A DNA stretch of 64,000 nt from NCBI GenBank assembly GCA_043228905.1, contig JBHGNT010000005.1:9362001-9426000 (forward strand), read 5' to 3'. This DNA comes from Azolla caroliniana (lineage: Eukaryota > Plantae > Polypodiophyta). The notes below the pieces were generated by a model. It worked only from the letters and a program-made list of their open reading frames with translations. It was not told the DNA's origin and made no database searches. Both the position numbers and the translations under genes were made by a program. Of the stretch, positions 1-64,000 are shown piece after piece. The number at the start of each line of letters is the position of its first letter. Position 1 is the first letter of the stretch.

Positions 1-3000
1 ACTGTAGATCATCCCTAGAGCTTCTCGTTCCGTAGTAGAGTAGTTCCGTTCTGCTTGGGATAGCTTCCGGCTGGCATAGTACACTGGCCGGTACTACTTT
101 GGTTCCGTAAGCTGCATCAGTACACTTCCGATTGCGATGTCGGAGGTGTCCACGAACACGTGAAATTCGTTACTCCAATCCGGAGGCTGCACTACCAGTG
201 CCTGCGACAATAGTACCTTGAGGGCCTTATACGCCCTATCCTCAGTGTCGGTCCACTGGAATGGTGTCCGATGTACGGCGGCATGCAACGGTGTAGCTAG
301 GTCGGCCAAGTATCAGAGCATCCAGCTGTGCCACCGGATCTGGCCTAAGAAACGGCTTAATGCCTTTGCCGTTACCGGCGCCGGTGCTTTTAATATGGCT
401 TTCACTTTGTTCGGGTCGACTGCAATACCTTCCTAGCTCACAATATGTCCTAATAAAGTTCCACTGGACACGCCAAATACACACTTTGCCGGATTCAAGC
501 TTAGCCGGTACGCTCTACACTTTTCTAGACAAAGACGGAGGTGCTGAAAATGGTCCTCCTCCCGGCTATAGACGGCGAAATCGTAAAGGAAAACTTGCAT
601 GAAAGTTGGTATATATTCACCAAAGACTTCCATGATGATTCGTTGAAATGTTGTCGGTGCCGTTTTGAGTCCGAACATCATCACCACGGCCACAAACACC
701 CCCCATTCGGTGACGAATGCCGTTTTCTCTTGGTCATCGGGGTGCATCCGGATCTGATTATACCCGTTGAATCCGTCTAGGAAGCTATAGACCTCATGGC
801 CGCCGACGGCATCAAACACTCCATCTGTGAACGGAAGTGGAAACGCATCTATTACCGTAGCCGCATTGAGTTTCCGGTAGTCTACGCAAACTCGAATTTT
901 TCCGTTCTTCTTCGGTACGACTACGATCGGGCTCAGCCATGTCGCTTTCTTTACCGGACGGATAAAGCCAACTCTTAGCAGTTTGTCGATTTCCTCCTTG
1001 ACCTTGGCGGCATAATTGGGATTCATCCGGTACCGTCTTTGTGCCACTGGTTTTGCATCCTTGCTCAAGTGCACTTGATGCTGGTATAACTGAGGGTTGA
1101 GACCTCGCATGTCTTCGTATGACCAGGCGAATACATCGCGAAATTCCGTGAGAAGTGTGATCATCGTCGTTTTGTCTCCGGACTTCATCTCCTTGGCGAT
1201 GTGCACCGGTTTTGCTTCGTCCGTGGTCCCTAAATTCACCTCTTCTAGTTGCGATGCTTTTACGCGCTGTGAAACGGCCATTTCTCGTTCCAACGCTTCT
1301 TGCGCTTGTCGTAACTCCCGGATTGCGTCTTTATCCGGTTCTGCTTCAGCCTCTTCCGGTTGCGGTAAGTATGGTGCTACTGCTTCGGCAATGTCAATTT
1401 CGAAGTGGGGTATGATCTTCGGGTTTTCCTGCAGGTACTGAGCTTCTTCTTCGTCCGCTAACCCTTCTAGCATGTTGACGCATTCGGCATATAACGGTGT
1501 ACATTCCTTGCCAGTGCTCGTCCTTGGCTGTGTTGGTACCCGTACCTTGGCTTTTCCTCGCCGGAAGGTAATTATATTTTTTCACCAATTCTGTTTGATA
1601 TGTGCCGTTTTCAACCATGGCCGCCCCAGCAATAGCGGGTATGCGCCTTGTGCCTGTAATTGTAGCACTACGGCCGAGATGTGAAATGTATGACCGTCGA
1701 CGGTGACTTCTAATTTCCGTATTAATCCTGTTGGCCGCACTAAGCTTGTATCGGCCATCCGCAACCAGAACGGACACGGCTCCCACTCGTGGATTCCTAG
1801 GTCATCACACGTCTGGAGGCTTATTACATTCACCCCAGAGCCTCCGTCTATAACTGTGTCGGGGAGTTCTTTCCCTTTTTCAATGGCAGTGATTACAGAA
1901 CTGCTGGTGTCCACCACCGTTGGTCCCTCCTCCGGATTCGAGAAGAGTACCGGTGCCGGTGATGGTTCTCCTGCCGTCATGGTCGTCTTCAGTCCTTCCG
2001 TGAATCTTGGCACGAGTTGTAGGAGTCTTCCTAGTGGTAACGTAATCTGGCATTCTTGCAACGCCTGCCATGTCTCGTTCTCGGAGTGATTACCGCCAGC
2101 AAGCCCTGCGGTGTTCTCATTTTGCCGTTGTAAGTCTGTGACATTCTGCTCGTTTGCTTTCTTTACCCATTCCGTTGCTTGTTTCCGGATGGTCTCCTGT
2201 GTCTCCCATTCTTTGGCCATGCCCTTCGACCTTGTGGTCACCTGCTGCAGATCTGCCACCTCAGGGACTACCATATTTACCGCCGGTCGTTTTTCATAGC
2301 TTTTCACCAGGCATTGGTTACTATAATGGCCTTCCTGTCGGCAATAGTAGAAGTAGGCCTTCCGGGTATTGCTAGATTCGGCATTGTCTGTTGTACCCGG
2401 GGTAGGTCCTGTGGTACGCGCGGGGTTTTGTACCGGTTGGCTGCTTGGAGCTCCTTGTTCCGGATCCCGGGGGTAGCCGCCTTTTTTAAAATGCCGTTTT
2501 TTGTTATAGCTCTTCTTATTACGGTACTCTTGACGGGGTTGCCCGTTATATCTGCCGTATTCCTCCCGTTGCTGACGATACCCGGGGGAGTGCTCCCGGT
2601 CGTAATGTTCGTATCGTCTATTGTAATCCTGGTACCGATCATGCCGGTCATAGTTATCCCGCCGATCACTGTACCGGACATCATTTTCCCGTCGATCGCC
2701 ATACCGAACATCATTTTCCCGTCGCTCGCCATACCGGACCCCGCCGGTCGGTCACAGTCCATTCGCCGCCAACGTTCGTCTTCTTCATCCCGGCTACTGC
2801 GTGGCTCAATTTGTCGGACGGGCGGTGCTTGCCGATTCAACAGATTATACTCGCACCTATCTGTCGTATGGCTCTTGGATTGACAGATTACACATTGCGT
2901 CCTCATAGTGCATTCTAGAGCCGAGTGTCCGGAATTCAAGCAGGTTGTGCACTGTATTGCTTGCCGAAACCGGAGGTCTTCATCGGACGGTAACGCCTGT

Positions 3001-4118
3001 TGAAGTGCTCCCAGTGTGAGCCAGGAGCTTGTCTTTTCCATCTCTCTCACCCGGTCAATGACCTGGTCGATGGTACTTGTGCGGAAGTCGATTACCGTGC
3101 AAACCGTGCGTAGGGGTTCCCGGAGCGCGTTTAGGAATATAGTCCGTAATTCCTCTTCCAGGGGTGCGCGGGCAAGCTGACTATGCATCCGTTGAAACCG
3201 GATGACAAATTGGGGAATGCTCTCCCCTGCCTCTTACCGGATGGTATAAAATAAGCCTACCATTACGGTCTGGTCCACCTCCTTTTGAAAAAAATGCAAG
3301 AATTTAGCTTTTAAATCTGCAAAGGTGTTGATGGTAGACAAGTCCTGCGTCCGGCGCCATCTTGCTGCCGGTCCCTCCAATGTGACGCCAAATTCCGCTA
3401 TCTTAGAGCATTCTTCTTCCTCCGGTGTCAATCGCTGGGACACATGGTTGGCTTCCCATGTTTGTTCAAAGGCGTGCACATGAGCTTCCGCGTCCGGATC
3501 ATCTCTATACTTGGAGTACTGGAACGGCATGTCCTCGTCCGGTATTGGTGCGCGGGCTGGCAGTGTTGGTGCTCGTTCCGGAATCTTCTCCGGTGTCGGT
3601 GGTCTTTCCCGATTTGTTTCCGGCGTCGGTGGTTTTTCCTCTTCCTTTGGTGACGGAGGCCTCTCCTCTTCGACTTCCGGTGTTGGAGGTCGCTCTTCCT
3701 CTGCTGGTTCCGGGGGTTCCAGTGTTAGCACTTCCGGTTCCGGTGTCGGTAAGGTATCTGATCCTTCGTCCTCCGGTCCGCCCAGGGTTTCGTTGCTGCT
3801 ACGGTAGTTCGTGTGCACGCTGTATTCCCCTTCGGAGTCCGATTCATATGCTGAAAAGGCTTCTGCTTCGCCTTCTCCGTTTGCCAACGCGTGGAGAAGG
3901 GATTCGGTTTCCCGGAGGCTGCTTAGGCTGCTGTCGTCGTCCGGGTGCGATGTTTGCTGTAACCAGAGGGAGTCCTCCGCTACTCTCCGGATTACGTTGG
4001 AAAACGAGCGATCCGCTCTAATTTCCTGCGCCGCTTGCTGGAAAGCCTCGCGTCTCCTTTGCCTTTCGGCAAGGCGTCGAGTTCGATCTGTAACCAGGTC
4101 GTGCGTTGATCTAGACAT
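1..4118 (-). pseudogene. Disrupted gag-pol polyprotein of element A
   Basis: ATG at 4118 (MSRSTHDLV). ORF pieces 3234-4205, 2304-3188, 1582-2307, 433-1473 and 94-309 are broken by frameshifts and stops; gag and protease are one reading frame in the homologous element E. Confidence 0.88.
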
Positions 4119-4153
4119 CCATCTGTGCCGTCGTTCGCTGCAAAAACAGGAAT

Positions 4154-4164
4154 CGTGGTCGCCA
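4154..4164 (-). other. Primer binding site, tRNA-Arg type
   Basis: TGGCGACCACG is complementary to the ...GUGGUCGCCA 3' end of plant tRNA-Arg and lies a few nt inside the LTR end. Confidence 0.7.
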
Positions 4165-4169
4165 AAAAC

Positions 4170-4577
4170 TGTGTTAACTCTTCGGGTCGGACAATGGCCT
4201 AACACAGGGTGTCTACGGGAGACACTTCACCAAAGGGTGTTACGGCAACCGGATTCTACTTCAACGCTTAATCCGACTTAATTAAGTTACTTATTAGGAT
4301 CGTCTTTCATAACACACGTAAGATATAACAATTAAGACAGAACGGCAATTAACACAGAGAGATAACAACGCTTAAGCTTTCATTAATTAATCGCTCACTA
4401 TTACATTGTATCCGGGCCTTTAAATAGGTTTCCGGTCTGTATTACAAAACGGTGCCATCCGCACCTGTTTGGGATCGGTCTGGATCCGGAACGGCATACC
4501 GATTCCGGTCCGTCCGTCCACACTCATAGCTTAATTACAACCATATTCCAACTACTCAATTAACTCTCCGTTTCCCA
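4170..4577 (-). repeat. 5' LTR of element A
   Basis: Ends ...GTTAACACA just before the PBS. TATTTAAA box near 4420. Shares motifs (CCCTTTGG(T/A)GAAGTGTC, AGACAC) with the element E LTR. Outer end approximate. Confidence 0.7.
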
Positions 4578-5014
4578 CTCTGGACTCCTTTGTCGGCCGG
4601 TAACATTGCAATGCTACAATGGTTGCTTCAAGTTGTTGCACGCGTAACGGTAGCTCCCCATGTTGTTGTTGTAACTCCCCATATTGTTGTTGCGCTTGCT
4701 GCTTTTCTGAAGAAATTTGTTGAAGATCCCCCAACAGTCGTTGATTTTCTTGTTTCAATGCGACAAACCTTTCTTTCAAGCAATGCAGCTCCGAGAAAAC
4801 ATATTGGTATTCTTGAGCACTAACAGTTGCCATAGTATTGGAGGAAGGAAGGATAAGAAGATTAGCATGAAGGGAAGGAGGGATACGAAGTTGAAGACCA
4901 ATTCGGTTCAAACTGTCAGGGATAGTATTAGAGGCAAGGAGAATTGGTACTAAAGATAGAGGAGGAGAATGAGGATTAGTACTAAGAAGGGAAAAAGTGT
5001 GTGAGAATCACGAG

Positions 5015-5070
<56 letters not shown>

Positions 5071-5394
5071 TGACAACAAGAAGTATATTATATTATATGA
5101 AGAAAGATACAAGAACATCTAGGAGGCTTAAGACTGGTGTTGAACCAAATTGGTTCTCAATAATGCCATGTGCCTCTTTTTATAGTGTGCTTAGGAGTAC
5201 TCTTGACATTTCTAGAATGTTTTCTAGAGAAATCTAGAATATACATGGATTTCCTAAGTGAAATAATAAATGAAAACAATATTCATATTGCAATGTATAG
5301 CTTAATGGAGGGTTTCAACCCCCGTGACACAAGGTCACGGGTTCAAATCCTAGGGTTTAACCCCTATGAAGCCATACCATGCTATATCATGACA
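4578..5394 (-). mobile_element. Tcn1/Tf1-like chromovirus-type Gypsy: 5' LTR (4914-5394), self-priming PBS and start of gag, interrupted by element A
   Basis: TGTCA...TGACA termini at 5394/4914; TATAAAAAG at 5184-5176; coiled-coil gag N-terminus (MATVSAQEYQ...PTKESRV) cut at 4578; PBS complementary to the LTR R region rather than to a tRNA. Clade inferred from the priming mode. Confidence 0.75.
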
Positions 5395-7113
5395 GCCCCA
5401 TTATCTCCCATCTTTACACAGCCATAGTCACCGGTTATGTAAGATGAGAAACATTCTCTTGAGGGAGTTAAATGGAATGATGCATTAGAGTCAATCACCC
5501 AAGTGCACTCTTCATTTGAGAGGTTTGCACTCGCTTGCTCGCAAATGAACAATAGCTCTTCTTCACTTGTAGCCACGTTTGAAGTGCCCTTTTCCTTAGA
5601 GATCTTTTTGGGTTTAACATCGTTTAAGGCACCTTTGTCTTTCTTAAGGTGTCAACAATCCTTCTGGTGTCCAGGTTTTCCACAGTAGAAGCATGTGAGC
5701 TTTCCTCTAGGCTTGGACCTGGCATGAGACTTGTCTCTCTTATGTGGAATTCTCTGCTTGCTTCTTCCTCATACAGAATGTTGTGCCACATTTGCCTCCG
5801 ATTGGGACATGACACCCTTGTCCTTCCTTCTTGTCTCCTCGTTTAGGATACTTGTCTTCACCACTTGTAAGGACACGTTTTCTTCTTGGCACGAGGTACT
5901 GAGAGACACCACCAAGTTCTCCCAGTTGTTTGGTAGGGTACATAGCAACAGTAGAGCCTAAAGAGCGTTGTCACGGGGAAACTTGGCTGCGTTAAGTTGA
6001 TTTACTAACCCCATGAAGGTGTTGATGTGTACTACTATGCTCTCTCCATCTCTGTACTTGAATCTTAAGATCTTTCTCATCAAAGAAGCTTTGTTGAGGG
6101 CATTTTTCCTCTCATACAACCATGATAGTTTGTGCCACATTTCGTAGGCGTTTGTGTCATTAGCCACATGTTGTAGGACACTCACGTCTACAAACTGTCT
6201 GATGGTGGCCATTGTCTTCCTATTCAGGAGTTTCCACTTGAACTCCAACACCCATGTGGGTGTTCCACTCCTATCTATGGGTTCGTACAAGTCTTTGACT
6301 ATCAGGAGATCTTCCATTTTGATCTTCCAGATCTTCCATTTTGATCTTCAAGTCAGAATAGTTGTGTGAGCTCAGAACTATCATTCTTGGGAAACCGCTC
6401 ACACCTCCTTCTATTCTTGCACCTCAAGCTCTGATACCAAATTTTTGAGAAATGGACCATAGACAGACAAGAAAGATAGACAGAAATGTACAAAGCAAAA
6501 AACAAAATACACAGTACACAAGATTTACGTGGAAACCCTAAACAAAGAGAAAACCACAAGGCAACAAACTTTTACTATGAAGAAAAAAAGGAGTACAAGA
6601 GAAAGGCTACAAGTATCTACTAAACAGAGTATTCACCCCTTAGGGTTTTGGCACGTTCACCTCACTTTCCTACTCTCATGCTCTCTCTCACGTTTCACCT
6701 TTTCCTTATCTCTGTAGCACTCTTTCTACACTTAACTATCTACACAATTCTACAACTTCTGCACACCTTCTACACACAAAGTTTTCCCCTAGCTTCACCT
6801 ATTTATATATGTGTAATAAGTCATTATAATAATAATAATAATAATAATAGCAATCAATAGGGGAGTGGTCAACTCGATTGTTCGACCCACAAATCGACGG
6901 TCTAGTCGATTCGACTAGCCGACTCTTTCTGTTGACTATCCATTCAAGCCGACTAGTCGGCCTTGTCTTCGACCATCCGATCGGCCCGACTAGTCCACCT
7001 ATTGTAATTGACTTGGATCAACCATCCAATACAGTCAACTTACTGGTCGAACCAACGGATCAACCAAAATTCGGTTGTCGATTTCTCCCATTTGGAGGGA
7101 CAAGATCCTAACA
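5395..7113 (-). mobile_element. Ty1/Copia 5' part (LTR, PBS, decayed gag-protease), interrupted by the chromovirus-type element
   Basis: PBS TGGTATCAGAGC (tRNA-iMet) at ~6428-6439; LTR ~6446-7113 (TGTTAGGA...TCTCA); gag MEDLLIVKDLYEP...NKASLMRK, CCHC knuckle, protease WVIDSNASFHLT. Confidence 0.85.
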
Positions 7114-7312
7114 ACTTACCATCGACTCTAAGTTACTTTCGACTCTGACTTACCTTCAACTCTAAAGAACAATCAACTTTAAGGAGCCTTCAACTCTCAA
7201 GAGCCTCTGAATCAGAGTCTTCAAGTTTAACGATCTTTCAACTCTAATGAGCCTTTAAGTCTAATGAGTTTTCAACTCTAACAATTATTCAACTCTAACG
7301 AGCCTTTGAGTC
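7114..7312. repeat. Degenerate ~17-bp tandem array (AACTCTAANGAGCCTTY, ~11 copies)
   Basis: Visible periodicity of AACTCTAA...GAGCCTT. Confidence 0.65.
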
Positions 7313-7369
7313 ACCCATCCTTTATGGTTCAAGTCCTCGGTTGTCCTGCTCAAGTGGCACACGTACACG

Positions 7370-8390
7370 CATAACTTCACGACATCGTCGTTTGAATAAA
7401 GTCACAATCAGAAATAGTTATCCCATACCTCGAGTAGATGATTTGATAGATCATCTACAAGGAGCTAAATACTTTTCAAAGATTGATTTGAGAACTGGTT
7501 ATCCTAGATTAAAATTGCCGAACATAATATTCCAAAATCAGCATTGTGTGTGCACTATGGCCATTATGAGTTTTTAGTCATGCGTTTTGGTTTGACTAAT
7601 GCTCTGTCTACATTCCAACAAGAAATGAATGATATGTTTCGAGATCAAGTCGAGCAATTCATCATTGTATTTTTGGTTGATATTTTTATTTATAACTATT
7701 CATTAGATGAACATGGTAAACGTGTATGTTTTGTCCTCCAAACATTACGTGACAAACAATTTTATGCCAAGATATCAAAATGTGAATTTTTCAAGTGAAG
7801 TCAATTACGTATCTTGGACATTTGATCATTGAACATGGTGACAAATTTGATCCTTCTCGAATAGAGAAAGTCTGTGGCCTACTCCTAGAACCATTCATGA
7901 GCTATGTTCATTTTTAGGTTTGGTGGGGTTCTTACAAAATCTATTGGTAATTACTCCCAATTGACTACATTGTTTAAAAACCTTTTAAAAGGTCAAAATA
8001 GTCAATCTACAAAAGCAATCCCTTGGAATGATCATTTAGATAAGTCATTTAGAACACTAAAGAACATGTGTGGCAGGCTCCTTCACTTCTCTTACCATAC
8101 CCATCTAAACCTTATGAGGTTGAGACTAATGCAAGTGATTATGTGGTAGGGGTAATCTTGTATCAAGATGGCAAACTTACTCCGATAAACACTTCATCCT
8201 CGAAAGGAACCTTTTACATTGCTAACGGTTTGCTCTATCGCAATGGAAAAGTTTGTGTCCCTAATTTGCTTAAGGCAAGAAAGAAAATTCTTTTTGATAC
8301 ATCATACACTTGTTCTTATCTCTAGTGAATTTTTTTGGCCTAAAATGTGTCCTAATGTTGAAGATTACACCCATACTTTACCGATATGAG
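7370..8390 (+). mobile_element. Decayed chromovirus-type Gypsy RT/RNase H relic
   Basis: LNKVTIRNSYPIPRVDDLIDHLQGAKYFSKIDLRTGY; YGHYEFLVMRFGLTNA; YEVETNASDYVVG; many stops and frameshifts. Confidence 0.8.
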
Positions 8391-8569
8391 GACCCAACGC
8401 TTCATTGTCAAAATATCTGTAATTGGTAAGAATGACAATCGTAGGACTCTTTTCCTCACTCATGCTCACAGCATTGATAGAATCAGAAATCCGGAACTGT
8501 CAAGAAAGATTGTCTGTTATAGCTTGAATTGTTTAAACAAAGAGATAGGTATATGGATGGCATCAATCA

Positions 8570-8900
8570 CAGTAAACATGGAATATACAAGACGATTATA
8601 TTCTGCAATAGATTGAATCGTTTAAATGTAGGGACAAGAATATGGCATCAATCACAATTAACGTGGAATATACAAAAGATTTTATTCTTTAAACAAACTT
8701 CAGCAAAAATACATTCATCAGATGGCTGCATTTCATTTTGGATATAGTAAACATGAAATATACATGACATTATTATTTAAACAAACTTAAGCATAAATAC
8801 ATTCAGCACATGGCTGCATTTCACTTTGTATATAGTAAACATGAAATATACAATACATTATTATTTAAACAAACTTAAGCGAAAATACATTCAGCACATA
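8570..8900. repeat. ~88-bp tandem repeat (3-4 copies) downstream of SERINC
   Basis: AGTAAACATG(G/A)AATATACA...TTTAAACAAACTT...AATACATTCA recurs at ~8571, 8660, 8746 and 8834. Confidence 0.7.
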
Positions 8901-9048
8901 GCTTGTCCATGCAAGTAGCATTTCATTTTTTACATAGCATACAATTGCCACTCTAAAAATAGATTTTTTGTCTTTGGAAAGATAGTAAAGCCATTATACC
9001 CCCATAAAATTTTAATGAAACCATATTGAGTTTGACCTCAACCTAAGT

Positions 9049-11597
9049 TCAGTAGAATTCGCGATCAGGGAATATGATGGGTGCAATCAGAGACCAAATG
9101 AATAAACCTGCAGTGACCCATTGGGTGGCAATGCGAACCCAAACAGATGACCATCCAACATCAATAAGCTCTTGGCCATCAGTTCGTGCATTCGTCCATC
9201 CTGTCAAAAGCATAGCAGAATACATGCTTGCAAGTGCAAATATCAAATGGAAGAATGAATATACATAAGTAACAGGTTTTGGATCAGTCTTCTGATCTTT
9301 ATCTTCAACCTCTCCCCCTTGCACAGGTAGCAGTGGCTTTTGAGCACCTATAAGACCGGATAGCGATGGTTAAAGAATATTAAAAACTGTTTTTAACTAT
9401 CTCGTGCTATTTGACTCACATTAAAATTGGTATTACTAGCTCTTAAAAATGTTAAAGATCAGCACTAACTAAAATTTGTTGAAGTTAATTACTATGCTCA
9501 ATCTTTGTTTTTACCTGCCCTCGGAGAAGATGGAGGTGAAAGAAGTGCTGTAGATGATCCTGCACGAACAGCAGAATACACAACAGACAGCACAGTTGTA
9601 ATCAAACCAAGAACGAGGGTACCAGTTGACACCGCTTTCACATGGTTATGTAGCCCATTGCACTCATAATCACGAGGCTCACTAGATAAGCCAGAGTAAC
9701 ACAAGTATGCACAGTAAAGAGAAATCACTGATGCCGGGAGTATACTTCCACTGACCTAGAAAAACTCCAACCATAAATAAGTCAATAATCAATATAGCAA
9801 CAGTTGGTGAAGTAGTTGCTTGATAAACATGAGATTACCTTAGGATGCAATGAGATGATTGTGAAAGCGAAGGCAAGGAAAAGAGTTACTACAATGAAAA
9901 ACTGATTCAATTGGCAATCTTGCCCAGACACTATGAACCAATGGAAAAGGAATCCGACAAGGGTGAATGCACCAGCATAACAAAAAAGAGATGCAAGAAG
10001 CAAGGCGACACACCTGCAAAAGGACACAGGAAATCAAATTGATTACTGCCCAGACATCACGTGATAATGATTCAATAGATAGTGAAAAAACGTGTACCAA
10101 AATTTCTCATCTTTTTCAACCCATGATGCATTCCACCCATGTGTGAAATCCAGCAAGAGAATGACCTGGATGAGCAAAAATAGCCCCGAACCAAATTTGG
10201 AAACAGTCTCTGTATGGTGAACACACATACAATGAGCATTCAAATCTCTGAACAGAAGTAAGTTTTTCATTTAAAAAAATTTCTTGAGTTTGGACGCATA
10301 CCATATGCATAGATTGCTCCATTGGGAAGGAAAAACATTAGAGCTACTAGGACACACCAACCAATAAACTTCAGCGACCAACCCCCATGGTGCCAGGAAT
10401 CTCGTGTGTCATTCTGATCTTTCACTCCAATCATAAGGATTGAAAATAGTGAAAAGAAGAGGAAGTTGCCGAGGGTGACACGCACCACCGCTTGTGTTTC
10501 AAACCATTCTTTATCTGGGACATGTGCAAATGTATTGATCCCTGGAAAAGAAGATGAACTTCATGAGGCTAGACATCTACAAATTCTAATCTAGCCAAAA
10601 AAGGATATCATTTGTGATCCCTCAAATCATATAGACATCTGCCTGAGTGAGGCATGGAAAGAAGCACAATAGGATGAATCGTAGTTCGTGATTATTATGT
10701 AGATAAGCCCCTGTGAGCTTAGAAACATTGACAAAGAAGTTCAGAGATCTCTTCGATCATTCACCTTTGGGCAAATTGCAACCATGTTTTCTTGATCTGC
10801 AAATCATGATGGTATAGTGAGGTATGTCAGAGGAAGAAGGTTACCTGACATCGTAGTTAGTGCTTCTTGGACAATAAGCTTTATTTGCACTACCTTTCAT
10901 AAGCCAAATTTGATGTTCATGGTTACAGTTTGTAGGAAAATAAGCATTTCCTAAGGTTATGGTTTCCCAGAAAATGTCATCTTGCATGATTGTTGATAGA
11001 TAAACTCGACGTACATAGTTAGGAATTCTCAGAGTATAAGCCTTTTTCATGATTGTTTCTCAACCAAAAAAAAATCACGTGGTTATGATTTTTGTATTAA
11101 CTTGCAGTAATATTTCCACGGCAAAATGCAAATGACCAAGGTTAGGCGTTCATGATAGATTTGTGTGATTGAATTCTATAATCGACTGTGATTGCTATAA
11201 TTAGGGACTCTCAGAAAAGATAAAGTTTGCGTGATATTTTGTTTAACCAATCACGATGTCCAAAGTTAGGGGTACTCAGCAAAGTAACATGCTGTGCAAG
11301 TTTCTGTTTTTTCGGAACCACGAGAGATGTTCATAGAAAGTGTCTCTCAGAGATAGAACATTCATATAAGAGAGAAAAAACATAGGCAGAGAGAGAGAAA
11401 GTAAGCTTACATGGCAACTTTTCCATGAGAGGAGCCGCAACTTCTCTGAAGATGAGTGCGACGATGAGGGACAAAGTGAAGAGGCCACAGTAAGCGATAC
11501 GAGCAGATCTGCGGCTGATACCTCCAGCGACTGTTCGGCAAGCCTCGCAGGCACAGGAAGCACAACAAGAAGCCAAGCAGGAGGCCATGATTCCCAT
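9049..11597 (-). CDS. Serine incorporator (SERINC/TMS membrane protein), 6 coding exons
   Basis: Exons 11597-11411, 10541-10302, 10209-10098, 10013-9839, 9755-9515, 9347-9049 with GT-AG introns. MGIMASCLASCCASCACEAC...SRRSARIAYCGLF; WHHGGW; YSFFHLIFALASMYSAMLLTGW; ...FPDREFY*. Confidence 0.93.
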
Positions 11598-11794
11598 CGC
11601 AGAGAAAAAGCAGTCGCAGAAAACGGGGAGAGAATACACAGAGAAACGATGGATGGAGGAGAAGACAAAAGACGAGGAAAAAGAAAATGCTCTTTCGACA
11701 TAAAACTATAGAACTACTTATATATATATATACATATGTATATTATATATATGTCCCGATTGTTTATATTATTTACGTCTCTGGCTTGTTTTTA

Positions 11795-12140
11795 TCGGTT
11801 TGGTTCAGTTTGGGGTGAACGGTTCCGTTTGATCCGGTTAAAACAGTTTGATGGTTTGGGGTTGTTGGTTGATTGTTTTTTAATATTTTTTTAAACAACC
11901 TTTTCATTTTTAAGCCTAATTCTGACATTTTAAGAAAAATCTTTAAAATTTTGAAATAGTGAAATTGAAATTTGACTTTTTGACCTAACTTGAAAACTGA
12001 AATCGAACCACCAAACCCGTGGTTTTAATGGTTTGGATTTTTTGTAACAGTTCGATTAAAACAGTTTGGGTTTAAATGGTTTTGTGGTTCGGTTCAGTTC
12101 AAGTTTCAAATGTTTTAAACGGTTCAAAACCGAACCATTG
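11795..12140. repeat. GGTTCGGTT/AACCG-rich MITE-like repeat upstream of SERINC
   Basis: Clustered CGGTT, GGTTC and AACCGAACC motifs typical of MULE-derived non-autonomous repeats; termini not resolved. Confidence 0.4.
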
Positions 12141-13796
12141 CCGATTGTTATGTATGTGTATATGTATCCCCCCTCGAGACATTTTATTTCTAACTATTAA
12201 CACTCCCTCATAACATAAATAAATGTGTGTTGAGGGAATGTGAGTATCCCAGTGTCAATCACGTCTGTGTGTAAAATGTGAACTGTTGCCCAAATTTATT
12301 ATCTTAACATTTGCCTCGTCTTTTCCCATGAACAAGGAATGTATGACACATATGCTTGTTGAGATGTTCGACCACTCAAACTGAACGAGGCATATGTCAC
12401 ACATCAACCAAAATCATAGAATATATCATCTAGATTTTCAAGTTTGGTTTTTGCATTCTCCTATGTGAATGATATTCAAATAAACATATAGAATCTATCG
12501 CCCATTGTGATCAAGGACAATAAGATTGCCTTCAAGTTGTAGGGGAACATACTCAACCACACTCATTGTTAACAATGTGTATGAAATCTTCGAAACATCA
12601 AGACAAATTATGAAGGTATGCTGTTTGAGGCACGTAACATAGTTTAGCAATAATTGACCAATTGTTATGCTGTACATTCTTTTGACCTTTCTTATTGCAA
12701 GTGGTGAGCTACCAATTTGCACATCACCAAATATTAATTCTTGTTGACCATTACCTACAAGGATCATTGAATCGATATGCTGTCTTGAGATAATCCCCAA
12801 GTTCTTTTGAAAAACTCAGCTCCATGAGATTTTATGCATATTTTGAACATTTTAATTTTGTGTTCTTATAATGGTACACTGCCATTATAGTGACAAAAAC
12901 AAATTATTAGCTTATTAATTCCCTCTAGCAACAATTTCATCAACTTTTGCCGACCCAATGAACTAGACATGAATTAATGAGAGTATAGCATTAGGAAATT
13001 GAAATACCTACCACCAAAATCTACCTCTATAAATCCGTATCCAACTTTCCCATAACATCGAGTAAATCTCAATGTTCAACATTAAGCAACTCTTCACAAA
13101 AGAATAATGACTTCAAACAATAACTTGAGAAAATTTTCACAACTTTTCATGTACTCCTACCCATCAAACCACATGATAAATCCTTCTAGAAGACATTAAC
13201 CATTCTCTCATATCATATTACAATCAATACAATGAATGCACTCGAATATCCCTTTAAAACATGCCAGTCTTGTTGAGAACATCATAAAATATGATTGCCA
13301 AAATCCATCAGAACACCAATTATGGGAATAATTGTAATAAGCCCATTCTCACATGATTGATTCTACAGTCTGCCACTCTGGCCAGGGTAAATAAATGATA
13401 TCTCATCACAAACCTGACCTACATACAATACACGAGTTCCTCCCAATTTGACTCATAAAATGGGTATATTTATTCCTTCAATGTTGGTTGAGCCAGAACC
13501 TCCGATGGTGCAGCTTGAGATGTTGGTTATTTCTAGAGGATTAACACATGGAAAAAGCACTAGAGGATCCAAATCTCAATTGCACAGTAAAGAGATTAAA
13601 GAAATGACATGTACGATCAAAAACCATATTGACTACCTTGAACATCCATAAGATAAGCCAAATACTACAAAATATTTCTCATCTCGACATTTCTCCCACA
13701 TCATGTATATGTCGTTTGTGTTAATACTTTCATTTCTCCCATATCAACTATGAGGCTATAGACCTTATCCCCTAGGATCTCTTTATCTTTCTTTGT

Positions 13797-16700
13797 TTAA
13801 CTTTCAGACATAAGATCTTCCAATGAAAATTCATCCTCCTCTATGATTTCACCATCTTTACCATCCCAGGCTTGTGTTTGTTCAAGCACAGGCATAGTTT
13901 GAATGGGTGTGATCCCCTTCCCTCCTTGGCCAGCAACCTTTACAAACTCACTGCAACAAATATACCACGCATAATGATCAAACCCAAATTGTGTTACTTG
14001 TGAATCACAAAATAACAATGGCAAAATTAATAATGTTGGTGTAAAATTAAGTTTCATGATTTTGGAAATGGTCCTACACTTGTAAAGTTCACTAAATGCA
14101 CAGGATGATGTGTTTTCCAATCTGTATAGTATTTTGCATGTTTTTTGTCTTTGTATCAGTTCAAACTAAGAACGTACGTCGCCTTAGATTAACAGAAACT
14201 TATAGCAATGGCAAGATCAGCACTTACATGATGGAATCAATTTCAAATGCGCTTCGTAACGGTGCATACACACTTTTCTTCACATTCAGAGCTACCATTG
14301 CAGGGTACCCATAACCTCCTACACCAACTGCTTGTTCAAGAGATGGTTGTTTTCCTGCCGCAGCCCATGCATAACTGCCAAAACTTGCAGCATATTAGAA
14401 TCTATAAAACATCAACACATGTGTGAACACCAAAATATCTTCCCATGCCATTACCCATATGCACTTCCTTTGAATTTTTCAGCAATTTGCTTCATGATAC
14501 CAATATATTTATTGCGGCCCTCAGCCTTCGAATCAAGGATATCTGGGAGAAATGCCACAAAGCAAATCGCAGCTGACCCACAATTCTCCTCCAATACATC
14601 CTGAGGGTGAAGATAAATGAAGAGGGCATTAAAACAAGCTCAATCTAGCATCACACATTCTTTCTATCTATTCTACACAGATGTTCTTTCTAAGAACCAC
14701 GTTTCTGCATTACCTGCCCAGTTAGTTCTACAACTTCTGGAGGAATAGCATGTGCTTCTTTCAGCACAAGAGCAAAATTCACAATTGAAGACGCATCCCT
14801 TGCACCCTGATAGGGTGTTGGGTTTTCCTTGTCAGATCCAAAAAGCAGAATAGTTGGAAAGCCTTGAACACCATATTTGCTCATAAGGCTCTACAAATAA
14901 GATTAAAAAAAAAAAAATTTGATTGAAAAGATATGTTGGTATAAATTATAATATGCATGTCATAAACAAAAATATTGCAAACAACCGATGTATATATATT
15001 ACATTACCTTTTCTGCATCGCAATCTACATGTCCAAGTTTTACTTTTCCTTTCAACTGTTTTGCAGCTTTTTTCCATTCAGGTGCCAACTTCTTACAGTG
15101 TCCACACCTTCAGAGGAAAATACTTAATATTAGGTATTTTCATATAATTAAATCAACACATATCAGGTGCGAAGATTTCATCTAGACTGACCATGGGGCA
15201 AAGAACTCCACCAGCCAGAGATCCTTGCTTTTAACCACTAGCTTATCAAAATTACTTGATGTTAATTCAATAGACTGGCTAGGTCCATCATCATTATCTT
15301 TTTTGTTTCCACCACCTTTTCCATTCAATCTCTCCTTCAAGAGAACCTTGACCTGCAGTTTTGCTCTAAAGATTCATCACCCACAAAACTAATTGCAGTT
15401 AATCAATACCAAGGGTAGCACAACTACACATAATTTTTCATGTAAATAAAAGATCCATCTCAAAAATGATCATCGTTCTTAACATAATGCAGAATTATGT
15501 TGAATCAACTAAGTTTTACTGACTGTACCAGTACCAATTTAAACCTTTTTCCAGCTTGAGTAAATCAAACTCAAACTTCTCAGTAAAGCACACACCTGTT
15601 TGAGAGCAAATTCAGCTATGGACTTGGCATCCCGGGGTCCTTGATAGTCAATGGGTGAATTACCCACACCAAACACTTTGATGGTCGGAAAACCTTGTAT
15701 TCCATACTCCTATCCCAGAAAAAAATATATATAATTAAGAAGCATTAAGTCTTTTAAACGGAAATAGAAATTATTCATAGCCATTGAATCTCTGAAGTTT
15801 CCTAAAGAATATAGACATAGTAAGGACCCAACCCCAATTTGCAAGTTCAACCTGCAATGCCAACAACTCTAGGTTCAGAACACCCTTTCATTTTATAGTG
15901 GCTTTTATGTATCTGATAGTCTAGCTATCCTTCTTGAAATATACATCATGGTTTTCCAATTGGGATTCTCATGATTTACTATACTGAGGATCCTGTTATC
16001 TTAGTAGATAAATTTAACCTTGATATTCCTATCTGCTGTAAACATGGTAAAAGTAAACCATTCTAGATTTGAGGTCATATATTGCGGTTCAACGGTCACT
16101 CTTGGACTGGAGGCAAATTGATACAAGTGAGCATATTTTGGTTGTCCATTCAAGGCTCTTCAATGGGTCCCTAAGTGTAAATGTCACAGAAAATGTGATG
16201 GAATGTAACCATAAGAGGAGTTGAATAACAAATTTTCTTTTACCAACTGACCTGCGCAAGAGAACTGTGTGCATCAGCATCAAGGGCAGCAACCTTAACC
16301 ACTCCCTTTAAGATAGTCCCAACTTTTTCCCATGTTGGAGCCAATGCCTTACAATGACCACACCAGTTTGCATAAAATTCCACTAGAACAATTCCTTCAT
16401 CTTGCAGTACCTACACATTGTTTAGGAGTATCAGGATTCAGTACGATTAATTTGAAGAACTTCGGGAGCAGTAACATGTGGTGGATCATGAAGATCACAT
16501 CCAAACCTTTCGATCTGTTTGAAGGAAACAAAGCAAATGATAAAAAACTGTTTCTCTTTCATAATCTCTATCATTACCTTGCAGGTGATCAAAACAACAG
16601 TGTGTAAAGGTCAATAGTATAATATTGGCAACTTGGCGAACATGCAAAACGAGATTCTTATAATCTCTCAAATGGCCTTGCAATAGATAAAGAAAACATA

Positions 16701-17510
16701 AAATTCTGGTCGACAACAGAAAATTGTACAGTGATATCTTCATAAAACTTTTGTGTCAACCTTCTAACTTGGTAGATAGCATGTAACAGGTTGATCAACA
16801 ACGGAAATGCACACTAGGATATCTAAGCAAAACCATGTAAAAACCAGGTCCCTAGCTGTGTTAGATCTCTTATTGTCTCTTGTGTATAAAACAGGTAAAA
16901 AGAGGATCCAGGGCAGAAAAAATGCACATCCATGCAACGCCAAGAAGAACTTTAAATGTTGTAAACCTCTTGATATCTCTTCTCAAAATTGAACTAATCA
17001 AACAACAGTCAGAAACTGGAAATTGCAGTCATTCCGCACCAAATTTACAAGAAAAATGAAAGATTATTTGTCAATAGTAGAAAAAAGATGCTGATTTTTT
17101 CTGCAAATAGCGTGATCTAATAGCAAATGTTGCTAATGATATGTGACTGCAGAAAATATTTTCAAGGACTCTTGAAAAATCCGTCAGCCTTTAGAAACGA
17201 ATGATATCACTATCCCGCAAGAAGAAGCAATACAAATGTTGACGACAGATAGATAGATCGAACAAATGAAACAGATGCAAGTCAGATGGCGTGGAATGAC
17301 AGAATAGATATAATGCTCAGCTGAAAAACAAAACGAAACTAGAATTAATAAAGGAAGAAATACCTGGGACTTGAAGTTGGAGGCGGAGAGGAGGACGATG
17401 GGAGAGGATGGGGAGTAGATATCAGCGAATGCAGAGTTGATAGAGGCGAAGAAGAAGAAGAAGAAGAAGAAGACAGGAAACGAGATCACTGGGAGACGAA
17501 GAGACTCCAT
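13797..17510 (-). CDS. PDIL2-3: Protein disulfide isomerase-like 2-3 (P5/PDIA6 type), 9 coding exons
   Basis: Signal peptide [11 protein letters not shown]...; two WCGHC thioredoxin sites ([24 protein letters not shown]); [14 protein letters not shown]; acidic tail [23 protein letters not shown]. Exons 17510-17364, 16410-16252, 15709-15596, 15352-15192, 15107-15008, 14890-14714, 14600-14455, 14374-14228, 13950-13797. Confidence 0.93.
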
Positions 17511-17518
17511 CTTTCTTC

Positions 17519-17554
<36 letters not shown>

Positions 17555-17628
17555 CGTGCGCGCAGAGAGAGCAGAGCAGAGCTATGGTGACCTTCGTTTG
17601 CGTCGTAATACGCAAATACCAACAAGAA

Positions 17629-17671
<43 letters not shown>

Positions 17672-18059
17672 GAGAAATTACAGAAATGTCCCCATGCCCA
17701 TCACCATCAGAGTGCTGCTCTCCACCAATAGCATCGCGGCCTCCACGTCATTAACTAATTTCTTTACATATTTACTTTACTTATTTATTTACTCAATTAG
17801 TTTAGGGTTCGTACATACATATACATATACATATACTATTGTATATGTATGTAGTCTTATAGATGTATTCAATCCCAATCCCGCCTGCTCTCTCTTTCTC
17901 TCGTAAATACATAATGGCTTTCATTATGAAAGATAAAAAAACACCCCACGACTAACTTACTACAATGTATAAAAAACCTTCTAGTGATCTAAACACTACT
18001 ACGCTTACGAACTCCATCCCACCCTACACACCAATTCAACTGTCGCATATGATTATATA

Positions 18060-18400
18060 TCACCTTTTACAATCCCCTCTCTTCATGGCTGAGATTTTTT
18101 GTGACATCTCTGGCACTGTCAGTCACCACAAAATAAGCCCTTTTAACTTTACAATATATTTTCTCGCCCCAACTTGCAAATCAGAAGTGAAGGCATTCCG
18201 CATATTCCAGTTGAACCCCCAATACCGCAATGACTCAAAAATAATTTGGAAATGAGGCATCCGTTCAATGTTCTCCATATGTACAAAACCCCAAATGAAG
18301 GAAGATAGTCTTACCCTAGTTAAAGACATCCAAACCAAAATGATACACCTCCAAACCATTCTACACATCGGGCATGAAAGAAATTGATGGCTACCATAGT
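18060..18400 (-). mobile_element. Possible LINE ORF2 C-terminal relic
   Basis: CRMVW...FIWGF...FESLRYW...WNMRNAF resembles the end of plant LINE ORF2 proteins; short and decayed. Confidence 0.35.
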
Positions 18401-19013
18401 TGTTAAAAAACTCATATTCTATGTTTTAGAATACTCTGAAATAGTCTACGTTTTAGAACTACCATTTTTCAAATTTTCAAGTATTCTACGTGTTCTAAGA
18501 ATTTGAAATATTCTACGTATTTAAGAAGTATTTTAAATTTCAAAATAGTTTAAAATTTATTTATTTTGAAAAAAAAACTTTAATTTTTAAGAAGTATTTA
18601 TCATATTTTACATGTATTCTAAGTATTTTATGTATTTGATCTGGAAAATACGTATTCTAAGTATCTAAAAAAAAAGTTAGAATGCTTGTAGAATACTTAG
18701 CATACATATTCTACGCGTATTGTATGTTAAGTATTCTACAACAATGGCATTGCCTACTATGTTCCAATTCCATTGAACAAAATAAACACATTCCTCTAGC
18801 AATGTTTCTTTTGTTTAATGCATCCCCCGATGGTAAAGCTCCAACTATAACTTTCCAAATGAATATTGTAGCTCATAGCATCAATCAAGAACATCAACTT
18901 GCCTTGATCATATGAAACCACCAGTTAATGGGCTTACAAAAACCCCATATCTTTATAACCCTTTCTTCCATCCACTTAGGTTTGTCAATCAACTTGTGAT
19001 AAGCATAATTTAT

Positions 19014-22000
19014 TGAGACCGTTGTCGCATTGCTACGCGCGTGCGTGCGTGTAAAATGAGACGAGACCACGGGGGCCCTGAACCAAGGAGCATGAGAGAA
19101 GGGAGAGAGAGAGCGTTTGCTGAACACGGTGAACGAGAGAGAGAGAGAGAGAGCAAACAGAACAATTTGATTATAACACCAATAACGATTACAACCGGCA
19201 CACCGGCAACGGACCCAACATGGGAGTCCACACACACACACACACACACATGTCCCACGCCAAGCACAGAGACGCGAAAGGGAGAGCCTCTGATGGAAGC
19301 ACACGGGCTGTCCACGAAGCAGAGGCGACGATCTCCAAAACCCGCCGAGAATGACAATCAAAGAAGGAGGAGGGAGAGAGCTCGGTACACGGTCCGGCAG
19401 CGCTTCGTCCTCCCTATTGCCTGATCCCCTATTCTTCCTCCTCTTCTCCCTTATATAGGTCGTGGGGGGGGGGGGGGGGGGGCTTCTCCGTCAATCATAG
19501 TCACATTACTTTATTCTCTGTCCCTTCGGACAGAGATATGCATCGATTTCCTAATAAATGTGTCATACCTAGTATATTTACATCAACCGCCCTACACATA
19601 ATTATGCACAAGTTATCAAATCACACGCCCACACATGGAAGGGCCGGTTCGTGCACGGTTTCTCTCGTTTCCTCTTAGGGATGGTTTTCTCCACCCCCAC
19701 CAAACCGCACGTCCACCTGTAGGCGCCAGATACAACACTTGTCGGAGAAACCCGGCCCGCTATCACTCGTTGTTGCCCGAATCACCATCTGTTTCGAGCC
19801 GGTCGTCGTCGTCAGTCACGCATTCCGGGTATGGCTCTTCCTCTTGCCGCTTCTTGAATACCTTGACACTTTTTCCTGCTACCGGCACCGCCATCCGTGT
19901 CCCGTCGAGCTCCGCGAGATGGTACGTGTCGTTGTCGTTCGCACTCATTACCGCATAGGGCCTGAACCACCTCCTCGCAAACTTACGCACCGCACCGCCT
20001 TGTGCTGATTGTCGAGGCTGCTATCGTGCACCAGCACCCAGTCACCTTCCTCGATCTTCCTCGGCCTCAGTCGGTGAGTACGATCGAACCGACCTTTGTT
20101 CTTTTCTCATGTTGTACGCATCCTTTCCTTCGCCCGCTCCACGTCTTCCAGTCTTTGCTCGAGTTGCCGGATCCTTGTTGCCAGCAACTCTTCCCGGCTC
20201 ATCTCGTCCTTCCAGTCCATCGCGGCCCACGAAGTGATCGTTTTCTCCGTCACCATGATTGGCTTCTGCCCGTACATCAGCTCCGTTGGCATGAACCCCA
20301 TCACCGAACTGTGTGTAGTTCGATCCGCCCATAGTGCGTAAGGAAGGAGCTGCGGCCAATTCCCGACTTGTCCTTCGCATGCACGTACTAACACCTTCAC
20401 AATGGACCCGTGACCACGCTCTACCTTCCCATTGGCCTCCAGATTGTACGCCATGGTGAGGGAGAGTTTGACCCCCAATCAGTCAAATAGCTCTTCAGCC
20501 TCTTGCGCGTCTAGTTCTCTGCGGTCCGCTACAATCTTCCCGACGCACCCGTACCGGCATATCACATCTTCTATTAGAAACCGGCACACGGTCGCGGTCG
20601 TCTTGTTCTGCAGTGCGCGACCTTCCACTTGATTCGTCGGGTCCTCCCGGGCCAGCACCAGATACCGCATTTGTCCTACCCCCATCGGCATAGTCACTAA
20701 ATCCACCATCCATTTGAAGTGGACGGACGATGGGTAGTTCGGATGAAGCTCGTCTCGATGTCGAACTGTAGAGTGCATCTGGCAACTCTCACAAGTTGTC
20801 ACAAAATGATGCATGTCCCGGTACAACCCCGGCCACCAATACTTACCCTTGAGCTTCTCGAACGTAGCCCACGTCCCACGGTGTCCTGCCCAAGGACTGT
20901 CGTGATACGCCATAAACAACGCTTTCGGCTCGTCTTCCCTCGCCACTACACGGAGTGGGGTGCCGCTACGCTTCTTTGGATGCCTCCATATGTGTCCTCC
21001 TCATAGGAAGAACCGGTACGCCTTCTTCCGCACCCAATTGGCCTCTTCTCTAGTCCACGTCGTGTCCGGCGTCATTGTGCGTAGGAACCTTCCTATTTGG
21101 AGCCACTCCCCGTCGTATTCGCTCTCGTCGAACTCGTTAAGCGCCGGAGTGCTCCCCATCCTAGTTGCCACGTTGGCTGACCCGAAGAAGTCCTCGCCGA
21201 CTTCTTCGTTATCCGAAACCATGACGTCCTCGTCATTGAACCGCGCCCTTGAAAGCATATCGGCCATGGTATTATCCTTTCCGAAGATGTGTTGTATCTC
21301 CGGGTTCAAGGACTTGACCTACGCGATCCACCTGAGCATCGTCAGGTCCGAAGTCGCGCATCCGGAAACCATACCCAGAATCGATAGGCAGTCCGTCTCA
21401 ATGATCACTTCCGTCCCGGTCAGATAGTCCTTGTCGGCCTTGACTGCCAAAACGATACCCCATAGCTCGTGCTTAATTTGGGCGTATCCTCGTTACCGCT
21501 CACTCAATACCTTTGCCCCGAACCGGATCGGGAACTGCACGCCATCCTTGTCTTCCTGATTGATCACCCACCCGATCCCAGTCGAGCTCATGTCCACCGT
21601 CACGTAAATGGGGACTTCTTTGCCGTAAACCGATTTCCGGAGAGCCGGTGCCACAGCGAGCGCCTCCTTCAGTCTCCGGACCGACTCCGTGTGCTCCGTC
21701 CTCCATTCGAACCGGCGCCCTTTCTTTAACAGCCCGTAAAGCGGTTCCGCGACATGCGCGTAGTGCGGAATCCATATGTGATAGAACGCACATGCCCCTA
21801 GGATCCTTTGGACCTCCATAACCGACCCGCAATCATCCTTCATCGCGGAGATGGCTTCTATCTTCGCCGAGGACGGCTTCCGACCGTAAGGCCCGCATAG
21901 GTGTCCGACTACCAAGATCTCCGGCTGTCTGAAGGCTGACTTTTCTCCGGAGAAGGTGAGTTGCGCGCTCTCGAGTCTTTGTAACACCTTCTCGCAGTCG

Positions 22001-23342
22001 CAAATGTGATCCATCACGAACCTCCGGCAATCGTCGGGCCTGACTGACTCGTCCTTGTCCTCCACCAGACATCCTTTGATCAGGATGTCGTCCAGAAATG
22101 GCATGGTGATGTCCGGGATGCAGTTCCTCAACACCTTGTTCATCGCATTCACCATGTGCGCCGCCGAGTTCGTTCCCCCTTGCGGTAGGGTACGCATCCG
22201 AACTAGGCGGAGAGGGGTCCGCATCGTCATGATATCCCTGCTCTCTATGGCTAGTTGGAACTGATCATACCCTGAGTACATATCCCCGACCGAATAGATC
22301 GACCTCCCTACGAAGGCCTCCGCGAATTCGTCAATGGTCGGTTCGATACCTGCATTTCGAATGGTCACCTTGTTGACCGACTGCAGGTCTTGTATGAAGC
22401 GCAGTGTGCCATTCTTCTTTGGCACGGTAAACCACCGATTTGAATATGGGGCACTCGATGATTCGAGGATGCCCATTCCCACATTCTGTTTCAGCAACTC
22501 CATCAGCTCCGGAATGTGAGCTCTAGGCATCGGAATCGGTTTGAGATTCCACGGTACGTGCGGTACTATGAAGATCACCATCGCTTCCACAATCGTCGAG
22601 TCTATGCACCCGATCTCCTCTGGCGAGAATGCAAAGGCTTTCCCATGCCTTCTGAGCTTTCTCCGAAACCGGTCCTCCTCCACCGGCAGTAGAAACCCAC
22701 CCCCACCAACCTTGAGCTCCCGTAGCGTTATGTCGGTGAACCGGTGTCCTATGCCGGCCGGATCCCGTAAACTTGGGTTCGACGTGACCCCCTTTATACG
22801 CTTCTCGCTGCCCTCTGGCAAGGGTGCCGCGACAGGCCTCACCTTCCGGTCCACAGTCTTGTACTTCGTACCTACACAGGCCGTCCGATCCGACCTGATT
22901 CGTTCACCAAAGTCCGCGATGACTTCGTACATTTCCACTGAGCTGACCGGAATCATCCCGTCTCCGCTAAGGCCCTCATCGACTACACCGCATAGCTCTC
23001 CCAAGGTGTCGTCAAACAAGACCGCCTCCACGACGCCACTAACTTCTTCATCGGGATGGAGAGCTCCGCATGACCTGAGCCGCTCCTCCACCTTCTTCTT
23101 CTCCCTGCCATTGATGTCAGTTAATGTACAACCTCTGTTGTCGGAGAGCCAAAATTTCCTACCTATGGTACAGGTGTGGGGTTCCTCCAGCGCGTCCGGA
23201 CTATTGCGGCCCCATGCCTTGATAGCCCTCTTTAAAAATCCCCTCGATTGTCGCCGTCGAGAGTCTCACAATTACGCTCATGATTCGGTCTTACGGTCAG
23301 AAATTGGATGGAGTGCCATCCATCTTGACTCTTCACGCGCGC
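19014..23342 (-). mobile_element. Fungal-type Ty3/Gypsy element B: protease C-terminus, RT, RNase H, integrase, PPT and 3' LTR (~19014-19690); interrupted at 23342 by element C
   Basis: YSNRWFTVPKKNGTLRFIQDLQSVNKVTIRNAG; LPQGGTNS; PFLDD; integrase YHDSPWAGHRG...CESCQ, WMVDLV, YNLEANGKVERGH; PPT GGTGGGGGTGGA at ~19690-19701. Confidence 0.88.
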
Positions 23343-24329
23343 TGTCGTGAAGATCCGTCACTACGCGCGGATCGTGAGGCGGAACCGTCGGGGTTCTGGA
23401 CAAGAAGGATTTAGAGTCGATACAAGCTTTGGCGAGAAAGTACTTAAGATAGATTGGGAAAGAGAGAAGATGAGATTACACGATTGATTTGATAACGAAA
23501 TTCTTCTTCTTAATTTTCATAAAAAAAAACCGTGTTTTTCTCCTCCCCCTTCCCTCTTTTATAGATGCTCTCATGCATATGATGCATGTGAGGGTACAAG
23601 ACATGCATAAATTGCATGTTTGCCATTTGGTGCTTAAGTATTACATGTGGTTGCATGCTAACCATGTCACTCATTTTAGCACTCATGGATGAGAATTTAC
23701 ATGTAAAAGTACAATGATAGAAATATAATTTCAATTAAATACCACGGCTTAATGGTAAGCCATTTGACTCCTAACTTGGAGGTGCAAGGTTTGAATCCAT
23801 ATTTGCCCTCCTTGTATATGTAAATATGTATATATTTTTATATATTTATTTTATCTAGTCGCCGGTTCGCCGGATGCCGTCGCCGGATGCCGGTGCCGAC
23901 GCCGGATACCGGTGCCGCATGCCGCCGCCGGATTGCGGTCGGATGCCGTCGGATCACCGGCTCCATCGCCGGTCCGGTTTTGGTTGGCCAAAACCCTTTT
24001 CGAGTAGCTAGCTACCTTGAACTCTCTATGCTCCACACATATACACAAAGATAATATCTTTTGCTCCACCTTATATATGATGAGAGCCGTATTTGTCGTG
24101 CCTATGTGGGATATCTCACAATTTTCTCTTTTCTTTTCACAAACTTTATACCCTCATATCTTGACATTTAGTTGTCTATTTCTCGTGTAATAAAGTGCAT
24201 TCGAAACCTCCATCATTTTGTACTTAGATATTAAAAATATTATCTTCACAATTATTGTATTACGTGATTTATACTCGATTTTGTACGTTTTATGGGATTT
24301 TCACACTATTGCCGAAAATCTTCACGACA
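23343..24329 (-). repeat. 3' LTR of element C
   Basis: 12-bp terminal inverted repeats TGTCGTGAAGAT...ATCTTCACGACA; PPT GGTGGGGGTGGA directly adjacent from 24330. Confidence 0.85.
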
Positions 24330-26119
24330 TCCACCCCCACCAAACCGCACGTCCTCCGGTACGTGCCAAGAAGAGAAGAAGTGAGATTTCGGCTACGATG
24401 ATCAATTAGATTCCTCCATGTCTTCATTTTCATCCGGCCTATTATGTTCATCGTCGAGGTAATCGAGGTCAGGATCCTTGTCTTGTCTTTTCTTGAAAAG
24501 CTTTACTCTTTTTCCCGCAATGGGTACGGCCAACCTTGATCCGTCTAGTTCCGCAAGGTGGTATGTGGCATTATCGTTGGCACTTGTCACCACATACGGC
24601 CCGAACCATCTTCTTGCGAACTTCCTTGTTGTACTATGTTGATTGTCAAGGGTGCTGTCGTAAACCAAAACCCAATCCCCTTCTTCAATCTTCTTGGGAC
24701 GAAGTCGATGCGTGTTGTCGAACCGAACTTTGTTCTTTACTCGGGCTGCCTTCATCATCTTTCGCGCTTTTTCTAAATCTTCAGGTCTTCTTTCAAGTTG
24801 CCTTATCCGCGCCGCTAATAACTCTTCTCGGCTCATCTCGTTCTCCCACGGTATCACTACCCATGAGGCGATCGTCCTTTCGATGGGCATAATCGGCTTT
24901 TGTCCATACATAAGCTCCGTCGACATATACCCTGTCACCGAGCTATGTGTCGTTCTATCGGCCCACAAGGCATAGGGTAATAGTCGTGGCCAATTCCCGA
25001 CTCGACCGTTGCATGCCCGTACGATGGCTTTAACGATAGGTCCATGCCCTCGCTTGATCTTCCCATTTGCTTCCGGATTGTAGGCAGTCGTGAGGGAGAG
25101 CTTCACGCCTAGTCTTTCGAAGAGCTCCGTCGCTTCGTGCGCGTCCAACTCCCCTCGGTCGGCCACTATCTTCCCTACACATCCATATCGGCAAACAACA
25201 TCTTCAAGTAAAAATTTACAAACGGCTGAAGTCGTCTTATTTGTCAAGGCTCGTCCTTCCACTTGATTTGTCAAGTCTTCCCTTGCGAGCGCTAAGTACT
25301 TCATTTGTCCCACTCCCATTGGCATCGAGACCAGATCCACCATCCATTTGAAGTGAATGGTGAGTGGGTATGTCGGCTTTAACTCATCACGATGACGTAT
25401 ATTTGAATATATTTGGCAAGTTTCACATGTGGACACGAAATGGAGTACATCTTTGTACATGCTTGGCCACCAATACTTCTCCTTCAATTTTTCGAACGTC
25501 GCCCATGTTCCTCTATGACCTGCCCAAGCACTCTCGTGGAATTCGGTCATCAGCGTCTCTTGCTCTTCTTTCTTTACCACCACTCGTCGTGGTATTCCTG
25601 TCCTTCTTTTTGGATGTTGCCAAAGGAATCCTCCCTTCAAGAAGTATCGATAAGCTTTCTTTCGGATTCGTAGGGCCTCATCCTTTGTCAACGAAGCATC
25701 TGTCGTCAATGTTCTTAGGAATCTACCGATGAGTAACCACTCTCCTTCGTACTCGTTCTCGTTGAAGGCGTGGAGGGTTTGCGTGTCCTGGTCTTCCGCC
25801 GACAATCGAGCCATCTTGAAGAAGTCGAGGGCGACATCTTCATCTTCCGAAACCATGTTACTTCCATTTGAAAATCTTGCCCTCGAGAGCATGTCAGCCA
25901 TGGCGTTCTTCTTCCCTGCGATGTGACGGATCTCTGGGTTTAAAGACTTGATGTAGGCGATCCACCTTAGCATAGCAAGATCTGGGGTCGCACATCCCGA
26001 GACCATTCCGAGAATTGGGAGACAATCTGTCTCTATTATCACTTCTGACCCGATCAGGTAATCTTTGTCCGTCTTCACTGCCGACACAATACCCCAAAGT
26101 TCCCGCTTGACTTGGGCAT
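23343..26119 (-). mobile_element. Fungal-type Ty3/Gypsy element C (same family as B): RNase H end, integrase and 3' LTR
   Basis: ORF 24402-26156 (RELWGIVSAVKTDKDYL, FHESAWAGHRG, WMVDLV, YNPEANG); truncated at a deletion junction near 26120. Confidence 0.88.
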
Positions 26120-26162
26120 ATCTTTGTCCGTCTTCACTGCCGACACAATACCCCAAAGTTCC

Positions 26163-29100
26163 TCAAAACATGGGAAGCCAACCATGTCTCCCAAAGACTG
26201 ACGGAGCCCGAAGCCGAACGATCCAAAGTCACCGAATTCGGCATGACCTTAGAAGGACCGGCGGCCCGATGGCACGCAAAGCACTTACCGGGCAACTTTG
26301 CCACATTCGATGCCTTGAAGGCCAAATTCCTCAGGCTTTTTCACAGACAAGTTGAGCAAAGGGAATTGGTCGGGCAGTTCTACACCACCCGACAGGAAGA
26401 GAACGAGACTGTGCCACAATTCATCATTCGGTTTCAAACCCTGCACAGCCAACTGACGAGAGCACCACCCGAAGACGAAGCCAAAGCAGTCTTTTTGGCC
26501 GCGCTAAAAGAGCCACTTCGAACGATGTGCGGAGTCCTTGATTTCCGCACCAGCACAATGGACCAAGTTATTGATCGGGTCTTAGAAATGGACAAGACTA
26601 GCTCCTTCTTGTCGATGGGGATGTTACACCGGGCACTCCCGAAGGAGGAAGACCTGAGGTTCCGACAAGCCTTACAATGCACAACATGCCTAAATTCGGG
26701 CCACTCAACGGTAGACTGCAACCTGCGGACACAATGTATGATCTGCAACTCTCGAGCCCATACAACGGACCGATGCGAATATAACCTGTTAAATCGGCAG
26801 GCGGCACCGGTTCGACACATAGAACCGCGCAATCAGGACCCGGATGATGATCGATTCCGGAGAGACGACCGCTACCAACGCGAACGCGGTAACAGGTACG
26901 CTGATAGAAGACGCGATAACTATGACCGAGAGGAGAAACGCAAAGATAGCTACCCCCGGGACCGGTACGACCGAGACAAATCCCCGGAATACGAACGACG
27001 CAGAGAAGAGAGGCGACAAGGGAACCGAAATTTCCGACGGAATCAGAAGCGTGGATTTTTTCGAAGAGAGGAACGTCGGGAGGCAGCAAGGAATGACAAC
27101 CCGGTATCGGTGTCGGATAACCGAAAAACCGAAGACGACCGCCGAAGTATACCCACCCCCCAAACCGGGGACAAAGGAGAAACGAGCAACAGTCACAAGG
27201 TGTACTGTTATTACTGCCGTAAGGAGGGCCATTATAGTAACCAATGCCCAAGCAAAACCAATGACAAGCAGCCGACAGTCAACATGGTTACAACCGAAAT
27301 AACGGAAGTGCAGCAGGTCACAACCCGGTCAAAGGGGAAGACCGCCGAGTGGGAAGCCCAGGAGGCAATCAGAAAACAAGCGGCGCAATGGATCAAGGAG
27401 GCCAATGAACAGAATGCGGCAGAAGTAAGAGACCAAAATATGCCAAAAGACGAAGAAATCATACAGCCAGGAGAAAACCCGACGTGGCAAGCGCTCCAGG
27501 ACTGTCAAATCGTGCTGCCGTTAGCACGGCTACTACAGTTGGTGCCACGGTTTACGACAGACTTACAGGCATCCGTGAGCAAACCGAAGCCAACGCCAGC
27601 ATCGACATTCTTCTCCAACCCGGAGGAAGGACCAGCTATGGTCGATACAAGTAGCCCGGCGATCACGGCAATCGTGAAAGGAAAGGAAATTGCCGGAACA
27701 ATTATTGACGGAGGCTCCGGGGTAAATGTCATCAGTCGACGGACATGCGACAACCTGAGCATTCGGGAATGGGAACCATGCCCCTTCTAGTTACGCATGG
27801 CGGATACCAGCTCAGTCCGATCGACCGGGCTTATCCGGGATTTGGAAGTAACGATCGGAGGCCATGTATTCCGGATATCGGCCGTGGTGCTGCAGCTGAA
27901 TGTACAAGGCACGTACCCCCTACTCCTAGGACGACCATGGCTGCGAACGGCGCATATCAAGCAGAACTGGCAAAAGAACATGATCACATTCCGGCGAGGG
28001 AAAACAAAGGTACGAGTAGCGACGCAACCACGGGTGATCGCCAGTAAGGAAGCAACTCCATTGTATGCGGAAAGCATCAACATGTTGGAGGGATTACCGG
28101 ACGAGGAAGTCGATCGATACCTCGAGGAACACCCACGAATCGTCCCACTATTTGAGGTGGATATCACGGCGGCAGTAGAACCGTACATCACGACGCCGGA
28201 CGAACCGGACCAAGCGGCGATCCGGGAACTGCGACAAGCGCAGGAATCCCTAGAGAGGGAGATGACGATATCCCAGAGGGTAAAAGCATCCCAGACGATA
28301 TCAATCTCCTCCGGGTCGGATTTATCCGACCGGTCAAGCAGGCAACCTGGCTGAGTCCGATAGTGGTGGTCCCGAAAAAGAACGGCAAAATCCGGGTATG
28401 CGTGGACTACCGGAAACTAAATGCCGCAACGGTGACCGATGCGTTTCCACTACCATTTACGGACGGGGTGTTAGATGCGGTAGCCGGCCACGAAGTTTAT
28501 AGCTTCCTGGATGGATTTAGCAGTTACAACCAAATACGAATGAACCCGGCCGACCAGGAGAAGACAGCGTTCGTTACGGAATGGGGAGTGTTCGTCGCGG
28601 TCGTGATGATGTTCGGACTAAAGACAGCCCCAACGACCTTTCAAAGGATAATAATGGAAATTTTCGGGGAATATATCCCCGGTTTTATGCAGGTCTTCCT
28701 TGACGATTTCGCGGTCTACAGCCGGCACGGAGAGCATCTCGATCACCTCCGGCTGTTCCTAGAGAAGTGCCACGAGTACCGGTTGAGTCTAAACCTGGCC
28801 AAGTGCGTCTTTGGAGTGGCAAGCGGCAACTTACTAGGGCACGTGGTGAGTAAGGAAGGAATCGCGGTAGATCCGGATAAAGTAAAGGCGATTCTCGAGG
28901 CACCGGCACCAAATAACGCAAAGGCTTTAAGCCGGTTCCTGGGCCAAATAAGGTGGCATAGCCAGATGATACGGCACCTCGCAAACTTCGCTACACCATT
29001 GCATGCCGCCGTACACAGGGTACCCTTCCTATGGGCGGAGACGGAGGAGAAAGCCTACCAAGCGTTGAAGGTTATGCTGTCGCAAGCTCCGGTGGTGCAA

Positions 29101-31044
29101 CCGCCGGATTGGAGTAAAAGCTTTCACGTCTTTGTCGACGCGTCAGACGTAGCAATCGGCAGCGTTCTGATGCAACTCACGGAGCCGAAATGGTACCGGC
29201 CGGTGTACTACGCAAGCCGGAAACTCTCAAAAGCCGAACGGAACTACTCTACGACGGAACGTGAGGCATTAGGAATGGTGTATAGTATCACAAAGTACAG
29301 GCACTATCTGCTCGGAAGGAAGTTTTCCTTCCATGTCGACCATTCGGCACTACTCTACCTGGTCTCGAAGGCATCCCTGACGGGAAAAATTGCACGATGG
29401 ACACTGCTGTTACATGAATTTGAATTCGACATTTTCCACCGACCCGGGGCGCAGCATGCGGTAGCGGACCACCTAAGCATACTCGAATCCGGAGAAGCAG
29501 GGGACGACGTACAGGATGAGTTCCCCAACGCCGAGTTGTTCTGGATCACGACAGAACCGGCAACGGATGCAACGGTAGCCGATGAAGACAAGTGGCTAAC
29601 CGAGATGCATCAGTTCCTGAGCACCGGAGTACCCCCGGAGAACATGGACCGCGATGAAAGGAAAAGGGTAGCAGTAAGAAGCAGACATTTCTGCTTGGTT
29701 GGAGACACCCTCTATCACAAGGGGGCAGATGGCATCTGGAGACGAGCAGTGCGGAGCGATGAGAAGGATCTAATCCTCAGGGAAGCCCACTGTGGAATTG
29801 CCGGCGGACATTATGCCGGCGACGCAACCGCTCGGAAAATATGGCAGAGCGGACCGTGGTGGCCCACCACCCTAAAAGATGCCGTGAAGTATAGCAGAGA
29901 ATGCGATTTGTGTCAACGACTGGGCCAACCCACGGAGCAGGCCCGGATGCCACACCACCCGGTCTTGCCATTGGAACCGTTTCAAAAGTGGGGTTTGGAC
30001 TTTGTCGGTCCCTTCAAGCCACTGGCAATGCGAACCGGAAATCGGTATGTCATAGTGGCGACTGACTATTGCACCAAATGGGTGGAAGCGAAGGCCTTAC
30101 GGGACAACACAGCCGCGTCCACGGCAAAGTTCCTGTACGAGTGCATATGGTGCCGGTATGGATGCCCGATCGAGCTTATAAGTGACCAAGGAGGACACTT
30201 TCTCGGGCAGGTAGTAGAAAGCCTGACGTCATTTTACGCGGTGGTACATAAAAGGAGTACTCCCTACTACCCCCAAGCCAATGGACTAGCGGAATCGACG
30301 AACAAAACTCTGCAGAACATCCTACGAAAAATCATCAACGAGAACCGGACCGACTGGGATACGAAATTGCAGAGCGCGTTATGGGCGTACCGAACAACGT
30401 ACAAAACCAACATCCGGACAACCCCGTTCCGACTAGCATTCGGCCTAGAAGCGGTCATGCCGGTAGAGTTCAAGATCCCCAGCTTACGGATCCAGGTAAA
30501 GGAGCGCTTAAGTGAGAAGGAGCCCGAACGAATCCGGATGGCGACGTTGTTGGAATTAGAAGAAAACCGAATAGCCAGCTTACTACAACTCGAACTGGAG
30601 CAAAGGAGGAGAAAAGCTTTAGTGGACCGACACCGGCGTGGCAACGAAAAGGAGTTCGAAGTCGGAAAACCGGTGCTACTGTTCCAGACACGGATGGGGA
30701 ACATGCCGGGAAAGTTGCGGTTTCGGTGGACCGGACCGTTTTGGATCACCAAGGAGTACAATGGGTCGTATAAGCTCGGCACGTTGTCTGGAGAAGTCAT
30801 CGGTAAGTGGGCAAATGGGTTTCGGCTAAAGCCGTATAAGGGAAATATGCCAGCCAACCCGTTCAAGCAAGACCCGGAAATCTGGCACGATGAGGAACCG
30901 ACACCGACAGACGCTGCTGCAGAAATCTGGACCAAGGAAGAACCGACACCGATACCGACAAAGACTATCCCGGAAAACCGACAGAAGGAGATTCCGGTAT
31001 CAGCGCGAACCGACCCGAACAAATCGGGCGGGACCGGGAAATGA
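26163..31044 (+). pseudogene. gag-pol of element E (TGG>TAG stop at 27788; internal deletion at ~28295)
   Basis: CYYCRKEGHYSNQC knuckle; IDGGSGVN; FLDDF; VDASD; HCGIAGGH...CDLCQ; WGLDFVGP; YYPQANGLAE. Confidence 0.9.
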
Positions 31045-31547
31045 CGTGGTCCAAACAAAGAAAAAATAATAATAATAAAAATAAATAAATAAATATATAT
31101 ATATATAATAAAAAATAATAATAAAAACAAAGTAATGATGATGGGGAGATCACAAGAGGTGGGAGCGCCACCATGCAACGAAGAGGCGCCATGAAGTAAA
31201 GGAGGACGTGCCCGTACTTGCTATTTAAAGCGTAGAACGTGGGCACCGACGTACGAGGTATTACGCACGCGCGGCAATCAAGAGAAGAATTGGTAATAAT
31301 GACAGGAGATATGCACACGCGGCAACCAAGAAAGGACATGCTAATTATGGCGGGAGATAGACATGCGCGGGAAACGAAAAAGGGCGGCTCGAGGCAAAAG
31401 CCACTATATAAGACACAGGCCTGCAAAGGACTTACTTTTTACGAATTTTCCTACACACAGGCGCAGAAGCACAGAAGAGCGATCCGACGCACAGCGCACA
31501 CACATCCCGATCCCGAACAACAGACAGCAGAAGAAGAATCCGAACCA

Positions 31548-34470
31548 ATGGCACTATCGGAAGAGGCACGCCAATGGATGATAGAGAACGGGTTAGAAGG
31601 ATTGCTGCGGATCGCCGACGCTCCACCACACGCAGAACCGGAGTAGGCGGCAGCATCGATTGATTTATCAGAAGTCACGGAAGGAGCGGTGCAAGCGCTC
31701 ACGGGGATAAAAGCAGGAGGACTTCAAACGATCGAAAACCCTTCAAGTCAAATCCTGTTCGAATATTTCGGTGAGTATTCCATCAACAGCAAGGCGTACT
31801 GAACATAGGGCGGAGAGAACCTGCTGTTCGGAGAAGTGGCCCGCGCCATGATGGAATACGGATTCGTGAATTCTCGTCCCCCGGCCATAGCCAGGTACCG
31901 AGCAGCGTTCCTAATTGCAACGTACGAAGGATTACAAGTGGACTGGCTCCATTTCATAACCGAAGGATTGAAGGAGGCCATCAAGAACCTTGTGGAAGGA
32001 AAAAAGCCATGGGCCGGGATAGCACAATGGCTAACGGTGTTAGTCCCACCGGTGCTCCCCATCAAACAAAAGAAAAGAGGTCGGCAGGAGACGACGCCAA
32101 AAAAGGTCACAAAGCGCCGACAGATCCTAGAGAAACACACCCCCGGATGGACCCAAGAAGAAGCAGAACAGCGGGAGGAAGGACCATCCCAACAGCAACA
32201 GGAACCAGCAACAAAGGCAAAACCGGCAGGAAAAGGCAAAGGAAAACCGGCCGAGGAAGAACCGGTAGCGCTCAAACCAATCAATATAACGTTGCGACGG
32301 CCGAAACCAGAACCAGAGGACTTTATACAAAAGGTCCGTCTGGTAGCCGCACCAGAGGAGGAAGCTGAAGCAGAAGACTCATCCGAACCACTGGTAAGAC
32401 TCCCAGCAAGACAAGGTCGGGAGAGACGGGCGAGAGGACCGGCTCCACCAGTTGACAGAACTCAGCAGAGGGCGCAAGGACCACCTCCAGTAGCTGGGGC
32501 GGAAGCAGTACCGGAACCCGCACCGAGGGAAGCAGTACCGGAACCGGTTTTGCCGGACTTCAGAGAACCGGTCATTCCAGAGAAGAGGAATGAACAAGCG
32601 CCGGAGCCAGAGAAAAAGGCCGGAAAAACAGCCTGAGTTAAGGAGTAGAAGTGAGCAATGCTACTCCGACACAGGAAGCACAAAGCCACAATGGCTGAGA
32701 TGGCTTTCGGAGCAGGTATCGGGAGTAGCGGACCAGTTAGAGGAAGAAGAAACGTGTAGGCAACACCTGACGCATACAACAACCCAGGAGTTGGTCGCGC
32801 TCCGAATACAGATCCAGGAGTTGCAAGGGGAGCTGTTGCAGGCGAGGGAAGGAATTCAACAAGCACAAGTTGTCACCGAGCCGGTCGGGACAACAAGGAA
32901 GCAACCAGAACCAGAACCAGAACCGGTAGCCTTGCAAACCGGCCCTGAGACCGAAAAAATAATAGAAACCTTGCGAGAGGAGTTAAAAGCTCAGGAGGCA
33001 TTAAGGGAAAAAGAAAGGGAGCAGCAGAAAGCGGTGGAGGACGACAGACGAAGAATGGAAGAAGGCCTCCGGAAAGGCCGAGCCACTAATGACCGACTGC
33101 AAGAAGAAAAAGAAAAGCTGCAAAAGGAGAAGGACCGACTGCGTCGACAGGCCGAGCAGGAGATAGAGCAACTACAGGAAGAACTCTGACAACAGAAGGA
33201 CCGGGACGACTGGTTAAGAGCTAAGGTAAGCCGACGCCTGAAGCAGAAGACGGAGGACTTCGACGGCCTCTACCGAGATCACAAGCAGGCCGAGTCGGAC
33301 AACAAGAAACGGGCAGCAGACTACGACCGGCAAATAGAGAAGCTGAAAGAACAGCTCAAAGAGACCCGATTAGACCTGGCTAAGACAATGGACGAGGTCA
33401 GTGCCAAAAAGGAAGCATTGTCGGCGGAAATAACCCAAGCGACGGAGAGAAGGAAGGAATTAGAGGCGCTAAGGCGGGAAAAGCTGGATCTGACCAAGAT
33501 CAGGAATGAAGAAAAGGAAAGATCGACCTTCACGATCAACAAACTGCAAAGTGCCTATGAAAAGCAGAAAGCGGATTACGAAGCCCAAGATCAGATAATG
33601 GCCGACATTATAAAACGGGCAAGGAAGGAAAAGCAAGAAGCTTATGCGCATGCTAAAGCGGGGGTTGACCGGATCAAGCTCATCATGTCATGTTGGAGTA
33701 CCCGAGCTCAGGCAAGCATCAACGAAAGTACGGAAAAGCTATGGAATGAGTGGTCACAACAGGCAACCGAGCTGTAGACACTCCGAGCTGATGCCGAGAA
33801 TCGGAGGAAGACCGGTGACAAGTTCTACAAGATGGATGAAGAAAGTATCGTCGCCATTCGGGAAGAATTGTCGGAGGATTTCTACGCTTTAGCGGAAGAA
33901 CATCTCAAAGAAATCCGAGGGTTGGTAGAGAGGTTGGATGACGGGCAGCTCGCAACTCAGTTGGAGTTGGAGAAATACGAGCAGGACCGGTTACGACAGG
34001 AAGCCGAGGGAAGAACGACGCCAATCACTATAAGTGAGGGAGAGCAACCGGCTGAAGCTGAACCAACCGACACCGAACAACCCCGACAAGGAATACCCGA
34101 AGAAGAACTTCCGTTCCAAGAAAATCAAGAAGAGCAGGTGCAGACCGATGTCGGGGAAGAAGAAGAGCTGAGACTGGAAAACACCGGAGCAGAGGAAGAA
34201 GGCGCACCGAACCGACCAGTCGAGACCGGAGAAAGCGACACTGGTAACAGAACAGAGCCTAGAACGGAGGAAGAACAGGAAGAACCCGGACGGAGCGGTG
34301 AGGAAGCACCGGCACCACAGAATCAAGCAGAGCCGGAGCAACAAATTTTTACGGAACAGCCAACCCAACCGGAGGTCGGAGACCAGGCAGGCAAGGAACA
34401 GGAATTGGAGGAAGAGGCACCACTTGACACCTTCGAGCGGAGTTTGCTCGATATTTTGGAGGAAGAATGA
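31548..34470 (+). pseudogene. Extra (env-position) ORF of element E, about 970 codons, decayed by stops and one frameshift
   Basis: MALSEEARQW...LQVDWLHFITEGLKEAI globular part, Pro/Glu linker, long coiled coil, acidic tail; several stops look like CGA>TGA or CAG>TAG changes. Confidence 0.75.
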
Positions 34471-34560
34471 GGCCGGGAGTGGATTCGAAGTGCAAGGCAC
34501 TTTCCCACGGGCGTGCCATGTGTTGGTCGGTCATAAGAGCAAGGACAAGTGGGAAGGCAA

Positions 34561-34909
34561 AGTCGGATCGAATAATAGGAAGTAAATAATAGTATATTTA
34601 TTATTCGGAGGGACGGATCCGATATAGTTGTACCGATCCGGATCCGGACCGATTCGGATGCCTGTTGCCTAAGCGCACCGATTGTAACCTTGCCGGATGC
34701 CTATAAAAGGATCCGATGATTTGTAAATGCTTTACGGAAGTAATACAATTATACTTATTGCGTGTTTATCTTTGTCTTTGTATTGTTTTACTGTCTATGC
34801 TTAGTGTAATCATCTTACGCGTGTAACCTAGCATCCAATCCTTACCACCCCTTTGGAGAAGTGTCGGATAGACACTTGTCTTGTGGCTAGTCCGGCCAGG
34901 CAGACAACA
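34561..34909 (+). repeat. 3' LTR of element E
   Basis: TATAAAA near 34702; motifs shared with the element A LTR; CA end abuts unrelated gag sequence. Confidence 0.7.
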
Positions 34910-35785
34910 GCCCCCGACCCGGATTCCTGCCAACGCCGCATAATTCACGGCCTCAGCGTGTCGTGCGGTGGCCTCTTCCATCAGCCTCTTCATTCCACCA
35001 CGCTTGGTATTCACTTCCAGGGCTCTCCGAGTCTCGCTGGAGTGCACTCGGCCACCCCACAGGTACACTGTGTTAGTTCTGAGCGCATCTGCGAAATCCG
35101 CGCAGTCTCTACGAGCATGGCCGAATGCGTCGCACCATATGCATCGCTACCCTACCGGTGGCCTTCGGTCGCGAGATTGGTCGTCGTTGTCCCGTCGTGT
35201 CTGCACGATCTGGAGGTCGCGCACCATTTGTCAATTCTTCCAACGCCGCTCCTCCGGAGGGACCTTTCACTACGTCGCTCAAGGTTGACCCCGTCCCAAG
35301 CCAATTTCGGGTCTCTTCCTTTCGCGCCAGTGAAGGCTCCTCGAACAACCTTGCCGGGACGGGTCTCGTTGCTGACGACCCTTCATCACTCCATTCCCGC
35401 CGTTTGTTGAAACGGTTGTAGACTCCTTTAACCACGGCCCAGTCAATCGTGAGCCCCTCATCGGTCTCCAATATGAGACCTACCTTTTCTCTGTCCAACG
35501 CGTCGACCGCTTTGACGAACAGCAGTACCCGGCTCATATCAAGCACGGTCCGATCCAATGCCGACAACCGCGCGAACCGCGTTTCGAATTCCTGGAGGAG
35601 CGCATTGGCGCTCCTCCCCTTTCTAGGGCTTTCAACCCATGCCATGAAGTCCCGCTTTGACAATTGAAGCAAGTCGTCGAACCCATACTTTTCAAGGATC
35701 CGCTCCCCGAAAACCTCCCACATCTAGCATCCGGCCAGCACCTCTGCATGGATGGTCGACGTCACCACTCGAGGGAATCTGGACA
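34910..35785 (-). mobile_element. gag fragment of the fungal-type Gypsy family (host of the element E insertion)
   Basis: RFPRVVTSTIHAEV...FETRFARLSALDRTVLD...LLFVKAV; MYLWGGRVH...RGGMKRL. Confidence 0.7.
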
Positions 35786-35819
35786 CCTTCGAGTCCTAAC
35801 GGGAATCAGACCAAAGGAT

Positions 35820-36263
35820 TGTGGTACGTGGTGGTCAGATCGCTTTTACGAAACGGGATGACACCCTACAAATTACGTAAGAGGAAACCTCGACTTATGC
35901 ATCCACGATAGGGAGAGATAAGTTACTTAACAATTATTAAAAGCAAACAATGACACAACATAGACCCAACATTGTTTAGATTACGGAATGACTAATGATT
36001 ACAGTTACACAACTATCTACCGGAATGTATCAGATACACTATAGTATGATTAATTACGTAATAACCTCAGACTTCTCTCCTATATGTTTCCCCCCTTCCT
36101 TCGATCTGTTGCTCCTTATATAGATGTTCCTTGGCGCGCTCCTTCTCCTTCCACGTTTACGTTTGTGTTTATTTTGGCTGCTTCTGATTGCTTTTGGTTG
36201 TTTACCTACTGCCACCTAATACCTATTGCGATTCACATATGTTACTATTTTGGCCCACGGACA
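35820..36263 (-). repeat. LTR of a further element (F) with adjacent PBS-like sequence
   Basis: TG...CA ends, TATATAAGG box near 36122-36114, followed on the - strand by TGGTCTGATTCCCGTTAGGACTCGAA; not similar to the B or C LTRs. Confidence 0.5.
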
Positions 36264-38299
36264 ACAATTGATATCATCACCCCCAAAACATCCACACTTT
36301 GTTGAGAGATGCACGTTGTTATCTTGATACAATGTTGTGGACTAAAGGGACATGGCTTCGGTGATGTCAAAAGTAACTTTATTACCTTGCCAAACTCCAA
36401 AGGCATCATCTGTATATCATTCTGGTGGTACATGTCATTGTGCTTGTAATAATAAATACGTGTGAACAGAAAAGAGATTATATGTCGCGGTTCCTTTTGT
36501 ATTTTTGTAAAATTAAGAGTGATTGATACTCCCTCTTGCCCTCTAGAGGGTGCTACTCCTTACGAGACTCAATATAGCCAATGAAAAAGGTCTTTCACAT
36601 GAAAGTTGAATAATGCAAGACATAACAAGGTCAAAGGCAATGCCATCTTGGCTATTTATGTGTTTGAGAAACATCTTGTTGGACTTCATGCAATCCCGTT
36701 TTTGGGATTAAGATTTGACTAAGGTTTGTATATCAATGAGTTGTAACTTGCCTACAACATCTAAAATTTATAGGTAAATATTACAATTTATCTGCATATG
36801 TTTTACAAAATGGACATGCAATTCTATAAAATAATGTCCCAATGCTTTGAGCACAACAATACTATATGTTGCATATACTTGATCAACATTCTTCATGACA
36901 ACCATGATTTCACTTCTCTCTAATATACAATCAAAAGCTTGTATCTAAGTGTCTCTCTCCCATTGGGACAATGTGCATGCATTTTGTATTCATCATCAAG
37001 TGACCAAACTATCACTACCATTCTATCTCGTTTTGCACTATCCATTGGAAAACCTTAATGTAGAATACTTCTATCTCTACATACCTTTTCTCTAACCTTG
37101 ACAATCCATGATACGGTTTCTTTAATTCCATTTATCACTTCCAATGCTACAAGTTTTCTAGCAAAGATTAAGATGAAGTGGTGTAAAATATCTATGTGAG
37201 AAGAGATATGAGTGTAAAACTCCAAGAACAAAAATGGCTATTTTTTATACAAAAATTAAAAAGAGTGACAGAGGGAACTATTGACAATTGCAAATTGCAA
37301 AATGGATGTGTGTATGATCCCAAAAATAATGAATTTTATTCAGAATATGAAATATACGCAAAAAAACAAATTTTAATGAATTGAGTTTGTTAAAATTGAA
37401 AGGCAAATAAACAAACACTCTAGGTGGTCACCAAAATGTCTACTATTGGTTTCTACAAGCACAATAGGTGAGATCAATTGCATTTCTTGATTAAGGCTAG
37501 AAAAGGAGGATCTAATTCCCAATGTTCCATTGTACCACCAAGAGAATTTCTTACGTACTCTCTATGAGTCTCGGAGTAAATATTAGAAGAATAGGATATG
37601 CATTCTATTGTCATATTCTACCCAAACTTTGTAGACAAAGGGTACATAACAAGTGAAAACTAGTCCTAGTCCGACTTGCTAGTAAATATTAGTAATAGTT
37701 CTTGATGAATATTAGGTCCCATTGTGCCCAAGGTAATGGCCCATGAGACAATTGGTTTACAACAAAATGGGATATTTACCCATTCATCGAAAGTAAAAAT
37801 AAAATAAAAATAGATCTTAAGGTAAATAGTTATAGTAAAATAACAAACATGTTCTACAATGAAATGGCTTTATACTAGGCTTAGTTTCATTTCCATCCAA
37901 GTCTCTCGAAAACAAGCAGGAGGTCAAAGGGTTTCGATGTGGATGTGGCCCCCGTGGTCCCAATGTAGAAGGTTCCCCAACCATGGCTTCTAGTCGGCGT
38001 AGCTCACAGTGTACATGTATTTATCGTATATCAACGTCTTCTAAGGCCAAATTTGGCCCATAAGACAATTGGTGTACAACAAAATGGGGTTTGTGTGTGT
38101 GTGAGAGAGCATTTTTTCTTCTTCTAGAAATCCACAAAGTCAAATGCTCTCAAGGAGTTGGGCAAAGTATTTATCTACAATCGAGAAACAATGAATTTGT
38201 TTCTTGAGAAACAAATGGATTTAAATAGCAAATGCAATAACTAATGAGCATTTATTGATATACGATAAATACATGTACATTGTGGTAATAAACACAAAC

Positions 38300-40300
38300 A
38301 AAATTCAAGAGTGAAACTTCTCGAACAAAATTGCTATAATACATGCATGCGTCCACCCTAGGCGACATGGCATATTCATCCAGGAATATTTATGAATAGT
38401 GGTTAGGAGTATGTGCCCAATAACCTAGAAGTGAGTGAAGAAGGCGTAACATGTATGGAATGACATGACAATAATATATAAATGAACCTTATGATTTTAA
38501 GGGAATAGTGTCAGTATGGGTTATAAATGAAGTCGACAAACACACTAATTGATCAATATAAAAGTAGATATTGTTCCTTCTTGGTCTTCCACGCTCCCCT
38601 TAACCCCATGTTAGGAGGGTGGAGGTTCACACAACTCCACACTCTAACAAAGAGGATATAGATAGGTCCGTTATGAACTACGAAGTGTCATAAGAGTCAT
38701 GCATTGTGCCTGTATGTAACATGTGGTTGGGGCATGGCCTTATGGTGTGATGACTCCAATAATCTTTAGGTATTTGCATGTAACTAGTTGGAAAGAAGGA
38801 GGATGTTATACTCTTACATGAAGATAAGATTCACAATGGAATTTCACAAGATAAATTCAAATAGTTGCATCGTCTCTAGATTATGAATACCAACTTTATT
38901 TTTACAATTGTAAATCCCAACAAGGTGTGAGTGTCATGTATTACAACCTTAGTAATCATAAATTATCTCTTAAGTTATTTGTGAAATTTGCTACTTGAAC
39001 ATCACATGAAATGCAAAAAATTTACTTTTAATATTTAGTTTTCTAAAGTTATTCAAATGAGCTCAAACATTACAACATTCTCTTAGTAGAGGTGTCACAT
39101 ATAATAGAGGTTTGTTATGTTGAAACAACCATATATGAAGAATGTTTGCATTTGGTAAACACAATAAATTATAAATTACATTATCTACTTAACTGATATA
39201 TGATTAGAATCAAGTGATGATCATGAATCGTGAATAATTGTTGTATATATAATGGGGAACAACCAATTATCCAACATTTTTGACATTAGAGTAGTCATAA
39301 GTTTGCTATTATCAATGGAAGAAACATGGGACACACGTTGGAATGTCATTTGGGACCTCCAAATTCGAAATATGCATTGAAAAGAAAACACACACATGGA
39401 CAAATATGTCGGTAGATATGTGCTTTTGGACATTGGACCACCATCCTTTGGGATGTTGTATTTGGTAAGTATAGGTGACACACTTGTACGATCTCCATTC
39501 ATGACAAATTGAATTCCAAATTGGGACAAGGCTATACAACATATGGAGTGCTATGGAGTAGAATTGGATCAAGACCTCATAATTAAAATGATATTACATC
39601 GTTCCCCTTATAAATGGATCAAGAACCCAAAAAGTCATATTGTATTTGTAAAATACGACTTTACTTTGTCATTTGATCTTGTTTGATGTGGGAAAAAATA
39701 AGCATAAATTGCTTCACTCTTATTACAATGAATTAGTCAATGATTAGGCAATTTTTCTCCCATTGGAGACATAGAATCATTTAATATTGGAACCTAAATA
39801 TTGGGTTCATAACTCAGATACATAGCAAAACTACAACCAACAAGGTAAATTGGTTGGTTCTACACACCCCATGGTTGAAACAACCAACACGTCAATAAAT
39901 TACAAAGTATAGTTAGGTCACACTCTTGTTGGGCAAAGTGGTTAGCGTGAACTTGGCCTACAACTATGCCATTAAAAGGAAAGATGAAGTCCTATGGTGT
40001 TGTGAACTCGAGGTTTTGCCAGTTGGGATAAATCTCTAACGAAGACACATTGCCACGACGAGGAAAATTTGGTTGAGAGAATGGGTTAACCCGCATATGT
40101 AGCCGTTTTTTTTTAGAGAGTTCATTTCAGAAAACAACTTTTGGGTAGATATTCGATCCCTCATATTCGTACTTAGGGTTGGTCGGAGTACATCCACGGG
40201 GTGTTTCTCGATTGGGTAAGATTTTGGGACTATATGTGTATGTGTGTGGGCATCATCACATAAGTAAGGTCCATGGTCTTCACTCCACAATACACATGAT
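38300..40300. mobile_element. Very old Gypsy RNase H / integrase relics
   Basis: WVINEVDK-like motif (+, ~38515) and HPKGW / IWRSQ integrase-like remnants (-, 39250-39560); heavily decayed. Confidence 0.3.
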
Positions 40301-40606
40301 CGGAAGTGAAATCTTTTATCTTACAAGTCATTGATTAAGTGTATAGAAAAGCTATATTTAGTGGTGGTCTCTAAACCACTAAGACGAGGGCAGGGGAGTT
40401 TTTCTTCTAACGAAAAACAGAGGAGTTGTTTGGCCACTCCTCCCTCCCTGAGCCCTCCCTCCCTCCCTCCATGGAAGAAGAAGAAGAAGAAGAAGAAGAA
40501 GAAGAAGAAGAAGGGAGGAGGTAACAGGCTAGAGCAGAGCAGAGCACAAGACAGGACAGGGTAGGACAAGGTTATTTAAAAAATAAAAAACAGAGCATGG
40601 CATGGC

Positions 40607-40664
<58 letters not shown>

Positions 40665-40850
40665 TTCTAGAAAGAAGGACGAGTGGGGGGGGGGGCGGCT
40701 CAGAAAACAAGGCTACACATTTAGTTATGGCTATGGCTATTGCTATTCACATGTCCATGCCTAGTTCTCTGCAATTTGTCTATTATATTCAACCCCACTC
40801 TGTCAGGCAATCAGGAAACACAGTAGAAGAGGAATAAAATCGGATGACAA

Positions 40851-40876
40851 GGTTTAGGGTTTAGGGTTTTAGGGTT
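40851..40876. promoter_or_regulatory. Telomere-like TTTAGGG x3 (telo-box cluster) upstream of HIPP
   Basis: GGTTTAGGGTTTAGGGTTTTAGGGTT about 190 bp before the ATG. Confidence 0.55.
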
Positions 40877-41056
40877 CTGCTTCCATTCCCGCAGACAAAC
40901 AAAGCTTCCCTAACGAAATTTGGAGAGCTTCTAAATCTACCCTATATGTTTTTTTGTCTTATCCTGCAGTTCCCACTCTCTCTTTTTAACTAAACCTCTG
41001 AAAGGTGAAGCTTCCCAATTCCCGTTTCCTCTTGCCCTAAAAACCATTTGGCAGCT

Positions 41057-42421
41057 ATGACACAGGTACTACTGCATCCTGCCTTCCCTTTCGCTGCTCT
41101 CTATTTGCATTTGTTTTCTTTCTCCGCGTTAAAAGATTGAGCAGCAGCTATGGTTCTTCAAACATGTTTCTTTCTCTTTCCTTCTCGCTTTCATTTAACT
41201 CTTCAATTACTCAATTCGCTCAGTTTACCTCTGTCCCTCCTCGTCGCCTCGTGCTTTTTTGTTCTTCCATTTCTCTGCGTTCTGTAATGGTTCAGTTCCC
41301 CACTCTATTTGTGTCTTTTCTTTGCAGACCATAACTCTCAAGGTCTCCATCGACTGTGATGCGTGCAAACGAAAAGTGAAGAAAGCACTCGAGGGAATAC
41401 CAGGTTTGTGTTTACATCTACTGTTCCTCTCATCATCATCATCATCATTGCTTCTTCTGTCAGACCTCTCTCTCTCTCTCTGTGTCTATTCGCTTCATAC
41501 AAGCTTCCATTTTTTCTCTGCTCATTTACAAGTAAATTCGTTTCTGCTGCGGCAAAGTAAAATGGAAGTTAGGAACAAAAGCCAGATGGATACGCCTTTA
41601 GCTGTTTGTTCTGTCGTCGAGTATCAGAAATGTTTGAGTTGCTTGAAATTTGTAAAAGTTCTCATTTGTGTAATCTCTGTAATGTAAGGCGCATTATCTT
41701 ACCTTCGAGGATCTTTCTGTTCTTATGAAGAATATGAGCGTCGTTATGCAGCCTGAGAAGAAAAGGTTTAGTCTTTTAGCGATTCCATTCACTTGTACTC
41801 ACTAAAGAGGATGCGTTGCTTTGTATGGTCTCCATAATCATAGCAAAACCTGATATTCCGATAACAAAATGGATGCTAAATGCGATGGAAACATGGAAAA
41901 TACCTAATAAATTCTCAAGTGGAAGATAGGAAACTGAGTTAGACATGTAAATGTGCAAATGGATTGTGATGCGACACAATAACGTCTTGATCCAATGCGA
42001 TATGAGTGCAGGTGTGGAGACGATCGATATAGACATGAAGAACGAGAGAGTAGTAGTGGTGGGATCAGTGGACCCAAAAATGATAGTGAAGAAGCTTGCG
42101 AAGGTGGGGAAGAAGGTGGAGATGGCAGGAAAAGGAGCAGGGAGAGGAGGAGACCATGGGTATCAGAGTGCCAACGATCACAGCCACGACATGGCCCCTA
42201 ATCATTTCGGGCTGAAAGGGAAAGGAGGGAAGAACAGTACAAGCAAGGGCAATGGTAATAATGGTAATGGCAATGGCGGGAGAGGGAAGCTCGGTGGGGG
42301 GGGATCTGCAGGGACCATCAGTGGCGAAAGTGACGACGATGGTGGACATGAGATTCTGCAGGGAGAGCATTATGCGCACTTCTTCAGCGACGAGAACGCC
42401 AATTCCTGCAGGCTCATGTAA
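41057..42421 (+). CDS. Heavy-metal-associated isoprenylated plant protein (HIPP), 3 coding exons
   Basis: Exons 41057-41065 (MTQ), 41328-41403 (LKVSIDCDACKRKVKKAL, HMA CxxC) and 42012-42421 (Gly/Asn-rich; FSDENANSCRLM* with CaaX). Confidence 0.92.
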
Positions 42422-43275
42422 TGTAGATACCCCCGATATATAAAGATCGAAGCATAATATTCCAAACAAAGATCTATCTTCTGCAGCACTACATAATGAA
42501 ATCATATAGACTCAAGAGTAGCTTAGACTTACATCTATCTATCTATCAATCTCTCTCTCTCTCTCTATATATATATATACACAAATTCCAGACAATCCAG
42601 CGGCCTTAAATTTTGTTGGTTACGTACACGTAAGGCTTCATGTCAATCTTTTGAGCAAGTCCTTTTCTTCTTCTAAGGTCTCTCTCTAGAGTGCCTTTCC
42701 ATGTTGTAGTAGTAGTAGTAGTAGCTATACAATGTTTCGTGTAGAAATATTTCGTCTTGCTGTTTAAATGTGTATCTCATACACATCTCTTTTTGTCCAT
42801 GAGAGAGAGAGAGAGAGAAACGTGCCAGTTCCCTGATTGTCATTACCCCCCCCTTTTGCTTCTTGCATGCATGTGTGATATTCTTGTGACTATACCCAAA
42901 ACATCCTAAATAGCACAGCATAACTTCCTTGGATCCATCAGACTCCTCCCAATGACTTCCATGCGTTTGCGTGTGCCAAAAACCTGTTCATTCATATAAT
43001 ATAGAGGATTGCCCATCATTGAATCTTTAGGAACATGATGATGTTGGCAAAAACGTGTTCAATAATATAATTTAAAGGGTTACCTATCATCGAAATCTTT
43101 GGGAACACGATGACTTTGTCGTAAGTGCTGGAACACGATGATGACTTTGTTGTAGGTGCTGCCAATGCCTATCGTTCATCTGGCATGCATGGCACAAAAC
43201 AAGTTCGATAATAGAACTCTAAAGGAACGACCTTCTTTGAACCTTCATGAGATGAGATTGTTTATGTTTGGATGG

Positions 43276-43482
43276 TGGTGGTGTGCCAGTGTGCCTCGAT
43301 GACAATGCAGGACTGAGACGATGTATGTAACTCCCAAGGCCACAAGCTGCCTTGAGTGGGAGCTGGCCCATGAGACAAATTAGGTTAATATCGTGTGACC
43401 CTATGGGCCACGTATCATCAGATGTTAAATTGCTAAGAATAGACACTACACTTGATCTTAGCCGAAAGGCCTAGAAAGGTAC
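43276..43482 (-). ncRNA. U2: U2 snRNA-like gene (divergent variant or pseudogene)
   Basis: - strand reads GTACCTTTCTAGGCCTTTCGGCTAAGATCAAGTGTAGTGTCTATTCTT versus plant U2 ATACCTTTCTCGGCCTTTTGGCTAAGATCAAGTGTAGTATCTGTTCTT. Stems I, IIb (GTGGCCC/GGGTCAC), III and IV can form; CACGATATTAAC conserved. 3' end approximate. Confidence 0.88.
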
Positions 43483-43507
43483 AAGTCTTCTTAGGCTCGT
43501 GGGTTGG

Positions 43508-43548
43508 TATTTGAAGGCTGCACCCCAACATGCCTTCGTATGTGGGAT
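43508..43548 (-). promoter_or_regulatory. snRNA promoter: USE (ATCCCACATAC, -66 to -56) and TATA-like TTCAAATA (-33 to -26)
   Basis: 9/11 match to the plant USE consensus RTCCCACATCG; 22-bp spacer to the TATA-like box. Confidence 0.7.
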
Positions 43549-44020
43549 ACTCTCTGTGTGTGTACATGAGATAAAAATGTGATGGTTCCATTACACCACC
43601 GTCACTTGTTTTGCTTTTGGTCTTTGTACTCTTTTTACGTCTACATGCACTATAATGGTAGCTTTGTGTCTACTCCAATCAATATCTGAAGAGTACAAAA
43701 ATGGTTGGTTTGATCCTTCAAAGTGGCGAACGCATCTAACCCATTCCGGCAGCAACTATTTATACTGTATGGCACGATCGAGCTTTAATAACATATTTTT
43801 GAGGGTGTATCTCACAATCTTCATGTCAAAGCAACTCCATCCAATTTGTCACAATAACTATTGTTCATTCTTGTACGACATTCAGAAGGAGTTTAATAAC
43901 ATATGATTTAGAGTGTTCTCCTTTGAATCGTCAAAGAGGTCATTCATGTTGTGCAAGAGTGGAGTACGTGTACTACCCGTCAATAACAACACAAGATGGA
44001 GGCGACGCATCCACCTCTCA

Positions 44021-44093
44021 ATGGCTACATTTTAGGTATTAAATTGGAAAGAAGAATATGCTACACTTGATCTTGGGCAAAAGGTGGAGAAAG
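44021..44093 (-). pseudogene. U2: Second, decayed U2 snRNA fragment (about +5 to +75)
   Basis: CTTTCTCCACCTTTTGCCCAAGATCAAGTGTAGCATATT...TTTAATACCTAAAATGTAGCC aligns with the U2 5' domain; cut by the Copia LTR at 44094. Confidence 0.75.
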
Positions 44094-45962
44094 TGTCAAG
44101 CGGGCAAGCTCAACCAGATTCGGATCGGATGTATAAGCAAGAGCCGGATTAGGTATTTGGAATGGAGAATCGGATAGGTATTTGGATATATCGGTATCCG
44201 GAACCTAGAGCCGGACTGGAGAACCATATCGTACTCTAGAATAGTGAGAACCGATATGTCGTTGGAGCCTATGGTCCAAGCCAAGTACGTAGGCATATTC
44301 CTTGGAGTTAGTGTCAGTCGTTCGTATGAGCATTGAAGTATATGTCAGTACTTCTGTCAGTCCTTTTAAGGACTTGTATAAAAAGTGTTCTGATTGAGTT
44401 TACTGTTTCTCTCTCTCTCCGCGTGTATTCATCTTTCCATTGAACCTTTATTCTGTGTTATGTTGTTATCCGAACTAACTGGTTTTGTCTTAGCTTCCGC
44501 ACATTATCTTTACATGGTAGCTAAGTGAGAGGGTTGAGAACCTCTGCAGCCGACGAGTGATTTTCGGAGACATGCCCTAACACCCGGTAGAGAACAAAAA
44601 ACAAAGGTTAGAATGGACAGAGGAATGGATAGCTCGCTCCCGACGGAGAAGCTAAAACAGATCCAACTATGCATCTTGGTCGTACAAGATGCACTAGTAC
44701 CTGCTCGAACATGGTTACTAGAGTTATGTCGACGGAGCTAACGATATGGCACCTTATATGGCACACAGGGACTTCCCGGCTTGGGAACAAGCGGTAAGTA
44801 GGGTAATGTACTGCTTCGCGTCTATTGTCGGTGACCAGCTGCTTAGACATATCCGAGATGCCAAGACGCCAAAAGAAAATTGGGGAAACTTGGAAAAGGT
44901 CTTCACAACAAGCACCACAACCTGGAAGTTGCAACTCTGACAGGAGTTGAGCAATGTCCGATAGAAGGACATGTCGATGGTCGACTACACGACCCGGATC
45001 AAAGACATCAACGATTCACTTGCCTCCATCAACGTGACCGTCGAGGAAGATGAGATGGTGCAGGTTTGTTTGGGGGCCTGGCGTCGAAGTTCGGAGCATT
45101 CTGGATAGCGGTTTGTAAAAGGGAGAATACGCCCTCGTTTTTCGACTTACAGTCGATGTTCCGAGTAGAGGAGAACCACGCGGGTGCGTCAACAAGCACA
45201 CACACCGACAATAAGATGTTGTACATAGAGGTGGATCGACCCAATGCTCGTGGTGGACGAGGTAGATCGGCATGCAGTGGAAGTGGCCGAAAAGAACCGA
45301 ACCAAAGGCACAAGGATGTTGCCAACAATAGTTTCGGACCCTCCAGAAGCAGGGGGAGTCAAAGCGGCGCCGGAAACCGACAAGAGAAGACCGCAACAGA
45401 AATGGATCGAGCCCAACCTTTGTGATGAAACACAAGACTAACTCGATGAAGACAAACACCTCGAAACCGAACGAGGTATGGTACGTTGATTCCGGAGTGT
45501 GAAACCATATGACAAGCCACGATGAGTGGTTTTCTTATCTAGAAAAACCAGAACAACCGGGGGTGGCCAAAACCGGAGACGACACCCCGCATACCATTGA
45601 ACACATCGGTGATGTTCCCCTCAACCATGTCAGGCAGAAGGGAAAGCTTATGAATGTCCTGCATATCCCGACAATCACGAAGAATTTGGTGTCTGTTGGA
45701 CAGATTGTTGACCAAGGGATGCAGGTCCGATTCACACATCTCGAGTGCTTCATTGAAGAAGAAGGCAAAGTCATTGCGCAAGGGTGCCGAGACGGGAGGA
45801 TGTTTATCTTGGAGACGAACGATGTTGGCACCACTATGTTCGCGAAAGGGCAGAAGGTCAAGTCGGAAATCGACTTATGGCATAAGCGGGTCAACCACAT
45901 CAATTTCTGGAAGCTTCAAGATATGCAGTCGAAACATGTTGTTTCTAGATTGCCAAAGTTCA
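44094..45962 (+). mobile_element. Ty1/Copia 5' half: LTR 44094-44514, decayed PBS, gag, protease, GAG-pre-integrase
   Basis: TGTCAAG...TTTACA then TGGTAG; HIRDAKTPKENWGNL; WYVDSG; LHIPTITKNLVSVGQIVD; DLWHKRVNH. Confidence 0.88.
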
Positions 45963-47833
45963 GGCCTTCTTCCTCAATGAAGCACCCGAGGTGCGTGAAC
46001 CGCACTTGCATCCCCTGGTCGACGATCTATCTAATCGACACCAGGTTCTTCGTAATTGTCGGAACATTTAAAACGTTCATCAACATTCCCTTATGTCCGA
46101 TATGACTTAAAGGGACTTCTCCGACATGCACTATCGGGTGAGGAGTGTCATCTCCGGTTTCGACAACTCCTAGTTGCTCCGGCTTTTCTAGAAACGAGAA
46201 CCATTCTTCGTGGTTCGCCACGTGGTTAGATGCTCTGGAGTCAACGTACCACACTTCCTCCAATCTGGAAGTGGTCTGCTTCATCGAGCTCGCCATGTGC
46301 TTCATCACTTCCGGTCTTTCTGGTTTCAGATCCTTTTGATCCTTTGACGTAATGCAAACATTGACGATTCCCTTGTCCGTCTATGCCAGATCCGGATTTA
46401 TCCGAATCTGTGCGCTTCTTCCAGTACTCACTCTCCTAGTGGCCTTTCTTGTCACAATACCGGCATTCCGTGTTGGCCTTCCTCTTGCCGGTTCCCGACG
46501 CCGCCTTGACTCCCCCTGCTTGTGGAGGGTCCGGAACTGCTGTCGGCACCATCTCTATGCCTCCGATTTTGTTCTTGTCGGCCACTACTATTGTGTGCCG
46601 ACCCACCTCGTCCTCCACATCCATGGGGCCGATCCTTCTTCGTGTACAACATCTGACTGTTTGATTGAGTGGTCCTTGACCCACTCGTGTGATTTTCTTC
46701 GACCATGAACATTGACTGCAGGTAGAAAAAGGACGATGGCTTCTCTCAAGTGCAAATTGCCGTCTGGATTGGTCAGTATCGTTGTGCTAGACCACCGAAG
46801 CAGATCTAGACCATCTCGTCTTCGTCCACCGTCACGTTGATGGACTTGAGCGCGTCACAAATCTCCTTGACCTTGGTGGTGTAGTTGGTGACCGACGTGT
46901 CCCGTTGCCGGATATTGTTGAGCTCTTGCTGGAGCTACAACTTCCAAGCCGTGGTACTTGCGGCGAAAATCTTCCAGAGATTTTCCCAGGCCTCCTTCAG
47001 TGACTTTGCGTCTCTGATGTAGCCAAGCATCTGGTCATGCACAGAGGATGCGAAACAATACAACACTTTGCTTGCTCCTTGCTCCCATACGGGGAAATCG
47101 TTGTGTGCCAAATCCGGTGCTGCTTCATTTGCTCCTTCCACGTAGCTCTAGTATCCGTGTCCCAACAAGTACTGGTGCATTTTATACGATTAGGACGCAT
47201 GGTTGCTCCGGTCAAGTTTTTCCGTAGGAAGCGAGCTCGCCATGCTTCTATCCATATCTTCCTTTTGTTCTTTACCGGTGATTAGGGTTTGTCCCTTTCG
47301 AGCAGTTGTCGGCAGCAGAGGTTCTCAACCCTCGCGCTCTGGTACCATGTAAAAGTTAATATGCGGAAGCTTAGATAAACCGGCTTAGCCGGATAACAAC
47401 AATAAAACAGAAATGAAGGTTTAATGGAAGCTTGGGAATACGCAGTACACGAGAGAGACAGAGAGAGCAGAATAGCATAAACTCAATTCAAAATAACAAC
47501 ACTTTGTACATACAAATGTCCTACATAACACTTTTTATACAGGTCCTTAAAGGGACTGACAGAAGTACTGACAAGTACTTCAATGTTCATACAAGCGACT
47601 GACACTAACTCCAAGGAATATGCCTACGTACTTGGCTTGGACCATAGGCTCCAACGACATATCGGTTCTCACTATTCTAGAGTACAATATGGTTCTCCAG
47701 TCCGGCTCTAGGTTCCGGATACCGATATATCCGAACATCAATGACGGTACCTATCCGGTTCTTCGTTCCGGATACCAATCCGGCTCTTGCTTATTCAACC
47801 GATCCGGATCCGGTTGAGCTTGCCCACTAAACA
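45963..47833 (-). mobile_element. Ty1/Copia 5' half of the same family in opposite orientation: LTR 47348-47833, PBS, gag, protease
   Basis: PBS TGGTACCAGAGC at 47347-47336; CRYCDKKGH knuckle; WYVDSRASNH; LTR nearly identical to 44094-44514 over part of its length. Confidence 0.88.
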
Positions 47834-48700
47834 GGATATGAACCCTTCCAAAAGGTACAACAAATCTAATGGCACATATGATGAACGAGATGAACAAAGT
47901 TTTAAGTGATTTCATACCTAAAATCACTGTCATTAAAGGATGATGAGTCTATCAAAGGATGTTTGTGGAAATGCAAGCTATATGTATGATTGTGATAGGA
48001 TTCTTTTAAAACTCAAAGAGGACAATCTCACACTCTCATATTTGAAATCTACTTTTGAGTTCTTGATGTGTTGGTTGGACATATGTGTGGTTATCTCCAA
48101 ATAAGGTTGATGCAATCCAAAAACTTACATAAAGATAAGCACTCCCCATGGACTTGTAGTGTCATCAAAGATTCAAAGAAATATTTTCATGACCACCCTA
48201 ATTTCTCCACTAGATTTCCCACAATGAGCAATTCTTATAATTTCACTAGCCCCAACAACTCTCCGTGATCTACTGAAAGTGATAATGGGGGAAACATAAA
48301 GGTGGCCTATGATCAATTTAAAGAGAAATTAGGTGAGTTGCCCCTGAAAACATAGAGAAGAAACATAGTGCCGTCCTGTATGGTCATTCATGTCGTAAAT
48401 GTGACAAATGAAATGATACAACTTTCGAGAAGTTTGCCAAAGAGGAATCATTTACAAAGTTCATATATAATGCGTGTTCAAAATAGAGGCGAATATGACA
48501 AGAGACACAAGGCAAATAATAGATTATGAAATGAGAGCTAAGGATTGGGATAGGAGGTATTTATATGCATTAACCATTAAATCTAGAGAATCTATTAAAC
48601 CTAAACGCAACCCTATGCGCATAGGAATAGTAACTAATGAAATTCATGGCTGGATATGAGGATGTACAACATGCACATGGGTGTGTGCAATGTGAAGAAA
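47834..48700 (+). mobile_element. Old relic of the fungal-type Gypsy pol
   Basis: MAHMMNEMNKVLSDFIPKIT and LVGHMCG match element B RT (AHMVNAMNKVLRNCIPDIT, VVGHLCG); heavily decayed. Confidence 0.55.
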
Positions 48701-48902
48701 CCATCCTCCTTTAATGATTATGATGAGACAAAGAGAGAGTTAACATCCATGAGAGACTGAAGGCGAGATGAAGCCCTCGACGACAAGGACTGAATTAGGA
48801 TTCTCTCAATTTATGACTTGATGCTACACTGTAAATGCCAAGTCGACAGACAGAGAGGGAGGGTACAACCATAACATCTTTACATGCAAAAAGTGTACAA
48901 CT

Positions 48903-50455
48903 TTAGCTGGTCGAAGTTAGAATGGCTTCCACCCTTTCTAGGGAACCATAAAGATGACCACAATTCATACCAATTATTGGTTCCCCTGTACCCAAACCTC
49001 TGCAAAAAGTAGATATCAATAAAAGAAGTCATCATATATAGAAAAACAAATGATATATAATTTCCTTATTTACAATGCGATGCAGTACAGAACACATACC
49101 CATGTATATCGGGAAGAACATACTCAGCATTCCAAGCAACCTTGAGATCAAATCCAGGACACACTGGCATCATTGTTTTATATCGTATTTGCGATCCTCC
49201 ATTTCCTCCATATATTGATGATAATTTCCAACTCCAACCTGTTGTATGATTTTGAAAATCATGCCCTAGTCCGACCTGTATTCACTAAACACATTAATGT
49301 CTCTATATCATAAGAAAGCTCTGTCCAGAAAACATAAATCAAAGCTTACAAATAATAAGAAATCTGCTTGTTCAATTACATAGCTATCTAGATTTGCAAC
49401 ATGTACAGCGAGCATAGAGTTTATAAAACCAAAAGAGAAGGCATTGATATTTTTATACAGTTCTTCAGTGATAAAGATCATTGTCAACATGATAAATGAA
49501 CAGTCTCTTATCACCTATACTGAGTGGCCACAAGAAACCTTAATGTAACCCTGTTGTTGACCAAGTGGAAACCTAAAGTATAATCCTATTCCTCAAATAT
49601 AAGCTACGATGAGTGATCAGTAGCAACAACCCTAAATTAACATTGTATAGAGAGAACGTATGAAAGATTTACAAATATATATATATATATATATATACAA
49701 CAATTTCCATCAAATTTACAATGTGCTTAACATAGAAAAGATGGCGAGCAGCTTATCAAACCCATGCAAATATAAGATAAAAAAAACCATCAACTGATTC
49801 CATTTGGCTCAAAAAAGTTATCAAACTCGTATAATTCTCTATCCAGCTTGAAGAAGATTTACATGTTCAGAAATTTTCACATCTATTTTTCATAAATGCT
49901 CTCTATGTTAACTTGCATTATAATAGAAGCAAAGGAATTTCACCTGCAAACTCAAGAATGAACCTACAGATATTTTTTTGCTAAGCAATTTTAAGTCCGC
50001 CTGCTTAGGTTCGAACACAATTTTCCATTTCCTGTCCTCTGAAATGGGTTTGAATACCAGTTTTGGATTGCACGAAGGTGATTCTTTGACCTGAAACTGT
50101 GAATAAAAGCACTAGGTTAAGCCCTGACTGCTAATCCATCAAATTTTGCATAGATATTTGAGCACCTTCTAACTTCGCAGATGAATACCTCAAGATTAGC
50201 ACCAATCTGAAAGTCCTCAACATGTTGCCTGAACTTCAAAACACACTCTTTTGGTTTCCAATCAATGCTATATAAATCACTCCAAGATGACGTAGTAGCA
50301 TTTTCAACAGGACCACCAGAGTCAATTCCAGGTGGTCCTCGGTTTGTTATGATAGGCTGAGACTCCAATTTATTGTCATCTGCCTCAAGTCCACCTGATG
50401 ATACTATTCTCCTTGACCTCGATTCTTTAATATAATATGTACTTTGATGCGGCAT
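48903..50455 (-). CDS. Conserved plant protein of unknown function (~230 aa, beta-strand rich), 4 coding exons; probable 5' UTR exon near 51600
   Basis: Exons 50455-50189, 50096-49944, 49275-49100, 48999-48903 join in frame with GT-AG introns: WSDLYSIDWKPKECVLKFRQHVEDFQIGANLE / KLVFKPISEDRKWKIVFEP / GWSWKLSS...PGFDLKVAWNAEYVLPDIHG / GLGTGEPIIGMNCGHLYGSLERVEAILTSTS*. Start codon inferred. Confidence 0.8.
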
Positions 50456-53400
50456 TACACTATAAATACAGAATGGTTCAGACAATCATATCAATGAGCT
50501 TTAATAAAGAATGTATGCAATAAATATGCCATATGGCTATCCAAAGAGCCTTCACTATGACCACTTGTAAACATTGAAACAAATACTGGTTGCAGAATAA
50601 GCTCCATTATAAAATCCTCTGTTAGGCTTCATATTGAGATCCATCATTTCCATTGATGTATCACAAGAGAAAATAACCATATCCTTAATAATGTATAGGT
50701 TACATGGACACAATACGTGGATTAAATCTCCTTCCAAAGATTGACCACTTTTCAAGTAAAGCTACACCTTGGGTTAGAAACAAACTAGCTGTTGGCACAA
50801 TCCGAGATAATTTATGCTCCCCCCTTGCACAACTAACATTAGGATTGTTCACCCCATCTGGTCCAGTAGGGTTTTGACACTCCCAGAATCGTATTTTGAT
50901 GAAGATTGTGTTCCTGATTGTCGATTTGGAGTACTTTTTTCACCGATTCAATCAAACTATTGATGTATGGTGAATGGCCATTCTATGTGCATACATACAT
51001 TCTTGTCTTTCAACATGAGAACAACCACATGTCAGATGCATGCCTTCATAATTCCCTTCCTTCACTAAATTGGGATGCCCATTGTAGCCAATTTACGATA
51101 TTCACAAGATTATCTCTTCATCTTATGTCCAAACTAACCAAAACACTCACTAATTTAGCCTTTCAAGGACATTAATTTGACCTTTCAAAGACTTTCAATT
51201 CTTAATCTCACAATGCCAAAGCATCGGCAGACGTATTGGAAATCCTAAATTCCACACATCAGTGATGATGGTGAAGTGGTTCACAAAACCCTAATATAAT
51301 AGATTATCTAGGTTTACCAATAGCAAAAACAAAACAAGAATTCCATTTGTAACATCATTCAAATGAAAGAAAGGAACACACATATCTCTCCTTCAGAATC
51401 TTCACAAGAAACACACACAGAATCTTCATATCTTACATGTAAAAATCAATTTCTTCTCTTGGCTATAATAGAGTACATATTCTTCTTTACTACTCTTCTC
51501 AAACACCCACATTTTTTTTCATTACAAGCGGAGGTTTAAAACCTTAAAAGAAACGGGTTGCAAACGAATCTGAAAAGAGAATCGAGTCACGGCGACCTTA
51601 CCTTTCCTGGAATGGATTGGCGATGGCGATGGCGATGGCGATGGGCCGAAGATGAAGATAAAAACAAGAGAAAACGAACACTCGCAGATTTTATGTTCTA
51701 TGTATTTCGAACGAAGCCCCTTAATCTATATACATATGTATATGTATAAGTTATAACAGTATATGTATGTGTGTGTATGTATAACAGTATATCAATATGT
51801 ATGCATGTGCGTATGTGTATGTAGGTATGTATGTGTGTATGTAGGTATGTATGTATGTTCTTATGTATGTGTGTGTGTGCACATAGTAGTTTCTTCCGTT
51901 CCTTTTTAATATATAAATTTCCTCCATCTTCTAGTTCGTTTTGTCATTTAATTAATAACCGGAAAGAGATCCCTAATATGTTTGCTAATCTCTTCCTTAC
52001 TTTATTGGGAATCTCAAATAAAGAAAGACAAAGTTGTTCTGCAAATGTATGTAAGACAAGCTCAACTCATGTTGATCCTACATAGGACCTTTGTGTATAT
52101 GTATGTTAAAAGACGACTCTAGTACATGAACATGACAACGTAACAATGTGGATTTCGATGAGATATATTATCATCATGGATGACCTTTCCAAATCTAGTA
52201 AAATGTATGGTCGTGGTGATTGTAGCTAAGTGACCAATCTAGGGGCATCATACCAACTTGGGTGGCTCACCTTCCTCCATAATATATATATGTATATGTA
52301 TATCCTTTGCGATATTATATAATATAGCCTCACTAATCACGAAGGTTTATAGGCGCCACTACTAGTCTCCATCAATGCAATAGCCATGTTCTTTTAGGGA
52401 TTCATCCGTCATTGTAATTGTTCTAATCATCATCATGGGATGATGAATCTATGCTCCAACCTTTCAAGCTTTGATCTTCTTGGAGCATTGGAGATGTCAC
52501 AAGATTGCTCTCCACCTCATTCTCATAATCATGAGGTATCCCACCAATGGGGTAGACACTAGTATTACATGAGCATCATTAGCATTGATGCAATTGGTAT
52601 TACCATTAGTCAAATATCATGACATTCACCTCATTGGTCATGTAATAAATATCATGAAATGGATATGCCTTGCAAACTAGATATAGATCATAAAAAATAT
52701 GTATACTTTGGAAATGAAAATTTGAAATGCCCTTTTTAGCATTTCTACTAGTGAATGTAATTTTGTTTTGTAATTTACGAAATCACTAAAACATTTGGTT
52801 GTACATGTGACAAGCTCCCATATGGAATTATGACTATTCTTTCATCTCTCATAATCTACTCTTTATTGCTTTTGTACTCTCATTCTTATCCCACAATCAT
52901 TGCAAATTCTCCTTTTTCTCAACCATGCAAGGTAAGTAACTGTATTCTGAATAAAGATCATAACAAGATCACTAGCATAATGGTCATGGCACAATTCTAT
53001 AGGTAAAGTTATATAAAAGGTTTGACCCGCATGTGATGATTTGTTACGCTTAATTGATATTAGAAATCAATTGTTCTATTATTAAGATATGACAAAACAG
53101 AACATTCAAAATGCAGTTCTCCATTAACGATGCACAAAGCAATGATTGTTACAACTCGAGACGTATTTGATTCTTACAATTACTAGTCACATACAACCTT
53201 TTTGAAATTGCTGTATTTACGTAGGTAACACCAATTTCTTATTTTCATCCACATCCACTAATCCTTTTTACTATCCTCTCACTGCAAAAAAATGGAGAAG
53301 AGGAAATATGCAGAAATTGCCACTACATAACCACCATTATATATTTTAAGCTAGTTAAATAACAGAGATGATAGATACAGTGCTCACGGAGTAACAAAAC

Positions 53401-53724
53401 TTGAGATGAGACTTCTTAGATATATATCTTACAGCCATTGGATATTATGCCTTTATCCTCTAAATGTCAACATAACTGTGACCCAAGAAAGAATATAATT
53501 AATCGGTTTCCACATCAGAAAACTATCTAAAACATTCACAGCAATAAAAAAGCTATACTACCAGCTGCAAATCAAATTTGATTCACAAAGCTAGTAGAAA
53601 CTATTTACACTTGAAGTAGAAGATATAAAATGTCATATATAATCAAGTTCTTCGAAGGAGAATGATCAGTAAAGCACAAATAAGGGAACCAACCGATCAA
53701 CCAATCTCAAATCGTGTGAAATTG

Positions 53725-56700
53725 CTAAAAGATGAAACGTCTTAATCGAGGCAGTGTAACAGATCCTGCACCAAACCCTTCGAGCACAACTCTTGCACCT
53801 GGAAACTCTGCCCTTGTAGTCAAGCTGTGTATTCAGAAACCAAGTATTATTACATATTTCCTTTCCTCTTATTCGAAAAAATCCATTAGAATTGCCACAT
53901 GGCTGAATTCTGCTGATGAAACATACCATACAAACAAGCACACAATGCAGAATTTATTACACATGAAAGGACATCCATAAACTATGTTTTTAGGTTTCTA
54001 CTACAACAAGTGCAGCAACATGCAGACTTTACTTTATAAAGGATATATCAAATATCCAAATGAGTAACACTCGTGTGCCCCATGGTCTCACAAATGTATA
54101 TGTCACCCATTATTGGTGCAACTCAAACACCACCTTGAGTGTATCTATTCCTTCTAGTGAGATATGGGGCTTACACAGCATATATGTGTACTATGAAATT
54201 TTGGTAAGTGTCGTTAGAAGATGCTGAAAGAAAATTTATCTTGTATTGCCATTCTATGACCGAATATAGCTTCAATTTCAACCTTCTGATACCGAAAACA
54301 TTCCAAAGTGGACAGCCTCTTGACAATTAGTCCGCTTAGTGGCTAGAGATTCTTAAAAGAGAATGTATGTTCTCACCTACTTTTAACAGCAACACAAGGC
54401 ATGCTAATACGTTGAGCAGCTTCAACTCCAGTATTTCCACCCGCCAATAGAATACAATTTTGAACTGGAACACCAGCGATTTCAGCTCCTGCTCGTAATG
54501 CAGCTATCGCTGTTTTGGAGCTAATCGCAAACATCATAAAAGAATATAAGGGTGGTAATGCAAACAATAATTCCTCCTTGTGTGCTGAAAAAGGATTGCT
54601 GAATGAACATGAAATGAATTTTAACAATGCTCACATTTTCACAAAACTATTGTCAACCTCGATGCTTATTTTCAAAATTGACGCCACCTCTTCTGCCAGC
54701 CGTTGCTTTTCTGCTGCCACTGCATACAAAATCAATGAAGTACTTAAATGACCAATAACTTCCTGCTTGAACAAGATTTCACAAACTAGTGCATTCAAAA
54801 CATGCTAACTCCAGCACAGATGGGTGATCCTAACTCTGCAAAGGCCAAAGGAACAGTAGATGTTCAACTTTAACCATGATTTTTATGACAAGTCAGTGAA
54901 GGAACTACAAATATTGATTACATTGGTCTATTGGATAAATAGATAGTCTAAAGAATTCAACAAGAAGGTATTTGCCAAGCAATGGTAGATTCACAGTGTA
55001 ATATCTAAAAGCAGTATTGATTTATCACTAAGGATCCATCATAAACGAAAGGAAAACTGTGTGGGAAAAATGAATCCCACCAAAAACCCAAGAATCTAAA
55101 TACTCTACAGTTCATACTTACAAAAGCACCGTCTACTGGACTGTACAGTGCTTGTCAGTCAGATGAACACCTACCAGCCTTGGCCGCCTCGAGGGCTAAT
55201 TCTTCATCTAAACCCATTGAAGACCCTGCACCCAGAACCACCTGCCCATATGCACTTCCCTCAACTTCCTTCTTGCCAACGAAGGCAATCCTTCTAGCCC
55301 GTTCTATCCCAAGCTTTTGAACTAAGGACCTGTTAAGATAATTCCTAAAAGGTTTATAACTCAAAGAGAAAATATGAAGTTTTTACCAAACTTATTGATT
55401 CTAATCATAAAGTTTCTAACCTTTCAATATCTTCTCCACTATTATTGTATGCAGCGAGGATTATAAGAGGCAAATTGGCATCAAGCACTTCATCTACAAA
55501 GCTGCACCTCAATGTCTGGTATTTATTAGCTATTGTTGCCTAGCTATACTCATGGAAACAAGAAAAATGAAGAAAACAATCAAACATTATAAAAACTTTT
55601 ATCAAACTATGCTCTAATATGTTACTCTTGACGGGATACCAAGCATTTATTTGTTATAAAAACTTTTCCATCTCTGGAGATGATCACTCTCATCTTTTTG
55701 AGTATGAGATTGAGATTGTGGTTAAGAAATGACATCAACCCATGAAAAAACTTTTCTCCTCAACATTTCCAGCTTAGGCTTAAATACTACTGCAACGTTT
55801 ATGGTAAATCACAATGAACCATTTAGACTGATGCGAGCAGGGTAGAAACTTTTAACTCTATGAAGATAATAATCGCATCTGTTATGCTTGGATGGCAAGA
55901 TGGAGAAGAGGCATTTGTCAAATTTCCCCTTTTGTCTCATGATCATGTTAGTCCAGTTAGGAGAGAGGATTTTGACTCGGAGCTTTAGCAGCATGTTGTG
56001 GATACAGCGCTCAAGGCTATCAAGAGTAATCAAACCCATTTATGGAGTCAGATGGATTTACAAAACTCAATACAAGGCTGATGGTTCTATGAGAAGCACA
56101 AGACAAATCTTGTGGCAAAGGGGGATTTCCAGTTCCATGGTACGGGATTGAGGAGCCCAATGGCACGAATGACCACTATCAGCACCATCTTAATTCTTAC
56201 AATTACTTATGGGTGGCTGGAGTTCCCGTGTCAAGAGTGTTTCTCAATGAGGAGTTGAAACAGTAGGTGTAGGTAATGCCAACACCCGGCTTCAGCATCT
56301 ATGGAAGGAGGATAAGTGCAACGCCAAAGAAAGCCTTGAGCTGTCTTACATTGGCATCCTTAGTGTGGGATCCAAATCTGAACACATATCTCAACCACTT
56401 ACAATTTGTTGAGTTTTAAAATTCGTTCATCTCTTTGTGTTTAGACCCCTTAACACTTGCTATTCTGAATCTGTATACATTTTCGAAGATCAAAGGCAAC
56501 CAGAAGCTTGCTTTTTTGAGAAATTTGGTGATTATCCTGGGAAAGAGACTATTGAAAACGGCCTTCAATAACCCAATAGATCAAGAAAACAAATACAGTT
56601 TTCATCCTTGAGCAACAACAAACCATTAACAGGTGGTGGGCCGCCGAGCTACAAGCTATACAGGGTGCAAAATAAGTAAAAAAAAAAAAGGGTGCAAACT

Positions 56701-58552
56701 CAAACTAGTTTCCAGCAGAATGGCTAGGCGAAATCTCTGTAAAGACTGGATAGCCAATCAACAAACTATACTGGGACCTTAAAGAAACCTCATAATCAAA
56801 CAAAAAGCTATTTATAACACTTATCCACAAGTAGAGGGTGAAGAGAAATACAACCTTTCAACTCCTGGGCGAAGAGATACACTGCCGTCAGCCACTCGCT
56901 CTTCTAATGCAGCTTTCTGAGAAATATAAGAATAGAAAATCAATAGGCATAGTATTCTACAGTCTCAATTAAAAATACGACGAGGCCAAGGCGCAAAAAT
57001 AGAGTATTTACATAGGATAAAGAAAGGAAACTATCTACTACTATCAGCAAACACATGAAAAAATAAGTTTTTCTATAGCATAATGAAATAGAATGAGCCT
57101 ACACCTTAAATATCGATCAATCTAAATGTTACGAGTGTCCTCATACCTTTTCTTGCATGATCTTTTGAATGAATGCATTATTTTGACCTGTAGGTAGTGC
57201 CACTGGCCAGCCAATCTAGATAAATAGCATAATATAAAGAAAGAAATTAAATCATCTTCAACACGTTACTACATTGCTAAAGGAATAGCTCACATGGATA
57301 TGGCATCAGAAATTTTCATATTGAGAGATTCATGCGTTTGAACGCCATACCTGATTAAAAAAGAGAGACAACATTTTTTCTTCACTACCCCCAGCCTGCC
57401 TGCATATTCATAATGTAATACCATATCAATCCTCTCATGGTTAAAAGCATTCTTTCAGAACCTCGAATGATAATATACCTTCTCAAATCTGAATATACTG
57501 GCTCTGACCAATTTGCACAATCCAATCCCAACTTCTGAAATGCTGCACGAATTTTCAGACCATGTTTAGAAACAGTGTTATAGAGATGAAAGAAATTGGC
57601 TGACAAGATCAAATCTTCAACCAATAATGAAGAAAAGAATCATGGTATATAGCCCACCTACATTAAAGGAGTGACGATGACCAAAGCGATGCATATCAGC
57701 CACAACACTACATGTTTTCCAAAATGTTAGCTTCCCTCCAGCACACATATACGCAATCACTAAGTAGCATATGAATATATGTCTTAAATCTTTGTAACCT
57801 TAATGTTGATGGTGAAAGTTCAGTGGAATTAGTTTGATGTTACACACATTACAAAAAAGTTAGGCTTAAGTTTATAGTTTGAGATCAATGACGCTAACAA
57901 TAGATTTGCTCCGAAGAATTACAGATTTTTACAAATTAATTTACACAACCCAAGGGGTTGAAAAAACAATAACATCAGCTTAATTATTAAAAAATCTTCA
58001 TATATCTTTACTTTGAGATCATGGATACTAACGATCATTTTTCTCCTAAGGTTTATGGTTTTTACAAATCACTTTCCACAACACAAAACACTAACCATGT
58101 CCTTAGGAGAAGAATGAAAAAAAAAACAGAAGTAGTGGTGCAAGGCCAAAATCAATATATATATATACGTACCCTTCCACTTCCATGAGAACTGCAAGCT
58201 GTTTATAGGTATTAGGAATTCCGTCTTCTTCTTCTTCTTCTTCTTCTTCGATTTCGTGTGTCTGTTTCCTTGCTTCTACTTCTTGTGTTTTACTCTTTTT
58301 TTCTTCTTCTTCTTTTTCTTGTGCCCGTTCATCTCCTTGTTGTTGCGAGAAGACGGTGCAGGGTCGCTGGCCATATCTCTTCTGCTTGGCCGTCGAATTG
58401 GAGGCAAGAAGTAAGGCATGTACACGAGCTCTGAATGGAGAAAAAGGAGAGTAGGAGGAAGAAGAAGAAGAAGAAGAAGAAGAGAGATGGCGAGGAAGGG
58501 AAGAGAGGGAGGACGTGCAGAAACAGAGGTGAGAAGTGACGGAAATCTCCAT
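53725..58552 (-). CDS. CbbY-like haloacid dehalogenase (HAD) hydrolase with plastid transit peptide, about 11 exons
   Basis: Ser-rich N-terminus; LAVLMEVEG|VVADMHRFGHR; AFQKLGLDCANWSEPVYSDL; IGWP; LRPGVE; ALRAGAEIAGVPVQNCILLAG; SLTTRAEFPGA...FIF*. Confidence 0.88.
56020..56340 (+). mobile_element. Copia RT relic inside a HAD gene intron
   Basis: GVRWIYKTQYKADGS; APMARMTTISTIL. Confidence 0.55.
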
Positions 58553-58711
58553 AGCTGCTGGAATCACCAAAAACATGTCCTCCTCAAAGGAGAATCTCTT
58601 TGCGACAGGCAAGCCATTCTCTGTGTAATCAATCTCTCTCTCAGAACTGATCCTCCTATTTCACTGGAATTACAAATCTGGCCCATCATAGTTTTCAAGT
58701 TACTTCATTCA

Positions 58712-58752
<41 letters not shown>

Positions 58753-58978
58753 GAGAGTGTGGCTCCCACACAAAAGATGATCGAATACAATGCATCATTT
58801 TACATAAGAAACCCGATGATCGGGTCGGCCCCCACACACACCACAGAAAATTTGATGATCACTTCTCTGGGGTGGTTGACCTTAGCTTCGTTCTGACACC
58901 CTTCACTCTCTCGGACACGTCCAAAACTGAACCCTTTCTCTTTGGACTAGATGCTATCTATCAATCCTATATATATGT

Positions 58979-59121
58979 GCTTCAATTCCCCTTTGTATAG
59001 AAAACACTCATGTCGAACAAGGATATTCGTTGACTGCCTGGGATTCGAATTTCTCTTCCATATATATAAGCTTCAATTCCCCTTTGTATAGAAAGCACTC
59101 ATGTCGAACAAGGATATTCGT
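58979..59121. repeat. Direct duplication of about 52 bp
   Basis: GCTTCAATTCCCCTTTGTATAGAAA(A/G)CACTCATGTCGAACAAGGATATTCGT at 58979 and 59070. Confidence 0.8.
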
Positions 59122-59349
59122 CGAATGCGTTGTAATAAAAAGGTCTTCCTCTCGTGGCTTCGAAGTAGCGTGTAGCATTTTCATGGGTGCCCATTATGAT
59201 CGATGAGTACTTGAAGGCCAATCTATTTGAAGTGTTTCTTCTATCGGTTCAAGTGGCTCATTAATGTAGCCTTCACAAGTGTATCCTTCAATTTAAAACT
59301 ATTGGCACCTAATTTACTATGACACGCATAAATATTCCACGAAAGTCAT

Positions 59350-59920
59350 AAGCTTTTGTACATCTTCAAAAATATCTTCTTTCATCACAAAATGCTTTGT
59401 TTGTAACAAAATTATGTTAAATATGTGTTTTCCCAATTGTAATGGTCCCTATAATGCCTTGTTGTACAAACCAGTCAACCAGTTGTTCTAATTAATCATG
59501 TTGTCACGTTGTGGCGTGTGTGAAGGAAAGAATGCGCAAAAAGTCACGATTTGTTATTGACCAAGAGTTTGGGCAAACTTATCATCATAAGAAAAAGTAA
59601 GAGAAGATAATTAGGACAATATATTTGACGCATTCTATTGTTTCAAATTGCTCCTAACAAGCATAACCTTCCCTTTGGAACCATTGACAATCAATTTATT
59701 GGGCACGTGAAAACATTCAAGAACACTCATAAACATTTATACATCTTCAAAAGTATTTTTTTCCAGCAGAAAATGATTTGTTTGTGATAAAATTATGTTG
59801 AACCCTTCTAATGCCTTGTTGTACAAACTAATCAAAGCATTTATTCTAAAGAATCATGTTGTTGTGGTGTGGCATGTGTGAAGGGAAGATAGCATGAAAA
59901 TGTCAAGTTTTACAATAGGT
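59350..59920. repeat. Diverged ~190-bp direct duplication
   Basis: TACATCTTCAAAA...AAAATTATGTT...AATGCCTTGTTGTACAAAC...AATCATGTTG...GTGTGAAGG at ~59359 and ~59740. Confidence 0.65.
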
Positions 59921-60699
59921 CAAGATCTTGTAAAATTATCCTCTGAAGATAACCAAAACGAATTCACAAAAAGTTACAGAACTTATGTTAGAGAAACCAA
60001 TGGTGATATTACAACTAAGAGCTAGTCATTGAAATGACAAGGTGAAGGGTTTGATGCACATTAAATATGATAAGGAAGGCATGTGGTCAATGTGAATTTG
60101 TTAATATACATTCCAAATTTGAATGTCATCCCTATGTAAAAGGGTTCAATTATTGGAACGCCCTCGTAAATTTGGTGTCTTTCCCCCTAAAACAATCTTA
60201 CACTATATGATTCATAACCACAAATATCCTTGTAATCTATTGGAAATTGCTTTAGTATCAACGTAACCGCCAATTTTATTTATGTATACATTTTTATAAG
60301 TTCAATTCTTGAGTGATCAATGCTCCACAAAAGAAGCCAAAACAAAAATAAACAAAAAACCCTTTGCGAAATCACCATCGAGTGATCTCATAAGCTCAAC
60401 ACAAAAATCATTCTTGTTTTGGCCCTCCACTAGTGAAACACTTGTTTTATTGTGTGACTTGCAAAGGCGTTCTTTTTGCGTAGGGTGAATAAGCCATTCG
60501 TCATCCCAATAGTTTATATATGTAAGGAGTGCCCAATAAGGCTCTCTTCAAGTAAACACATTTGTGTCCTCGTTGAACTTGGAAAGATGCTCTTTTGTAT
60601 GGGGTTGGACAAACTACCTATCACCCATTTTTCAAATTTACATCCGAAAAGCGATCATTGCTTAATTTGCTTTGTGGATTCTAACTGAGTTGGCAATAA

Positions 60700-61000
60700 G
60701 TGAACTTGACTTCAATAAAAACTAGAATTTAGGATTTATACAAAATTTGACATGCAACCAGATTTGAATCCACACCTCCAAACCTCCTGTTTCAATGATC
60801 TCCCATTTGAGTTATGTTCAATAATCCATAAATGTTGATCTACTTTCTCGATTCCACAAGAGTCATGAAGAAGTGAAGTCAACTTCAACCAAAACGGGCT
60901 TCAGGATTTATACTAAATTTGACATGCAACAATACATATTTGAACACTCACCTCCAACCTCTAGTTTTAGGGCTCTCCCATTTGAGTTGAGCTCAATAAT
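60700..61000 (-). repeat. Tandem pair of tRNA-derived SINE-like heads
   Basis: A-box-like AACTCAAATGG and B-box-like G(A/G)TTCAAAT in two ~170-bp diverged copies. Confidence 0.5.
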
Positions 61001-61071
61001 TCAAACTTGAACCACTATACAATAAAAGTTTTCATCCATGCATGTCAGGTGTGACTAACAATATTGTTAGC

Positions 61072-61552
61072 TGTTAATAATTAGCTAATTAACTAAGTGT
61101 TAATTAGTATCTAATTATGTGAATAGTTAATCACGTATGTGATTAAGCAGTAGAAGATTATGTGATGTGTGTGTGTGTGTGTATGTGAGAGGGAAAGAGA
61201 GAGAGGAAGTTACACTTATGAACAATAACATAAATGGGGGATGATTAACAAGAGTGCAGCTAAAGATCTTTCTCTATATTAATAAGTATCGAAGAACAAA
61301 GATACCCACAATGAGGTATATATACATCTCATGTGCAAGGGTGTACATGTGTGAGAAGAATATAGGTACAAGGGATGTAAGTCCTATATTCAATGAACTT
61401 GGTAGTGGAGGATCTAAAATGTATCCCCACTTAAGTACAAAATCCTATTTAAGGATTTAAGGTGAACACTTCTAACTAGATTCTAATTATGTAACTACTA
61501 AGTTACATGGTTGACTAAATAACTAAACCTAATTGAGCTTGATATCTCAACA
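61072..61552. mobile_element. Solo LTR (Copia-like) with 5-bp target-site duplication
   Basis: TGTTAAT...TCTCAACA flanked by TTAGC at 61067-61071 and 61553-61557; end TTGAGCTT...TCTCAACA resembles the LTR at 62333-62638. Confidence 0.85.
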
Positions 61553-62092
61553 TTAGCTATTTATCAGGCATCTCTTTGGTTAGTCGTCTTTGCCTCGTTG
61601 CTTGCAACAAACGACGAGGTCAATGCCAAGCCTCCTCATCACTTGACTATTAAGTTGGTTTGATGTCCCAAACTTAGGTTCAACGTTGGGCCTAAGGTTT
61701 AGACCTCTTGAGCCAAGGAAAAAGAGAAACAAACACACACTACCTAATTTACTTGTCCCCACACATACATAGCCTAGGGGAATATTACATTCCCAAAATT
61801 GCCCCTATACATAATGTAGTCATTCTTAAACTACCCTTTTTCTTGTTTCCTAAAGTCCCCCCTAATTATTAAAAGGAAATGCTTACTAAACCAAGCAAGC
61901 ACATATATACATAAACGCAAACACATACACATAATGCGACATTCTTACCTGCATGACACTTGCATACAAGTTTATATACATTTGCATACACATTTGCCAC
62001 AATACACATTGTACAACGACGTTTACACATAAACATACAAACTCACACATAGATTTACACCTATAAGTGCACACAATTTAGGTTCATATGCA

Positions 62093-62136
62093 TGTTTAGG
62101 GTTTAGGGTTTTACCAACCTAAACCCTAAACCCTAG
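62093..62136. repeat. Inverted telomere-like repeats
   Basis: GTTTAGGGTTTAGGGTTTT followed by AACCTAAACCCTAAACCCTAG. Confidence 0.65.
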
Positions 62137-62332
62137 ATTCTACTTTTGTGGATTTACCATCAAGCATACTCTGTCCACAAAACTTCATGACAGCTTTGGG
62201 GTATACATTTGACATCATTCAAACACACATGAACCTCTTACGAACATTGGAGAATGATGACCTTTGGAAATGTGTCATCCAATTATAACAGAGTGTTTCT
62301 TGGATGTCGTTGACACTAATGAGGACAATGTA

Positions 62333-64000
62333 TGTTAACAAGGAGAATATATAGTACAAAAATGTAACATTACAAGGAGCAACAACCGACACTATATGAA
62401 GTAGGAGGTGGGTGCTTTATATAAGGTCACCCTCTCTCTTCACCCACACTCTCTCTAGAGCTATAGAAGCTCATGGGTCATGGGGAATGTGGAAACTCAT
62501 TAGTTATGTTTCATAGAATATGATTCTATGACACATAGTTGATGTGCAGAGAGTAATGGTGACTTTTGACCTTTGAACGTTCATACATTCTCAAAGGTGT
62601 GTTCACACACTAGTCTAGGTTGAGCTTAATTCTCAACACGCACCCTCAAGCTCAACTTGGATTGGCTTCTTTCAGTTGATGTCCACTTCGGCTGGTGCCT
62701 GGTTCGGACGGTATCCAGTTCTCTCTTGTACTCCCCCTAAAGATTGACAAGTTAGGGATTGTCAATCCAAGGTTTGACATGAATTGTCGAAGCTTGTCGG
62801 CTCTTGGGGTTTTGGTGAAGATATTGGTTGTCTGAAAATTTGTGTTGATGTGTTGAAGGTCGACATCTCCAGCTTGAACGTGCTCTCGGATGAAGTGATA
62901 GTGCACTTCAATATGCTTTGTGCGCGCGTGGAACACCGGGTTCCAAGCCAGATAAATATTGCTCATGTTGTCGCAATAAAGGGGAGTCGGACCCTTGATG
63001 GGAACACCCAGATCCTTCAAGTTTCGCTTCAACCAAACGGTTTCACATGCAGTCACATTCGTGCCCATGTATTCAGCCTTTGTGCTCGAAAGAGCGATGG
63101 TTGGTTGCTTCTTGTGGATATTACTCCGCTGCCGAGGGAGAAAACAAATCCGGAGGTCGATTGGTGGTCGGCTCTGTAGCCGACCCAGTCGGCATCAGTG
63201 TACCCCTCGAGTCGAATTGGTGTGGCCGATTTGTAGAGAATGCCACAATCCATTGTGCCGTTCACATATCGTAACACTCGCTTAGCGCAATCCAAGGGAA
63301 TGTCAAGTGGCTTTTGCATGAATTGGCTAAGGAGACTGATCGGGTAGCTGAGGTCAAGTCGAGTAATTGTGAGATAGATGAGGCTCTTGATTAGTTGTCG
63401 ATACTGAGTCGGCTCGCACTCTTCTGTGCCGGAGTCGGTAGCTAGCTTCAGGTTCCGATCGAGAGGGGTTGCCACAGATTTACACTCAATCATCCCGAAC
63501 TTGTATAACAAGTTAAGGATGTAGTGTCGTTGAGAGATCATAATGCCGGTTGGAGTCTGAATTACCTCGATGCCGAGGAAGTAATGGAGCTCCTTCATGT
63601 CCACTAGATTTTCACCTCCAATGACCTTGTTGATGTCAACTAGATTTTCACCTCCAATGACTAGATCATCCACATATAGGATGATGACAATCGGACTTCC
63701 AGAATCGCTTCTTATGTAGAGGGATTGTTGGATTTCAACACTCTAAAGACGATTCGATGAAGATATTGTGTTATCTTCGAATGCCAAGCATGTGGTGCTT
63801 GCTTAAGGCCATAGAGTGGCTTCTTTAGTTGGCAGATTGATTTTGGATAGGTGCTTGATTCGAAGCCGGGTGGTTGTACCATGTACACCTCCTCTTCTAA
63901 TTCGCCTTGAAGAAAGACGTTCTTGACATCCATTTGATGGAGGTGCCACCCTTTCGCCGCTGCAAGTGCAAACACGGCCCACATAGTCGTCATCTTTGCC
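62333..64000 (-). mobile_element. Ty1/Copia 3' part: RT, RNase H, PPT and 3' LTR (62333-62638); runs off the window end
   Basis: HQMDVKNVFLQGELEEEVYMVQP; LYGLKQAP; YMDDL; GYTDADW; CDNMS; FHARTKHIEVHYHFIRE; PPT TTGAGGGTGCG before TGTTGAGA. Confidence 0.92.

What the first reader, a model, noticed from the sequence alone, without database searches (positions are those of the whole stretch)
43196..43550. U2 snRNA-like gene with a U6/Pol III-type promoter, broken oligo-U runs and an altered branch-point sequence
Seen: a ~205-nt U2-like sequence on the - strand with USE ATCCCACATAC starting at -66 and TTCAAATA at -33 (22-bp spacer). +1 is G instead of A. Loop I UUUU reads UUUC and the Sm site reads AAUUUGUC, so the RNA has no run of 4 U. 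The branch-point recognition sequence GUAGUA reads GUAGUG. Stems I, IIb, III and IV still pair, while stem IIa and loop IV are altered. Known: in angiosperms USE-TATA spacing sets polymerase choice, roughly 32-36 bp for Pol II (U1, U2, U4, U5) and roughly one helical turn shorter for Pol III (U6, U3), and Pol III stops at T-runs. Inference: this may be a U2 paralog switched to Pol III and freed of internal terminators, acting as a variant or non-spliceosomal RNA. The first T4 downstream is at 43199-43196, which would give a ~285-nt transcript. Simple pseudogene decay plus a promoter deletion remains a real alternative.
Basis: partly seen in the sequence, partly recalled or inferred. Interest (0 to 1): 0.8.

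Follow-up and report, generated by a model that had tools for sequence, protein, structure and literature searches.

The report
Decaying U2 copy, U6-spaced promoter
A damaged copy of the U2 splicing-RNA gene in a plant (likely a fern) sits behind a promoter spaced like those that RNA polymerase III reads, but its changes break parts that U2 needs and are not compensated, so it is most likely a dead gene copy rather than a new kind of RNA.

Summary
In detail: a U2-like gene at 43482-43279 (-; Rfam 82 bits, against 165-177 for intact plant copies), USE at -66, TATA-like box at -33, spacer 22 bp. All 14 distinct angiosperm-type U2 promoters fetched have a 33-bp spacer, so the USE is one helical turn closer: Pol III geometry. 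The RNA looks unselected. Eight substitutions and a 3-nt insertion in positions 1-67 break stems IIa and IIc without compensation, as random change would (3 broken pairs, neutral mean 2.3); half of lower stem IV is unpaired; U2 contigs of three organisms laid here have intact stem IIa. Loss of both U-runs has a neutral chance of 0.04-0.13, and the first T4 lies at the background median distance, so there is no dedicated terminator. A second, more decayed U2 remnant lies 614 bp upstream. Best reading (0.7): a paralog that lost about 11 bp of promoter and is decaying. The exact Pol III spacing stays a low-chance coincidence, and native fern U2 promoters, orthologs and expression could not be examined, so a Pol III-driven U2 variant or subfamily is not excluded (about 0.12).

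The parts
43538..43548 (-). Upstream sequence element (USE) of a plant snRNA promoter, starting at -66
   Evidence: core matches RTCCCACATCG in 10 of 11 letters (consensus passage); core occurs twice in the window
43508..43515 (-). TATA-like box at -33, 22 bp after the USE
   Evidence: best TATA-like site between USE and +1, 2 mismatches of 7 to TTTATAT and to TACATAT, 3 to TATAAAA
43279..43482 (-). Degenerate U2 snRNA gene copy, 204 nt
   Evidence: Rfam RF00004 82.1 bits; 9 differences in positions 1-68 plus a 3-nt insertion against comparison consensus, where 14 comparison genes differ by 0.57 on average, at most 2
43413..43435 (-). Stem IIa / loop IIa, broken: U50>G, G53>A, U59>C, 3-nt insertion
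   Evidence: 4 of 6 pairs; -0.3 against -5.4 kcal/mol; intact in U2 contigs of runs X3, X10, X11 (table 7)
43374..43381 (-). Sm-site region AAUUUGUC, without a U4 run
   Evidence: relatives' U2 types differ here from one another
43196..43199 (-). First T4 downstream, 80 nt after the U2 3' end; no sign that it is a selected terminator
   Evidence: background median distance to first T4 is 78 nt; first T5 at offset 226, no T6 within 879 nt
43934..44096 (-). Second, more decayed U2 remnant, 614 bp upstream, 5' end cut by a retroelement end
   Evidence: Rfam U2 23.5 bits, E 0.33; 93 of 128 identical to the comparison consensus, score 93.5 against shuffle maximum 46.5
44094..47833 (.). Degenerate palindrome of two Copia-type retroelement halves abutting the remnant (context)
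   Evidence: inverted arms 44099-45386 / 47828-46482, 73% (I2-I7); Pfam Pol_BBD and gag_pre-integrase at 45503-46102
42012..42421 (+). Last exon of a convergent heavy-metal-associated (HIPP-like) gene, about 860 bp downstream (context)
   Evidence: weak HMA hit in the upstream exon, E 0.001, below cut-off; HIPP label recalled from the C-terminal CaaX-like end

Best explanation
This is a DNA-level duplicate of a U2 snRNA gene, complete with its promoter, that has likely lost about 11 bp between USE and TATA and is likely decaying without selection. Shown: U2 identity, USE and TATA positions, uncompensated breaks in stems IIa, IIc and IV, absent 3' box, a second decayed U2 copy beside it. Inferred: the short spacer would hand the copy from Pol II to Pol III (or silence it); a Pol III transcript of the then intact gene would have stopped at the U4 of loop I and lacked Pol II capping and 3'-box cleavage, so the deletion may itself be what killed the copy; later random substitutions (about 12%) broke the U-runs along with the stems. 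Any present transcript would be a 3'-extended, misfolded RNA of about 287 nt that would not enter a U2 snRNP.
For: Rfam score 82 against 164.7-177 for intact copies and 78.9 for a 5'-truncated copy. Three of 21 pairs in stems I, IIa, IIc broken, none compensated; neutral simulation with 8 substitutions gives mean 2.3, P(<=3)=0.83. G53>A is, by position number, the stem IIa-destabilising yeast mutation (PMC4712673 passage; equivalence of numbering inferred). U2-family contigs laid from organisms B, C, D show intact loop/stem IIa and no insertion (loose ends of 4, 3 and 2 contigs), so this damage is copy-specific. Both G>A changes lie in CHG context, and A1>G and G53>A recur in ordinary comparison copies L011 and L014. 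P(no T4 left) under neutral change 0.04-0.13. First T4 at offset 80, background median 78. 3' box present in 13 of 14 comparison genes, absent here (best hits 1 mismatch at offsets 36 and 61). No fold z-score beyond -1.3. A second decayed U2 lies 614 bp upstream and run X3 holds two further low-depth divergent U2 pieces (records 8 and 11).
Against: The spacer is shorter by exactly one helical turn, with the TATA-like box at the same -33 as in comparison genes; a rough model gives 0.004-0.047 for a 9-12 bp deletion in the spacer (assumed rates), and 0.0002-0.006 jointly with U-run loss per decayed copy. The USE core is intact. Stems I and IIb pair fully (7 of 7 each) and stem III still folds (-16.7 kcal/mol). 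The TATA-like box is closer to U6-type than to U2-type TATA (2 against 3 mismatches). The comparison promoters are angiosperm-type and probably from one plant lineage, not from this lineage; the ancestral spacer is assumed, not seen.
Confidence: 0.7

Rival explanations
1. A selected Pol III-transcribed U2-derived RNA: an 11-bp promoter contraction switched polymerase, U-runs were removed by selection, and the RNA (stems I, IIb, III, a 3' tail to the T4) acts outside the spliceosome, for example as a decoy for U2 proteins or an antisense guide through its single-stranded 5' part.
For: Exact Pol III spacing with intact USE and pyrimidine/purine start; both T4+ runs gone; 3' box gone, as a Pol III gene would allow; joint chance per decayed copy only 0.0002-0.006. 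Plant U3 snoRNA is a Pol III transcript with such a promoter (PMC8287931 and PMC9845283 passages).
Against: No compensatory change among the visible pairs; breakage matches neutral expectation; no T-run directly after the gene, unlike a selected Pol III gene; the 3' extension folds no better than shuffles (z -0.17); loop IV and lower stem IV altered.
Confidence: 0.1
2. The 22-bp spacer is inherited: U2 genes of this lineage, or one subfamily of them, natively have the short spacer (Pol III-driven, or a different Pol II geometry), and this locus is a decayed member.
For: The native spacer was never seen. In run X10 the deepest U2 contig (record 3, depth 980) aligns through 43371-43376, which a second type (record 5) does not; position-only reasoning gives at most 1 (penalty 2) or 2 (penalty 1) differences from the window in those six letters, and 3 of the 4 patterns allowed at penalty 2 keep the G that interrupts the U-run. 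Fern U6 promoter motifs differ from Arabidopsis (bioRxiv 10.1101/2025.01.12.632625 passage).
Against: PMC8287931 states the USE-TATA distance rule for vascular plants generally. The other U2 type in X10 and a type in X11 differ from the window at 43376, most simply by keeping a longer U-run (the base itself is not shown). The inference on record 3 rests on an unknown scoring scheme.
Confidence: 0.1
3. Chimeric dead locus: the U2 body was joined by recombination or gene conversion to the promoter of a U6-, U3-, 7SL- or MRP-type gene, which explains the exact Pol III spacing without a deletion.
For: Spacing and TATA-like box both resemble U6-type promoters; the region is rearranged, with a retroelement end cutting the neighbouring remnant at its 5' end.
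Against: No donor promoter is available for comparison; the junction would have to fall exactly at +1; no U6-type gene or remnant was found in the window.
Confidence: 0.1

Closest known systems
U2 spliceosomal snRNA genes of land plants (Rfam RF00004; Arabidopsis U2 family, PMC545797 passages)
   Same: Full-length homology, USE plus TATA promoter, stems I and IIb, multi-copy family with damaged members (Arabidopsis list includes copies lacking the USE or 20 nt of the 3' end).
   Different: Spacer 22 instead of 33 bp, no 3' box, stems IIa, IIc and lower IV broken, Sm site and loop IV changed, half the Rfam score.
Plant type-3 Pol III promoters of U6 and U3 (PMC8287931, PMC9845283 passages)
   Same: [quoted passage not shown]
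   Different: Spacer 22 against the 23-24 quoted for Arabidopsis; degenerate TATA; no T-run at the end of the RNA; drives a U2 body.
U3 snoRNA polymerase switch (Pol III in plants, Pol II in animals; plant Pol III status passage, the switch experiments of the Filipowicz group recalled, not read)
   Same: Precedent that a Pol II-type small RNA gene can move to Pol III by a spacing change.
   Different: U3 is conserved in structure and lineage-wide; this copy shows no sign of selection.
DNA-mediated snRNA pseudogenes that keep their flanks (family recalled; Arabidopsis examples in PMC545797)
   Same: Promoter retained, body decaying, next to another relic.
   Different: The promoter lesion happens to give a valid Pol III geometry.

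Membership tests
U2 snRNA family (sequence homology) | Rfam RF00004 above gathering score, full model length | tested here: met
   82.1 bits against 46, model 1-192
Functional spliceosomal U2 gene | Intact stem IIa and IIa/IIc switch | tested here: not met
   IIa 4 of 6 pairs, IIc 7 of 8, 3-nt insertion; -0.3 kcal/mol
Functional spliceosomal U2 gene | Invariant branch-point-pairing hexamer | tested here: not met
   A39>G; position invariant in 14 of 14 comparison genes. The change alone could be tolerated as a G-U or G-C pair (inference).
Functional spliceosomal U2 gene | Canonical Sm site | tested here: inconclusive
   AAUUUGUC departs from the U-run consensus, but a major U2 type in run X10 lies within 1-2 letters of it; Sm binding not testable
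Functional spliceosomal U2 gene | Stem-loop IV | tested here: not met
   4 of 12 pairs non-standard; four loop-region positions invariant in comparison genes are changed
Plant Pol II snRNA gene | USE-TATA spacer 32-34 bp | tested here: not met
   22 bp; 14 of 14 distinct comparison promoters 33 bp
Plant Pol II snRNA gene | 3' box CA(N)3-10AGTNNAA just after the RNA | tested here: not met
   13 of 14 comparison genes have it within 22 nt; none here (consensus)
Plant type-3 Pol III gene | USE one helical turn closer to TATA | tested here: met
   11 bp shorter than comparison U2 promoters; USE at -66
Plant type-3 Pol III gene | No internal T4+ run | tested here: met
   neutral chance 0.04-0.13
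Plant type-3 Pol III gene | T-run terminator at the RNA 3' end | tested here: not met
   first T4 80 nt downstream, at the background median; T5 at 226
Plant type-3 Pol III gene | Transcription by Pol III in vivo | not testable with these tools
   no raw-read RNA run was offered
snRNA pseudogene | Neutral divergence, no conserved ortholog, no stable RNA | tested here: inconclusive
   neutral-like pair breakage met; orthologs and RNA not visible

The most novel reading that the evidence does not exclude
Ferns of this lineage run a U2 gene, or a whole U2 subfamily, on RNA polymerase III: an 11-bp promoter contraction switched polymerase, internal U-runs were replaced (the Sm site by an interrupted form that a major U2 type of a related organism may share), and this locus is a diverged member making a 287-nt non-spliceosomal U2-derived RNA. 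It would be a natural Pol II to Pol III switch of a Sm-class spliceosomal RNA gene in a land plant.
Probability: 0.12. Interest if true: 0.8.

Novelty: new member of a known kind. Interest (0 to 1): 0.25.

Why it matters
If dead, it is an ordinary relic with one neat feature: a natural example of the promoter-spacing change that is known to swap polymerases, possibly the lesion that killed the copy. If the novel reading held, it would show that a Sm-class spliceosomal RNA gene can move to Pol III in a land plant and would make the question of how snRNA genes change polymerase in evolution (as U3 did) directly testable in one genome.

Tried and rejected
No whole genome is held, so the decisive genome-wide comparison of snRNA promoters was not possible. 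Sequencing-run search: 9 of 14 listed runs hold the stretch or part of it, all DNA, from organisms A and B; no RNA holder listed, which is no evidence on expression; runs X10 and X11 (organisms C, D) hold next to none of the words, no proof of absence. Laying contigs on 43050-43440 (4 of the 14 runs): no piece covered 43050-43342, not even in X3, which holds 0.71 of the words, so holes say nothing about orthologs; RNA-labelled run X12 gave 0 pieces, which can be false; no base differences were listed. The promoter and U2 positions 1-42 were not covered by any laid data. Pattern scan of metagenome contigs gave 35 loci, all angiosperm-type U2, none from this lineage; 24 of 35 show a USE (14 distinct promoters), 6 have none (two distinct copies: one 5'-truncated, one full-length), 5 are cut by contig ends. 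A 21-nt motif found nothing in viral or prokaryote contigs. Supplements of PMC8287931 and PMC11638000, which may hold fern or bryophyte snRNA promoter sequences, could not be read; PMC10226579 is not held. Tandem-duplication test of remnant against variant: downstream flanks do not align beyond shuffles (55.0 against maximum 68.5); a whole-unit gapped alignment scored above shuffles (113.5 against 84.5) but out of register, and blastn found only the U2 5' parts alike, so a recent 614-bp tandem unit is not supported; the two copies share only G53>A and a differently changed position 43 and 50. Branch-interacting stem-loop: neither this copy nor the comparison copy folds on its own, so no test. 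Retroposed origin rejected: the USE is retained. SINE-like family rejected for lack of other copies in the window. The neighbouring protein search gave two unnamed relatives only.

Full report
Setting. No whole genome is held for the window. The window is plant DNA rich in retroelements. The organism is likely a fern: for a Serinc exon the best named hit that covers the whole query is from Adiantum nelumboides (81% identity; second by E-value of 364 hits, the first being a partial-coverage Ipomoea hit), and earlier unchecked notes on this genome say the same. The feature lies on the minus strand about 860 bp beyond the stop codon of a convergent heavy-metal-associated gene.

Observation. Rfam finds one hit at gathering level in the whole window: U2 at 43482-43279, 82.1 bits, full model length. 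Stem IV is weaker than stated: 4 of 12 pairs are non-standard. A permissive scan shows a second U2 remnant at 44096-43934 (23.5 bits; 93 of 128 identical to the comparison consensus, far above 200 shuffles), whose first bases are cut by the end of an inverted pair of Copia-type elements.

Promoter. A stem IIb pattern fetched 35 U2 loci from metagenome contigs. Their taxon was not determined; the USE is the Arabidopsis consensus and they probably come from one flowering-plant lineage, so they are a reference, not independent samples. 24 of 35 show a USE, making 14 distinct promoters; all 14 have 33 bp between USE and TATAAA, and 13 have the USE at -77 and TATAAA at -33 (the 14th, L013, has a 12-nt deletion in the gene body that shifts the count). 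The window copy has its TATA-like box at the same -33 and the USE 11 bp closer. Published spacers are 32-34 bp for Pol II and 23-24 bp for Pol III in Arabidopsis, and the rule is stated for vascular plants (PMC8287931, passages; PMC9845283, passages). Ceratopteris U6 promoters have USE AAACCCACATGTG and TATA TACATAT (bioRxiv 10.1101/2025.01.12.632625, passages); the window's box differs from that at 2 of 7 letters and from TATAAAA at 3. So the geometry is Pol III-type. Whether native U2 genes of this lineage have the long spacer was not seen; it is inferred from the published rule.

RNA. Against the consensus of 14 distinct full-length comparison genes (21 of the 35 loci were left out as duplicates, truncated or deleted), the copy has 9 differences and a 3-nt insertion in positions 1-68, where comparison genes differ by 0.57 on average and 2 at most. 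Stems I and IIb pair 7 of 7; stem IIa pairs 4 of 6 and IIc 7 of 8, with no compensating change; stem IIa folds at -0.3 against -5.4 kcal/mol. Eight random substitutions in positions 1-67 break 2.3 of these 21 pairs on average; 3 were seen (P(<=3) 0.83). Stem IIa promotes prespliceosome formation and G53A is a known destabilising mutation in yeast (PMC4712673, passages; numbering equivalence inferred). Both G>A changes are in CHG context, and A1>G and G53>A recur in comparison copies L011 and L014. Neither the whole RNA nor its 3' parts fold better than shuffles (z -0.17 to -1.29). Differences in stems III and IV against the comparison set (19 of 38, 23 of 48) mix lineage divergence with decay and cannot be split.

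Evidence from the lineage. Nine of 14 listed runs hold the stretch, all DNA. Laying four runs on 43050-43440 at 80% likeness brought only short U2-family contigs on 43343-43417: 7 in X3 (organism B), 5 in X10 (C), 2 in X11 (D), 0 in X12. Most have high depth (38-980), as a multi-copy family would, though depth is no copy number. Their loose ends at 43417 (4, 3 and 2 contigs) read the canonical loop and stem IIa without the insertion, so G53>A, U59>C and the insertion (and U50>G in X3 and X11) are not lineage traits. One X10 loose end shows the two loop-closing pairs of stem III intact, where the window copy has two changed bases. X3 also holds two low-depth divergent pieces (records 8, 11), so divergent U2 copies are not rare. 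At the Sm site the data cut the other way: one X10 type and one X11 type stop aligning at 43377, but the deepest X10 contig aligns on to 43371. Position-only reasoning allows mismatch penalties of 1 or 2 and then at most 2 or 1 differences from the window in those six letters; at penalty 2, 3 of 4 patterns keep the G that interrupts the U-run. Part of the odd Sm site may thus be inherited from a major U2 type. This weakens the idea that this copy was freed of terminators, and keeps open a subfamily reading. It rests on an unknown scoring scheme. U2 positions 1-42 and the promoter were not covered by any laid data.

Terminators. Neutral change at 8-15% per site removes every T4 with probability 0.04-0.13. 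The first T4 lies 80 nt after the gene; from 2973 start points in the window's flanking DNA the median distance is 78 nt and 51% are within 80; T5 comes at 226 and there is no T6 in 879 nt. The Pol II 3' box (PMC545797 and PMC5079582, passages) is present in 13 of 14 comparison genes and absent here; this fits decay and a Pol III switch alike.

Weighing. Against it: a multi-copy family offers many copies, the scan reads very many windows, a spacer lesion is itself a way to kill a U2 gene and so should be enriched among dead copies (inference), and nothing in the RNA or its 3' end shows selection. I put decay after a promoter deletion at 0.7, a selected Pol III variant at 0.1, an inherited short spacer at 0.1, a chimeric promoter at 0.1.

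Literature. Searches (listings and abstract starts only, unless cited above) showed no report of a Pol III-driven U2 gene in a land plant; the library lacks most subscription papers, including the original spacing experiments (recalled, not read). Supplements of PMC8287931 and PMC11638000 could not be read and may hold fern or bryophyte snRNA promoters that bear on the native spacer. PMC11638000 (passages) and PMC10226582 (whole text) show only that USE-TATA promoters exist in ferns and can be co-opted for other RNAs. The scan's earlier notes hold no look-alike stretch.

Verdict. A real U2 copy with a real Pol III-spaced promoter; most likely a decaying paralog. Interest 0.25; one Infernal run on the assembly would settle the main open point.

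Noticed in passing
window 43381-43373 (-): The altered Sm site AAUUUGUCU equals the first 9 of 11 letters of the animal U7 snRNA Sm site AAUUUGUCUAG (PMC12360213 passages). Land plants are not known to have U7 (recalled), so probably coincidence.
   Followed up: partly
window 44096-43934 (-): Second, more decayed U2 remnant; a retroelement end sits 2-4 nt into its 5' end, right at the transcription start.
   Followed up: yes
window 44094-47833: A 3.7-kb degenerate palindrome of two Copia-type element halves facing each other (73-94% complementary arms, no shared 5-bp target duplication by eye), looking like a long-TIR element.
   Followed up: partly
window 42974-43041 and 43045-43113: A 69-nt direct repeat (81% identical) in the downstream flank.
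   Followed up: no
run X10, records 3 and 5 (window 43371-43417): Two abundant U2 types in organism C differ in the Sm-site tail; the deeper one is within 1-2 letters of the window's unusual site.
   Followed up: partly
L007, L008, L029; L013; L004, L010, L028: Among angiosperm-type loci: a full-length U2 (166 bits) with no USE in 110 nt upstream, a copy with a 12-nt deletion over the branch-pairing region (may be an assembly artefact), and a 5'-truncated copy.
   Followed up: no
window 1-985 and 28302-29286: Two related Gypsy-type elements in opposite orientation (985 nt, 75% complementary), one with a 962-aa open pol frame at 28156-31044.
   Followed up: no
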